Shown here piece after piece: positions 1-64,000 of a DNA stretch of 64,000 nt; the stretch's first letter is position 1; the number at the start of each line of letters is the position of its first letter. A model generated the notes under the pieces. The model was not told the origin of the DNA. It ran no database searches and was given only the letters and a program-made list of their open reading frames with translations. Origin of the DNA: Octopus sinensis (Eukaryota); NCBI RefSeq assembly GCF_006345805.1, contig NC_043002.1, positions 42,594,001 through 42,658,000 of the forward strand. Direction: 5' to 3'. The position numbers and the translations under genes are program-made.

Positions 1-619
1 ATATAGGGCTCAATGAGAAAGATTTAGAAAGTTGAACCACGCTATGGCTTGATGCTGATTGGTCGGTTAATCGGCCGATCATGTGAAACTTCCGTAGCTT
101 GGTCGTGAAGCCTACCCATTGATTCAGTTTTGAATGCGCTTTACCATCTCCGAAAGTTTAGCATTTAAGTAGATATGCACGTCAAGACATGCAACTATGT
201 GCATGAGAATACATACATAAAATAAAACATACAAATCTGCACATACATTGACTGCAAATAGTGAACCAATACTTATTGATGTTGTTTAAAGTTCCAATGG
301 AAGAGCCTTAGATCTAGGTTAGAAACAGACTTCCCATTGGTAAATAATCTAGAAATAAAACTAAATGACACACACACACGCACATACACGTACTCACGCA
401 CACATGTATAAACGAATTAGTGGACAAACGAAAGCAGGGCACTCAACACATTTATTGGGAGTTACATGTATGGATCAAAACAAGTTTGATACAAATTCCT
501 TGGTACTTTAAGTTTCAAAATGTGATGCTAATTCTCAGCTAAATTTTCAATGGCTGCGGATTAGCATCACGCTTTGAAACTAAAAGTACTAAGGAATTTG
601 AATCAAATTGTTTTGATCC

Positions 620-620
<1 letters not shown>

Positions 621-650
<30 letters not shown>

Positions 651-705
651 TGTATGTATGTATGTATGTATGTATGTATGTATGTATGTATGTATGTATG
701 TATGT
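621..705 (+). repeat. (TATG)n microsatellite
   Basis: Direct reading; explains the HTYI-repeat ORF at 539-742. Confidence 0.95.
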
Positions 706-846
706 GCGTGCATGTGTGTGTATGTGTTATGTATGTAGGCATGTTCTCTTTCTCTTTTCAGTTTCAGAGTAAATTTTGATCGGCCACCAATTTGGTAGCA
801 AGGTTGTGAAGGAAAGTATCTTTTTTTAATCAGTATTCTTTAATTC

Positions 847-1310
847 TTAAGAAGATCTTGTAGGTTTAATAGTCCCAAATATCGTAATCATTTGTAGCAT
901 ATGAATTAAGGAATTGCATTCTCTCCTTAAGATCCCAAGTCTAGCCATACTTTGCCCTAGACAGGTTGGTATGTATCCTGTTGCTCCAATAACAATAGGT
1001 ATGAAGCCAAAAGTGTATCTTGGGTACTGGATTTGGAAACTACTTATCAATGGTCCATAGATGTCCTCTTTCTCTTGTATTTTTTTAATGCTATTCACGT
1101 CCAGAGGGAAACTGATTTCCACAACGGAACATATCTTTTCTTTGCGCTCCCACATAGCGATATCTGGCCGGTTGTGCAACTGTTGGCAACTTGGCAACTG
1201 TTTTAGTTTTTAAGTTCCAGCAATATTTTTTTAATGTATGTATGTATTCAGCTCTCTCGATCAACAGAGGTAAATGTACTACATACCTAGAAAGCAAACT
1301 TCTTAACAAC
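847..1310 (-). mobile_element. 3' fragment of a restriction-like-endonuclease (RLE) non-LTR retrotransposon (R4/Dong/HERO-like), degraded
   Basis: ORF 847-1197 reads HNRPDIAMWE..VEISFPLD..K..EKEDIYGPL..IPIVIGATG, the PD-(D/E)xK endonuclease pattern of RLE-clade LINEs. The upstream frame carries the adjoining YCWNL segment. Clade assignment is from motif recall only. Confidence 0.7.
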
Positions 1311-2034
1311 ACAATGGTTTTTAAATGTTAATTCATTTTCAGTCAAAAATGAAAACATACCCATAAACTTGTCAATTAAAGATATTCAACACCACAACAA
1401 AGGTGTATGAAATAAGATATAGAATAAAAGAAATACCTGTCTAACTTGTATAAACAAGCTATCGGACGACCTATGTAGAAAGAAAGCCGAAATAGAATAT
1501 ATTTGCATAAAAAATGCAAACAGCTTGGGTCAAGTATGTAGAACGATGGTTAGATTGATGGAAATGAGACTGAGCCGTGGAGACAGTAAAAACACTTAAC
1601 AAGAATAACGGGTCTACTCTATTATTTTTTTCGTTGACACATTTTAAGTTACATAAGTTCTATATCATTCCCCAGTTTGTTTGCTGTACATATTCAGTTT
1701 TTGTGTGAAGCTCTGTTTAACCTACCCACTTCTGTACAAAGCTGATAACTATTACAGACGCACCCACGTAAGATTGCTAAACTTATGATTACTTTTATTA
1801 TACATTTTAAGTGGAGTGTTTCTTCGCCAGAGAGCTTTGTTGTTGGTAAGAGGTATTTTCTTTTCTATCAAATATTTTTTTCTCCTGTTATTTATTGAAA
1901 TGCTGTAAATATGTATTTATATATCGTTCTGGACATTGAATTTTTCATTATCACTGTTATTGTCATAGAAAACAATACGTACAATAAATTAGCAGAATCA
2001 TTAGGTTGTCGATATAGTGCATAGTGGTATGTTA

Positions 2035-2850
2035 CGCACTGGGGTCGATGTAATCGACTTAATACCTATGTCTGTCCTTGTTTGTCCCCTCTGTGTTTGG
2101 CCCCTTGTGGGTAATAAAGAAATAGGTATTTCTGGCAGCTCTTTACATTTTGAGTTCCAATTCCGCCGTGCTAATTTTGCCTTTCATCTTTTCGTGGTTG
2201 ATAAATTAAGTACCAGTGAAACACTGGAGTCGATATAATTCACTAGTCCCCTCCCACAAAAATTCACGCCTTGGGCCTATGATTGAAAGGATTCGGCAAG
2301 CTGGCAGAATCGTTAGCACGCCTGGCGAATGCTTGGCGGTATTTCGTCCGCCGTTACGTTCTGAGTTCAAATTCCGCCAAGGTCGACTTTGCCTTTCATC
2401 CTTTCGGGGTCGATAAATTAAGTACCAGTTACACACTGGTTCGATGTAATCGACTTAATCCGTTTGTCTGTCCTTGTTTGTCCTCTCTGTGTTTAGCCCC
2501 TTGTAGGTAGTAAAGAAATAGGTATTTCATCTGCCGCTACGTTCTGAGTTCAAATTCCGCTGAGGTCGACTTTGCTTTTCATCCTTTCGGGGTCGATTAA
2601 ATAAGTACCAGTTACGCATTGGGGTCGATATAATCGACTTAATCCCTTTGTCTGTTCTTGTTTGTCCACTCTATGTTTAAAAAAAATTATTATTATTATT
2701 ATTAGATCGTCGGACAAAACGTCTGGAGATATTTGTTCTAGTTCGTTTCGTTCTGAGTTCAGATCCGACGAGGTCACCTTTGTCATTTGTTCTTCATGGA
2801 TAATAAAACAAAATACCAGTCGAGTACTGGAGGGCAATATAATCGACCAA
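2035..2850 (+). repeat. Tandem cluster (about 4-5 full/partial ~180-bp units) of a tRNA-derived SINE with a Meta/Sauria-like core
   Basis: Repeated GAGTTCAAATTCC (B-box) followed by GTCGACTTTGCCTTTCATCCTTTCGGGGTCGATAAATTAAGTACCAG at about 2150, 2365, 2545 and 2755. One A-box-bearing head at about 2295. Confidence 0.75.
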
Positions 2851-4223
2851 GCCACTAAATTTTAGTTTTTCAAACGGAAATGTAAATCGCTGAATATAAA
2901 TGTTTAAAAATACAAAACAAAAGAAATTAAAATGTTGAAAGCCATAGCTTTTGCAAAGAGCACCAGAAACTAAAACAATTTATTAGCCATACCTACACAA
3001 GTGTGCTCCATCGCGACTTTGTTTCTTCATAACTTTAAGGTAGAAAAATAGTATGTTAAACGAAATTCCCTACGAATACCTTTCAGATGGTTTAGATTGC
3101 CGTTATATTGGAATTTAATGCAAAAAAAAAAAAAAATTGGTGGGCGCGCACACACGCTAATGCAGATCACATATATATCTACTATGTGTGTCAGTAATGT
3201 ACGTGTTTTTCTTTTTTTTTCTCCCCCCCCCCCATTATTTTTCACATTAAATTCTTCTATAATTGTAATGAACACTATCTGAAAGGTATTTGTAGAAAAT
3301 TTCATTCGAAAATACTCATTTTCCTGAAAATTATGAGGAAACAAATTTGGGTGGGGACACGCTTGTGTAAATATACCTGATACTATATACAACGTGATTT
3401 ATTTTAATTCGGATCTGCTCGTAAACAATCAAGGCTTATTCGTATCATTTTACAAATGTTTAAATAAATCAGTCAACCTTTCGTCATGTTAGCTCTCTTC
3501 CTCTAGAAATACTATCCCTCGTGCCTACACAAATATATTCGTCAATTAGTTAAAATAATCTTTGAAGAAATATTGTTAACATTCGTTATTTCTATTAAGT
3601 ATGGGTGTATTCGCAGTTCTCACTATACACTTGTATTTTGTTAGGAGGAAGAACATATTCTGAGATTCGAAACCAAATCGCAAGAACTAATAGTATATCA
3701 CTCATTTTTTTTTTTTTTTTTTGCGTTAGAAGTTTTCAACGTGGGCGGTAATCTCCCACCCCACGAGGGAATGCTGGGCATGTCGAATTGGGCGACTAAA
3801 AATTCAAAGTGGTGCCCCAGCATGGCCGAAGTCTAATAACTGAAAGAGATATAAGAAAAAAAAAATAGGTAACAGTAATTATATTATACATGATAAAACT
3901 AGTTATGGCTATTAAAATAAAATGAGGAGTAAGTAGTATGCTGCTATTTCTAGCAGGTCGAGCAACTGTATGGAATCAACACAGTTGTTTTACTTGATAC
4001 AGAAAATTTAGCTAGAACTCATTAGACACAGGAAAGTCATTAACCTGCAATGTATAAAGTAAATTTACAATTTTTGTCTTTATTACGTTCATGTTTGCCG
4101 AAAACTTAATAATCAACAAGGCAGAACCATTTAAAGTTATATATCTTTAACCAATGAAATTAGTCCAATGTCCTCAAAAGCGGCCATCGAAACTGCATAG
4201 TGACCATGGCAACAAACAGACTG

Positions 4224-4625
4224 GGATCTTTTCGGTTTGAACGGCAGTTTTAACATAATTTTTAGGTAACTAAAAAATTTTAAACTTCGTATACTGGTAG
4301 AATGTGTTTATGAAACATCTTTTTCTCTTGGCTTTATAGAGAAAATTCTATAGTTTGTAAGATATTTGTTGTTGTTTTTCTTCAATTTCTGCAATTTCAA
4401 CCAATCAATGACGTCTATTGAGGTGAAAACATTCTGTGCCGTATGAATATGTCCCTTGTTTAAGAAACAGATTGGGTTTATTTACATTTGTGAAGAAAAA
4501 AAGATACACCCCCCCCCCTAACCCTAACTCTAACCCTAAAACAAATTGAAACGCAATAGACCGATATGAGTGACAATTTCATATGACACAGCTAGAAAAA
4601 ACTGCCATTCAAACCGGAAAGATCT
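4224..4625. mobile_element. MITE with ~28-bp terminal inverted repeats
   Basis: Left GGATCTTTTCGGTTTGAACGGCAGTTTT; right AAAACTGCCATTCAAACCGGAAAGATCT. Short internal AACCCTAACTCTAACCCTAA. Confidence 0.75.
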
Positions 4626-4811
4626 GAAATTTCAGATGTTGCAAACCACTGTATCAGGAATAAATTGGGGGGGGGGGGTGATGGGCGTGCTCTCATACAT
4701 ACTGACAACATTTTTTTTAAAAATTTCAAGTTTCATTTGTTGATATAGGTGTACAGGTGTAATGTGTGTCAGTATGTATGTGTAGATATATATAAGCTAT
4801 AAATTTTCATA

Positions 4812-5300
4812 ATAGGCGTAGGCGTGGCTGGAGGTCATAGAGGAAAATTATTTCTACAGGGTGATAGATTCCTTTACTAAGGATGAATACAATTATCTCT
4901 TATGGGGCCCCGGCTTGCGACTACAGGCAGAGTAAGAGGTCTCAGTGCCTTGATTCGAACTTGGAGATTGGTAAGAGGCTCAGCGCCTCAGTTTGTAATT
5001 GTTGTAAGAGGTTCAACACCTCGTTTATGTTTTTAAAAAAGAACAATGTTACCAGAAGCAACAATTGGTGGGCGTTGGCTGCTTGCCCCACCAACCATCT
5101 CTTTTTCATTCCATCATCATCATTGTGTCTGTGTCCAGCCCGCAAAGCTTCCATCTATATTATGCCTTTATGACAAATGTAATGAAATAAAGAAGGTTGC
5201 TTCCAACCTCATGGTTCAGGGTTCAGTCTCACTTGGGCGAGTACCTTCTACTCAAGCCTCGGGCCTTGTAAGTGGATTTTGTAGACAGAAACTGAATAAA
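4812..5300 (+). mobile_element. tRNA-derived SINE (family A) whose head is split by an insertion at 4831-5189
   Basis: TAGGCGTAGGCGTGGCTG (4813-4830) resumes as AAGAAGGTTGCTTCCAACCTCATGGTTCAGGGTTCAGTC at 5190, colinear with uninterrupted copies (e.g. 25410-25862 minus). Confidence 0.8.
4831..5189 (+). mobile_element. 5'-truncated copy of an ORF1-only non-LTR element (diverged relative of 12449-14496)
   Basis: Open frame 4831-4935 (EVIEENYFYRVIDSFTKD..) aligns with the C-terminus of the 394-aa ORF1 (EVLLENDMCRIENSFPED..). The 3' ~170 nt share AAAAAAGAACAWTGTT, AGAAGCAA, GGYGGGCG, TGTCCAGCCCG and the terminus CAAAT..AATGAAATA. Confidence 0.75.
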
Positions 5301-5499
5301 TTTTGCCCCAACCCTCCGTATTTTAAAGTGTATAAGGAACCCTCTTATATAAAGAAACTTCTAACTTTTGGGGCTTAAAATTTCGAAAAAAGGTTTTGCA
5401 AGACATTTTAATACTATCCGTGTTTAAGAAACTCCCATAATTTTTAAACCTACTTTTTGACAAAAAAGTAGGTTTTGACATTAAAATACAGTATATGGC

Positions 5500-6195
5500 G
5501 CTGGGTGGGGCAAAATGAGTAGCTTTTGATTTCTTGTTATTTACTTTTTACCTGTTTGAAATAATTACATTGCAAGTATTGTATTATCATTTTGTAATGT
5601 TGCATTGTTTTTGGAGTAAAAATTGCTCAACACTGTTGTTAAAGTTGAGAGAGTCTGAATCATAGTCAGGTGGCAGGTTCACCTTTTTCAAGAAATTTTT
5701 CCTCTACTTCGACCCTATTGTAATTGAGGTTGTTACTAAAATATTTGGACAATTTTTGGTGTTTAACAATCAATATTATTTTCTCTGTTGGATTCTGTCA
5801 ATTTTCACCCCATGTCTAATTTGATAATTTTCAAGTTTCAAAAAATGATGTCTAAAATGGAGTAAAATGAGTAATGTTTAATTTCTATAATTTCTTCTCT
5901 TTAACTGCATGGTTAGAAAATCTATCTCAAAGAGGACACTCCAGTAAATTTTGAAGAAGCTATCGATAGTATTTTATGTTGTTTTTTTACCTTTTTCATT
6001 ATTTAGTCGAATTTCAATAAATTCATATCATGTGCCATTTTTCCCTGAGCCTCTTTTATTTGACCTAGAAATTTAATTTTTCTTTTTGTGATCTTTTTGA
6101 TATCAGGGATGGATATTGATGTGCATGAGTCTGTTTTCTAGAAAATTGAAGCGTCAAATATACTTTATCATGGCTTACTCATTTTGCCCCAGCTA
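5500..6195. mobile_element. Non-autonomous DNA transposon remnant
   Basis: GGGGCAAAATGAGTA near 5507 and its inverse TACTCATTTTGCCCC near 6177; an internal copy of the motif near 5858. Confidence 0.5.
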
Positions 6196-6609
6196 AATTT
6201 GTCTTTTATATGCTCAAAGAGAACGGCAATAATTTTCTGAAATAACGACCAGATTGCTATAATGTTTTTAATGCATTTAGGGAAGGCCATTTGCTTAGCT
6301 GATATAGATTTTGTAAGGTAGTGAACATTTGTAAAAAAATACATTTTGCCTCAAAGTAAAAAAAATGCAGTAAAAACACCTAATTTTGCTCCCTGCCATT
6401 TATACAGGGTGCGATAAAAGTTGTGCCCAATTCCTGCTTTAGGATTGATATATATGACTTCCCAATTGGGAGATATTTTTGATTCCTAATTCTTGTTTTA
6501 TGGGTTGGGATATCAAAGAGTATTAACAACATGATACATGGTCCAGATTTAGTAAGTTTCAAAACTGTCAGTAATAAACCTACAAAACAAAGGCATGTCT
6601 TTCCAGAAA

Positions 6610-8440
6610 CTGGCCACTACTTCTGATTCGCCTTGTATACACACATAAACATGTATGTATATATGTGTGTGTGTATCTTTGTGTTTGTGTTTGTCCTCCA
6701 CCACCGCTTGATGACTAGTGTTGGTGGGTTTACATCCCTGTAATTTAGCAGTTCCTCAAAAGAGATCAATTGAATAAGTGCAGAGCTTAAAAAAAAAAGT
6801 CTTGGGGTCGATTTGTTTGACTAAAACCCTTCAAGATGATGCTCCAGCATAGCCACAGTCAAATGATTGAAACTAGTGAAAGATAAAATGAAACATGGAA
6901 GTTTGAAAAATTATGCAATGTGTGTCAGTATGTGAAGGCGTATGGCCTGGTGTTGAGGCTGTTGCACTCATGATCGCTAGAATATGGGTATGATTCTTTG
7001 ATTGGACAGTGCATTGTGTTCTTGAGCAAAACACTGCATTTCACGTTGCTCCAATCCCACTTTTGATCAGTGGGGAAATGTTGGCCCGGTTGCCTAGCCA
7101 GTGGGGTGGCATCATTTGAAAGCTAAAACAATGCAAAAACACATTGTGATCAGCAATATGTAACAACATTTGACAGCCTGGTCAGTCACGTAGTTATGTG
7201 ATGTCAGTATATATTTGTGCGCACCCATCAATTTTTTCTTCTTCACATTAAATTCCAATGTAATCGTAATGTACACCATCTGAAAGGTATTTGTAGAAAA
7301 CTTCATTAAAAAAACACATTTTTTTCTGAATAACATTAGGAAACTAAATTAACTTCTGTGAATTGTCCAAAACTCCTCTCCTCTCTTCTCTGAAAAAATT
7401 TTCACAGCAAATACTGATATAATTGGAATCTACAATATCTAAATGGTATTTGCAGAAAATTGAATTAAAAGATATACAGGTGTAGGGGTGTAGTTAAGAA
7501 GCTTACTTCTCAGCCATATCATCTTGGGTTCAGTTCCTCTACTGCATAGCACCTTGGGCAACTGTCAGTCCCAGATTGACCCATCGGAATCTGAAAGATG
7601 TATATATATGTGTGTGTCTGTTTGTTACCACCCCACCACCATCACCATCAGCATCACTACTACCATCACCACTTGACAACTGATGTTGGTTTGTCTACAT
7701 TCCCATAACTTAGCGTTTCGGTTTGAGAGACTGATATAATAAGTACCAGGCTTAAGAAATAAGTACTTTCACTGATTTATTCGACTAAAACCCATCAAGG
7801 CAATGCTTCAGAGTAACCGCCGTCCAATGATTGTAAAAAAATAAAGGATGGAAGTTGTTGAGGTGTTCCTTTGTATAGGTATACCGAATAATAAAGTACT
7901 CGATATTATGTAATACCCAATAAAAGAACTAATGATTATAATTGGAATGTCTTTGATCATAGGACACCACATCTCAGATCATCAAAGATCCAAGACGTGA
8001 TAGTCTGTGCTGGCAAAAATCAGAGGGAAAAGTAAGTTCAGGTGATGCGAGAAGTTGGGTGTAGCCTTCATCGGTGAGAAAATGAGATGTAACATTTCTT
8101 ATCTTGTATCTTTTAATTGTTTCAGTTATTGGACAACAGTCATGATGACGCTGCTTTCAAGGGTTTTAGTCGAACAAATCAAAACTAGTGCTTGTTTGTT
8201 TTTAAGCCTAGTAGCTATTCTATCACTCTCTGTGGATGAACTGCTAAGTTATGGGATGTAAGCAAACCAACACGGGATGGTGGGAGGGCACAGATACACA
8301 CACATATATACGATGGGTTTCCACACTGTTTCCATCTGCCAACTTCACTCACAAGTAAATTGGTTGGCTCAGGACTATAGTAGAAGGCAATGACCTTAGG
8401 CACCACATTGAAACCAATAGTTGCGAAGCAAACTTCATAA
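6610..8440. mobile_element. Cluster of decayed SINEs: family A at ~6610-6890 (+), ~7476-7850 (+), ~8105-8440 (-); second tRNA-SINE family B at ~6935-7200 (+)
   Basis: Recognisable internal blocks (GACAACCGATGCTGGTG-like, GGGGTCGATTTG..GACTAAAA, CCAGCATGGCC..CAGTC) and tRNA-like heads. Confidence 0.7.
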
Positions 8441-8602
8441 CCACACAGATATACCTTTTGTGATTTTTCTTGGGAGAAAATTTGCTTAGATGAGATGCAG
8501 TTCAGTTTTGTGCTCAGTAGAAGCACCACTGATGCTATATTCCTGGTTTGACAACTGCAGGAGAAATACCTAGCTAAAGATAAACCCCTCTACATAGCTT
8601 TT

Positions 8603-9277
8603 GTGGACTTGGAGAAAGCCTTTGACAGGGTTCTCCGATCCCTTATCTGGTGGTCGATGTGGAAACTGGAGATTGACAAATGGCTAATAAGGGCTGTACA
8701 GGCCCTATACAGAGAGGCTGTCAGCAAGGTTAGGGTTGGCAATGAGTATAGTGAAGAATTCCGGGTAGAAGTAGGTGTACACCAAGGTTCAGCCCTCAGT
8801 CCCCTTTTATTCATCATAGTCCTCCAGGCAATAACAGAGGAATTCAAAACAGGATGCCCCTGGGAGTTCCTCTATGCTGATGACCTGGCTCTCATAGCAG
8901 AATCACTACCGGAACTAGAAAAGAAATTTCGGGTGTGGAAGCAAGGTTTAGAATCAAAGGGCCTTAGAGTAAATGTAGCAAAGACCAAGGTTATAGTAAG
9001 CAGAAAGGCAAACTCATCACACACACCCTCGGGCAGGTGGCCCTGCTCGATCTGTAGGAAAGGTGTAGGTAGAAACTCCATAAGATGTACCCAGTGTAAG
9101 CTATGGATGCATAAGAGGTGCAGCAACATCAAAGGGAAATTAACTGATAAGATAGCTTTCATGTGCGGCAGATGCACAGGGACAATAGACACCACAGATA
9201 CTCAGAAAACAGATTCCATCACCCTCCAGGGGGAGAAACTAGAAGTAGTTGATAGTTTCCGCTACCTAGGTGACTAA
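8603..9277 (+). pseudogene. RTE reverse transcriptase fragment (ORF2)
   Basis: ORF-track protein with YADD motif and a Cys-rich segment (CSICRKG..CTQC..C..C). Confidence 0.9.
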
Positions 9278-9963
9278 GTCAGTAGTGGAGGTGGATGCTC
9301 AGAGAGTGTCACCACTAGAATACGAATAGCCTGGGCAAAGTTTAGAAAGCTCTTACCCCTACTGGCGACAAAGGGTCTCTCGCTCAGAGTGAAAGGTAGA
9401 TTGTATGATGCGTGTGTGCAAACCGCCATGCTTCATGGTAGTGAAACATGGGCTGTGACTGCAGAGGACATGCGTAGACCTGAAAGAAATGAAGCTAACA
9501 TGATACACTGGATGTGTAATGTCAGTGTGCACGCATGACAGAGTGTAAGCACCCTGAGAGAAATGCTGGACATAAGAAGCATCAGATGTGGTGTGCAAGA
9601 GCGACGCCTGCGATGGTATGGTCATGTACTGCAGATGGATGAGAAAAGATGTGTGAAGAAGTGCCGCTCCCAAACAGTTGAAGGTATCAGGGGGAGAGGT
9701 AGACCCAGGAAAACATGGGATGAGGTAGTCAAGCATGACCTCAGAGCACTGGGCCTCACAGAGGCAATAACGAAGGACCGAGATCTCTGGAGTTTTGCTG
9801 TGACTGCAAAGACCCGGGCTGCTTCCTGCACCAGTTCCGCATAGCCCCAGCCCATTCAAAGTACCTTGGATTTCAGAACAACCTGCTGTGCTTGAGGAGA
9901 CCTATTGAGTCAAGTACATGAACATCGAAATAAATATCAATGGAAATAGTAGTTGTGATACCT

Positions 9964-10175
9964 GTGCCGGTGGCACGTAAAAAGCACCATCCGAACGTGG
10001 CCGATGCCAGCGCCGCCTTGACTGGCTTCTGTGCCGGTGGCACATAAAAAGCACCATCCGAACGTGGCCGATGCCAGCACCGCCTTGACTGGCTTCTGTG
10101 CCGGTGGCACATAAAAAGCACCAACCAATCGTGGATGCTGCCAGACTCCCCTGGCACCTGTGCAGGTGGCACATA
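9964..10175 (+). repeat. 67-bp tandem repeat inside the RTE 3' UTR
   Basis: GTGCCGGTGGCAC(G/A)TAAAAAGCACC units start at 9964, 10031 and 10098, with a further partial unit after. Confidence 0.85.
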
Positions 10176-11189
10176 AAAAGCACCCACTACACTCACGGAG
10201 TGGTTGGCGTTAGGAAGGGCATCCAGCTGTAGAAACACTGCCAGATCAGACTGGAGCCTGGTGCAGCCTCCTGGCTTCCCAGACCCCGATCGAACTGTCC
10301 AACCCATGCTAGCACGGAAAACGGACGTTAAACCATGATGATGATGATGATGATGTTGCTATCAGGCAAGAGATTTCCAGGAAAGTTTATATTTGATTGG
10401 TACTTTGTATTCATTTGTCACTGATTTTATTGCTCAAGGAGAAAAAAGAAAGATAAACTTAATGAAAATGGAATTTGAACTCAGAACTCAACAAGACAAA
10501 ACTAAACCTGTCTTTCCTTTTATGTGCATAGTAGTTTAAAAGCCACACTCTGTGCAGACTTTTGAGCTAGCACCTGTGGAGGACTAAAGAGAGCAGTGAT
10601 GATAAAGCATTTATTGGTACCCTACCAATATGTTATTACCCTATGAATATGGTATTACTTTAAATTCAGTTTAAATGAAAAACTTGTAAGTTCACACATC
10701 TTTTGAGTTCTTTGAAAATTTGAATTTCCAACTGTTAGCATATAACAAATTCTTGTCCAGAATCGGATCCCAATGCTGGATGTTCAAGAACCAAATGAAG
10801 AGTAGATTTTCAATCCCGGGGATCATCCTGATTCCAAAATGGCATATCAATATTTCTATGCAGAGCAAATGTAGACTGAGATACAGGGGTCCTGGACAGA
10901 CAGACAGAATTTCGCGTTTAACATCATAGATACTGATGAACAACAGAATGAAAGGACAAATGCTAAAACATCACACAGTTAACAACTGTCTTCTGTTCAT
11001 AGATCTCAATGATGTAACGTTACATTCAAACATGATGGAAGGTGTATATAGTTTCATAAAAAGTAAACGAGCAAAACGCCCCCCCCCCCGTCCAATGGAC
11101 GGTGCTGAGTTGTCAAACATTTAAACCAAATTTTCTCAAAACAACTTGTCCGACCGTCCCATAGGCCTCCCCTTTGAGAAACACTGATT

Positions 11190-11456
11190 TAACCTAAATT
11201 TGAGACACCAGCAAAAGAAGAAATAATGATAGACATTTTTTCTATTCCAAGAAAAACAATTTTACAAATGCACGTTCCCACAGCTTTATCAGTCGCATTC
11301 TCACCTGGAATCGATTTTTGTAATTTTTTCAAGACTTGTACACGCCCTGATACCGTCGGTATCTACATATCAAATTTAAGTGCAATCAGATGGAGGATAC
11401 CCGAAATCCTAGAAGACACACAGACAGACAGACAAATGGCTTTTATATAATAGATA
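11190..11456 (+). mobile_element. DINE-1/HINE-like (Helentron-associated) non-autonomous element remnant
   Basis: Ends ACAGACAGACAGACAAATGGCTTTTATATAATAGAT, the (ACAG)n plus TTTTATATA end typical of such elements. Assigned from recall. Confidence 0.45.
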
Positions 11457-12064
11457 TGCTAACTGCTGACATGGCTGTGTGGATATGCATTCACTTTAAT
11501 ACCACCTGGTCTTGGATTCTATCTTACTAGACAGCAACTTGGGAAAGTGTCTTGCGTTGTAGCCTCAAGTTGGCCAATGCTTCATGAGTGGATTTGGTAG
11601 TAAGCTCATCATTGTGTGTCTGCATGTGTGTTTGTGTCAATGAATGATAAAGGAACAGGATTCTTGTAATCCCTTTCATTAGCTAACGTCTGTTTCTGCT
11701 ATATAAGTAGTGTTGCTCTCTGAGCTGAGTGCGTGTGCGACATCTTGGAGCTTTCCAAGGGGGCATTTGAATGAAGTGTATGTATATTACTGAAAACACT
11801 TGAATTCGTAAGGTTGGTTTCATGCAGAACCATAAGTATAAATAACACAACAGTTTGTGTGTGAAGAACCCCGCCCAGTGTCTAATACATATGCATATAT
11901 ACACATGCGTGTGTTAAACCAGAATATGTATTCACACATATGAGTGCAAATATATTAATCAGACAATTGAATATACACACAATAACCAGATCACCTTAGG
12001 CAGATATACAAGTATGGAGAGAGATAAACTAATAGACATATGTAAAAAACAATCCAACTCTCTT

Positions 12065-12448
12065 TCTCTTTCTCTTTTACTCTTTTACTTGTTTCAGTCA
12101 TTTGACTGCGGCCATGCTGGAGCACCGCCTTTAGTCGAGCAACTCGACCCCGGGACTTATTCTTTTTTTGTAAGCCCAGTACTTATTCTATCGGTCTCTT
12201 TTTGCCGAACCGCTAAGTAACGGGGACGTAAACACACCAGCATCGGTTGTCAAGCAATGCTAGGGGGACAAACACAGACACACAAACAAACACACATACA
12301 TATATATATATATATACATATATACGACAGGCTTCTTTCAGTTTCCGTCTACCAAATCCACTCACAAGGCTATAGCAGAAGACACTTGCCCAAGGTACCA
12401 CGCAGTGGGACTGAACCCGGAACCATGTGGTTGGTTAGCAAGCTACTT
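12065..12448 (-). mobile_element. tRNA-derived SINE family A, body and 3' part (5' head displaced to 14497-14537)
   Basis: Near-consensus, CpG-intact copy that stops at AGCTACTT. The missing head ACCACACAGCCACTCCTGCGCCTAT is at 14513-14537. Confidence 0.9.
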
Positions 12449-14496
12449 TATTTCATTTAATTTGCCACAAGGGCAGCACAAAGAGTAGCTACGGGCTGGA
12501 CAAGGACATTAATGGATGATGGTGGTGATTGATGAATATGGTGATGGGAGAAGTCAGAAAGCGCCCGCCGACTTTTGCTTCTCTAAAACAATGTTCTTTT
12601 TTTTTCCAATAAATTACAAAATTTTCAAAAATTACAAAAATTTCAAAAAATTTTCACAAAAATTTCAATTAACAGTTTACACTTTTGAAAGTCTCTTCAG
12701 AGGCAATAAACCTCTGTCACAATGTAACACAATTACAATTTTACGTTACCCGACCGATGAACTCTCTTGCTTTAATGACGCAATCGTCCATCGTCAGGCT
12801 TCCGCATACAGGTATGACTTGCAAGAGATCCTCCGGGAAAGAATTCTCGATCCTGCACATATCATTTTCGAGTAGGACCTCCGCAGCCAGCTGCGAAGGC
12901 CACTCGGGATACTCCATGCAGGACTGAAGTCCCTCCCATTCGTTTCTCTTCCTCCTCTTACGTATTTCATTTTCTATAGTGCCTCCTTTATGGAAGAGGA
13001 CTACATAAAATTTCTCCGGCATCACAATCGCCGGAGGACACATGGGAGATGCCCTCTGGGTGTTACAGTCCGCTGGTGGCGTCCCGTTCCTCTTTTTGTT
13101 TTTCTTTTTACGCTGGGCCTCGGGAGGTTGAGGTTCCGGTGCTATACGCACCGGGTCCTCTTTTTCTTCCGCAGCCTCCGGTTCCTTTTGTGGGTCGCCA
13201 TTGCTCCCCACTCTTCTTTTTCTTTTGGAGGAGGATTTTTCCCCCTCATTTTGTTTCTCTCCCTCCATTGGTGGGGCAGGGAGAGGCTCTGATATTAACT
13301 TCTCCAGGATCCTACTCTGGTTCCTGGGGCAGTTTTTCTTAATGTGGCCGGTCTCCGAACACAGGTGACACTTGGGGGCGCGTCCCTCAAGCATCACCAG
13401 ATACTTGGACCCGGCCATCTTCAGGAAGTCCGGCAAAACCAGACTCTTGGCCGACTGGGTCCACAGAGTCAAAGTAGCCTTTGCCCCTTCCCAGTTAGCC
13501 GCAGGCTGCATTCTCACGTTTAGGATCTTGGCGCTACCACCACTCAGACCCCGGCGGATGGAATCTTCCACCCACTCGGGCTCAAAGCCGGGCGGCAGGC
13601 CGCAGACCCATAAACGTATCAATTTTTCCCCCTTATAGCTTGGGAGAAACAGAATCTCTTCGCCCTCAATGAGTTTACTCGCGAAATCGCAAGCTGCTTT
13701 AGGGGAGTCAAACAGCAACCAAATCGTTGCGTATTTGGCTCCCCGTTGAATATGTTTAACGGCTGGCATATAGTCTGCCAGCTCGTTCATAATTGTGTCT
13801 TTCGGAAAGACCATTATGGTGTCGAGTGACTTCGAAAATGTCCTCAGCACCACTGTCTTTTCCTCAAGTTCGTTCAAATATTTTTTGGGAGGTGTTAATT
13901 CCCACACTGTGAAATTCCTTGCCATAACTTAAGAAAAACAGTTCAAAATGTTACAAAATAAATTAGACACAGAAAGGAGAATGAAAAAAAGCAACAGAAG
14001 GGAAGAAATAAAATTAAAATGGCAGTTCAAAGAAAGTTCTTTTTTTTTTACAAATGAATGATAGACGGAGAAAGAGAGTTCAAATCAGACAAAGGAATTA
14101 ATATTTTTTTTTTTTTTTTTTTTGTTCACTTTTTCGGCCAAAAATTGTATTCCAGGCCAAGTATATGGTTGGTACAACACCTTGGTAAATAATCCTTGGT
14201 AAATCCGTGGATGACACAACGACAATTTCAAAAATGATTTTTGTAGACGGACTACGCCGCCTCAAAAAACACAATATTCTTCACACCCGACAACAGGCAG
14301 AAAAATTATATCCGGAGCAAAGTGGAGCCTTATTATCTGCTAAAAAAATATTTAATGCTAAAAAACATTAATGCAAGTAATAAAACTTCACTTCGCTCGC
14401 AAAAATACAAAATGCCTACCTGCAATCGAGTCGAAAGTTCAACAATTCACGTTCAAACACGTGACATTTGCCGGAGCAAAAAACAACACGTCTGTC
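12449..14496 (-). mobile_element. Full-length ~2.05-kb ORF1-only (HAL1-like) L1/Tx1-type non-autonomous retroposon with ~17-bp TSD
   Basis: TSD TGGTTAGCAAGCTACTT (12432-12448) versus TGGTAAGAAGCTACTT (14497-14512). About 570-nt 5' UTR, a 394-aa ORF1, about 290-nt 3' UTR ending AATTAAATGAAATA. No endonuclease or RT coding. Confidence 0.85.
12741..13925 (-). CDS. Non-LTR ORF1 (gag-like) protein, 394 aa: RRM-like region, CCHC zinc knuckle, basic linker
   Basis: Intact ORF. CHLCSETGHIKKNC matches C-x2-C-x4-H-x4-C. RNP-like YATIWLLFDSP and IRLWVCGLPP. Basic KRKRR and RKKKNKKR. Layout resembles Tx1/L1 ORF1 and ZCCHC3-type proteins. Confidence 0.85.
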   Translation of the reverse strand: MARNFTVWELTPPKKYLNELEEKTVVLRTFSKSLDTIMVFPKDTIMNELADYMPAVKHIQRGAKYATIWLLFDSPKAACDFASKLIEGEEILFLPSYKGEKLIRLWVCGLPPGFEPEWVEDSIRRGLSGGSAKILNVRMQPAANWEGAKATLTLWTQSAKSLVLPDFLKMAGSKYLVMLEGRAPKCHLCSETGHIKKNCPRNQSRILEKLISEPLPAPPMEGEKQNEGEKSSSKRKRRVGSNGDPQKEPEAAEEKEDPVRIAPEPQPPEAQRKKKNKKRNGTPPADCNTQRASPMCPPAIVMPEKFYVVLFHKGGTIENEIRKRRKRNEWEGLQSCMEYPEWPSQLAAEVLLENDMCRIENSFPEDLLQVIPVCGSLTMDDCVIKAREFIGRVT

Positions 14497-14537
14497 TGGT
14501 AAGAAGCTACTTACCACACAGCCACTCCTGCGCCTAT
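14497..14537 (-). mobile_element. 5' head (A-box) of the SINE split by the 12449-14496 insertion
   Basis: Minus strand reads ATAGGCGCAGGAGTGGCTGTGTGGTAAGTAGCTTCTTACCA. Confidence 0.88.
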
Positions 14538-14639
14538 ATATATATTTTTTAAACCATCAGAAATTTTTTTTTTTCTTGTGGTGGTTTTGTGTAAATAAGA
14601 ACTGAGATAATTTAGCAGAAATTAAGAAAGTAACAATAT

Positions 14640-15400
14640 TGCATGTGTATTCTTTTATGCGTTTCACCCCAAACCTTGTCAACATGTTGGGGTACCACCA
14701 GTGCCATTACCTCTTCACTTGCTATTCTCATTTGGTTGGCTTTTGGTGGAGGAGCGAGTTTGATATTGCTGTGATGTAGATTCATCTGGGATCTTGGATG
14801 GCCATAGATCAAAGTGCTTCTTAAAAACATCCACCCACATTCCATGTAGATCTCTCAGTTTTTTTTGGTTTTTCTTTTTTGAGACAATATTAAATAGCTG
14901 TGGGCCTTTGAATCCCAAGCTATTGCAGTACCTGGTCCTTATTCTAGATGGGATAGGTGGGACCTTTGGAATAGTGCATTGGTGTTCTGTTCAGAGGCTG
15001 GTATAACTCGTGATGCCAAACTAAGTTCCTCTAACATATTCCATTTGTATATCACCATATATCTCTCCTCTTTTCACTCTAGGGAGTAGAGTCGTAATTC
15101 TTTCTGTGACTCAAGTGTTTCATTGAACAAATTTTCTTGGTTTAACACCACTGAACTGCCTTGAATCCCACCATTAATTTCTTGCTGTAGACGACTATAA
15201 TTGAGAGCAGTAGTTCAGACAGTAGAGGATAAATGTCTTCCATAGAACCAACGTTGTTTCCTGGTCCCTTGTTCTGAAAGTTCTCAGAATCTATTCAGCC
15301 ATTTGCCTGCATATTGCCACCATTTTGGTGATGTGTGCATGAAATGAACATACATACATAGCCATTTAGTACTATTTTATCCTTTTGTTAGGATTGTCAG
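14640..15400 (-). mobile_element. Degraded CR1-clade LINE 3' fragment
   Basis: Minus-strand peptides ILRTFRTRDQETTLVLWKTF..NYCSQL and KGPQLFNI..LRDLH..VDVFKKH.D..SKIPDE. Confidence 0.7.
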
Positions 15401-16149
15401 CATCATATAACTAGAGGCAAAAAATTAAGCTAAATTAAATATTTTATAAAAGCAGAGATTTGTTATTGAGAGAAACATGTTTACAGTTTAATGGCATTTT
15501 TCATCTTTTTCTCAACTCCTAATGATTTTGTTTTTTTTGTTTTGTTTTTTTGCTAAGATAAAAAAAAATTATCACAATGTTGAACAAATAACCACATCCA
15601 CACATTTCACAGTCTGACGTTTACGCAAACTAATACACATACACACACACATACAAGTAAGATCAGACACATACACAAACATATATCATGCATGTATTTC
15701 TTTTATAGAACATATTTTGAACCTTTGAAATATTAGTCCAAATGACTGAAACGCATGTTACAGAAGAACTTTTGAGAAATAATTTTTCAAAGAGAAAAGA
15801 CTCTGAAGGAAAGCAATTAATTATAAATGATGGCAGACCAACTCCGAAATAACCTAACTCGTGATATTACAAGAAATGTGTCAGACAACTTTACATTAAT
15901 CTATACAAAAGAAAAATAATGGTTTAGCTAAAAGTGCTAAGCTAAGTAAGTTATTTCTGTTGACCATGCTTATTTAGTTTAGAAAAAAACTGCTTTGAGT
16001 GATAAAAATCGCAACAATTCAAACAATCTACTTTTGGTCATGCTAAAACATAAATGTTCTCAAAGACATAAAGTCCTTGATAGCTCTTAAAACACTTGAG
16101 TATGTTCGCATTGACAAACAATTAGATAAGGATAAAAAAATAGGGCGTG

Positions 16150-17340
16150 TAATAGCTTAATGAAGAAGTTAGACGAAACATACATTCTGCGGCTATGTAA
16201 TTATTTTTCAAGATCGCCAAGAATCATCATTTCAGAGTCACTCTGAATCCAAAGAATCCAAAAATCGCAGAAATTACAAAAACTCTTGTATCTAATCAGT
16301 ATGATGAAAACTTAGCAAGCCTTCTCGATGCCGCTTTTGTTTTCTCTGATCTCTGAAATGGAATTCATAATGATTACAACAATGCGGTCCAAAAGGTGGA
16401 ATAAAATAGAAAGCATGCTAAATTTGTAGGTACTCTTGTAGATGAAACGTCTGATGTATTGAACTATTCCCAACTGTGACCTGTTTTGTGTTATGTTGCC
16501 ACAGATTGTGTTACTAAAGAATGATATACAGGCTTTAATAATGTTGGTGCAGATCGTTCAGCAAATGCTTTATCTGAACATATTTTTAAATGCGTTGAAA
16601 TGTGGAGGTGTGAAAACAAATTGCCTAAACTTATAGTTCCACTACAATGACTGGAAATTAAATGGGTTGCAGTCAAACTTAAGAGAGAAATATGAATATG
16701 CTATCTTTGTTCATTGTTATGTCATGTCCTAAATCTAGTTCTTTCACAAGCTTGCTCTGCTATAAAAGAATTGAAGATATTTTTTTCCTACAATAAATGG
16801 ACTGGGTATATTTTTCTACAAAATTACCCAAATGGGCTAATGCATTGAGTAACATTGTTAAAAAAAATATTTCCCAAAGTAACAGCAACTAGATGGGACT
16901 ACTCCTCATGTTTTATTATTACTACAAAAGAAAATTGTGATTTTATAATCAGCCTTTTTGAACACATCATTGAAAATCCAGAATCTACAATTAGATTCTT
17001 ACATAAATTGAAAGCTCCCATTTTCTTTTTTATTTGTATTTGAAGTATTTAATGATATATTTTCTTCCTCTGACATCTTCATTTAACATCCTTCAGACTA
17101 AAAGTCATAACATAGCGTATTGTAGAGAGCAAATATATAAACTAGAAAATAACACGTTTACAAAAAATAAACAGTGATTTTTCACCATTTTTTGATATGT
17201 GAGATGTAAAGGGAAAATGTAGAATTGATGCAACAATCCTAGGAAACCCAGGAATAAATATATCAATCCCCAACAACATCATAGAATACTCTATAACAAA
17301 ATTATTGGAACAATAGTCGACCAATATTCATCCTTGGAAG
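16150..17340 (+). pseudogene. Degraded hAT-family (DUF4371/ZMYM1-like) transposase
   Basis: At ~16430-16500 it reads VGTLVDETSDVLNYSQL..VLCYV, a hAT catalytic DET motif. Many stops and frameshifts downstream. Confidence 0.65.
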
Positions 17341-17718
17341 ATCTTACTCATTTACAACAATCTGCCTAAATTATTTTCTGGTCAAAATATAATACAACCA
17401 GCTTGTGTGTCTATCAGGTAAGTTAGTGATCAGGTGAGTGGCTGGTTTCGTGAAATTTGTGTTGGGAATGACTAGGTCATTCGCATCACAGAATTCCAGG
17501 AGTCATGATTCCACCTCATTCCTTGTGCCATGCCTTTTGCCTCTCATTTACACTAGAGATACCAATATGGTGTTGCTCAACATGTCCATTAAAACCAGTG
17601 GCTGTGAAAATGGGGTCATTGTCATTTGTTGAAGAGATAGTCAGCAGAGGGCTTCAAAAAAGTGGTCTTCTTGTTTGGCCAACAGCTTAGATTATAGAAC
17701 AAAAATGGAGATAACTGT

Positions 17719-17735
17719 GCTATGGCACACACACG

Positions 17736-17768
<33 letters not shown>

Positions 17769-17805
17769 GCATACACACACACATGTACACACTCATACAC
17801 ATACA
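17719..17805 (+). repeat. (CA)n microsatellite
   Basis: Direct reading. Confidence 0.9.
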
Positions 17806-18173
17806 AACTCAACTTTGCAAGCAACCCCATATAGGGATTAATAATCCCACGAAAGAAGAATTGGGTACAGTAAGCAAAAAATCCTGGCAAACATCAGCTC
17901 AAAAATTTGACAAATAACAAACTTAAACAATAGAACAATAGTATATCAATTGGTTCAATAGTATAAAAAATAGACTTATAATTTTCCCACTATTGTTAAT
18001 TTTTATCCATCTATCAGAAAATCCTTATTAAAAAAAAAACACTACGCTTTGCTGAGGAGATCGTTGTATGTGGCTCTCAGAAAATGGACATAATTTTCAT
18101 GCTAGAAAATCTATCTTATTCCATGAAGTTTCAGCCTGGGTAAAACTAGAAAGTGAGAAACTATTTGGTGTCA

Positions 18174-18390
18174 CTATGTGATGCTACAATGGAGCAGAAA
18201 CATGAAATAGTAGGGTTTTGCACAAAATAGGCTCATACAGGGATGATGGTATAACTTCTTCCAAAATATGGTTGGGTGTGAATTTGAGAAAGTCAGAAAA
18301 TACCTAATAATGAAGTTCAAAGAATTCAACCAAAAAAATAACAGTGGAAACCAATCTAAACATTGTACACAACATTGACACATTAAATCT
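18174..18390 (-). CDS. Candidate terminal exon of an unidentified multi-pass membrane protein
   Basis: Acceptor GGGTTTTCCAGTTTTCAG. A phase-1 start is open for ~71 codons (LMCQCCVQCLDWFPLLFFWLNSLNFIIRYF..) and matches the phase of the donor at 18614. Confidence 0.45.
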
Positions 18391-18614
18391 GAAAACTGGA
18401 AAACCCTGCTCCTATTAAAAAAAGCCTTAATGAGGTGCCATTATACATAAACATAAAATTAAATACCCACCATCAATAAGGAAAAGCCTAATTAGCAATA
18501 TAAGCTGGAGAATATTGGCAATTTTGTATAATAAAGAAATACTTGACTAAGTTGCACTACTCAACAGTGAAGCCCTAAAATCTAATGGATTCAAATAGAA
18601 ATTATAATACTTAC

Positions 18615-18906
18615 TTAAGTCAGGCAATAAACAAAAGAAACCCAGAAAAAGAGACATCATCTGTTTGAACCCATATTTTAGCTTAACTATTGCAAGCATT
18701 TCCCAACAGAACATAAATACCACAAGAGTAATCAACAGAAACGATACAAAATTTAGCTTCTGCAGCACAAAACACATCAAACAGTCCATACAATCGCCAA
18801 ACAACAACATACAAAAGGCTATATAACATACTTCTGCCAATTTATGAAATTGCACCAAGCCAAGAACATACTCATTACATAGAAATTGTTTACAAACAAG
18901 CTTTAT
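18615..18906 (-). CDS. Candidate internal exon (292 nt) of the same hydrophobic protein
   Basis: Acceptor TTGTTGTTTTATAG, 97 open codons with 2-3 hydrophobic segments, donor TTAA|GTAAGT. Joins in frame to 18390. Confidence 0.45.
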
Positions 18907-19602
18907 CTATAAAACAACAATATTACGAGTAGAATAAACTCCAAAACACTACATTGACACCACATGTAGTACCTTCAAAAACAGTTATATGCAGCATTCA
19001 ACCACATTTTCTGGAACCTAACCAAAAGAAACACAACATACTTCTCTAAATATATATGGAAGTTAAAAAACAAACATAACTACAAATATAAAATGAGAAA
19101 TAATATAATGCACAATATTGCACATGGTTCTAAAATAGCTTCCTTTCACTGAAGTGGCCTAATAAATCTGAAACATGCCCTGAGTTGTCACTTATACTTG
19201 TTAAAATCAAATTCAAATAATGTTAGTAAGTTCATATTAATCAGTGTATAAGTCATATCAATTAATTAGATTATTTTTCTTCATTACTTTGTAATAATGG
19301 CAATTCTGAGTAATTTTTTCAGTTATCTTCATATCATTTAGTTTTTACTGGTAGATTTAATTTGATTTAATTTGCAAATGATAGTGGCTTGAAATAGCCC
19401 ATTGTGTGTTAAACCCATTTTGACAGGCATCTAACACTAAGGTGGCTATTTTATTCAATGTTATATATGTTCAGTCTTACTTGAAGTTGCAGTTGTTAAG
19501 TATTTCTTTAAAAAACAATAATTTCAAAAGATGTATTTGTTGTTTAAAATTCCTTTCTTTTTTTATTTTTTGTTTACTTATTATAGAAACCTGTCAATAT
19601 CC

Positions 19603-20100
19603 ATGATGTATTTGGCTATTGGATTGTTGATTCTCTTCGTGGCACAGACACACAGCCAAACTGAAACAAAGGGCTTAAAATCATATTTAGGATCTGATGT
19701 AGTAATGACATGTGTTAATGCAACTATGGCTGGACAACTCAAGTGGATTCTTCCAGATGGTAAAATGATGAATGAAGTAAAATATGAGACATACAATATG
19801 TCATTAAAAATTAAAAGTGTTACTGAAGATGATAGAGGAATCTATGCTTGTGCCTCTAGAGAAGATGCAGTATATAACATATACCTACTAAATATGGCTG
19901 GCCCTCTATTTGACAGCACTGCTGATAAATACCATACCCAGTTTCTTATTGGTGGTATAGCAAGTGTAGTTATGTTAGGTGTATGTACTATTGTATTGCT
20001 TACTTATCATTTTCACTATGAAACCCGGGAACAAAAAAATAGAGAAGCTGAAGGTAACACTAATAATGGCTATACAGAACATGAAGACACACAACTTTGA
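19603..20100 (+). CDS. Single-Ig-domain type I membrane protein, 165 aa (signal peptide, Ig, TM, short tail ending DTQL)
   Basis: Signal-like MMYLAIGLLILFVAQTHS. Ig hallmarks C37, W48 (KWILPDG), D77-x-G-x-Y-x-C83. TM FLIGGIASVVMLGVCTIVLLTY. Polypyrimidine tract plus AG acceptor at 19585-19586, 16 nt before the ATG, so the ORF-track start at 19531 is intronic. Confidence 0.88.
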   Translation: MMYLAIGLLILFVAQTHSQTETKGLKSYLGSDVVMTCVNATMAGQLKWILPDGKMMNEVKYETYNMSLKIKSVTEDDRGIYACASREDAVYNIYLLNMAGPLFDSTADKYHTQFLIGGIASVVMLGVCTIVLLTYHFHYETREQKNREAEGNTNNGYTEHEDTQL

Positions 20101-20121
20101 TTTCTTTTCTATAAACTTTTC

Positions 20122-20127
20122 AATAAA
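20122..20127 (+). terminator. Candidate polyadenylation signal of the Ig gene
   Basis: AATAAA 21 nt after the stop codon; later AATAAA sites exist. Confidence 0.4.
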
Positions 20128-21189
20128 AGTAAACTCAAACAAATTCAAAGCTATGATAAGTGATTGGTTTTATTTAACAATAATTCACTATTAGGTCTCA
20201 AAAGACCTTAAATAATTTGAATTGAAAATTGTGTCTGAAAATATCATGAAAACTTTTTAAAGATTTATTAATACTGTAAAAATCTTTCAACAACATCTAA
20301 AATGTTTAAATGAAATATTATTAATCATAGTTAAAAAGAAAAAGTTAATGTACAGACTGAAATAATAATATAACATGTATTAATTTTAGTGTACTATGAA
20401 AGAAATGTAAACATTTTTCATAATTGTTGATTTGTGATTTTTAAACATATTAAATTAATGGATATCTTAAATGATAACAATCATAACAACCATTAACCAA
20501 TATGAAATTTGTTCTCCAATGTGAAGGAAATACCAACATAAATACAATTAAGCATTTTAGTTTTGAATATATTTTAATTTGATATTAGCTACTAACTGAA
20601 TAAACATCATATCTTCAATACTCACAAAATATTGTTCTATATTTTATATGATGTAACCTGTTTGACATTTTCATATTTCACATTTCATTTTGTTATAATG
20701 CATAAGATCATAGCTAAATAATAAAACTACCCAGTTTCATTCAGTTATTTCATCCTTTTTATTCTGATGACTTCTCCAGACTATGGATAGAACATTTTTC
20801 ATTGAGAATGATACTGGTTTGACAACTTTTAACTTACCTTAATTGTACATACCTATGAATGTGAATATAATTTCAACAAAAATTGTTTTCAATTTCTTCT
20901 TTCCCTAATGACAAGAACAGATATTAATTCTCAACAAATTTTAGGACAGATAACAAATGAAAATTTTTATATCTTGCCCTCTCCTATCTTATATAATGTA
21001 AGTGATGACTTGTAACCATCTCATTGTTATGTTTTGTGATGTAAATCTCATTGGATGTTGCACGTTTCTCATAAGTTTCTTTCTTGATAGTTGTACTTTC
21101 CTATTTCCAATACTTTCAGTGTTGAGGTTACTAATTAGGATGTCTTTATTTTATCAATTTAAATTGGAGAGAAGGTTGTGTTCTTAGTC

Positions 21190-23250
21190 TTTGCATGACC
21201 TTCGAGACTGTTGAAATCATCATAGTTATTTTACTACCTGAAAAGTTGCAAGCTGGTAACTACGGGGTAAGACCACAGAAGGAATTGCAGAGTGCAGTAT
21301 TCTGAGGGAGAAGTGGGTAAATTTGTTACTATGGAACCTGGCGGTGGATAGGGATACAGTGTGGATGGTGATAAAAGAGACGAATGAGTTAAGAATGCAT
21401 GAGTGTAGTTGGCATGAGATCAACCAGAAACCACTGTAATAGCTGTTGAAAAGGCAGAGCAAGGAGACTGCATGCTGTGGTCAAATTTCTGTATGTGTTA
21501 GTGGATGGTTCATGCCAAGCATCTGGATAGCCCTTTTTATTTGTGGTGAAAGGTGGAGATGTGTGTGTAGAAGCAGCCTTGCCCCAGATGTAGGAGCAAT
21601 ATGCCATTGTGGGAATCACTTGAAAGGGTTAGTAGTTGTTTGATGGTCAAGTATTTTCTGGTCCTAAAGAGCAAGGCCAGCTTATGTGATATCTTCAGTG
21701 ATGGTGAGGCCAAGCTTTTACAGTAGTAACCTTGATGATTCTACTTGTGTGCTGTTCATATTGAGATTGGGTTAAGTGATATGTGTATTGATAAGTGTTT
21801 TATGCTAGAAGCAGTTCATAATGTCAATGCAGGTTTAGTATAATGTACAAGGCATGCTGAAAAGTTCTTGGCTTTGGGTAAAAGAAAACATAGGAGAATC
21901 AGTTAATTATGATTTTATGCAACATATTCCCCTCTCAGACTCATACACTTATTGCAGCAGTCCTTCAGCTTTTCTAAGCCCTATAAAAGAACTCAGAAAG
22001 TTGGGCCTCCATTAAGGCCTTTTGCAATACCCTTAAAGCTAGGAACTTTTCAGTAGCCCCTCATATCTAGGTTACATGTTAATGATGCCTGGAGACAGAC
22101 ATTTAGGGAGGAATGAGGGCCAGTAGTATCTACATAGAAATGGGCAATGCTGGAGGTGATGACTAGTAGAACTCCATTAGATAGTGTCATTTGACAGGAA
22201 GCTATTTATCCAAGAGATAGGAGATGGAAGCCCATAGGCAAGCTGTTTTCCAGAAGATTTATTGACAGACACAGTTGAATGTTGTTACTGTTTAGTGCAA
22301 AGATATAGAAAATACCAAATCTGGGGGCAAGGGCCTGCTGGTGTATGAGATTAAGAGAGTAGGCTCTGATAGATCTGGATTTACAAAAGTTGCTCTGGTG
22401 GTCATGAAAGAAAGATAATCAAGGCATTCAAAAAGGTATTCATCATCATCATTTAATGCCCATTTCCATGCTGGCATAAGTTGGACAGTTTGAAAGGATT
22501 CAGTGAGCTGCAGGGCTTAATGCCAACAACTCTATTGAGTGTACTGGGTACTTTTTTGTGCCATTGGCAACAGCGAGGTTACCAAATAAATTACAAGACA
22601 AAAAAAAAAAAAAGAACAGGAAAAGGAGAAAGGGGAAAAGGAAGAGAGAGTGAAGAGGGGCAATGGTTCTATGCTGGGTGTTGAGAGACTGAAGAGTAAT
22701 GGAAGGACAAACCCAAATGTCTTACTGGAGAAGAGATAAGAAGGGTGTATGGGAGTAACTGGAAAGAAGACAGAAATGATAATGGTGGGATTCAAGAACA
22801 TCTCAAGAAACAAGGTGAGTAAATGAATGGATACAGACAGTGAATTCATGGGAAGGGAATGTAAAGTTTCATAAGAGTGTGAGGGGAGAGAAATAGATAG
22901 TTAGAAATGGGAATAGAGGTGGATGTAGTAAGTGATCAACAGGATATAGGTGTGGTTGATGAGGAATACCATTATGGAGAGGCATAAGGTGAGTGAAATA
23001 AAGGAGTAGCTCAGGGAGGATAACGGGTTCGAAAGTAGTGATATGATTAGCAAAGGTGAAGTGAGTGGCAGAGAGTTACAGATAGGGGTAGAGGTGAATG
23101 TAGTGAGTAATGTACTAGGTGGTTGTGTGGTCAATGGCAAATACCAGTATAGAGAAAGGTAAAGTAAAAGAGATATAGGAGTAGCCCAGGAAGGAGAATA
23201 GATCAGAAAGTAGCAGAATGATGTGCAAAGGTGTAGAAATGGTGGAGAGT
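21190..23250 (-). mobile_element. Old CR1/L2-like LINE remnant, fragmented by younger insertions
   Basis: Minus-strand IPTMAYCSYIWGKAA.. resembles the RPxLEYCSxIW thumb region. Purine-rich plus strand further right. Confidence 0.55.
21853..22057. mobile_element. Mariner-derived MITE (second copy at ~44565-44778)
   Basis: TIR-like GCTGAAAAGTTC(C/T)TGGCTTT ... AAAGC(C/T)AGGAACTTTTCAG at both loci. Confidence 0.7.
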
Positions 23251-23256
23251 TAAATA

Positions 23257-23822
23257 TTGGGTTGTCCGGAAAGTTCGTGCCGATTTATAGTAGCTTACCT
23301 TTCGACTTATATTAGAACATGGTTGAGTCCATAAAATAGGATTTAACTACACGTTCTTTTAGAGCATAGTTTAAGCTATCTTTTCGTGGAAGAAGGTTTA
23401 TGTTCCTATAACCTGTGTTAATTCTGTAACCCATTAAAATGGAAGATATGACAGTTCGTTTTCAGCACTTGATGCTTTGGAAACCAGACAAAAATTGCTG
23501 CAGCTCGGCTGGGATGTGTTACCCCACCCTCCATATTCACCAGATATTGTTCCTTTGGATTTCCACTTATTCAGGTCTCTGCAGAATAGTCTTAGTGGTA
23601 AAAATTTCAATTCCTTGGATGACATAAAAAGTTACGTTGATGAATTCTTTGCCATGAAACCACCTCAATTCTGGGAAGAGGGTATTTTCAAGTTAAAAGA
23701 AAGATGGAGACGCATTGTGCAACAAAATGGTTCATATATGGTTGATTAAAAATGTAATGGCAAGTATTTATTGACCTTTTTCTTTCCTTTAAAAATCGGC
23801 ACGAACTTTCCAGACAACCCAA
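23257..23822 (+). mobile_element. Internally deleted mariner element with intact TIRs and TA TSD
   Basis: TA|TTGGGTTGTCCGGAAAGTTCGTGCCGATTT ... AAATCGGCACGAACTTTCCAGACAACCCAA|TA. Encodes only the transposase C-terminus (HPPYSPDIVPLDFHLFRSLQ..ERW). Confidence 0.92.
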
Positions 23823-24229
23823 TACAAAGGTAGAAGTGAATGATGAATAAGGATGGAGTATGGTTGATAGGAAAAAGCAGTATGGGGAGGTTTATGTCAA
23901 GACATGGGAGTGGCCTGGGAAGGAGAATAAATCAAAAAGTAGCAGAATGATGTACAAAAAGTGTAGGAGCTGTTTACAGTTATATTTAGCATTCCTTTTC
24001 TTTTATTCATTTAATAGTTTCAGTCATTAAACTAAAGCCATACTGGAGCACTGCCTTTTATTTTCCTTCAATTTTGATGTCGCTTTATGGCAGTGATTGA
24101 GTATGTAGCAGCTGATTTTCCCTGGTTAAATCTTTGAATAATTGTCTAGTCCAGTATCATTGTTAATCCTTTAAGGTCAGATATGGCTTATTGACACAAC
24201 ATCACAACAAGCTTTCTTCTGCAGAAGAT

Positions 24230-24615
24230 GAATGTGGCTTATAGACAAACTGCTAAATTGTGAAGAAGTTAGGTGTGATATATAGGCCATATTTGCATTA
24301 TAAGCTGTTTGATTGGTTTTACTCAAAAATTTCCATAGAGGAACTGTGTGTCAATTTTTTGCTAAATATGGCAAACTCACAAATACAGTATGACCAGCAA
24401 GTAGCACCATTGACAGACCAATGGCAGTGTCCTTCATGGAAAGACACTATCCTGATCATGTCCCAAGTAAAAGAACAACAAAAAAGGCCAACAAAGGTGA
24501 ATTGTTTGCTCATCCATGACCAAATGAGAACAGAAAGCAAGGTATGTGACAACTTGGTGTTCTGAGTGCAAAGTAGGTCTCTGCTTAGGTGCGTGCTTTT
24601 GTGAGTTCCATACAT
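24230..24615 (+). pseudogene. piggyBac transposase C-terminal remnant
   Basis: At ~24555-24615 it reads WCSECKVGLCLGACFCEFHT, matching the piggyBac cysteine-rich domain. Disrupted upstream. Confidence 0.65.
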
Positions 24616-24984
24616 GCAAGAATTATTGAACTATAATCATCATCATCATCATCGTCGTTTAATGTCTGCTTTCCATGCTGGCATGGGTTGGACGGTTCAA
24701 CTGGGGTCTGGGAAGCCAGAAGGCTGCACCAGGCCCAGTCTGATCTGGCAGTGTTTCTACAGCTGGATGCCCTTCCTAATGCCAACCACTCCGTGAGTGT
24801 AGTGGGTGCTTTTTACGTGCCACCGGCACAGGTGCCAGTCAAGGCTGGCAAACGGCCACGATCGGATGGTGCTTTAGAAATTAAAATTTAATTTTAAAAT
24901 CTTGTATTTTTTTGCTTTGTTTGCATCTTGCAAGAAAAGACTTGCTGTTTATACTTTAAGAGTTTATACAGTGTTTTTATTAAA

Positions 24985-25210
24985 CTCTTTAGCATTCAAA
25001 TCACTCTGTCAAATGTAATGCTTATTCATTCACATTGTTTTGAATGAATCATGCACTACCTTGTAGTTATGAGATTTTGATAACATAACTGTTAATTTTT
25101 TAGAATGATATTGTAGGGTTGGTGTGAGAAGCCACATCTGGCCTGTTTCATCATAAAACAGACAGAATATTTTGGCCAGATATGGCTGGTTTAAATGCTA
25201 AAGGGTTTAT
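24985..25210. mobile_element. piggyBac-like MITE (second, inverted copy at ~40980-41200)
   Basis: Ends CTTTTAGCATT ... AATGCTAAAGGGTT(T/A)A. Shared interior CCAGATATGGC and GACAGAGT. Confidence 0.55.
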
Positions 25211-25409
25211 GATTTGCTAGAGGTTCCTTTTATATTTTTGAACAATTAGGACTTCTAAATATGAAACTGGTGCAATAGAGTGTTTTTGGCTGTGATTTAA
25301 AGGTGTTATATTTGGAAGCTGACAGTATCTATCAGTTTGTGCATTAGAATTTGGAACATGCCCCAAAGTTTGGAACATGCCCCTTCCAGGATTTTTCATA
25401 CATAAATGA

Positions 25410-25647
25410 TACTCTTTTACTTGTTTCAGTCATTTGACTGTGGCCATGCTGGAGCACTGCCTTTAGTCAAGCTAATCGACCCCAGGACTTATTCTTTGTA
25501 AGCCTAGTACTTATTCTATCAGTCCCTTTTGCCGAACCACTAAGTTACAGGAACATAAACACACCAGCATCGGTTGTCAAGCGATGTTGGGGGGACAAAC
25601 ACAGACACACAAACATATACACACTCACATACATACATACATACATG

Positions 25648-25701
<54 letters not shown>

Positions 25702-26525
25702 TACGATGGGCTTCTTTCAGTTTCCGCCTACCAAATTCACTCACAAGGCTTTGGTCAGCCTGAGGCTATAGTAGAAGACACTTGCCCAAGGTGCAAAGCA
25801 TTGGGACTGAACCATGAACCATGTGGTTGGTAAGCAAGCTACTTAGCACACAGCCACTCCTGTATATCTCTCTTTACAGCATTCAAGAGAGTTGAGATGC
25901 AGAGCTTTCAGATATTCCCAGTAAATTATTTTACTGATGAATATTCTTTGTAACACTTCAGTGTCTTCCACATGACTGGATGAGTTTGGAGACTAAAGCT
26001 GTGAGCAATAATCTAATCTGCTCAGAGCTAATGTTTTCCATAGAGTCAGCATAACTAGGCTTGTCTGGTGAGGGGGTGAATTGCAGGCATTTTGCATGTA
26101 CAATGGTCAATGATGGTCTTCCTCAATCACAAGTGGACAGCTATCATCATCATCATTATATGTGTGCATGTATGTGTATTTATATATATATATATATATA
26201 TTGCACCTTAGGCAAATGTCTTCTACTATAGCCTTGGGTTGACCAAAGACTTGTGAGTGGATTTGGTTGACAGAAACTGAAAGAAGCCCATCATGTGTGT
26301 GTGTGTGTGTATTTATGTTTTTGTGTCTGTGTTTGTCACCTCACCATTGCGTGACAACCGATGTGGGTGCATTTACTGTAACTTAGCAGTTTGACAAAAA
26401 CCTCTAATGGAATAAGTACTAGGCTTACAAAGAATAAGTGCTGGGGTTGATTTGCTTGACTAAAAAAAGGTAGTACTCCAGCATGGCCATACTCAAATGA
26501 CTGAAACAAGTAAAAGAATAAAAGA
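25410..26525. mobile_element. Two family-A SINEs (25410-25862 minus, full length; ~26190-26525 plus, headless) around an RTE scrap
   Basis: Match to the 12065-12448 copy with many CpG>TpG changes. Confidence 0.85.
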
Positions 26526-26599
26526 ACGAAAGAAGAACAAAAGTAGTGATCTGATTTCTCTGGTTGAAAAGTGTGTCAGGTGCCTTTTACAATAAGGAC

Positions 26600-26900
26600 A
26601 AATTTATATTATTTAATCTCAACCGAAGCAAGGCTTTTATGACCTCACTATCTCCTCCTGGTCCAAAAAAAAAGTGTGGAGGGGGTCATCGGAGGCTTTT
26701 AGCACAAAAGGAGAGAGTGAACTACCGTGTAGAAGTGTGTATGAGTGGATCAAGAACTTTAAAAGTGGCCTGACAATCATGGTGCATGAAGAGGAAGTAG
26801 GACACCTGTCAACCTCCACCACTGACAAGAAGATTCAGCAAGCTTGAGAGATGGTAATGGTGAACTGGTTCTCCATTACTATCTCTCAGATCACTGCACT
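26600..26900 (+). pseudogene. Mariner transposase N-terminal (HTH) remnant
   Basis: HRRLLAQ..ELPCRSVYEWIKNFKSG....EE.GHLSTSTTDKKIQQA, read across frameshifts. Confidence 0.6.
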
Positions 26901-27104
26901 TTGTTCTTCTTTGGTGCATATTGCTAGTGGAGCAGTCATATTTACATTGTAAAGCCAGAAAGTAAAATGGCATGATCAGGTTCAAACTTCGATCATGTGA
27001 CCACAATAGTACCAATTATAAGCAGACATACACAGAAGGCAGTGTGACAATAATAAAGATATGCTATGGCAAAAGTGGGAATAATTTTTGACTTCCCCTC
27101 ATCA

Positions 27105-29303
27105 TCATCATCATCATCATCGTCGTCGTCGTCATCATTGTCATTTAATATCCGCTTTCCATGCTGTTATGGGTTGGATGATTTGAGTGAGGGTTGGTGA
27201 GCCAGAAGGCTGCACCTGGTTCCTATCCGATTCTGGCAATGTTTCTATAGCTGGATGCCCTACCTAGCACCAACCACTCTGAGAGTGTAGTGGGTGCTTT
27301 TTACATGCCACAAGCATGAGGCCGGTCAAGCGCTACTGGCATCGGCCATGCTTGGATGGTGCTTTTTACATGCCACCAGGACAAGAGCCAGTCAGGCAGC
27401 ACTGGCAACAACCATGCTCAAATGGTGCTTTTTACATGCCACTGGCATAGGTACCAATCAGGTGGTACTGTCATCGGCCATGACAATGACTTCACTTGCC
27501 TCAACAGGTCTTCGCAAGCGCAGTTTATTGCCCAATGATTGAAGGGTACTCTTAAATGGGCTTGTTATGCTGCACTGGCATAGGCCATGGTTACAGTCTC
27601 ACTTGGCTTCCCAGGTGTTCTCAAGCACAGCATATCTCCAAAGGTCTTGGTCACCAAAGGTCATGCTTCAGCACCTCATCCCAGGTTTTCCTGGGTCTGC
27701 GTCTTCCACAGGTTCCCTCTACTGCTAGAGTGTGACACTTTTTCACACAGCTATCCTCATCCATATGCAACACATGACCATACCAGTGCAGTCATCTCTC
27801 TTGCACACCACATCTGATGCTTCTTAGATCCAACTTTTCTCTCAGGGCACTTACACTCTGTCGTTTATGCACACTGAAATTACACACCCAGCAAAGCATA
27901 CTAGCTTCATTCCTTGCAAGCTTATGCATGTCCTCAGCAATCATGCACATGTGTCACTGCCATGTAGCATGGCTGTTCGCACACATGCATCATACAGTCT
28001 ACCTTTTACTCTGAGTGAGAGGCCCTTTATCACCAGCAGAAGCTGGAGCTCTCTGAACTTTGCCCAGACTATTCTTATTCTAGCAGCTACACTTTCAGCA
28101 CACCCACTCCTGCTACTGATCTGGTCACCTAGGTAATGGAAGCTATCAACTACTTCTAGTTTTTCTCCCTGGAATGTGGCGGAAGTTGTTCTCTGCACAT
28201 TTTCAGTGTTTATTGCTCCTGAGCATCTGCCACATACAAAAACAATCTTCCCAGTTAGCCTTCCTTGCTGCACCTCTTATGTGTCCATTGCGTACACTGA
28301 GTACATCTTATAGAGTTTCTACGTATGCCTTTTCTACAGATCGAGCAGGGCCATCTACCTGAAGGGATTTGTGGTTTGCCTGCCTTCCTACTTATTAGAA
28401 CTTTGGTTTTAGCTTGGTTGACTCTAAGGCCTTTCAATTCTAATCCTTGTTTCCACACTTGAAACTTCTCTACTTCTGATAGTGACTCAGCAATTAGAGC
28501 AAAGTCGTCAGCATAGAGGAGCATCCTGTCTTGAATTCTTTTGTTATTGCCTAGAGGACTATGATAAATAGGAGGGGGCTGAGGACTGAGCCTTGGTGGA
28601 CCCCTACCTCTACCCGGAATTCTTCACTGTACTTGTTGCCAACCCTCACCTTACTGACAGCATCCCTGTACACGGCTTGCACAGCTCTCACTAAGCATTC
28701 ATCTATCCCTAATTTCCTCATTGACCACCAGATGAGGGATCGGGGGACCCTGTGAAAGTCTTTTTCCATGTCAACGAAAGACAGGTACAGAGGTTTATCT
28801 TTGGCTAGGTATTTCTCCTGCAGCTGTCTTACCAGAAATATAGCATCAGTGGTGCTTTTCCCTGGTACTAACCCAAACTGCATCTCATCTAAACTGACTC
28901 TCTCCCTAATTAGTTGGGCTATGACCCTCTTCGTGACCTTCATTACCTGATCCAACAACTTGATACCTCTGTAATTATTTGTATCTATAGTGTCACCTTT
29001 ACCTTTGTAGCAGTTAAATATTATGCTGCTACACCAGTCATTGGATTTGACTCCTTCGTGTATCACCTGGTTAACTATATAGGTGACTAGGCTATAGCTG
29101 ACACTACCAGATATTTTGAGCATCTCTGCAGTAATTCCTGATGGGCCGGGGGCTTTCTCTATCTTCATACTCTTAATTGCTTTATCTACCAAGGTACTGT
29201 CAACTAGGATAGCTAGTCCCTCTGTTGAGTCAACAGCCCATAGGTGGTACTTCCATATGCACTTAAAACAATTGGGAAAGCATGCAACATATGACCAAGT
29301 CAT
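27105..29303 (-). mobile_element. 5'-truncated RTE LINE, older copy of the 8480-10355 family
   Basis: KAPGPSGITAEML, NYRGIKLLDQVMKV, QFGLVPGKSTTDAIF, GVHQGSVLSPLLF, LYADD. (CAT)n tail at ~27105-27140. Confidence 0.9.
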
Positions 29304-30095
29304 GTAAGACCTCTTCTCAATAAATTTCAGGCTTTGTGCCTATTGTAGAAAGACAAAAAAAGTCTTCTATTTGAATTGGTTTTAAGATTTTAGTCACATA
29401 GACGTTTCAGTTCTTTGAAAATTTTGCTACCAATTCAATCAGATCGAATGCTGATTTCTATCCTACACCCTTATAACGGAGATGTTAATGTGTGAGAATG
29501 TTGGAATGAGATATACACAACTTGAGATTGAAACTGAACTGGTATGGCAAGTCCTGCTGAGGAAAACTGAGGTGCTAACTAGAATTCAAAATTGTGATCC
29601 AGGTATATCTGTTACCTTATTCTATGGGTTTTTAGCTGAGATAGTATGTGAAATTCCACTAATTTGCTTGATTTCTGTTGGTCCATTGCATATTTTCAGT
29701 GAGATTGATGGTGAAGTTGGAGGTTTTTACCTCCACTTTCTAGCAAGAGCTCAAGTGCATATATACATACATAAATATAAATATACAACAATTATTTTTC
29801 ATACATGTATATCTTTCTGAGGAGTTTTGATATTGATTTCCTAATATTAATAATAATATATTATTAAAAAATATATATGTATATAATCGCTCATATTAAA
29901 TATATAAATACTTTAATGGTATTAATACTTTGATACAATTGAGCACTCAATATAAATTCAGTATATAATATTCTTACTGAATATATCTAACTAAAGATAT
30001 ATATATATATCCATACATACATTATTTACATATGACAGATATTTGTCCTTTTGTTAACACAACGTTTCGGCTGATATAATAAAAATAGGCCTTAC

Positions 30096-30164
30096 CTTGT
30101 ATAAGCCACAAAGCAAGAACAAATATCTTGGTATCAATTGATTTCACCTTTAGTATGTTAGTAC
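30096..30164 (-). CDS. Candidate 69-nt phase 1-1 exon (TNILKVKSIDTKIFVLALWLIQ)
   Basis: Branch-like CTGAC plus CTTTAG acceptor, donor CAAG|GTAAGG, one open frame. No recognisable homology. Confidence 0.4.
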
Positions 30165-30460
30165 CTAAAGATTGTCAGTCAAGCTTACTGTATTCACCTA
30201 TTTTGCAAAATATTCATTTTGTTATACTGTGCACGTTAAATTTATATTTTACCTATTTAGGTTAAACTTGCAGGCCACTTTACTATTATTGCTATTTTTA
30301 ATTAAGGTAATAATACTTTCTTAATTTTAAATTTTACTTACTTTATGTTCACTTTTGAATGTTGTGGGGACATTCAAATGGACAAATGCACATAGTGTAA
30401 TGAAATTAATATTTTGATAAATAGATGAATACAATAAGCTTAATACACTAAGATGAATAC

Positions 30461-32228
30461 TCTCTCTCTCTCTCTCTCTTGTGTCTTGGCATATGCTGTT
30501 GATGAATCATGGTTCCTCCTTCATTTATTTCTGTCTCCTGCAACATCACCCAGGTCTTTCTCACTCTGCACATTCATTCTTCATCTAGTCAAACATCTTC
30601 ATTCTCTGCCTTCTTCTCGCTCTCCTTCCCATCAGCTTAGTCTCCACCATGTAACACTCCATTCTGTCATCTTCACTGAGAAAATGACCAACAAATCTCC
30701 ACTGTCTCTCTCTCTCTGATAGTATCCATCAACTGTCTCTTCACTTTCATCTTCTTCAACACTTTCACATTCGTCACCCTCTGTACCCACAAGATTCTAA
30801 GCATTTTTCTATAAAACCACATTTCTGCAGCTTTGAGTCTCTTCTCCATGACTTTGCTTATCATCCAAGACTCACATCCATACATTAGCACTGACCAGAT
30901 GTAGCACTTCAATAGTCTTTTCTTGACTTCTATTCCAATTCTCTTTGCACAAAAATTGCTCCTCATATCCATAAAAGTCTTTTTTGCTAACCCAATTCTG
31001 CACTTGATGCCCTTATCTGACCTTCCATCTGATATTATCCAACTTCCCAGATATATGAAACTGTCCTTCCATTCACCGTCAAGCAACATGCGGGTACCTG
31101 TGCTTTCTTTGTACAGACATTGAGAAGGTTTTCTGGGAGTTAATCATCACTCCAAGCTTTCCACTCTCCTCAGTCACAATATTAATCAATCCCTGAAGCT
31201 TCTCTTCTGTATCAGCAAACAAAGCCGTATCGTCTACATACCTCAGATTGTTATAATTCCTTTTCCCCCAGTTGTAGCCCTGCAATTGTCTTGATCTTGC
31301 TTAGAGCTTTTTCACTATAAAGGTTGAATAAATCAGGTGACAAAATGCAACCCTGACGGATGCCTTTCTGAATGTCAGTTCAGTTGCCCAATTCTCCATT
31401 CACTCTGATGGCTGCTTTCTGGTCCCAATACAAATTTCAAATCATTCTTAGATTTTTCCCATCAATCTCGAGTTTTTCCAACATTCTCACCAACTCTTCA
31501 TGCTTGACACAGTCAAACGCCTTCACATAGTCAATAAAACAGATGTACAAATCTTTTTGATTCTCTTTACACTTTTCCATCAAAATCCTCAAGCAGAGAA
31601 TTGCATTTCTCGTCCCCTTTTCTGTTCGATAGCTGAACTGTTCATCTGATAGATTTCCTCTAATAGTAACTTTCACTCGATTCAACTCCACTCTCAAAAT
31701 AATCTTTGTTACATGACTCATTAGGCTTATCGTTCTGTGATTTTTGCACTTGATTGTTCCAGACTTTTTAGGAAGAATATCTGGAGGGGTGTTGTGAAGA
31801 GATTAAAGAGCTGGAGAAGAAAGATGCACAGATGGTACATGGAAAATTTAGACAGGCTTCATTTAAGAGGAAGAAAAATCTGACAGATTTTTTAAAGACA
31901 AAGATGGCATAATTCTGATGGATGATGAGACAGTCAAGAAAAGGTGGACCAATTACATCAAAGGTCTCTACGCTGATGACGGAAGAAAAGAAAAACCAGA
32001 GACAAGCAAAGCCGATGGATGGCCATATGATTACAGCAGCTGAAATCAAGAAGGCTATGGACAAGATGAAAAGTGGAAAAGCGACGGAAAATGACACTGC
32101 GTTTGAACTAGTAAATGCTTTGGGGAGTTTTGGAGTAGAAAAATTAACAGAGATAGCGAACCATGTATACAACTCAAGGGATGATCCTAAAGCAATGCTG
32201 GAATCAATCTTCATCGCCTTGCCTAAAA
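30461..32228. mobile_element. BovB-like RTE LINE with 5' inversion (3' part minus 30461-31772; inverted 5' part plus 31772-32228)
   Basis: Plus part ends ..MLESIFIALPK. Minus part begins PKKSGTIKCKNHRTISLMSHVTK, then FIDYVKAFD, RYVDDTAL, YGCESW. (GA)n tail at 30461-30480. Confidence 0.85.
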
Positions 32229-32434
32229 GATAAATAGAGTAAGCTTAATAGTGAGAAATTTGTGGCTTTGGAGTGTTAACTCCTATTTGTAGCAAGTGGT
32301 ATTCTGGTACCTTAATTTATTTGTATATTTTACCTCTTTAGGTTAAGCTTGCTGGCCACTTTATTATTATTATTTTAAATAATAGTAATAATACTTTATC
32401 TTATATATATATATACATACATGCATACACACAC

Positions 32435-32470
<36 letters not shown>

Positions 32471-33807
32471 ATGTTCGTCCTTCGGTTCGAAGATGACCAA
32501 CTGACATCATCTGATGGAACTGCCGCCATGAGACATATATATATATATATAATATATATATACATAAATATTGAATGATGAAAATGAGTGTTCAATATTG
32601 CATTGTTGGATATAATTTCTTTATTTGTGTATTAAGGCTACCATTAGTTTCAAGAAAAGTAAGAAAATATCTTGGTGTCTTAATAATTTTTCAAGCCATT
32701 CACACGGAGAAAGATGTTCATCTCCATTTTGGAAAACACAGCTTCACTTAAATCTCAGAGATTCTCACAAATTCACGTGACTAAAACAATGAATCAAGGG
32801 ACGTTACTCTTGGGTGACATCTTTTGCATTTACACACACACGTATATAAACACGTGTATACATATATATACATGTATATAAACACAGGTATGTATATTTA
32901 TATACGTGTATATATATATATATATATATGTGTGTATGTACATGCAAGCATACGAGAAATCTATGAGTGTTTTTTACTTTCTCCCCTTCGGTTTTTTTCT
33001 TTTATTTAACAGTCATTCTAATAGCTCTTTTGTTTGTCTTAATAATGGTCATTTACATAGTAATTTCCCTTTGTTTAACGGTCATTTTCATAGCATTTTT
33101 TGATTGTCTTAATAACGACATCCAAAACTCGGAGTTTTATTATGGCAACTGAATAATTGTCGCATATATTACAGATAAATTCCTCTTATTTACATAATAT
33201 CGAGGTCTCATTCATCCTTTTGTTGTCACACCATTACTAATATATATATATATATATAACTATTAATATTATTACTGAAAATAGCAATACTGATAATTGG
33301 CAGTTAGTGACACTACATGTATTTTCCATTCATGTTTACTACATTAATCACAGTCATGAATGTGTAGTTAAGAAGTATAGTTCCCAACCAAAAGTTCTTA
33401 GGTTCTAGTCTACTGGCTGGTACATTGGGAGTGGTCATTAAATAATGAGACAATGCTGATAACTGTTTGACCAATTCTACTTAATACAGGACAAAGGGAG
33501 CCTTTACATGATTGCTTGAATTGCTAGAAAATGCAGCCAAATTTCTCTTAAATACCCTGTCTTAATTCACTCCTAAATGTAACAAAAGAAATTCTACACT
33601 TAGATAGTTCTACAAAGAATGGTCACAGCTGAGCTGGAATCCATTTTGTTTATTGCATTGATTAAACTACTATATTGTTCCCACACAACAAAATTTCAAT
33701 ATTGATATTTGTGACTTTGCAGCATGTTATAGGATGTTGACAAAAAGAACTTGATTAAACCATGGGAAAGTATAAATATTCATAAATTTACTAGTTATAC
33801 AACTTAC

Positions 33808-33834
33808 TCATAGCAAGGATGAGAGGTTACAGAA
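33808..33834 (-). CDS. Candidate 27-nt phase 2-2 exon
   Basis: ATGAATTTCAG acceptor and GA|GTAAGT donor. In frame with the candidate exon at 35541-35618. Confidence 0.25.
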   Translation of the reverse strand, partial: FCNLSSLL

Positions 33835-34699
33835 CTGAAATTCATATAACGCACTGACCTGGTTGCCAAATGTTCTTTGTATAGTGTTTTTTAAGTATTT
33901 TATTGCAAACCACTGCAGCTGGAAAAAGTGCAGGGAATTATCATCTCAAATGTATACAAAGGGCATTTCTCATTGAGGAAAAGGGCAGGTTGTATGACAA
34001 CTGGGTGCAAAGTGTGAAATTGCTAGTTAGCACCTGAGCACCTAATGTAGGAATAGAGTAAAATTGAAAAATGAGATGACCATTCTCTGCAAAATGTTTA
34101 ATGTCAACATTATTGAACAATGAAGAACAGAGAAACCAAGAGAAAAACTAAGAATTTGGGCTATCAATTATAGTGACTATGGAAAGAAAACTGGGCTTGT
34201 ATAGAAATGTGATGCATACAAAGAATGGTAGTTGAGAAAAAAGTGTCAAATGATGCAAAATAAAGGAGCCTGCAGAAGAGGAAGCTCAAAGACATGGGAA
34301 GAAATGAAATCTGATCACAAAAATGATGATGAAAGAACCTAAATGGTGAAACACTTCTGCCCAATCCATGTCAGAATGGAAAAGTGGATACAAAAATTAC
34401 TGGTGTAAGTTCACATGGTAATCATGTGGTTCTTGGTCTGATTCCACTAAATAGCACATAGGACATGTGTTTTCTACCACAGCCTTGCTTTGACCAATAT
34501 TTTGTAACTGAAACTTGGTAGACGAAAGCTGTGAGGAAGCCCATTGAAGGGCCCCAGAGTAGAGCTAGCAAAGACGAAAATTTTAACAGGATCTTGCTGA
34601 CATCTGGAAAGTGGACATGAATAATTTACTGAGAAGTAGTTGGTAAGAATTCCTAATAGTATATCTAGTGTAAAATATGGGTACACAAGAGGTGTTGTA

Positions 34700-35170
34700 G
34701 CATCAGAGAAACACTCCCAGCCTTACTTTGTGAATGAAAACTGTAGTTAACAGTAAGAGCTACATTGAAATAAATTCTTCCAAATATTCAGAAGGTTCTT
34801 TAGACATAGTTGATAGCTTCTGCTATGTAAATGACCCAGTTAGCAATAGAAATGGATGGTCTGAAAGCATGATGACCAGAGAAAGAAGTGGATGGGAAAA
34901 GTTTGGGAAGCTATTAACTCTGCTAGCAATAAAATTTTCCCTCTAAAAAAAAAAATAGCTTGCGTGGTATTTGCATATAAAGTGAAATGATGTGTGGTAG
35001 TAAAACATCGGTATTGAATATAAAGGATGTGTGAAGACTGGAAAGAAATGATGTGACCATGCATATAATGTTTATGTGCATGAGCAATGGACCACAAGCA
35101 AGCTGAGAGAAGACAAATGCAGGTATAAGAGGAATTAGATGTAAGAGAAGAGACTGAGCTGGCAAGGGCA
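34700..35170 (+). mobile_element. Highly decayed RTE fragment
   Basis: LDIVDSFCYVND.VS...G.SES..TR.RSGWEKF.KLL similar to the other RTE copies. Confidence 0.6.
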
Positions 35171-35540
35171 TGCAATAGATTACTATTGTAATCAAATCTT
35201 TTTAAATATGTATCTCCATTAGACTGTGCCATATAATATAGTATCAGAGACTTTAGAATACCATTACTGACCTAAATGGTTTTACTGTGATGTGATTGTT
35301 ATGTTTATTTCTTCCCAGTTATCTTTCCCTAAATCAAATGACAATACCACTTAATTATTTGATGAAGGGCAACAGCCTGAAATATCAAGCTCTTCAATGG
35401 GCTTATCAAATTCTTCCATGAATTTTCCTACTGACTACTGTATTTTCTGGAATACAAATTGAATTTTTCAGTTAAAAAATTACTGCCTGAAAAAGTAGGT
35501 TCATTTATACATCAAGCCAATTTTGGAGAATCAAAAATAC

Positions 35541-35618
35541 CATGTGAAACATTGCAGAATTTGGAAAAATTGTGACAATGGTTGAATGTTTACACTATAT
35601 CCTTTGTTGACTTGTATA
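35541..35618 (-). CDS. Candidate 78-nt phase 2-2 exon (IQVNKGYSVNIQPLSQFFQILQCFT)
   Basis: ACCATATTTTACAG acceptor and CATG|GTATTT donor; only one frame is open. Confidence 0.3.
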
Positions 35619-36224
35619 CTGTAAAATATGGTAATTGCTGACAACACAAATCAACACCATTTCCTTGGGTTCCAAATGTTGCCTTATTTCTTTTCAAGAT
35701 TAGCTATCAACTGATATTAAGAATAGCTATTGGTTAATCCCTATTTATTCTCTTTATTAAAAAGATATTATCTAAGAGAGCTGGTATGGATATGTTTCAA
35801 AAGGGGTTCCTATTATAACCAAGACATCAAGGATGAATTTAATGCTTAATAGATATCAGGAGTTTTATATTCAATTCTTTTTCCTTTTTATGGTCACCAC
35901 TTGACCATTGTTACAAAGTTTGCTATGCATTTACATAGATTCAGGTTCAATCCTATTCTAAAGCATCATAGATAAAGGTCAACCAAAGCAATGTTAAATT
36001 TGCCAGACAAAATCAGTAGAAGACTGTTAGAAGCATTTCTGTTCATGCACAGTAGACCTAATCTGACATCCAATTTAATGTAACCACTTGGTTTAGGAGG
36101 TGCTTAACAAAATCGTGAAAGTACAAGACTGAGTTATGTCTTAAACCAGTAGATAACTTCCTTCTTTGAAGAAAAACCATTACAAATATATATTATATAT
36201 ATACACAGGGTAATACTGTTCTAT

Positions 36225-36350
36225 ATTTAAGAGATGAGGAATTATGTACATTATTTACATTTGACGGATATTTGTCCTCATCTTCTTTGTTGTTGACACA
36301 TTTTGGCTGATATACCCTCCAGCCTTCACCAGGTGTCTTGGGAAAATTTC
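36225..36350 (-). mobile_element. Penelope-like terminal repeat remnant with decayed hammerhead core
   Basis: Minus strand CTGGTGA-A-GGCTG-(10 nt)-CAGCC-AAAAT, a mutated CTGATGA..GAAAC core. A partial copy at ~30030-30078 retains CAGCCGAAAC. Confidence 0.5.
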
Positions 36351-36439
36351 GAACAAATATTCATCAAATGTAAATAATGAACATACACAAGGTGTGGTGA
36401 ATAAACTATTGTCTAAATTACACAAAAATGAAAATAACA

Positions 36440-37250
36440 CTGACATCTCATTTTAAGAGACATATTCACCAAAATTACATAAAAATATCTTGAAATACTA
36501 AAGAGTAAATTCATTCAATAAAATCACCATTGGCTTCAATCACAGCCTCCAGACAACTTTGGAGTTTCTTGCAATGCTTTTGGATGATCTTCTTGTCTAA
36601 GTTGGTGAATGATCCATAATCCCTGCCTTCAGTTCATCTTTGGTGTTACAAGGAGTTTCGTTGGTTTCTTGCTCAACTGTGCCCTACAAATAATAATCAA
36701 AGGAGGTTGCAGTGTGGGGAGTTAGGTGTGATGTGGTCACAGAAATTGCCTGACAGCCATGACTGGGCTCTCCTACTTGTATGGCATGGTGCAGAGTCCT
36801 GTTACCAGACATAGGGTCTTCCAGCAGTCACCTTCTTGACCCAGGGCAGCAATACCTCCTCCAGGCACTTGATGTAGGCCTCCATGTTGAGTCTGAGGCC
36901 ATGTGTGAAAATGAATGGAAGCATAAAGTTGTCATTACTAGTGATCACTCCAAACACCATGATGTTGACTGAATGTTTTATTTTTATCACTCTTTGTACA
37001 TGCACTGTCCTCAGATTGACACTCAAATACTCTGAAATGTTTGTATAGGAGCTTCCAGTGTGAATAGCAAGTGGTACAGCATGTTTCCAAATTTCTGGCA
37101 GGAGGAATTGTGTCTTGGTGCTGTTTTTCTCGCAGATGGTGCCCAACTAACCCTACTATACTGTGTAGTCAAGAGAATCAAAAACAAACAATGCACAAGC
37201 ATAAAATTAAATATATAAAATGATGACAATTTACCTATCATATCCTGTAT
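36440..37250 (-). mobile_element. Internally deleted maT (DD37D) Tc1/mariner element
   Basis: IKHSVNIMVFGVITSNDNFMLPFIFTHGLRLNMEAYIKCLEEVLLPW, same family as 43045-44262. Confidence 0.8.
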
Positions 37251-40200
37251 ATATATATATAATTTGCAATAAGCTGTTGCTCACCAGCCAATATTTGCAG
37301 TAGTCAGAAACAGAAACTGTATCTTGATTCAATAATAAATTTTGATTGAGACAATTCAGAACTCAAGCCCAAATTTCTAGTGTAACTTCTAGTTACCATT
37401 TCCTGATTCTCTGGTTCATTTTTTGATGATTTCCTATGTTTGTATAGCTCAGATGAATGCATATTGTGAAAGAAATGCTTTACACTCCTTCCTACTGCTA
37501 AGTCTTGTTTCTCAAGTGAGTTTTTCACTCCACACATTTTCAAAAGCACAAAGCTACAAATAATTTGTTGGCTGGGAAATGATACTGGAGAGCATCAACT
37601 GTGGCTCATTTGATCAAAGAATGTAAACATTCTCATACGCATGTATATTTTATTTATATTGTTTATTGAAGCTAAATGCATATCTTGTCACACAGGTTTC
37701 ACACCACTGCAATCTTCAGACCAGGACTATCATAACTTGGTTTTTGGGTGTATGTTTATATTTATTAGTGTGGTCTCTTGTGCTCGTTCATTGGTTTACA
37801 TTTAGCTGATTGGCTGAAATTTTCCTGCTTCTTTATTGGTTGCTTTAAGGCATGGTACTTATATTTCTTGTGTGTTGATTTTTTTTAAATTTCTTAATCC
37901 ATTATCGATTTATCTGTTAATTTGATTAAGGCTGTTATTTTGTCAAGTTTGTTTTGGTAGGATTTATAAATCGTCCCCATTCACCCATCTCTCTTCTCTG
38001 TATACTCCTGCAACACCTACTCATACTTCATGTCTCCTTTCCTATTCACCAAGTACCTTGAGCTGCCACTTCATTACCATTATTCTATTTCCAGCTCTAC
38101 TCAATCCATCAAACACTGTCTTTTAAATATGAGTAGTTATATAACCCTTGCACAGTATGTAACCTGCTTCTCCCTTCCATTATACTTTAACATATCATCT
38201 CCCAGCATAACCACCAACTATTGTATTCATAGTCTTGTATGAGCTGTATTTCTACTTCACTAGTGCAGATAGCATGAAAAATGCACCCAGTACATGTTGT
38301 AAAGTGGTTGGTGTTAGGAAAGGCATCCAGCCATAGTATTCATACTAAAGCAGACAAAGGGGCATGAATCAGTCCTTGGACCCATCAGATCCTGTCAAAT
38401 CATCCAACCCATGCCAGTATGGAACATGGAGTGCAACATAGAAGACACTTGTCCAAGGTGCTGCACAGGCAAAAATGCTGTAAGTTGAAAAACCTCTTAA
38501 TAATGGTGCAATGTTCATGTTCTTTGCAGGGAGCTGTGCAGCTCTTTACAGCAAGGTGATTATCTCCAGCAGGATTTAAGTTGTTCAGATCATGGACACA
38601 GCACAATGTTAGGGTATGAATTATTGTTGACTATTTGATCAGCAGTTCAAAATTTTTGAGGCTAGTATTGTTTAACTCTGTGAAACCAGTAGAGTATTTA
38701 AAAATTGTTTATTAGTAAATATTGTTCTTTAAAAGTCAATAAATACTTGAAGAAATGATTGAATAGTGTGCAGTACTGCATTGGACTAACTTGATTGAGA
38801 TAACACAATCATAATCTTTCAAATTGTATAAGATATTACAACCAATGTCAACTAGTTTGTTTACTGTAAAATATCTTTCTAAATTTCTCTTGAATTTTTG
38901 ATTTCAGATTAGTAGCCAACACACTACAGGAAATGTTTCTCTACTTACATAGTCACTTAGTAACATGATACAAACATATGGCTTAACTGTTGGATACAAT
39001 TATTTCTCAGTGTCTCTTATCACATAAAACCTGATCACTTCAAGTTATCAGGTATTTCATGTATACAGAAAAGCTATTCTAATTTATTGCACTTAGTATC
39101 AACATGATCACAACCACTAACACATCCATTACTAATTAAGAAATAGTAGTTAAATCTCCCCCAAATAATACCTTATCATCTTAAATATGGATGTATTGGA
39201 ATTAGATTTTGAGAAAAATGAGATGGCCACAGTAGGAACTTCTTTGATCACAATTCTGTTCAATCAAGACTGACATTAACCTCAACACATGCATCACGTA
39301 GATAATATCTTGTAGTATAATCTACATAACTATGCTAGCTTCAGTTAATTTTGAAAGAAAGTATATATATATATATTATCCTAATGTTTTTTCTTTAAGC
39401 TTTCAGCAAAAAGATGTGTAACACAAAGAAATAAATTTATGTTATCTTAATTACATAAATTATATTCACTATGGGCCGAGGTGATGATTCATCAGATGGT
39501 TGCATAAACAACCATGAACATCAGGAAAAATAATTCTCAACATTGTCAAGTCTAGGTAAGTGGTCCTTAATAGGAATCCATATGAGAATTTTTGTGGTCC
39601 ATGCAAGCAAAGTAGTAAACTGGGGATCTACAGTAGTATTTTAAGGGCCCATGAAAAGAAAACAAAAACAATATTTCCTTTAGATGTGTTTCTTGCAAGA
39701 AACAGCTCGATTTCTTTTTCTAATGTTTAACATGTTTCTGGCAACTGAAACTTGTTCTCTCAGAGAGTACTATTGCAAAACCTATACAAGTGAATATGAG
39801 AAAAAAAACTAGCTTTTAGACACTGAATAGCTATGGTGGCTCACCAAAATAAAATTGCAATTGAAGGGTCCATAGGTAAAAAATGGTTGTGAATCATTGG
39901 TCTAGGTGGGAATTTCACTATTTCTGCAATCTATTTCAGCCACTTTGTTATGAAATCAACAAACCATTTTCAGCTGTGATTATTAAATAGATTAATGAAT
40001 TTTCACCAAATGAATGGCATGCATTTAGACAAAAATTTGATGAAAATTGGATAGCTTTCTCTATGAACATGTTACCTGCAGATGACATCTTAGTTTTCAG
40101 CTACATATACAGCAATAATGATTGGTTAATATATTATATTAATGTTTGTTTTTATGTCAAGTTTTAATACAAAACAATTTTACATAAAACTGAAGGATTG

Positions 40201-41609
40201 ACAGCGACTTCAAAGTTTTTGCCTGATAAGCCATTGCCAAATACCACAGTCTGACAATATCTTAGCAGGCTGAACTTCAAAGTCATTACTATTCTTGTTA
40301 AAGAATAATATATATATATATATATATATAGGGATGGTATTATTAAAATACCATCACAAGTGGTAAGCGAATTATCAGCCATACAGGCAACTTAATAAAA
40401 TATATACATACAATATTAGATATGTACATATATACACAAGGGTACTACATGAGTACCTATATCGCTAATGATAGAAGACAAAAAATACTATATATATATA
40501 TATATATCACCATCATCATTTAGTATCTGCTTTCTATGCTGGCATGTGTTAAACGATTTGATTGGAACTGGCAAGTGGGGAAGCTGCACCAAGTTCCAGT
40601 CTGATTTGGCATGGTTTCTATGGTTGGATGCCCTTCCTAACACCTATATATTTCATGAATTATGAATTGAAGTCATACCCTAATATTGTGGTGTGGAACT
40701 ACAAGTTAATGTTGGATATACAGGAGCAGATATGAATTCTTTACATTTTAACAATATTACCCATGATGAAGAGTATCTGGCAGTTGATGCAGAATAATAA
40801 TAATAATGAAATTATTCTTCCTTACCCTAGTGCTGAAAAAATACCAATAAACCAGTTTTTATATCTTAATATTTTAGCCTTCAATGAGTTCAATAAAAAG
40901 TGATGGTGCTCACTTCATATTCTCTTATTTAGGCAAAGACTAGAAGAATGCAATGAGTGGAATGAATATGTTGGTTGCCTTAAGCATTTAAATTAGCCAT
41001 ATCTGGCCAAAATAGTCAACCTGTTCTATACCCAAATCGCCCAGATCTGGCCTTTCACGCCTACCTTGCAATATCATTCTAAAATTAAACAATCACATCA
41101 CTGAAATGTCAAAGCTATGAGATAATGTGAGAGTAATTTAAAACAACGAGATTAAATAAGCATTACATTTGACAGAGTAATATGGATGCTAAAAGGTTAA
41201 CAGGTATACACACACACAACTTAGAACTCAGAGAAAAATACTTGAAAATTTTCATGTTCAGTGTGAATGTATCTTAACTACTAACCTGAAAGTTTCATCC
41301 AAGAAAAGCAAGTCAGCTTGACAGGAACATACTATTAATTTGAACAAAATTATGTCACACAGGTCAGATGCTGCCTGCAGTTGCAAGCTTGTCACCCAAT
41401 GATACCTAGACAGATCAGGCCAGTAAAGATATATGTTTCATGGCTATAGACGCAACACAGCATAAGCTGCAGGTAATGAACGTGAAGTTTTTTTGCATAG
41501 CAGTTGAATGCTATGCTGATTAGCAGATGGAGTTTCCCAAATTCATAGACACCTAATAAGCAGTATTGTAGATATGAAAATTCACTTTTGAAGTTAATCT
41601 AATTCACTG

Positions 41610-42060
41610 TGATTTGTAATATTAATTTCAAATTTTGGTACAAGGCCAGAAATTTGGTGGTGGTGGTGAGGATGGGGAAGGAGTCGATTTCATTGAACCC
41701 CCAGTTCTCACTGGTATTTATTTTATCAACTTTGAAAGGATGAAAGGCAATATCAACCTCAGCATAATCAAATTTGCGGATGAAATGCTGCTAAGTATTC
41801 TGCTTGGCATCCTAATGATTCTACCAGCTCCCACCTTACTGTGATTAGTAATATTAATATGTACCTTAAGGAGGCAAGCTGGCAGAGTTGTTAGCATGCA
41901 GGGTGAAATACTAAATGGCATTTAGTCCATCTTTACATTCTGGGTTCATCTTTTTTGGGGGTCAATAAAATAAGGACCAGTTGAGTACTGGGGTGCAGGT
42001 AATTAACTTACTCACTCCCCCTAAACTGCTGACCTTGTGCCAAATTTTGAAACCAATATC
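41610..42060. mobile_element. Inverted pair of Meta-like SINE copies
   Basis: Minus copy (GAAAGGATGAAAGGCAA..; tail TTTCAAATTTTGGTACAAGGCCAG) faces a plus copy ending GACCTTGTGCCAAATTTTGAAA. Confidence 0.55.
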
Positions 42061-42085
42061 AATTTCGACCTTGGAAATATTGTAA

Positions 42086-42255
42086 AAGGTGTGAAGGCAT
42101 GTAGCCTGGTAATTAAGGTGTTGCACTCATGATCACAAGATTATGGTTTCGATTACCAGACGGTGTTCTTGAACAACCTGTCTGGTAATTGAAACCATAA
42201 TCTTGTGATCATGAGTGCAACACCTTAATTACCAGGCTACATGCCTTCACACCTT
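42086..42255. repeat. 170-bp near-perfect palindrome of a family-B SINE head
   Basis: AAGGTGTGAAGGCATGTAGCCTGG..ACCAGAC and its exact reverse complement, apart from one substitution and small indels near the centre. Confidence 0.95.
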
Positions 42256-43044
42256 CGTTTCATGTTGCTTCTGTCAACACTGCTGCAAACAGGTAACCCT
42301 GTGATTAACTGGCATTCCATTCAGGGTTAATTCAGTTTGCCCATCTAGCCACCAGGTTGGCAATATTGGAAAGTTACAATGCAGGGAAGTGCATTACAAC
42401 TGGCAGTGAATAACATCACAGTCTGGTTGATAGTTATAAAGGTTAAAAAAGAAAAATTTATGGAGTAGTTTTTCGGAATGTAATATTCATTACGTTTGGG
42501 AAGGATCAAATATAATGAGTTCCAATAGGTGTTATAGTACCTGCAAATTTTAAAGAGCAAAATGCCATGGAAAAGGTGGACAACACAGCAATGGATTAGG
42601 TATTGATGTTTTCCACCAAGTGTTAGGCTTATTAATAGGGCAGATGGATTTCTTCTGTTAATGACTAAAGGTAGGGTACTCCCATTATTTCAGTGGTACT
42701 TACTCTCCAGCAGAGATATATGAAGTATTGACTAACAAGACATCTGAAATTTGCTGCAAGAATCCTACTTCTGGGTAGGACATTTCCATATTCCTTCAGT
42801 TATCAAAGAATTATGGTTTAGTTTCTCTGAAAAATTTTGCTGGCAAAAGGAATAGAACTTAAATCTTTTTTTCAGAAGAGTTGAATATTTTTAGTTTTGA
42901 AGAGGTTAAATAATATTGAATCATTCCAATCTTATCATCTTCATATTGTAAAGCTTAAAATAAAATTTACAAAACGTGTATGGATTATTGCCCTTGGTCT
43001 TCGGTTTATATTGCTCTGCTTATATATACATACGTACATACATA

Positions 43045-44262
43045 CAGGGTGCATTGGGTAAATTGTCGTCATTTTATATTTTTAATTTTGCTCATGTGCA
43101 TTGTTTTTGATTTTGTTGACTACACAGTATAGCAGGGTCAGTTGGGCAACATCTGTGAGAAAAACAGCACCAAGATGCAATTCACTCTGCTAGAAATTTG
43201 GAAACATGCTGTACTGCTTGGCATTCCCACTAGAAGCTCCAATATAAACATTGCAGATTAGGAAAGAGTTGGATGAGTTTAATGATAATTGCGAAGGTAT
43301 GGCAGTTCAGAAAACTCACTGTGATCCTTCTGATAAGAAAAGAACACCTGGATTTGTTGGTGAGATCCAGGCCATGATTGACAATGATCCCTCCAAGTCA
43401 ATCAGGTCCAACGTCAGGGACATGGCAGTGCATGAGACATTTGGTATTCCTCATACAAGATGAGAAAGTGCCAATTTTTACACCAAGCCATCAAGGACAA
43501 GGGAAAAGACAGTGCTATGAAGCTTTTGAACTCAAGCATCCCTTCCAACCGAACTTGCTTTCATTTTTCTCAGATGAAAAAAATTTCTGCCAGGATCAGT
43601 TGAACATACAGAGCAACCATTGACTTGCCATGTCTCCAAAACATGTACCAAGAGTGATAAAAACCAAACATCCAGTCAACATCATGATGTTTGGAGTGAT
43701 CACTAGTGATGGCAACATTACGCCTCCATTCATCTTCCCACACAGCCACAGACTCAACATGGAGGCCTACATCAAGTGCTTGGAGGAGGTAGTGCTGCCC
43801 TGGGGCAAGAGGGTAGCTGCTGGAAGACCCTATGTCTGGCAACAGGACTCTGCACCATGCCACACAAGCAGTATAACCTAGTCATGGCTGTCGGATAATT
43901 TCTGTGATCACATCACCCTTAACATCTGGCCACCTAACTCCCCACACTGCAACCCCCTCGATTATTATGCGAGGCGCAGTTGAACAACAAACCAACAAAA
44001 CTCCTTGTAACACCAAAGATGAACTGAAGGCAAGGATTATGGCATCATTCACCAACTTAAACAAGGAGACCATCCAGAAGAGTTGCAAGAGATTCCAAAG
44101 TTGTCTGGAGGCTGTGGTTGAAGCCATTGGCAATTTTATTGAACAAATTTACTCTTTAGTATTTCAAAATATTTTTATGTAGGTTTGGTGAATATATATT
44201 AAAATGAGATGTTACTTTCATTTTTGCATAACTCAGACCGTCAATTTATTTACCACACCCTG
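43045..44262 (+). mobile_element. maT (DD37D) Tc1/mariner element, near full length, inactivated
   Basis: FFSDEKNF, WQQDSAPCH..(37 aa)..NPLDY. TA|CAGGGTG .. CACCCTG|TA ends. Stops and frameshifts. Confidence 0.85.
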
Positions 44263-47200
44263 TATATATGTATACACACACACACACCAAATGCAAAGAT
44301 TATCTCTATCCACCATACTATTACGGTTTCGGTACATCCTGGTTAGTTGCTGAACCCTTGACCTTGTATAAATTTCTTTTGCATGATATACTTTAGACCC
44401 ACCATATGGTTGGTATATTTGTAGACAACTCAGATGCAATGTATAAATATAAAACATAATATTATCTTTTTGTGGAATGTAGTTTCAACCCGTGGAGCTC
44501 TGGGTTATGGGGCCCAGCACACCTCCATGTGTCACTCTGCTCAACAAGTGATTAAACAAATATAAGGGATGATGAAAAGTTCTTGGCTTTAAGGGTGTTG
44601 TGAAAGGCCTGGTGAGAGGCCCAATCTCCTGAGTTCTTTTACAAGGCTTAGAAAAACTGAAGGATCACTGCAATAAGTGTGTGAATCCGAGAAGGGAAAT
44701 ATGTTGAATAAAATCATAATTGACTGATCTTCCTGTATTTTCTTTTGCCTAAAGCCAGGAACTTTTCAGCACCCCCTTGTATAATGTATTATTTCTTATG
44801 TTGTCTGTGCTTGGTTACATTATTTCTATTACATCAACATGTGGTTTATTTCTAAGCATTTGATTGTTTCACGTGTATGGAATATAGAACCTGCACAATA
44901 TATGCTGCAGCTTAAGGGATGTTAATTTACTTACTGAAAGGCTGCTTTTTCACTGCCAATCTTCTGAGAGTCATCTGAAGAATCTCATGTTTAGATCCGT
45001 GTCGAAAATTTGTTTTGATTTCTCTTCATTAGTCATTTCCAGATCAACCAAAAGCAAATAAATTCTATAAACATTTCCTAAACACAGCACAGAAAGTGAG
45101 CTTGCTAGTAATATACAGAAACATTTAGGTACAGCATGATTCCAGTGGCCCACTGGTGGGCTACATCAAAGTTTTGGTGTTCCATGGTAAGTTTTGTTCT
45201 TCTGTTGCATGGTGAGATTAAAAGTAAATCTACATTTGATGGTCCATGAAGTTTATGTCAAATTTTTTTGCCTAATTTCTGAAAAAGATTGTACATTGCT
45301 GAAGTACGAATACAGATGTTTATGAGTAATTGAATATACAGAATCATTTCCTTTTAGTCTGGTTGTAAAACTAGGCTCTAATTGTTTTTTTTTTTCAGTA
45401 GCTTTGAATGAGGATTGAACAAGTTTTGTTGCTTAACTCTATCACATTCACATTATCATTTTACCTCAAGATGTTGAAAAACTAATGGAAAAATTACTTA
45501 TTAAAATGTAGAACACACTTACAGTACAATATGGGTTGTCAATAAGTAGATAAATTGGGAGATAAGCAAGCAAATTCTATTAGTTCAATCCTTATTCCAA
45601 GTTGCTGAAAAGGTACATCTACAGAACCTAATTTTAGCAACACAATGTGTGTATGTGTGTGTAAATATATATATAAAATCATCACCATCATTGTTTGAAT
45701 GTTCACCTTTCCATACTTGTATGGGTCTGATCGAATTCATTAAGGTAAATTTTCTATGGCTGGTTGCCCTTCCTGTGGCCAACCTTCACCTGTTTCAAAG
45801 CAAGGCAGTATTTCTTCATGGCTGGACATGTTTTTTTATGGAAGTCTAGAAACAGATAGCAATTCTTACCTGAGAGATAGTGACACTCATTTATAACCAC
45901 CATATGATGTTAAAACATAAATATAGAATAAACTTTCAGTTTCAGTTTACCAAATCCATTTACAAAGGTTTGGTTGGCACAAAGCTATAAAAGAAGTTAT
46001 TTGTCCAAAGTGCTACAAAGTGGGACTGAACTCAAAACCATTTGGTTGGGAGGTAAATTTCTAAACCATACAACCATGCTGCACCTGTCATGATCACCAT
46101 TTAATGGGTTTACCATGCTGGCATAGTTGGATGGTTTGACAGGAGCTGGTGAGCCCAAAGGTCTGCAACATGCACCAATGTCTTCATCCCTAACACCAAC
46201 AACTTAAGAGATTGTACTGAGTGGTTTTTATGTGGCGCCAGCACCACTGAGGTCACTAAGTAACTCACAACACAAACCCTGCCTCATATTTATTCATAAT
46301 CTATTATATTTAAATAAGTAATCTACTATTGTTTGGCATCTTGTAAAAAGAGTGGTTAGAAAATCTCAGGTTGCTGAAAAAAGGCCCTAATTTCAAAGAG
46401 AGATAAAATATATATGGATATGGCTCAGTATAACTAGGCAGTTAAGTTTGCTTTGCAACTATGTGTTCTTAGGTTCAGTCTCACTGTATGGCACCTTGGA
46501 CCAATGTTTCCTACTATTGCCTCACTCAAAGCAATGTCTTGTGAATGAAATAAGTAGATGGAAACCACATGAAGTCTGTCATATGTATGCCTATATAAGA
46601 ACGTGTATATGTGTGAAAGATGTAATTTTTTGAAAAAAGGTAATCTGAATGAAGAGCAAAGTAAAAAAGTGTTGCATGTTTACATTCCCAGAGAACATTG
46701 TTCAGTGCTTCCTAAACTGTAAATCAGGAACAAATTGGTAACAAGAAGAGCACCTAGCAGTAAATATATAGCATTGTATAAGAACCTGTCCAAAATATAC
46801 TAGCAAAGAAAACAAATGTAAAACAAATGAAGCAAACTAGAATGTTAATCAAGCTGTGATTTTCATGGCTGCATGGTTAAGATTCTTGCTTTGTGACCAC
46901 ATGGTCATGTGTGTCTTTCACTATAGCACCAGGTAAACTAATGCCTTGTGAGTGAATCTGGTAGACGGAAACTGCAGGGAAGTTTGTTATGTGCGTGTGT
47001 CTGCATTTGGCCCCCACAAAACTTAACCAATGTTGGTTTGATTGCATCCCCATAATTTGGCCAAAGAGATTGACAGAATAAGTACCAAACTTAAAAATAT
47101 GTACTGGTGTACACTTGTTTGACTAAATCCTTCCAGGAGGTACCCCAGCATGGTCACAGTCCAATGACTGAAATAAGTAAAAGATAAAAGAGATGTCATT

Positions 47201-47444
47201 TCTTTCTTTTTTTTTTAAAGTTAAGGTTACATAACTTTTGACCAGAAAAATCCTGACTTGCCATAGTGAATATAGGCCTCAGAACATTTAATTAAGCCTG
47301 TCAGAGTTTGATTTTTCTTCCACTATTTGAAAGAGAAATATGCAATAATAAGCTCAGGGAAATTCAATTATGTGTACTAGACTCGTATGAAAATTAGCCT
47401 TCTACTAAATCAGGTTAAATAATTATCATTAACAGCAAATCTAC

Positions 47445-47485
<41 letters not shown>

Positions 47486-47517
47486 GACAAAGAAATAAAT
47501 GATATGAATGATTATCT

Positions 47518-47590
47518 TACAGCTGTTTCTGCTATAAGATGTAGTGGACTCATAGTTGAATGCCTGAGTGACACCTCACAGCTTCATCAG
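47518..47590 (-). ncRNA. Minimal type I hammerhead ribozyme core (Penelope-associated type)
   Basis: CUGAUGA-A-GCUGUGAG..CUUAUAGC-A-GAAAC-AGCU-GUA. Stem II has 8 bp with G-U pairs; stem III is palindromic ACAGCUGU; GUA triplet. Stem I is largely decayed. Confidence 0.6.
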
Positions 47591-47790
47591 AGCCTTGAAT
47601 AGCAACCGTAAGCTAATGAAGTTCATAAGATGATTGTTTATTCCTTTGTCATCTCATTTTCTTATTACTGCTGTGTACTCAACTAATGCGTCATTCTACA
47701 CTAGATGATTAGTCTTGCAATGCATAAGCAAAATTATATATATATATACATATATATATTGGAAGGTTTGGAGATGATGTACAGGTATTT

Positions 47791-48335
47791 TATATTAGAA
47801 GAAATGAGGTACTCAGAAATTCGGATGGTTTTATATTTTCAGATATTTATTTGTATATTTCATGTTTTTATACATCATATAACTTAGATCATGTATTAGC
47901 ACTTTCTCCCATTCTAGTGGGGTTTTCAAATGGAACTAAGTTCGTGTGTGAAAAGTTTTGACCATTTTATAGTATTATTGAGTGTGTAGTGGTGGGGAGG
48001 GATATAAGACAGTACAAGAGGGTGATGGATGAGGAGAAAGTGAGAGAGCGTGTGTGTGTGTGTTTTTGTATTAAAGAAAAAGAGGAGAAGAGAGAGGGAA
48101 GAAGAAAAAAATTTTTTTTTTTGTTCTGCTGGACCACTACACATTCAATAACACTATAAAATGGTCAAAACTTTTTACACACGAACTTAGTTCCATTTGA
48201 AAACCCCACTAGAATGGGAGAAAGCGCTAATACATGATCTAAGTTATATGATGTATAAAAACATGAAATATACAAATAAATATCTGTAAATATAAAACCA
48301 TCCGAATTTCTGAGTACCTCATTTCTTCTAATATA
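47791..48335. repeat. Inverted repeat: two 203-bp arms (47791-47993, 48133-48335) around a 139-bp purine-rich spacer
   Basis: Arms are reverse complements with about 5 mismatches counted by eye. Confidence 0.92.
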
Positions 48336-48359
48336 TATCTATAAAATCAAAAATGTGTA

Positions 48360-48715
48360 CTGTTTCCTTATTTCAGGTATGCTGTTTTGCTTTTCATTTG
48401 TTTCACGACCATGGCTTGAAGGGTTTTAATCAAACTGACCCAGGAGACTTATTTTTAAACCTAGTACTTATTCTAGCAGTCTCTTATGCTGAACTGCTAT
48501 ATTACAAGGATGTAAGCAAACCAACACTGGTTGTCAAGGAGTGGCAGGGGACAAACACAGAGAAGCACAGACACACATTGATGGGCTTCTTTCAGTTTTC
48601 ATCAACCAAATTCACTCACAAGTCATCCGCCCAAGGTGTCACATAGTGGGACTGAACTTGGAACTATGTGGTTGGGAAGCAAACTTCTTACCACACAGCC
48701 ATGCTGGTGCCTATG
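48360..48715 (-). mobile_element. Family-A SINE (other decayed copies at ~11465-11640, ~45930-46085, ~46880-47195, ~58805-58950)
   Basis: Consensus blocks and tRNA-like head CTTACCACACAGCC. Confidence 0.75.
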
Positions 48716-48764
48716 CTGCCACACAAATATCTATTAAAGAAAAAAAAAATGAAAGAATAAAAAG

Positions 48765-51700
48765 TGTTTCAGTGGAATAGTTTTATTAGTGTTAAAAGCA
48801 TGACCAAAAAGTCATATTCAAGAGTACTTACTCATGTACGATTCTGGGATGTCTTGCTTTCAAGAGCAGTACCCAATTCAATTTAGATTAAAAAGAAGAA
48901 AAATAAAAAGGGGAGGGGAAAAAAAAAATCATCTTTTCTTATATAATGTTAAATGATGACATTTGCGATCAGTTATATTAATATTATTAACAGCAGGGAA
49001 TTGGCAGTTCACACAGTTATTTCATATGGCAGGGTTTGTTAGAGGTTTTCTAACTATGATGTGTATGTTTGTGTGTGTATGTAGATGTATGTGTTATGGT
49101 GCATACATCTTTGAAAGAGAGAGAAAGAGAACAGCTAATAGGACATCTGAATCCATTTGTTTCTTCTTTATTTTTCTTTACTTTACTTTTTCAAATAGAA
49201 ACAGTTGATTCGATTTTCCTATAGAAGTAAAGTACTTAGAGAGGAAGAGAAATACACAGCTTGTGTAATATCCAAAAGCAACTCACTTGCAAATACAAAT
49301 AAAATCAGCCAAATGATGAGCAGAATTGCTACATCATCTTCTGATATAACAGTTTTGTAATTTTTTTCTTATAACAGCAGTTATTAAAAGTATTCTATAG
49401 TTTTTGAATACTAGTATCATAAAAAAAAAATAATTGCTGGATAGAGATTGTTTCTGAAAGAAGTTTTTTTTTTTTTTTCAAGAGAAAAATTTGAAGAAAA
49501 ACTTTACTTTATAATTGTATCTAAGGACTTTTCATGAAAAGCAGCAATAATAATGATTCCAGATTCTAAATAACTTGGAAGTTTCGAAAAACAACAATTA
49601 AGATCTAAATTATGAGGGTCTTTTGTCTAATATTCAAAAACCAAATGTAAGGAACCAGATATATAAAAATTGTAACATGGAAAGATAAACTAAAATATAG
49701 AATTACAGAATAAGGAAACTTACTAACTGTGGTTGATCTTGATATTCAGTAAATGAGATAAGAATTAAACAAAAAACATTCAACCAAAAATAAAGAAGTC
49801 TTTGCAGATTAAGAGAGTGATTATTGTAACTTTCTGATGAGGAACTGCATATTTAATGAATAAAAAATTACAACATTTAAAACTGTGTGTGTGTGTGTGA
49901 GTGAGAGAGAAAGAGAAAGAGAGAGGGAGAGAGAGAAAAAGAAAGTGTGTGTGTGTGTCTAATTCACTGCATGGTCCCAGACAGAAGAGTTTGTATAATG
50001 ATCTATATGTAATCAAAAGTGTCAATTATAGGGAAGAAAACAGAAACATTCCCATCTGGATATACTTTTTTGAAGTAAATGAAGCAGTTTGTTTCTAACA
50101 ATCTATAGAATATTTTTATTCTGTAAGAAGGATAATTAAAATATATAAGAAGTAGAAAAAAAAATTTGGTTTCTGCACAAGTAACGGAGCTGTTATTAGA
50201 TCACAGATAGAGGTGAAAACAGTTCGGATTTTTGACTATAAGTCACTGTTTACTTAATAAAAAAAAATAACTTCATAACTAAAACAAATAGGAGAGAAAA
50301 AATAAAGGGCCTTCCACTTTTCTTGATACTAGTTCTTTACAGAATTCAAATATTCAAAAGAATTAATTAAAAGCAAGCAAATTTTGGACAATTTTCATGA
50401 AAGAGAATCAGATTTTATTTGCATATTTCAAAGATGTAATTTCTGATAGGGGTTATTTTTCATAATTCTTTAAAATGAAAATTACATGGAAAAAGATTTA
50501 ACGTTTTCTTTTAAATTCATTTATAAAAGATTCTATTGGGTCAACATTTAAAAACTTAAGTTATAAAAAAAAAAAGGGATAAAACAGAAATACATATATA
50601 ATCATCACAAAGTTGGACATAACGATGCATAAAATGTACTTTTAGTAATAATTATGAGAAAGAAAAGTAAAACTAGATTGGAAGAATTAAAAACAAGAAT
50701 CTAATGAAAGCACAATTCTTCAACAGTGTGATGAACGCTAAATCATTCTTGTTTCGAAAACATCCGTAAGCTAAAAAATATATTTTCTATATCAAAAGTG
50801 GTAAATACTATGTAAAGAATCATGACTAATACATGAAGTGGGGAAGGGGGTCTAACTTCAGGGTGTTATACAGAAGAAACATCTGCAACCAGGTTATTAA
50901 ACAAAATGAAACTGTTAAATTATAGAAATTATTTATATTAGTGCTTAAAAAGCAGCAACAATGTTAGAAAAACAAAATGTTCTTTGAGAAAGAGATTTGT
51001 AACTATATCAATTTCATGTTTTGCAAGTATTACTAGAGTAAAAAAAAAATCTGATAGATGGTATCAGTGAGAAATTCTTTAATGAAAAGAAACTTATGTT
51101 TCAAAATATTGCCAAGAAGAAGCCCTGATTTAACCCTTTGTCATCTGACAATAGAAATTTACAGAAAACTGTTTCAATAAAAGCTTTCAAATTTACTGCA
51201 ATATGTTTGGAATGGAGGGGGGTGGGGTGTAAGTGTAAAAAGTTTTATGAATCTATTTTATTCCACAGAATGCTATTTCAGCAAAGCAAATTTTATAAAC
51301 AATATCCTCAATGCGGTAATGTGGTATTTCTTGAAATGACCTATTTCTGACAGAAAGATGAAAATAAAAATGACAATATTAAACGAAATCAGGATTTTAA
51401 CTGTAATGATTAAAGAAACCCCCATCTGAAAATAAATAAAAGAGAAAACCCAAAGATTTTGAAGTTTTGTAACCCTAGACAAATCTAAGATTTAATTATA
51501 TCTAAATATATATAAGTGAAATGGTGTTTTAGTATATCTATTCCATTAAGACATTTTGTTTTTCTGTGATTAAAATAATATCAATGAGGTAACTAAACTA
51601 ATAATTGTTAAGAGGAAAAAAAAAAGACTTTACAATTATCCTAAAATTAGAATGTTAGAAGAATTAATGTGTGTGAGAGAGAGAGAGGGGGAGAGAGAGA

Positions 51701-52974
51701 GAGCGGGAGGAAGAGAGAATATGTGTGTGTGTGTGTGTGTGTGTGGAGTGCGAGTGTGTCTGTGTGTATGAAATGAAAGAATTTAACACAAAAAATAAAA
51801 ATGAAAAAAAAAAAAAACCCAAATAACATGGATTCACTGGTAGAACTAAGATCATAAGGATCGGTTTAAAGACATCAAAGAAACAAGGTAAGAAAGTCCA
51901 GAAGACTAACCTCCATTTCATTCATGCTCAAGCTGAGTCTACTATACAAGTAGCCAGATCTAGAGGTCTGGGTAAAAAAGTATTTAAAAGTTTGTCTTTG
52001 TCAAAAGAATTTCAGATTTACCTCTTAACTGATGAAAACACCTGAAATCCAAGTGCTGCCTTGAAAAAGCAAGAATTTCCACTAAATTGTTGGTTATATA
52101 TTAAAATACACTTCTAATCCAACCACTGCCTATAGTCGAAGTATTATTCTTTGAAATGAAATATTATGGAAGGTCAGTGTGCAGGAATTAGTCCTAATGA
52201 AATCAAAACGAACTTTTAAACATACACACATCAAGATTCATTCATGTTAACATGCTCACAAGAAGGGTTAAGTTTATACAATCTCAGGTAATGAGTGTGT
52301 GTGTGTGTGTGTGTTGTGTGTAGTACTGTGGTGTGTGTACAATGTGGTGTGGTGTGTGTGTGTGTGTTTATTTTTTAAATTATATAAGGAGTGGAGAAGG
52401 AATTAAGTGCTGGCTTCTACTTGACTTCTAATACAGTGGCAGCCAAGTAGAAAGATATTTCAGGGAGAAAGTGTTACAGGGTGGAAATGTGACAAAAGTA
52501 GGAAAAATAGAAAAAAAAAACAACAAAGAATTGAAAGAAAAGAATAAGAAAAAGGAAAGCAAAAGAGGATAAGAGAGAGAATGAAGAAGAAAACAAAGAG
52601 AAAGGTAAAATATAGGGTAAAAGAAAAAAAAGAGGATAGAATAAGAAAAGAAATAAGACGAAAAGAAGACTAAGAAATGATTATAAATCTCCACCCATGT
52701 TAAAAACCTGTAGCTACCCCTTTGAAATGATTAAAGTCCACAAGATGAAAGATTAGAATGTGGCAGGTATAGCATACAATGTGAGTATCTAGCAATCATT
52801 CAAGGCATTGAGTTATTGATTTTAAAGGGAAAGAGGATGGATTTGGACAAAATGGATGCTGCAGCTGAAAGATCAGCAGTGAATCAAAAATGTAACGTTT
52901 GGACCAGAAAAGCCGACGTAAGCTAGATTCATTCCCTCAAAATCAGCAACCTTTCATAGAACAGTATCATCATT
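48765..52974 (-). other. DAZAP2: Probable long 3' UTR of DAZAP2
   Basis: About 4.2 kb directly after the stop codon, U-rich on the minus strand, microsatellites only, no SINE or LINE recognised. Confidence 0.5.
48782..48787 (-). terminator. Candidate DAZAP2 distal polyadenylation signal
   Basis: AATAAA on the minus strand followed by a U-rich tract, at the boundary between the repeat-poor and repeat-rich zones. Confidence 0.45.
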
Positions 52975-53103
52975 TTAGTACCAAGTGTAGCCAGCTCCAG
53001 ATCCACCAGTCAGGAAATCGTTCTTTCGTTGTGTGAGGATAACATTTTGCCCCTGCATGGCGGCCATTTGCGTTGCATTCGGAGCATAACCAGGTGGAGG
53101 GGG
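52975..53103 (-). CDS. DAZAP2: DAZ-associated protein 2, last coding exon
   Basis: PPPPGYAPNATQMAAMQGQNVILTQRKNDFLTGGSGAGYTWY* matches the conserved DAZAP2 C-terminus (human PPPPGCPPNAAQLAVMQGANVLVTQRKGNFFMGGSDGGYTIW). Strong acceptor TTTTTCTCTGCCATTTCAG, phase 0. Confidence 0.93.
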   Translation of the reverse strand, partial: PPPPGYAPNATQMAAMQGQNVILTQRKNDFLTGGSGAGYTWY

Positions 53104-53228
53104 CTGAAATGGCAGAGAAAAACAAAAAGAAATTAGCATATTATAATTGACATAAAGAGGGTGAAGTACATTGAGTGTTTCTTAGAGGGTTTTTTTTTTT
53201 AATTATAAGAATGATAAAAAAGACATTT

Positions 53229-53272
<44 letters not shown>

Positions 53273-55911
53273 GGAAATAAAAGACTGATCTTTTCAAAGA
53301 TTAGTTCCTTCAGGCACCAAGGAACAATGAGTGCATTGATCTTTCTCACAAGCAAACATTTCAAAAATTATCTTGGGTTTGCATTCTCTCAAGTTGATGA
53401 TAAATATATTCATTAAAATATTAGACACTGAAACAGTTGACTATAACTAGTATTTAAATTTTGGCAAATTAAAAGGTGAGGATCTAGTTTTAATTCTCAA
53501 CAGAAGTTATCCCATATAAATCTTATGCAGTTAGAAAATGAACAGTACAATCTCATCTGCCAATTTGAGACTCAGAACTACTACTTTCACATTTAATGGT
53601 TCACATTTTTGCATTAAAATCCCAGAGCAAATAAAATAGGTACTAGTAAAAGAATAAGGATGACAACTCCCTATTCTTGTCCTCACAAAAATTGGTTTTG
53701 CATAAAGAATTTAAAAAAAAACAACAATTTAATAATATTCTTGAAGATAATAAAAAATAAGCAGTTAAATTTACAAACAAAATATGGCTCATTATTATTA
53801 TTATATAAAATTAGCACTTTAAAGAAAATCTTGATTGGCTTGTACCACATTCTTAGAAAAACACCAGTTAACTCCCCTTTGGCCCTTCCTTTATTAATAG
53901 TTACACCTGATAGAATATAAGGAGAATTTTTACAGTTAAATTCGGAGATGATATTGCAAACTCTAGGCAAAAGATTTTAATAAAGTATTGCCTTTTGAAT
54001 AACCAAAGAAAGAATTGATAAAAATGGTGACATTCAAGGTAACATTAGACAAGTGATTGATTAACAGGTCTAGGCAAATTATTGTAATGAATCAAATAAT
54101 ATAAAAGCATAGCTAGTACCCTGGCAAATATTACAAAAAAAAATATCAAAACATACACATTTCATAACATTTAATGAATTGGTTAAATAATAGCTTGTAA
54201 GCTTATTAAATTTGTATTCCAAACAAGATAGCTATGATATTGAGATACACATACAACTGGCAACCTGAATATATTCTAAATCCAGTCTATTCTGGAATAA
54301 TGCTGAACACTCCTGCACTGGTTGGTCATGTGACATGCAGAGTAGTAGTCTGTGTATTTGTGCATAATTGAATGGCTGCACCTGCGGCAGAACATGTGGA
54401 ACAACTAGGCATATGACTCTTGATTGTTTAGATTTCAAAGAAAGTGGTCGACAATCCAGCACAGAATTTGAATCAAAAGTCAACAATTGATACGGCAGCT
54501 TCTCTGGTGTGAAGGGATTCTAAGATGTTGTTTGTTTTCCTTGATTATGTGGGATAGCGGTTTTCAAAAATGGTGCTGATAGCATTAGATGGTTTTATAT
54601 ATATATTCAATTACTTAGTTTAGTAACCAAGTCTTATCTACAAAGTGGAAAAATTTGACAAAAAAAAAAAAGAAAAAAAAAAAAAACAAGCTGGGATGAG
54701 CATAACATTAAAAGTTGTTTTGTCATTACATACTACAGTGAGCCAGCCTATTTGTTTTTGTTATCTGGTTTTGTACCAGACTGTTCTAAGTTCACTTTAC
54801 ACCAATGTAGGTTGATTTCGCTTTTGTCCCACTGGGCTTGATAAAATAAAATATTGGTAATATAATGAAGTTCAATTTGAATGCACAACTCTGACAAATT
54901 TTGTCTTAGAACAAGACACTATTTGTCAAATAAGACATGATTATTGAATTTCAGAATTTCCACTGGAAAGTAACATGCAAATTCTACAATGGTTATTTAA
55001 AGAACAAACAATAAACAGAACAAAGAAAACACAAAAAAAGTGAGCTAAAATGATAAAGCACTGAGAGCACTTCTGAATTAGTTATCAGAACTTCTCTCTG
55101 ACCAGAGATATGATTACATGCAAAGAATAAAATGAAAACGGCATTTGGCATAAAGGAATATAATGAAAATATAAGATATACTGAACTCTGTTGAAAACAG
55201 AGATTCAGAGGTTACTTAGTTGCAGATAAACTATACAGGTTTATTCAAAGCTAATTTTCTCCAAAATGTTATTTATAAACAAACTTTAACAACAAAAGTA
55301 TGGCATTTTTCTCGCATGGGCATCATGTTACATTGAATTATTTGTATATTGATGTGTATGTATGGGTACATAAATAGGTTTAAATATACAATATACCTAT
55401 TTATCTACAGATATACATACACACACACGTGTGTATGTACCTATAAAATATATAGGTACATGTACCTATATAATTTACGTGTCAAGTCAAAATTTCATTG
55501 AATACTGAGTTTATAGCTGTAAAGCTGAGATCAACCCCAAACACACTGTTCATTGCTGCACATCATAACCGGACACGCAAGTGATCAAGATGATGTGGTT
55601 ATATCACACCTTTTGCCAGAGTGAAAGAGGGAAGGATTGACCAAAACTTTGAAATAATCCCTTGATTTGAGAAAAACGTGTAAAAAAAAAAAAAAAAATT
55701 AAATGTAGCTTAAGCAAAACACATGAAATATAAAAATTACATGAAATATTTGTTAGTAATTCCTTGATGCCAAATGTGAAAGGATGCAAGCATGCAGGAA
55801 AAAAACCCCAAAAAAGAGAAAAAACGAAAAAAAAACAAAAAAAACATAGCAACAGGTAACAGCAGAATCCAAATTTTATATATTAACAAAATTGTTCAAC
55901 AAGCAACTTAC

Positions 55912-56007
55912 AGGTATCATTTGGCCAGAAATTCCATCAAAACGGGCTCCAGCATCATATGCACCATGTACGAGCATTGTCTGCTGGGGGATCGTTGATG
56001 CTGGAGA
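55912..56007 (-). CDS. DAZAP2: DAZAP2 internal exon (96 nt, phase 0-0)
   Basis: SPASTIPQQTMLVHGAYDAGARFDGISGQMIP contains the family motif GxYDAGARF. TTTCAG acceptor, CCT|GTAAGT donor. Confidence 0.93.
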
Positions 56008-56071
56008 CTGAAATTTCAACAATATATTAAAACAGGGTCAACAGTTAGCCTTCTAATTAGTCTTAAGCCAG

Positions 56072-56103
<32 letters not shown>

Positions 56104-57776
56104 TACTATTCGTAACCATTTTCCATTGAAGCAGAAGTGACGTAGCTTTTGCAAGTTTGGACATTTCAATACTGAGTACCCTACCCTACCATGAAAGAAA
56201 AATGGAAACTGCTCCCATCATAGTCTGCTTCACAGATTGCTAGATAGACTACCATGTTTAAAAGATTATTAATATAATAGGTGTAGGCAGAGTAAAGTTT
56301 GCTTCATTCAGTCACTGTGCTTATTTGTAATATAAGTTTATGAAATTAAGAAACATTTTTTAAACTAGAGAAAAAAAAAAGTTTTTTTTTTAAATGAGTG
56401 GGGAGAGGGAATACAGGAATTTAATTAAGGTAATCAAATGCAATTTTAACATGGTATTTGTTATAATATAAAATGCTACGTATATATAAATTTTAATTAC
56501 TAGTAAAATAATTTTAAAAAATGAACATGAATACAATTAAAATCAATATACATTTAGATGGAAAAAAAATTGAGAAAGAAAAAGATGAACAAAGAATATA
56601 AATCAAATCTATACTTTTTTAGTGAGGAGGAGGTCAGGTTCTACTATATATTTGCAGTCATTTCTCATTCTTTAAGATAAGGTTAAATTTGGAGACAAGA
56701 AGTGACATGCAATCAGAAACATTCTAAAAGTATATATATACATGTATATAGCATATTATATAACTATGTTAATTGACTAGCAGATTTTAGAATTTTGTGT
56801 AGTGTGCGCATGTGTGTGTGTGTGTGTGTGTGTGTATGTGAAAATATAACTTTGCAACTTAGATCTTTACGCGCACGCTGTCCTCCACACAATTCTTTAT
56901 TGTCATTGGCAACAGATTCATTTTCCATGCTTGCATGCATTAAATGTTTTGTCAAGTCATATCTATTATTAAAAGCTAACCAATCTAGCAACAAGAAACA
57001 CTATGTAAACAGAGCAAGTGTAAAAAAATTACAGCTAGATAACAGCAATACCTAAAAAGAAAAAAACTAAAAGAGAAACAAAACAAAACAAACAAAAATA
57101 ACTAATGGTTAGATAGAGAATTTGTTTTGTGAAAAGTGACAGTTGGGTAACAAGTATGAAGTTTTCTTAGTGCAGATGTTATAGTGCTGATAGAGCAAGC
57201 AAAGAAATGCCAAAAGTATCACAAAGCTATTGTGATTGAATTTACCAATAAATGTAGAAAACATGCAAAATATTGCTGCAAAGCTGTGAACACTGTGCAT
57301 CAGTAAATAATCATCAAATAGCAATGAAATGTGGATAAAAATTCAAAAGGATAACAAATAAGCTTTATGGTAGGTTAATTCTTGGATTTGTAGTGCAGAT
57401 GTTAAAGCAAAGTATTAATGGAAAAGAACTATATTAAATAACTTTCTAAGCAATTGCATGAAGAAAGAGATTAAACAAAACAAAGCAGTAGGAGTGAACA
57501 CACATAAGCCCAAAAAACAACAAGAAACTATTTCAAAAGAAATAATGAGCATTATGCTACTGCATAGAAAAGAAAATTAGCTGTTATGCAATGTGCAAAA
57601 AATTTTTCAATAAGGGATAACATTAAATAATAACTAAATGATTTTGTAACAAGACCAAGACAACTCAAATTTCATTTCTTTTTTTTTTGTTAAATTTTAT
57701 TTGCTACAAATTTCAAGATCACAAACTGATTGTAGCAATAAATAAAATTCTTTAAGTGTTGATTATTGGAACTTAC

Positions 57777-57862
57777 AGGTGAGTAGGAAGGAGGAAGTCC
57801 TTGAGCTAGAGCTTCCTGGCCAGGAATGCCATATCTGTAATAATAACCATATGATGGTACCA
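57777..57862 (-). CDS. DAZAP2: DAZAP2 exon (86 nt, phase 1-0)
   Basis: VPSYGYYYRYGIPGQEALAQGLPPSYSP with a PPxY motif like human PPAY. CTTTCTTTTTCAG acceptor, CCT|GTAAGT donor. Confidence 0.8.
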
Positions 57863-58343
57863 CTGAAAAAGAAAGAGTTAAATTATTTACAATAATTGTT
57901 TTTCACTAAGAGTTAGATTCTACAAGGAAACAAAAAAAAAAAAAGGATATATTGTTTCAACAACTTTCTGTAGTTCTGCATATATGTGAACTTTCAAAAG
58001 TATGAAATATTTTCTCAAAATATCTAGTTAGAACAATGATACCAAAGCATAAGTTACAGCTTTTCAGATGTTATTTTCTAAATGAAATTCTACACTTGCA
58101 CAATTCAATTCAAATATGCAATTCCATATTTATTGTTTACTTTCTCATTCAAAAAGTTTACATATGAATTTATGTGATCACATTTAAAACGATTTCAATG
58201 TTTGCTTAGTCAAACCTTTAAGGGTTCTCAATCGAATAATTTGTTGCACCTACACATTATCTCCCCTTTCTCTCACCTGCTTAAATCCATCTACTCTCGT
58301 TAGTTCAAATCTATAATTAGTCTCATCTTCAAAAAAGGATTAC

Positions 58344-58350
58344 CTTTCAT
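58344..58350 (-). CDS. DAZAP2: Candidate DAZAP2 start exon coding part (ATG AAA G)
   Basis: ATGAAAG|GTAATC supplies the required phase 1, with an in-frame stop upstream. Comparable to the very short phase-1 first coding exon I recall for human DAZAP2. Confidence 0.4.
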
Positions 58351-58650
58351 ATGAAGAATAACTCTTCAAACGGTTTTTTTTTATTTTTAACTTTCTAGTT
58401 GTTGGTTTGATTAATAGTTTGTTTCACTCCAACGGTATTTAGTACTAAGCATGACGTGCAGTTTCAGAAAATACAAATTCTTCTAACAAGAAGGAATGGT
58501 GTTGAACTAAGTACAACTGATTATTAATTCAAATAATATAGTTTTCATTACATTTCAGCCTTATTCTAACTTTTAATATGGTCTCCACAAACTGTAGAAA
58601 CTCATTTGCTCAACGTTTGGACTTGGTTCAAAGCGATCACTTTGTAGGGA
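58350..58650 (-). promoter_or_regulatory. Candidate DAZAP2 5' UTR/promoter region
   Basis: Unique sequence with several retained CpGs amid CpG-depleted flanks; TGACGT (CRE-like) at ~58452. Confidence 0.35.
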
Positions 58651-60499
58651 ACTGATCAGGGAATTGAATAATCCTTAGTGTATAACTGATACTTATTTTA
58701 CTGATCCTAGTGACACAAAAAGCAATGTTAGTCCCAGTGGAATTCAATGTAGAAAAATTGCTTCTAATATTGATTTTACTAAAGTAATATTATAAAAGAG
58801 TATAGGTATAGGCGTAGCTGTGTAGCTAAGAAGCTTGTTTCCTTCTCAACCAGGTAGTCTTGGGTTCAGTCTCACGGTATGACACCTTGGGCATGTGTCT
58901 TTTACTAAAGGCCCAGACTGACCAAAGCCTTGTGAGTAGATTTTTGTGTACCCTTGTTTTAACATCAGGTAAGGATTGTAAAAAAGCATCACTGTCATAT
59001 AAGCAATTTTGTTCGTTTCCAATCTTCCATGGCCATGGGTAAATATTATCTTGCTTGGAAACAGCTATGGGTTGGCAGCAGAAAGGGAAGCTGTAAAGAA
59101 ATTGGCCTCATTTCTGTCCAACTCATGTAGCAAGCATGGAAAAGTGGACGTTAAACAATAACATTTTACTTTTGATAAGAAATATAAAATGTACTTGTTA
59201 AGCTTTTAACTATTTGAAAAATACAATAGCCTGGCTCTTTCTCACAACACAAGCTATTTGTTCTAGATAACATTGAAGCTTACAATTTCACAAGAAACTT
59301 TTTACCAACAAACTCATATATTAATAGACATAAAAAAAAAAGAATGAAATAGAATTTTTGGCACTGGAATAAAATTTGCAGAGCTTCAAGAAATAGAGTT
59401 CTATAGAAGAAAGTTTCTAAGAAATGTACATTCATAATTCTTAAATCATAAACACAGTTGAACATGTTTTGTACGATGTACTGCTTAGAGCTAATTCTAT
59501 CTTCAACTGAATTCTAAAACTGTATGTTATAATGTTATAATGAATTATGTACAAGTTAAAAGATGTGTAGTTTTATGATGTATCATTATGTTGTTCTTTA
59601 ACTGCACAATTTAATTAACTTATTCTGAATCTTTCCTAACAAATTCTTGCCTAACATAAACAAATAAATTCATAATACTTCCTAAGACATTTTTATAGCA
59701 TACTATTTGGATGAGCTTTTACCTTTCTTACAAAATATGCTTAATAATGCTAAAGTATATTTTGTTTACTAGACACTTTATCATTTATTTCCAGACACAC
59801 ACACACTATGTGCTGAAGTTTTAACTTCTCTATACTACCATATAAGTTGAAACAAATTTGCAAAGGGGCCAAAAAGCATCATTAGCCACATTATATACTG
59901 CCAAGCCATTGAATTGTGTGTTTGCACTTCTGGACACAAGTTCTATTTTCATTCTATGGTTAAGCAGTTAGTAGTGAAGTAGCACATCCAGCTGTAAAAA
60001 TTTGCTCCAACAATATGCAAACTCACTCAATCTTTGACAGTATGTAAAATCTGGTGTAAACAAGTAGACTGGTGAAAATACATGACAAATCCTGGAGAAG
60101 AATAAAAATTGCTTCTTGTTATAAAATTTGCAGTCATACTTCACAATAATAATTTCATAAGCCTAATATTCACATAAAGGTGTACACCTAAGAAGACTTT
60201 ATTAGGTGTTTTTCACTCTCCACTAGTAATGCAATTTAAAAAAAAAAATTGGACTAGAATCAATTATCAAACATAGACTTTAATGTACTACAGCTACTAT
60301 GATACTTCAGATATTTATAGGAGATTGAAAAAAGTAATGCTCATGTCTTTCTGAGAGAAATCAATGAAATAACTAAAGTGGGTTTGATAGATTTCATAGT
60401 TATGGCAATGTAGATTGTCACGACAAAATTTAAGTGTTTCACTGCATCAACAATGAAACAGCAGAAGCATGCTTTAATAGAAAGCAAAAACTAAATCAT

Positions 60500-60660
60500 G
60501 AAGATGTGTGGTCTAGTGATTAGGGTGCTACACTCAAGATTGTAAGATTATGGTTTTGATTCCTGGACTGGGCAGTATGTTATGTTCTTGAGCAAAACAC
60601 TTTATTTCATGTTGCTCCAGTCCACTCAACTGTAAAGTAGTCTCAGCAACAGCTGGAAAG
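60500..60660 (+). mobile_element. Family-B tRNA SINE
   Basis: GTGGTCTAGTGATTAGGGTG..GGTTTTGATTCC..TGTTCTTGAGCAAAACAC..TTGCTCCAGTCCACTCA. Confidence 0.65.
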
Positions 60661-61599
60661 TTAACCCTGTGACAACTCAATACCTTGTTAAGTGAGCAAA
60701 GTACTGTAATCTTAGTTACTTATAAGCCACGGAAACCAGGTTGAGCTCCTGCCTTATAAGTTCTTTGGCTCATGACAGACCTACTAAGGGAACTGAGCCC
60801 AAGGAAGACTGCAATAACAAATATACATAATTTCATAGGGTAACCAAGTAACATATGTACCACATACTTCTGCTTCGCTATTCAACAAAGACATTCTAAA
60901 AGAGGTCTATCCATATGATAAATGAATTTGGTATTAAATATGCATGTTTGTAATTTGTTCCTTTTGTTGAATAATCAGTTATGATTTCACCTAAATGCCT
61001 CAACAACTGAGAGCTACATATCTCAAAAGGTTGGATAAAACTATACTAGTAAAGAAATTGAGTTGACAGATTTCTGCTATATAAGTTGGCCTTGTGCATG
61101 ATAAAAAAAACCCCACATTATTTCATACAGATTTAATCATTGTATGATTATGTATGTAGACCCCGTCTATTTTTAATCTAAGATACTTATTCTATACATT
61201 ATCTAAATATTTAATGCTAAATAATTCCTCTTGTTTCCTTGGAGCTATTTAGAATGAGTTGCAACACAAAAGCTCAATTAAATGCAAATACAATTGATAA
61301 TCCTTTATCTGATATTCTGAAATCCCAAAACCTCCAAGATCTGAAAATCATTTGAGATGCTTCAAGAGAGAGAAGCATCACCCAAAAACATCCCAGAAGG
61401 TGCCCAAAAGATTCTTTGAAAATGTGCAGATGTTGCAAGCCATGCCTAAAACTATCATTATGTATGGAGTAACATCATCTGCTCCATGTTAGGAAAAGTA
61501 TAAAAAGTGGAATTTTTCGTGAAAAGCAAAAAAACTCTGAAGTACACACATGGAACTGGGCTAGTATCAAATTTATATAAAATTACTTTCACAGTACAA

Positions 61600-62200
61600 G
61601 TTGTACAAGGTGGTATCCAAAAAGTCCCCAGGCTAGTTCTGTAGTGCACCAATAGATAGCAACACACAGTTGCTTGTGCAGTGAGAGCTAGCAGTGATCT
61701 TCATGATGCAGTGTGCTGAGTGACATCACTGTGTTTACTTCACAAGTTGTGAAATTTGTGTTTTTGTGATCACATGTATGTTGTAGTCTGTGATTTTGTC
61801 ATGGACAGGAAGTTGGAACAAAGAGCCAATGTGAAATTTTGCATTAAACTTTGGAAGTCCACTACAGAGATATTGAGCATGTTTTGGCAAGCTTATGGGG
61901 TGATGAGGCAATGTTTTGAAGTGTTTGAGAGAGGACATTTGGTGAAGGCAACCAGATCTGTGGAGCACAAAGAAATAAAATTTTCCCGATGATAATGCAC
62001 TCTGTAACTGAGCTTTCCTTACTTGTGAGTTTCTCACCAAAAACAACATGGTATTGCTTCTGCACCCACCCTATTCGCCAGATTTAGCATCTGCAGACTT
62101 CTATCTCTTCCCTGAGGTCAAAATGCAGCTCAAAGGTTGCAGTTTGAACAGTGTTGTTGAGATCCAGAGCAAATTACAGAAGGTCCTCAATAGAAGCAAG
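61600..62200 (+). mobile_element. Internally deleted mariner element
   Basis: LEQRANVKFCIKLWKS..QAYG and LHPPYSPDLASADFYLFPEVKMQLKG. Confidence 0.8.
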
Positions 62201-63230
62201 AATAAATTGAGCAAAAACCAAAGTCATAGAAAGTAGGAAGGCAGACAAATTACAAATCCCTTCAGGTAGATGGCCCTGCTCAATCTGTAGAAAAGGTGTA
62301 GGTAGAAATTCCATAAGATGCATCCAGTGTAATCTTTGGACACATAAAAGGTGCAGCAACGTTAGAGGAAGGTTAACAGTGAAACTTTTGTATGTGGAAG
62401 ATGCACAGGTACAACAAATGCTGAAAATGCACAGAAAATAGACTCCAAGGTAGTAGATAGCTTCCGCTATCTAGGTGACCAAGTTAGTACTGGCGGTGGA
62501 TACTCCAAGAGTGTAGCGGTGAGAATAAGATTAGGCTGGGTAAAGTTCAGAGATCTCCTACCTTGCTGGCAACAAAGGACCTCTCTCTCAGAGTAAAAGG
62601 GAGATTGTTTGATGTCTGTGTTGCCAACAGCTATGCTGCATGGCAGTGAAACATGGGCTATGGCAGCTGAGGACATGCACAGGCTTGAAAGAAATGAAGC
62701 TAATATGCTTCGCTAGATGTGCAATGTCGGTGTGCATGTTTGAGGAAACCTGTGGTAGAGGTAGATCCAGGAAGACATGGGACGAGGTGGTGAAGCATGA
62801 TCTTCAATGACTTGTGGCGGAGACCTCTGGCGATGTGCTGTACTTGAGAGGACCCGTCAAGCCAAGTGCACCCGTGCTGGTGGCATGTAAAGAACATCTT
62901 TTGAATGTTGCGCCTGACGGAGGCAAAGTGGCTGAGTTCCTTTCAAGTAGTGGGCCTTGTGGAGGGAACGACCAAGACCTTTGGCATTATGTCGTGCTTG
63001 AGAAGAAGACCCATCAAGCCGAGCAAAATCAGTCATGGCAGATACCAGTGTCACAGAAACTGGCACGTAAAAGCACCCATTACACTCTAGGAGTGATTGA
63101 TGTTAGGAAGGGCATCCGGCTGTAGAAAACCATGCCAAATCAGACTGGAGTCTGGTGCAGCCTTCCAGTGCAGTCAAGCTGTCCAACACAAGCCAGCATG
63201 GACAACAGACATTAAATGATGATGATGAAT
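62200..63230 (+). mobile_element. Fragmented RTE LINE 3' portion
   Basis: SGRWPCSICRKGVGRNSIRC, VVDSFRYLGDQV; 3' UTR ending (GAT)n at ~63215-63228. Confidence 0.85.
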
Positions 63231-63339
63231 AAAAACATTTTCCAGGCTGGTTTCCAAAGTGATAGGAATGTTGGAACTGGTGTATTGCAACACAAGGTAA
63301 CTATTTTGAAGGAGATGATGTTAAAACTTAGATAAATAA

Positions 63340-64000
63340 GTTAGTTAGTTAGTTAATTTTGGGCTCAAAAAGCAAGGCCATGTAGGGGACATGGAGTTAT
63401 ATACAGGGTGGTGTTCATGTAAAGAGTTCAGGCCACTTGTGGTCAAGGGAGACTTTGAACCGAGCAGTCGTCAGCATCTTCACCATCTCGTCCGGCAGCT
63501 TATTCCACGGATCCGCAACCTGGGCGGAGAAAGCCCCTCTCCTTCGATTGAGATGAAATCATCACAGATAGAGCTTTTCGGAGTGACCCCGCAGCCGAGG
63601 CTCTGGAGCAGGAGTGAAGAACAACTCTTTCGAGAGGTTACACTTTCCGCTTAGGAGGTTGTGAGCAAGAATGAGATCACCACGGCGTCGTTGTTTTCCT
63701 AGAGAATAAAGGTCGAGCGTCTTCAGCCTTTCTTCATAAGACAAATTCTTGAGACCAAGAACCATGCGGGTAGCCAGCTTCTGGACTCTTTCGAGATGCT
63801 GTATGTCTTTGAGGAGATAAGGAGAAGAGGCTTGAATCCCGTACTCCAATATGGGTCTCACCAGCGTGACATAGAGCGGTAGGAATATGGCTGCTGTGAG
63901 CATTCTGAATGACCGTCGAATCAAGAACAGAACTCTGCGTGCTTTGTTGGCAGCATGGATGCACTGGGCCGAAGGCGAAATGGAGGAATCCACCAAGATA
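63340..64000 (-). mobile_element. Young CR1-clade LINE 3' end (runs off the window edge)
   Basis: LYVTLVRPILEYG..LERVQKLATR..SYEERLKTLDLYSL..RRRGDLI..LRGHSEKL. CpG-rich, with a (TAAC)n tail at ~63340-63357. Confidence 0.9.

What the first reader, a model, noticed from the sequence alone, without database searches (positions are those of the whole stretch)
4812..5200. Second, diverged copy inserted at the identical nucleotide of the same SINE family: a SINE/tRNA-targeting retroposon system
Seen: at both loci the element ends ..AATGAAATA and is followed immediately by AAG(T/A)AG(C/G)TTGCT, in the same orientation as the SINE. The site is the 3' edge of the A-box (TGGCTGTGTGGT|AAG). This copy is 5'-truncated, with a ~6-nt target deletion in place of a TSD. 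It retains 34 open codons homologous to the ORF1 C-terminus (EVxxENxxxRxxxSFxxD) and the same 3' UTR motifs despite clear divergence. So the ORF1-then-tail architecture is a family trait, and two independent insertions hit one position within 10 kb. Established: Tx1-clade LINEs (Keno, Dewa, Koshi, Kibi) are sequence-specific for multicopy targets. Inference: a site-specific family that uses an abundant SINE, or its parent tRNA, as a safe-haven target, separating A-box from B-box and so probably silencing the SINE. I do not know of this being described in cephalopods, but cannot search.
Basis: partly seen in the sequence, partly recalled or inferred. Interest (0 to 1): 0.9.

Follow-up and report, generated by a model that had tools for sequence, protein, structure and literature searches.

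The report
SINE-targeting ORF1-only retroposon in octopus
A small jumping gene that encodes only an RNA-binding protein has inserted again and again at one exact nucleotide of an abundant octopus SINE, so it is a site-specific parasite of another parasite, related to known target-specific LINEs but with a new target and a stripped-down build.

Summary
Window 4831-5189 (+) is a 5'-truncated, diverged copy of the 2055-bp element at 14503-12449 (-). Both end in AATGAAATA and are followed at once by AAGWAG.TTGCT of a SINE, in the SINE's orientation, one base after its A-box.

I found three more copies in two other octopus species. An O. bimaculoides copy turned up by chance in unrelated flanking DNA and has the same 3' junction. 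Two O. sinensis copies have their 5' junction in the same SINE segment.

The host SINEs belong to different SINE subfamilies. SINE heads are 80-85% identical, while the adjacent element 5' UTRs are 54-69% identical and ORF1 dS is 0.8-1.25. These are therefore independent insertions, not one amplified chimera.

The element encodes ORF1 only: two RRM-like domains plus a CCHC knuckle, with dN/dS 0.22-0.31. Its ORF1 and a 3'-terminal hairpin (GCCCTTGTGGC.AATAAA) are shared with full-length octopod LINEs of the L1/Tx1 group. The best reading is a HAL1-like non-autonomous retroposon mobilised in trans and inserted at SINE position T|AAG.

No ORF2 partner was found, and Tx1 membership and tRNA-gene targeting are untested. 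It is a new variant of a known kind.

The parts
4815..4830 (+). Head of the host SINE at locus 2. It is a subfamily-B type (GGCGTAGGCGTGGCTG) and is cut 6 nt short of the usual break, with TGTGGT missing.
   Evidence: alignment with 13 uninterrupted SINE copies.
4831..5189 (+). Element copy W2, 5'-truncated, 359 bp. The ORF1 C-terminal remnant is 4831-4932, the stop codon 4933-4935 and the 3' UTR 4936-5189. The UTR holds three GAGGY-loop-RCCTC hairpin units and a G/C-rich hairpin, and ends ..GCCTTTATGACAAATGTAATGAAATA.
5190..5296 (+). Rest of the host SINE at locus 2. It resumes exactly at AAGAAGGTTGCTTCC and carries the B-box-like GGTTCAGTCTC at 5220-5230.
14504..14535 (-). Head of the host SINE at locus 1. 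It is a subfamily-A type (AGGCGCAGGAGTGGCTGTGTGGTAAGTAGCTT). Its last 9 nt (14512-14504) are the upstream copy of the target-site duplication.
12449..14503 (-). Element copy W1, full length, 2055 bp. The 5' UTR is 14503-13926, the intact ORF1 is 13925-12741 (394 aa) and the 3' UTR is 12740-12449. There is no ORF2.
12290..12448 (-). Rest of the host SINE at locus 1. It resumes at AAGTAGCTTGCTAACC, and the downstream TSD copy is 12448-12440. SINE-like sequence continues past the TA/TG microsatellite to at least about 12200.
12449..12482 (-). 3'-terminal motif CTCTTTGTGCTGCCCTTGTGGCAAATTAAATGAAATA, with a small hairpin (TGCC/GGCA stem, CTTGT loop). The motif is shared with full-length octopod LINEs and with a second SINE family. 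The equivalent stretch in W2 is 5155-5189.

Best explanation
The element is a non-autonomous, ORF1-only non-LTR retroposon, built like mammalian HAL1. It descends from an octopod LINE group of the L1/Tx1 superclade.

Proposed mechanism (steps marked shown or inferred).
- Its RNA is coated by its own ORF1 protein, which has two RRM-like domains plus a CCHC knuckle (inferred).
- The RNA is copied by the ORF2 protein of a related autonomous LINE, which recognises the shared 3'-terminal hairpin/AAUAAA tail (inferred).
[quoted passage not shown] Insertion is always in the SINE's orientation (junction and orientation shown; nick inferred).
- Second-strand cleavage varies. It gives a 6-nt deletion in W2, a duplication of about 3 bp at an AAG microhomology in the O. 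bimaculoides copy, and a 9-17 bp duplication (AAGWAGCTT(GCTTCC)) in full-length copies (shown).
- 5' truncation is common (shown).
- The conserved head of the SINE acts as a multicopy, constantly renewed, harmless landing site (inferred). Each insertion separates the A and B boxes and so probably inactivates that SINE copy (inferred).

Also shown: independent insertions, the ORF1-only build, purifying selection on ORF1, and homology of ORF1 and of the tail to L1/Tx1-like LINEs. Also inferred: trans-mobilisation, and the specificity residing in a partner endonuclease.
For: Five copies lie at one SINE site in three assemblies.
- W1 and W2 are in the window.
- L009 (O. bimaculoides) was found by chance in the flank of an unrelated look-up. 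Its 3' junction is identical..AATGAAATA|AAGTAGCTTGCT, and the SINE head lies directly upstream.
- L001 and L003 (O. sinensis) were found by ORF1 homology alone. Both have the SINE head ..GTGGTAAGWAGYTTGCTTCC directly before the element's 5' end.
- All five lie in the SINE's orientation, with unrelated outer flanks.

The insertions are independent.
- Host SINEs fall in different subfamilies, with diagnostic bases on both sides of the insert. The W1 and L009 hosts are GGAGTGG/AAGTAGCTTGCTWAYC. The W2 and L003 hosts are GGCGTGG/AAGAAG.TTGCTTCC. These match uninterrupted copies.
- SINE heads are 80-85% identical, against 54-69% for the adjacent 5' UTRs.
- ORF1 dS between copies is 0.8-1.25.

TPRT hallmarks are present: a target-site duplication, 5' truncations with microhomology, and no LTR or TIR.

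The ORF1-only build is ancestral. In W1, W2 and L003 the ORF1 stop is followed by homologous UTR motifs. ORF1 dN/dS is 0.22-0.31.

ORF1 protein. The model has pLDDT 76.7, and its top fold matches are tandem-RRM proteins at probability 1.0. The CCHC hit has E = 0.0011.

Relatives.
- ORF1 is homologous at 22-31% identity (tblastn E 1e-15 to 1e-22) to ORF1 of octopod elements that include full LINEs.
- Those LINEs carry an ORF2 with APE + RVT_1 + zf-RVT, which matches human L1 ORF2p at E = 2e-71.
- The 3'-terminal motif GCCCTTGTGGC.AATAAA is conserved in all of them, and one stem pair shows G-C to C-G covariation.
- Some relatives also look target-bound. One sits inside (ATT)n on both sides. One ORF1-only relative sits inside a second SINE family with an 18-bp duplication.
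Against: - No ORF2-bearing partner sitting in this SINE was found, so the source of the specificity is not shown.
- Only five copies were examined, and a genome-wide flank logo could not be built with these tools.
- The two O. sinensis copies lack their 3' ends and the SINE tail. The breaks lie at microsatellite-like sequence, and neither the element tail nor the SINE tail is detectable downstream (10 kb examined in L001, 29 kb in L003). This is unexplained.
- In W1 the segment after AAGTAGCTT (CTTACCA) differs from the downstream copy (GCTAACCA). The duplication length is therefore ambiguous, between 9 and 17 bp.
- Whole 3' UTRs do not fold better than shuffles (z = 0.30 and -0.60).
- The CCHC hit is just below Pfam's cut-off (19.4 bits against 20.8).
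- Rfam and ARAGORN do not recognise the SINE as tRNA-like.
Confidence: 0.72

Rival explanations
1. The insertions are site-specific, but the specificity is carried by the element itself and not by a dedicated partner endonuclease. In one version, transcripts read through into the downstream SINE, and that 3' extension base-pairs with a nicked or breathing SINE copy to prime reverse transcription, giving a self-perpetuating memory of the target. In another version, the ORF1 protein guides the RNP to SINE DNA or RNA. The ORF2 protein would be a generic one borrowed from the same LINE group.
For: - An AATAAA signal straddles the 3' junction in W1, W2 and L009 (GAAATA|AAG). Cleavage would then fall 10-30 nt into the SINE, within the segment that becomes the duplication.
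- No SINE-resident ORF2-bearing copy was seen in 270 kb.
- Two ORF1-only families, only 29% identical in ORF1, sit in two different SINEs. The three autonomous relatives examined do not.
- ORF1 has stayed under purifying selection through deep divergence.
- A second SINE shares the tail yet is dispersed. At least one ORF2 protein of this group is therefore not SINE-A-specific.
Against: - Only three autonomous relatives were sampled, so a missing partner means little.
- In studied target-specific APE LINEs, specificity is set mainly by the endonuclease, as stated in PMC4494074.
- Read-through transcripts are not shown.
- An invariant nick position is most simply explained by a sequence-specific nuclease.
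Confidence: 0.17
2. There was a single ancestral insertion into one SINE. The SINE-plus-insert chimera was then amplified as a unit, so the shared junction is inherited and not re-created each time.
For: - The junction sequence is the same in every copy, and the element is always flanked by SINE parts.
- The W1 and W2 SINE tails are only about 75% identical, not far from the 68% of the element tails.
Against: - Host SINE halves match different uninterrupted SINE subfamilies on both sides of the insert.
- Heads are 80-85% identical while ORF1 dS is 0.8-1.25 and the 5' UTRs are 54-69% identical.
- The truncated copies W2 and L009 keep an upstream SINE head, with a different 5' junction in each copy (a 6-nt deletion in W2, AAG microhomology in L009). 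This fits a fresh 5'-truncated insertion, not internal deletion of a chimera.
- A 2.2-kb chimera has no obvious means of mobilisation through the SINE's tail.
Confidence: 0.04
3. The insert spreads among SINE copies by gene conversion or ectopic recombination between SINEs, not by retrotransposition.
For: SINE copies give abundant homology on both sides of the insert.
Against: - Conversion would copy the donor's junctions unchanged. Instead the copies have different 5' junctions, different truncation points and different duplication lengths.
- Host SINE flanks keep their own subfamily bases right up to the junction.
- ORF1 is under purifying selection.
Confidence: 0.03
4. This is chance, or a weak hotspot. 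The endonuclease likes a short motif such as GGT|AAG, and the SINE is simply its commonest carrier.
For: The SINE is very abundant. SINEs make up 11.6% of the O. vulgaris genome (PMC13282606).
Against: - A 6-nt motif occurs about once per 4 kb outside SINEs, yet five of five copies are in the SINE.
- The chance of repeated exact hits is about 1e-9 by my estimate.
Confidence: 0.02

Closest known systems
Tx1L in Xenopus laevis (inserted in the piggyBac-type transposon Tx1D), and crocodilian Tx1-Mar families (inserted in Mariner-N4_AMi; other Tx1 families in Harbinger and LTR elements) - PMC4494074
   Same: - APE-type non-LTR retroposons that insert at defined positions, in a fixed orientation, inside another multicopy transposable element.
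- Non-autonomous passengers (SINEU) share the target preference of the autonomous family.
- The relatives typed here are in the same L1/Tx1 superclade, with APE + RT + zf-RVT.
   Different: - Here the target is a SINE, a class absent from the target lists in the papers I could read.
- The element has no ORF2 at all.
- The 3' junction is exact to the nucleotide in three of three copies, whereas Tx1-Mar has 'preferred regions'.
- Tx1 clade membership by RT phylogeny is untested.
HAL1 (half-L1) of mammals - PMC5753468, which cites Smit 1999 and Bao & Jurka 2010
   Same: A non-autonomous LINE derivative that keeps only ORF1 and is presumably mobilised by the ORF2 protein of autonomous relatives. 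Here the ORF1-only build is shared by deeply diverged copies, and ORF1 dN/dS is 0.22-0.31.
   Different: - HAL1 derives from mammalian L1, has poly(A)-type ends and inserts without site specificity.
- The ORF1 protein here is the RRM + CCHC type, not the coiled-coil/RRM/CTD type of mammalian L1 (the latter from my own knowledge).
- The 3' end here is a specific hairpin tail without poly(A).
Kibi, Koshi and crocodilian Tx1 group 2 (microsatellite-specific); Keno (U2 snRNA); Mutsu (5S rRNA); Dewa (spacer of tRNA-Leu arrays) - PMC4494074, PMC3706591
   Same: Target-specific Tx1-clade LINEs that use multicopy sequences as safe havens. One octopod relative found here (L002) is flanked by (ATT)n on both sides.
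   Different: Their targets are host RNA genes, spacers or simple repeats, not a retroposon. All of them are autonomous two-ORF elements.
Dada DNA transposons (inserted inside tRNA, U1 and U6 genes) - PMC3706591
   Same: Insertion at one fixed position inside a small Pol III- or snRNA-type multicopy sequence.
   Different: They are DDE-transposase DNA transposons with 6-7 bp duplications. The mechanism is unrelated.
Stringent-type LINE/SINE pairs that share a 3' tail (for example the zebrafish and eel L2-type LINEs in PMC4176376)
   Same: A conserved 3'-terminal stem-loop is shared by autonomous LINEs, an ORF1-only derivative and a SINE family. This fits tail recognition by the reverse transcriptase.
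   Different: Recognition is not tested here. The hairpin is only 4 bp, and the clade is different.

Membership tests
Target-specific non-LTR retrotransposons of the Tx1 clade | ORF2 with an APE endonuclease and an RT that groups with Tx1 in an RT phylogeny | not testable with these tools
   None of the five copies has an ORF2. Distant ORF1 relatives have APE + RVT_1 + zf-RVT, and their best solved-structure match is human L1 ORF2p at E = 2e-71. That places them in the L1/Tx1 superclade only. No Tx1 reference sequences were available, and database names did not help.
Target-specific non-LTR retrotransposons of the Tx1 clade | Copies inserted at the same position and in the same orientation in a repeated target sequence | tested here: met
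   The 3' junction ..GAAATA|AAGWAG.TTGCT is present in three of three copies that have a 3' end. The 5' junction lies in the same SINE segment in three of three full-length 5' ends. All are in the SINE's orientation, across three species.
Target-specific non-LTR retrotransposons of the Tx1 clade | TPRT hallmarks: target-site duplication or small deletion, frequent 5' truncation, no terminal repeats | tested here: met
   W1 has the duplication AAGTAGCTT(+). W2 is 5'-truncated with a 6-nt target deletion. L009 is 5'-truncated with AAG microhomology.
Target-specific non-LTR retrotransposons of the Tx1 clade | ORF1 protein of the RRM + CCHC zinc-knuckle type | tested here: met
   The AlphaFold model has pLDDT 76.7, and residues of about 14-180 form two RRM-like folds. 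Foldseek top hits are the tandem-RRM proteins hnRNPA2B1, IMP3 and UP1 at probability 1.0. The CCHC match at 185-200 has E = 0.0011, just below Pfam's cut-off. The cysteines are nearly invariant in a 20-sequence alignment.
HAL1-like ORF1-only non-autonomous LINE derivatives | Encodes ORF1 but no ORF2; the ORF1 stop is followed directly by the 3' UTR and tail | tested here: met
   W1 is 2055 bp with one 394-aa ORF. The same junction of ORF1 stop to UTR motif is present in W2 and L003.
HAL1-like ORF1-only non-autonomous LINE derivatives | Derived from, and sharing its 3' end with, an autonomous LINE lineage | tested here: inconclusive
   ORF1 homology and the 3'-terminal motif GCCCTTGTGGC.AATAAA are shared with full-length LINEs in O. 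vulgaris, O. sinensis and Argonauta. The actual partner, with a near-identical tail and the same target, was not found.
HAL1-like ORF1-only non-autonomous LINE derivatives | Descent from mammalian L1 (HAL1 in the strict sense) | tested here: not met
   It is a cephalopod element with an RRM + CCHC ORF1 and a non-poly(A) tail. It is an analogue of HAL1, not a member.
tRNA-derived SINE (the target) | tRNA-like head with A and B boxes | tested here: inconclusive
   A-box-like TGGCTGTGTGG and B-box-like GGTTCAGTCCC are conserved in 13 uninterrupted copies. However, ARAGORN and Rfam give no tRNA call.

The most novel reading that the evidence does not exclude
Octopods may harbour a guild of ORF1-only retroposons that are obligate hyperparasites of SINEs. 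At least two deeply diverged families each home to a fixed site in the conserved head of a different SINE family. In this reading they carry their own target specificity, through read-through target sequence at the RNA 3' end or through the ORF1 protein, while borrowing a generic reverse transcriptase. That would be a way of inheriting site specificity without an endonuclease of one's own.
Probability: 0.15. Interest if true: 0.85.

Novelty: new variant of a known kind. Interest (0 to 1): 0.62.

Why it matters
Target-specific LINEs are studied for two reasons. They show how selfish elements avoid harming the host, and they are templates for programmable DNA insertion.

This case adds a SINE as the safe-haven target. 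New SINE copies keep renewing that target, and each hit probably disables one SINE copy. It is therefore a three-level system of LINE machinery, ORF1-only passenger and SINE host.

It also shows that a lineage with no endonuclease or reverse transcriptase of its own has kept nucleotide-exact targeting through deep divergence (ORF1 dS about 1). That makes a direct question testable: where does the specificity reside, in a partner endonuclease, in RNA-target pairing or in the ORF1 protein?

On the practical side, such composites can be misread as chimeric or unknown repeats in cephalopod repeat libraries.

Tried and rejected
- Default-scored blastn of W1 against the window missed W2. Relaxed scoring and Smith-Waterman alignment with shuffles were needed.
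- Two searches of the large protein database, one with ORF1 and one with a three-sequence family profile, returned only two family members, both from O. sinensis. No exact product of W1 is on record. More copies could therefore not be gathered this way.
- The third protein search, with the ORF2 of a distant relative, gave no informative names to separate Tx1 from L1.
- Rfam (gathering thresholds on the window, E-value mode on an intact SINE) and ARAGORN gave no tRNA or other RNA family.
- Whole-3'-UTR folding is no better than shuffles. Only short local hairpins recur.
- I looked for the missing 3' ends and SINE tails of the O. sinensis copies L001 and L003 and found none downstream.
- I considered that the SINE tail might be the element's own tail, as in a LINE-SINE tail relationship. 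I rejected this because a SINE head precedes every copy and W1 has a duplication of SINE sequence.
- I considered a segmental duplication of W1 and W2. I rejected it because the outer flanks are unrelated, the orientations are opposite, the tails are 68% identical and the host SINE subfamilies differ.
- I considered that the element might end in ..AAATAAAG, which would put the nick 3 nt further on. I disfavour this because related tails end ..AAAGAAAT(A/G/C).
- Literature searches found no description of a SINE-targeting LINE or of this family in cephalopods within the searchable library. Repbase and Dfam could not be consulted.
Full report
**Observation**

The finding's coordinates hold a real structure. 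A SINE head (GGCGTAGGCGTGGCTG) lies at 4815-4830. A 359-bp insert lies at 4831-5189 and ends ..TGTAATGAAATA. The same SINE resumes at 5190 with AAGAAGGTTGCTTCCAACC.., and six SINE bases (TGTGGT) are missing at the 5' junction.

The first locus lies on the minus strand. Its SINE head is at 14535->14504 and a 2055-bp element is at 14503->12449, ending ..TTAAATGAAATA. The SINE resumes at 12448 with AAGTAGCTTGCTAACC. AAGTAGCTT is present at both ends as a target-site duplication.

The two inserts are homologous.
- Over the last ~200 nt they are 68% identical, with a local score of 117 against 24.8 +/- 3.5 for shuffles.
- The 34 open codons at 4831-4932 align collinearly with ORF1 residues 349-366 of the full copy. 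The DNA score is 36 against 20.9 +/- 3.1, reached by 0 of 500 shuffles. The protein score is reached by 10 of 1000 shuffles.

An alignment of 13 uninterrupted copies of the SINE shows that the break lies one base after the A-box-like TGGCTGTGTGG and upstream of the B-box-like GGTTCAGTCCC.

**More copies elsewhere**

The 394-aa ORF (13925-12741) has only two close relatives among the proteins searched, both from Octopus sinensis. I fetched their loci.
- In both, the element's 5' end is directly preceded by the same SINE head..GGCATGGCTGTGTGGTAAGTAGCTTGCTTCC|TGTGCATGCG in L001 and ..GGCGTTGCCGTGTGGTAAGAAGTTTGCTTCC|ACTGCGCATG in L003.
- These two copies were chosen by protein similarity alone, so their SINE context is an unbiased test.

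A fifth copy turned up by chance in O. bimaculoides DNA that I fetched for an unrelated protein (L009). There, the SINE head AGGCGCAGGAGTGGCTGTGTGGTAAG is followed by a 5'-truncated tail of about 139 bp, 78% identical to W1. The tail ends ..AAAATGAAATA and is followed by AAGTAGCTTGCTTATCAACC.. of the SINE.

The tally is as follows.
- All three copies that have a 3' end share the junction to the nucleotide.
- All five lie in the SINE's orientation.
- The outer flanks are unrelated.
- In 270 kb of sampled octopod DNA, about 13 such SINE sites are empty and 5 are filled.
- A random insertion would hit that nucleotide and orientation with probability of about 3e-5 (my estimate).

**Independent insertions or one amplified chimera?**

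Three lines of evidence argue for independent insertions into different SINE copies.
- The SINE has at least two subfamilies, recognisable in uninterrupted copies. Type A reads GGAGTGG..AAGTAGCTTGYTWACC and type B reads GGCGTGG..AAGAAGCTTGCTTCYC. The hosts of W1 and L009 are type A on both sides of the insert. The hosts of W2 and L003 are type B.
- The SINE heads in front of W1, L001 and L003 are 80-85% identical. The 5' UTRs that follow them are 54-69% identical.
- ORF1 synonymous divergence between these copies is 0.8-1.25.

The truncated copies also keep a SINE head, with a different 5' junction in each (a 6-nt deletion in W2, AAG microhomology in L009). That is what fresh 5'-truncated insertions give, not what internal deletions of a chimera would give.

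**What the element is**

It encodes ORF1 only. In W1, W2 and L003 the ORF1 stop codon is followed by homologous UTR motifs, including a GAGGY-loop-RCCTC hairpin (three units in W2), and then by the tail. Loss of ORF2 therefore predates the divergence of these copies.

ORF1 dN/dS between copies is 0.22-0.31, so the protein has been kept by selection.

A structure model (pLDDT 76.7) shows two RRM-like domains, the CCHC knuckle, a disordered basic linker and a small C-terminal domain. Its best fold matches are tandem-RRM proteins. The Pfam zf-CCHC hit is just under the cut-off.

A full HMMER scan found 68 relatives, most at about 25% identity. Those with names are cephalopod proteins. Their loci show what they are.
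- In O. vulgaris (L004) and Argonauta (L005), the ORF1 homologue is followed by an ORF2 with APE endonuclease, reverse transcriptase and a zf-RVT domain. In O. sinensis (L002) the downstream ORFs show only Exo_endo_phos and zf-RVT hits, with no RVT_1 call.
- The O. vulgaris ORF2 matches human L1 ORF2p at E = 2e-71.
- This places the group in the L1/Tx1 superclade. I could not separate L1 from Tx1.
- L1-Tx1 is the only L1-type class listed among recently active O. vulgaris LINEs (PMC13282606).

**Shared tail**

All these elements end in one conserved motif.
- W1: ..CTCTTTGTGCTGCCCTTGTGGCAAATTAAATGAAATA
- L004: ..CTCTTTGTTGGCCCCTTGTGGGTAAATAAAATAAAA
- L005: ..GTTTGTGTGCCCTTGTGGCGAATAAAGAAATG
- L002..GTGTGTCAGCCCTTGTGGCCAATAAAAAG..

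Nine of the ten occurrences of CCCTTGTGG in 201 kb are such tails. They include the ends of a second, unrelated SINE family at window 2102 and L003 40378.

The motif forms a 4-bp hairpin with a CTTGT loop. One stem pair changes from G-C to C-G across families.

I infer that this is the handle by which the group's reverse transcriptase picks its templates, and that the ORF1-only element is mobilised in trans through it.

**Mechanism**

I propose target-primed reverse transcription that starts at an invariant bottom-strand nick, 5'-CTT|ACC-3' (top strand GGT|AAG). Second-strand cleavage is variable.
- W2: -6 nt.
- L009: about +3.
- Full-length copies: +9 to +17. In W1 the stretch after AAGTAGCTT reads CTTACCA upstream and GCTAACCA downstream, so I cannot say whether it is duplication or the element's own 5' end.

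The simplest source of the specificity is the endonuclease of an autonomous partner, as in other target-specific APE LINEs (PMC4494074). No such partner was found.

A rival remains open. An AATAAA signal straddles the junction (GAAATA|AAG). Transcripts may therefore end inside the SINE and carry target sequence that pairs with the next target. Alternatively, the ORF1 protein may contribute to targeting.

The idea that splitting the A and B boxes silences the hit SINE copy is an inference.

**Parallels found on the way**

- In O. sinensis (L010), a different ORF1-only element (ORF1 29% identical, same type of tail) sits inside the second SINE family. Its site is ..GAGCTGGC|AGAAAYGTTAGCACGCCG|GGCG.., with an 18-bp duplication and the same orientation as the SINE. 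Five other heads of that SINE are empty. One copy cannot prove specificity.
- The O. sinensis LINE in L002 has (ATT)n on both sides.
- The O. vulgaris LINE in L004 forms a head-to-tail array of three copies, separated by a 9-nt spacer that resembles the upstream flank.
- Target-bound insertion therefore looks common in this group, as it is in the Tx1 clade.

**Comparison with known systems, and novelty**

The closest known systems are Tx1L in Tx1D and the crocodilian Tx1-Mar families in Mariner-N4_AMi, with their SINEU passengers (PMC4494074). For the architecture, the closest is mammalian HAL1 (PMC5753468).

The new points are:
- a SINE as the target;
- nucleotide-exact targeting by a lineage that has no enzyme of its own;
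- the long persistence of that lineage.

I found no description of it in the searchable literature. Repbase and Dfam could not be checked, and an abundant family like this may already sit in repeat libraries under an uninformative name.

**Caveats**

- Only five copies were examined.
- The two O. sinensis copies have lost their 3' parts and the SINE tail, and I cannot explain this.
- Tx1 membership and tRNA-gene targeting are untested.
- Rfam and ARAGORN do not call the SINE tRNA-like.
- Whole-UTR folds are unremarkable.

Noticed in passing
L010:7440-9065 (O. sinensis CM016880.1): A different ORF1-only element (ORF1 7576-8729, 29% identical to the window's ORF1; tail ..CCCTTTATGGATAAATAAAGAAATC) lies inside a second SINE family. 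It has an 18-bp duplication, AGAAA[C/T]GTTAGCACGCCG, and the same orientation as that SINE. This may be a parallel SINE-targeting family.
   Followed up: partly
window:~1990-2127 (+), a further head at ~2290; L003:~40353-40570 (-): A second SINE family (head ..GCTGGCAGAATCGTTAGCACGCC..) ends in the same tail as the LINE group: ..TTTGTCCCCTCTGTGTTTRGCCCCTTGTGGGTARTAAAGAAATA. It is probably mobilised by that group.
   Followed up: partly
L004:4446-20000 (O. vulgaris OX597840.1): Three head-to-tail copies of a full-length L1/Tx1-like LINE with a period of about 5.28 kb, 98-100% identical over most of their length. They are separated by a 9-nt spacer (CACTGATAA / CACCCGATA) that resembles the upstream flank ACCCGACA. 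This could be repeated insertion at one site or a tandem duplication.
   Followed up: partly
L002:9716-9780 and 15343-15390 (O. sinensis CM016872.1): A LINE of the same group is flanked by (ATT)n on both sides, which suggests microsatellite-specific insertion as in Kibi and Koshi.
   Followed up: partly
L006:5200-7990 (O. vulgaris OX597819.1): Another ORF1-only relative (31% identity), with frameshifts. It is enclosed in an inverted duplication of about 700 bp that includes an inverted copy of its own tail.
   Followed up: no
L001:~10975 and L003:~17760: Both O. sinensis copies of the SINE-targeting family break off at microsatellite-like sequence, (CA/TA)n in L001 and (GT)19 in L003. Both lack the element tail and the SINE tail downstream. 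The cause is unknown.
   Followed up: partly
window:8603-9277 (+) and 28551-29303 (-): Two reverse-transcriptase ORF fragments (RVT_1, E = 2e-18 and 1e-16). The first is followed by a PHD-finger-like stretch. They come from other retroelements and are not part of this finding.
   Followed up: no
window:19531-20100 (+): A 189-aa ORF with weak immunoglobulin-domain hits (Ig_3 at E = 7e-6). It may be an exon of a host gene.
   Followed up: no
window:4519-4545 (+): A short telomere-like run, C9-TAACCCTAACTCTAACCCTAAAAC, about 270 nt upstream of the SINE at locus 2.
   Followed up: no
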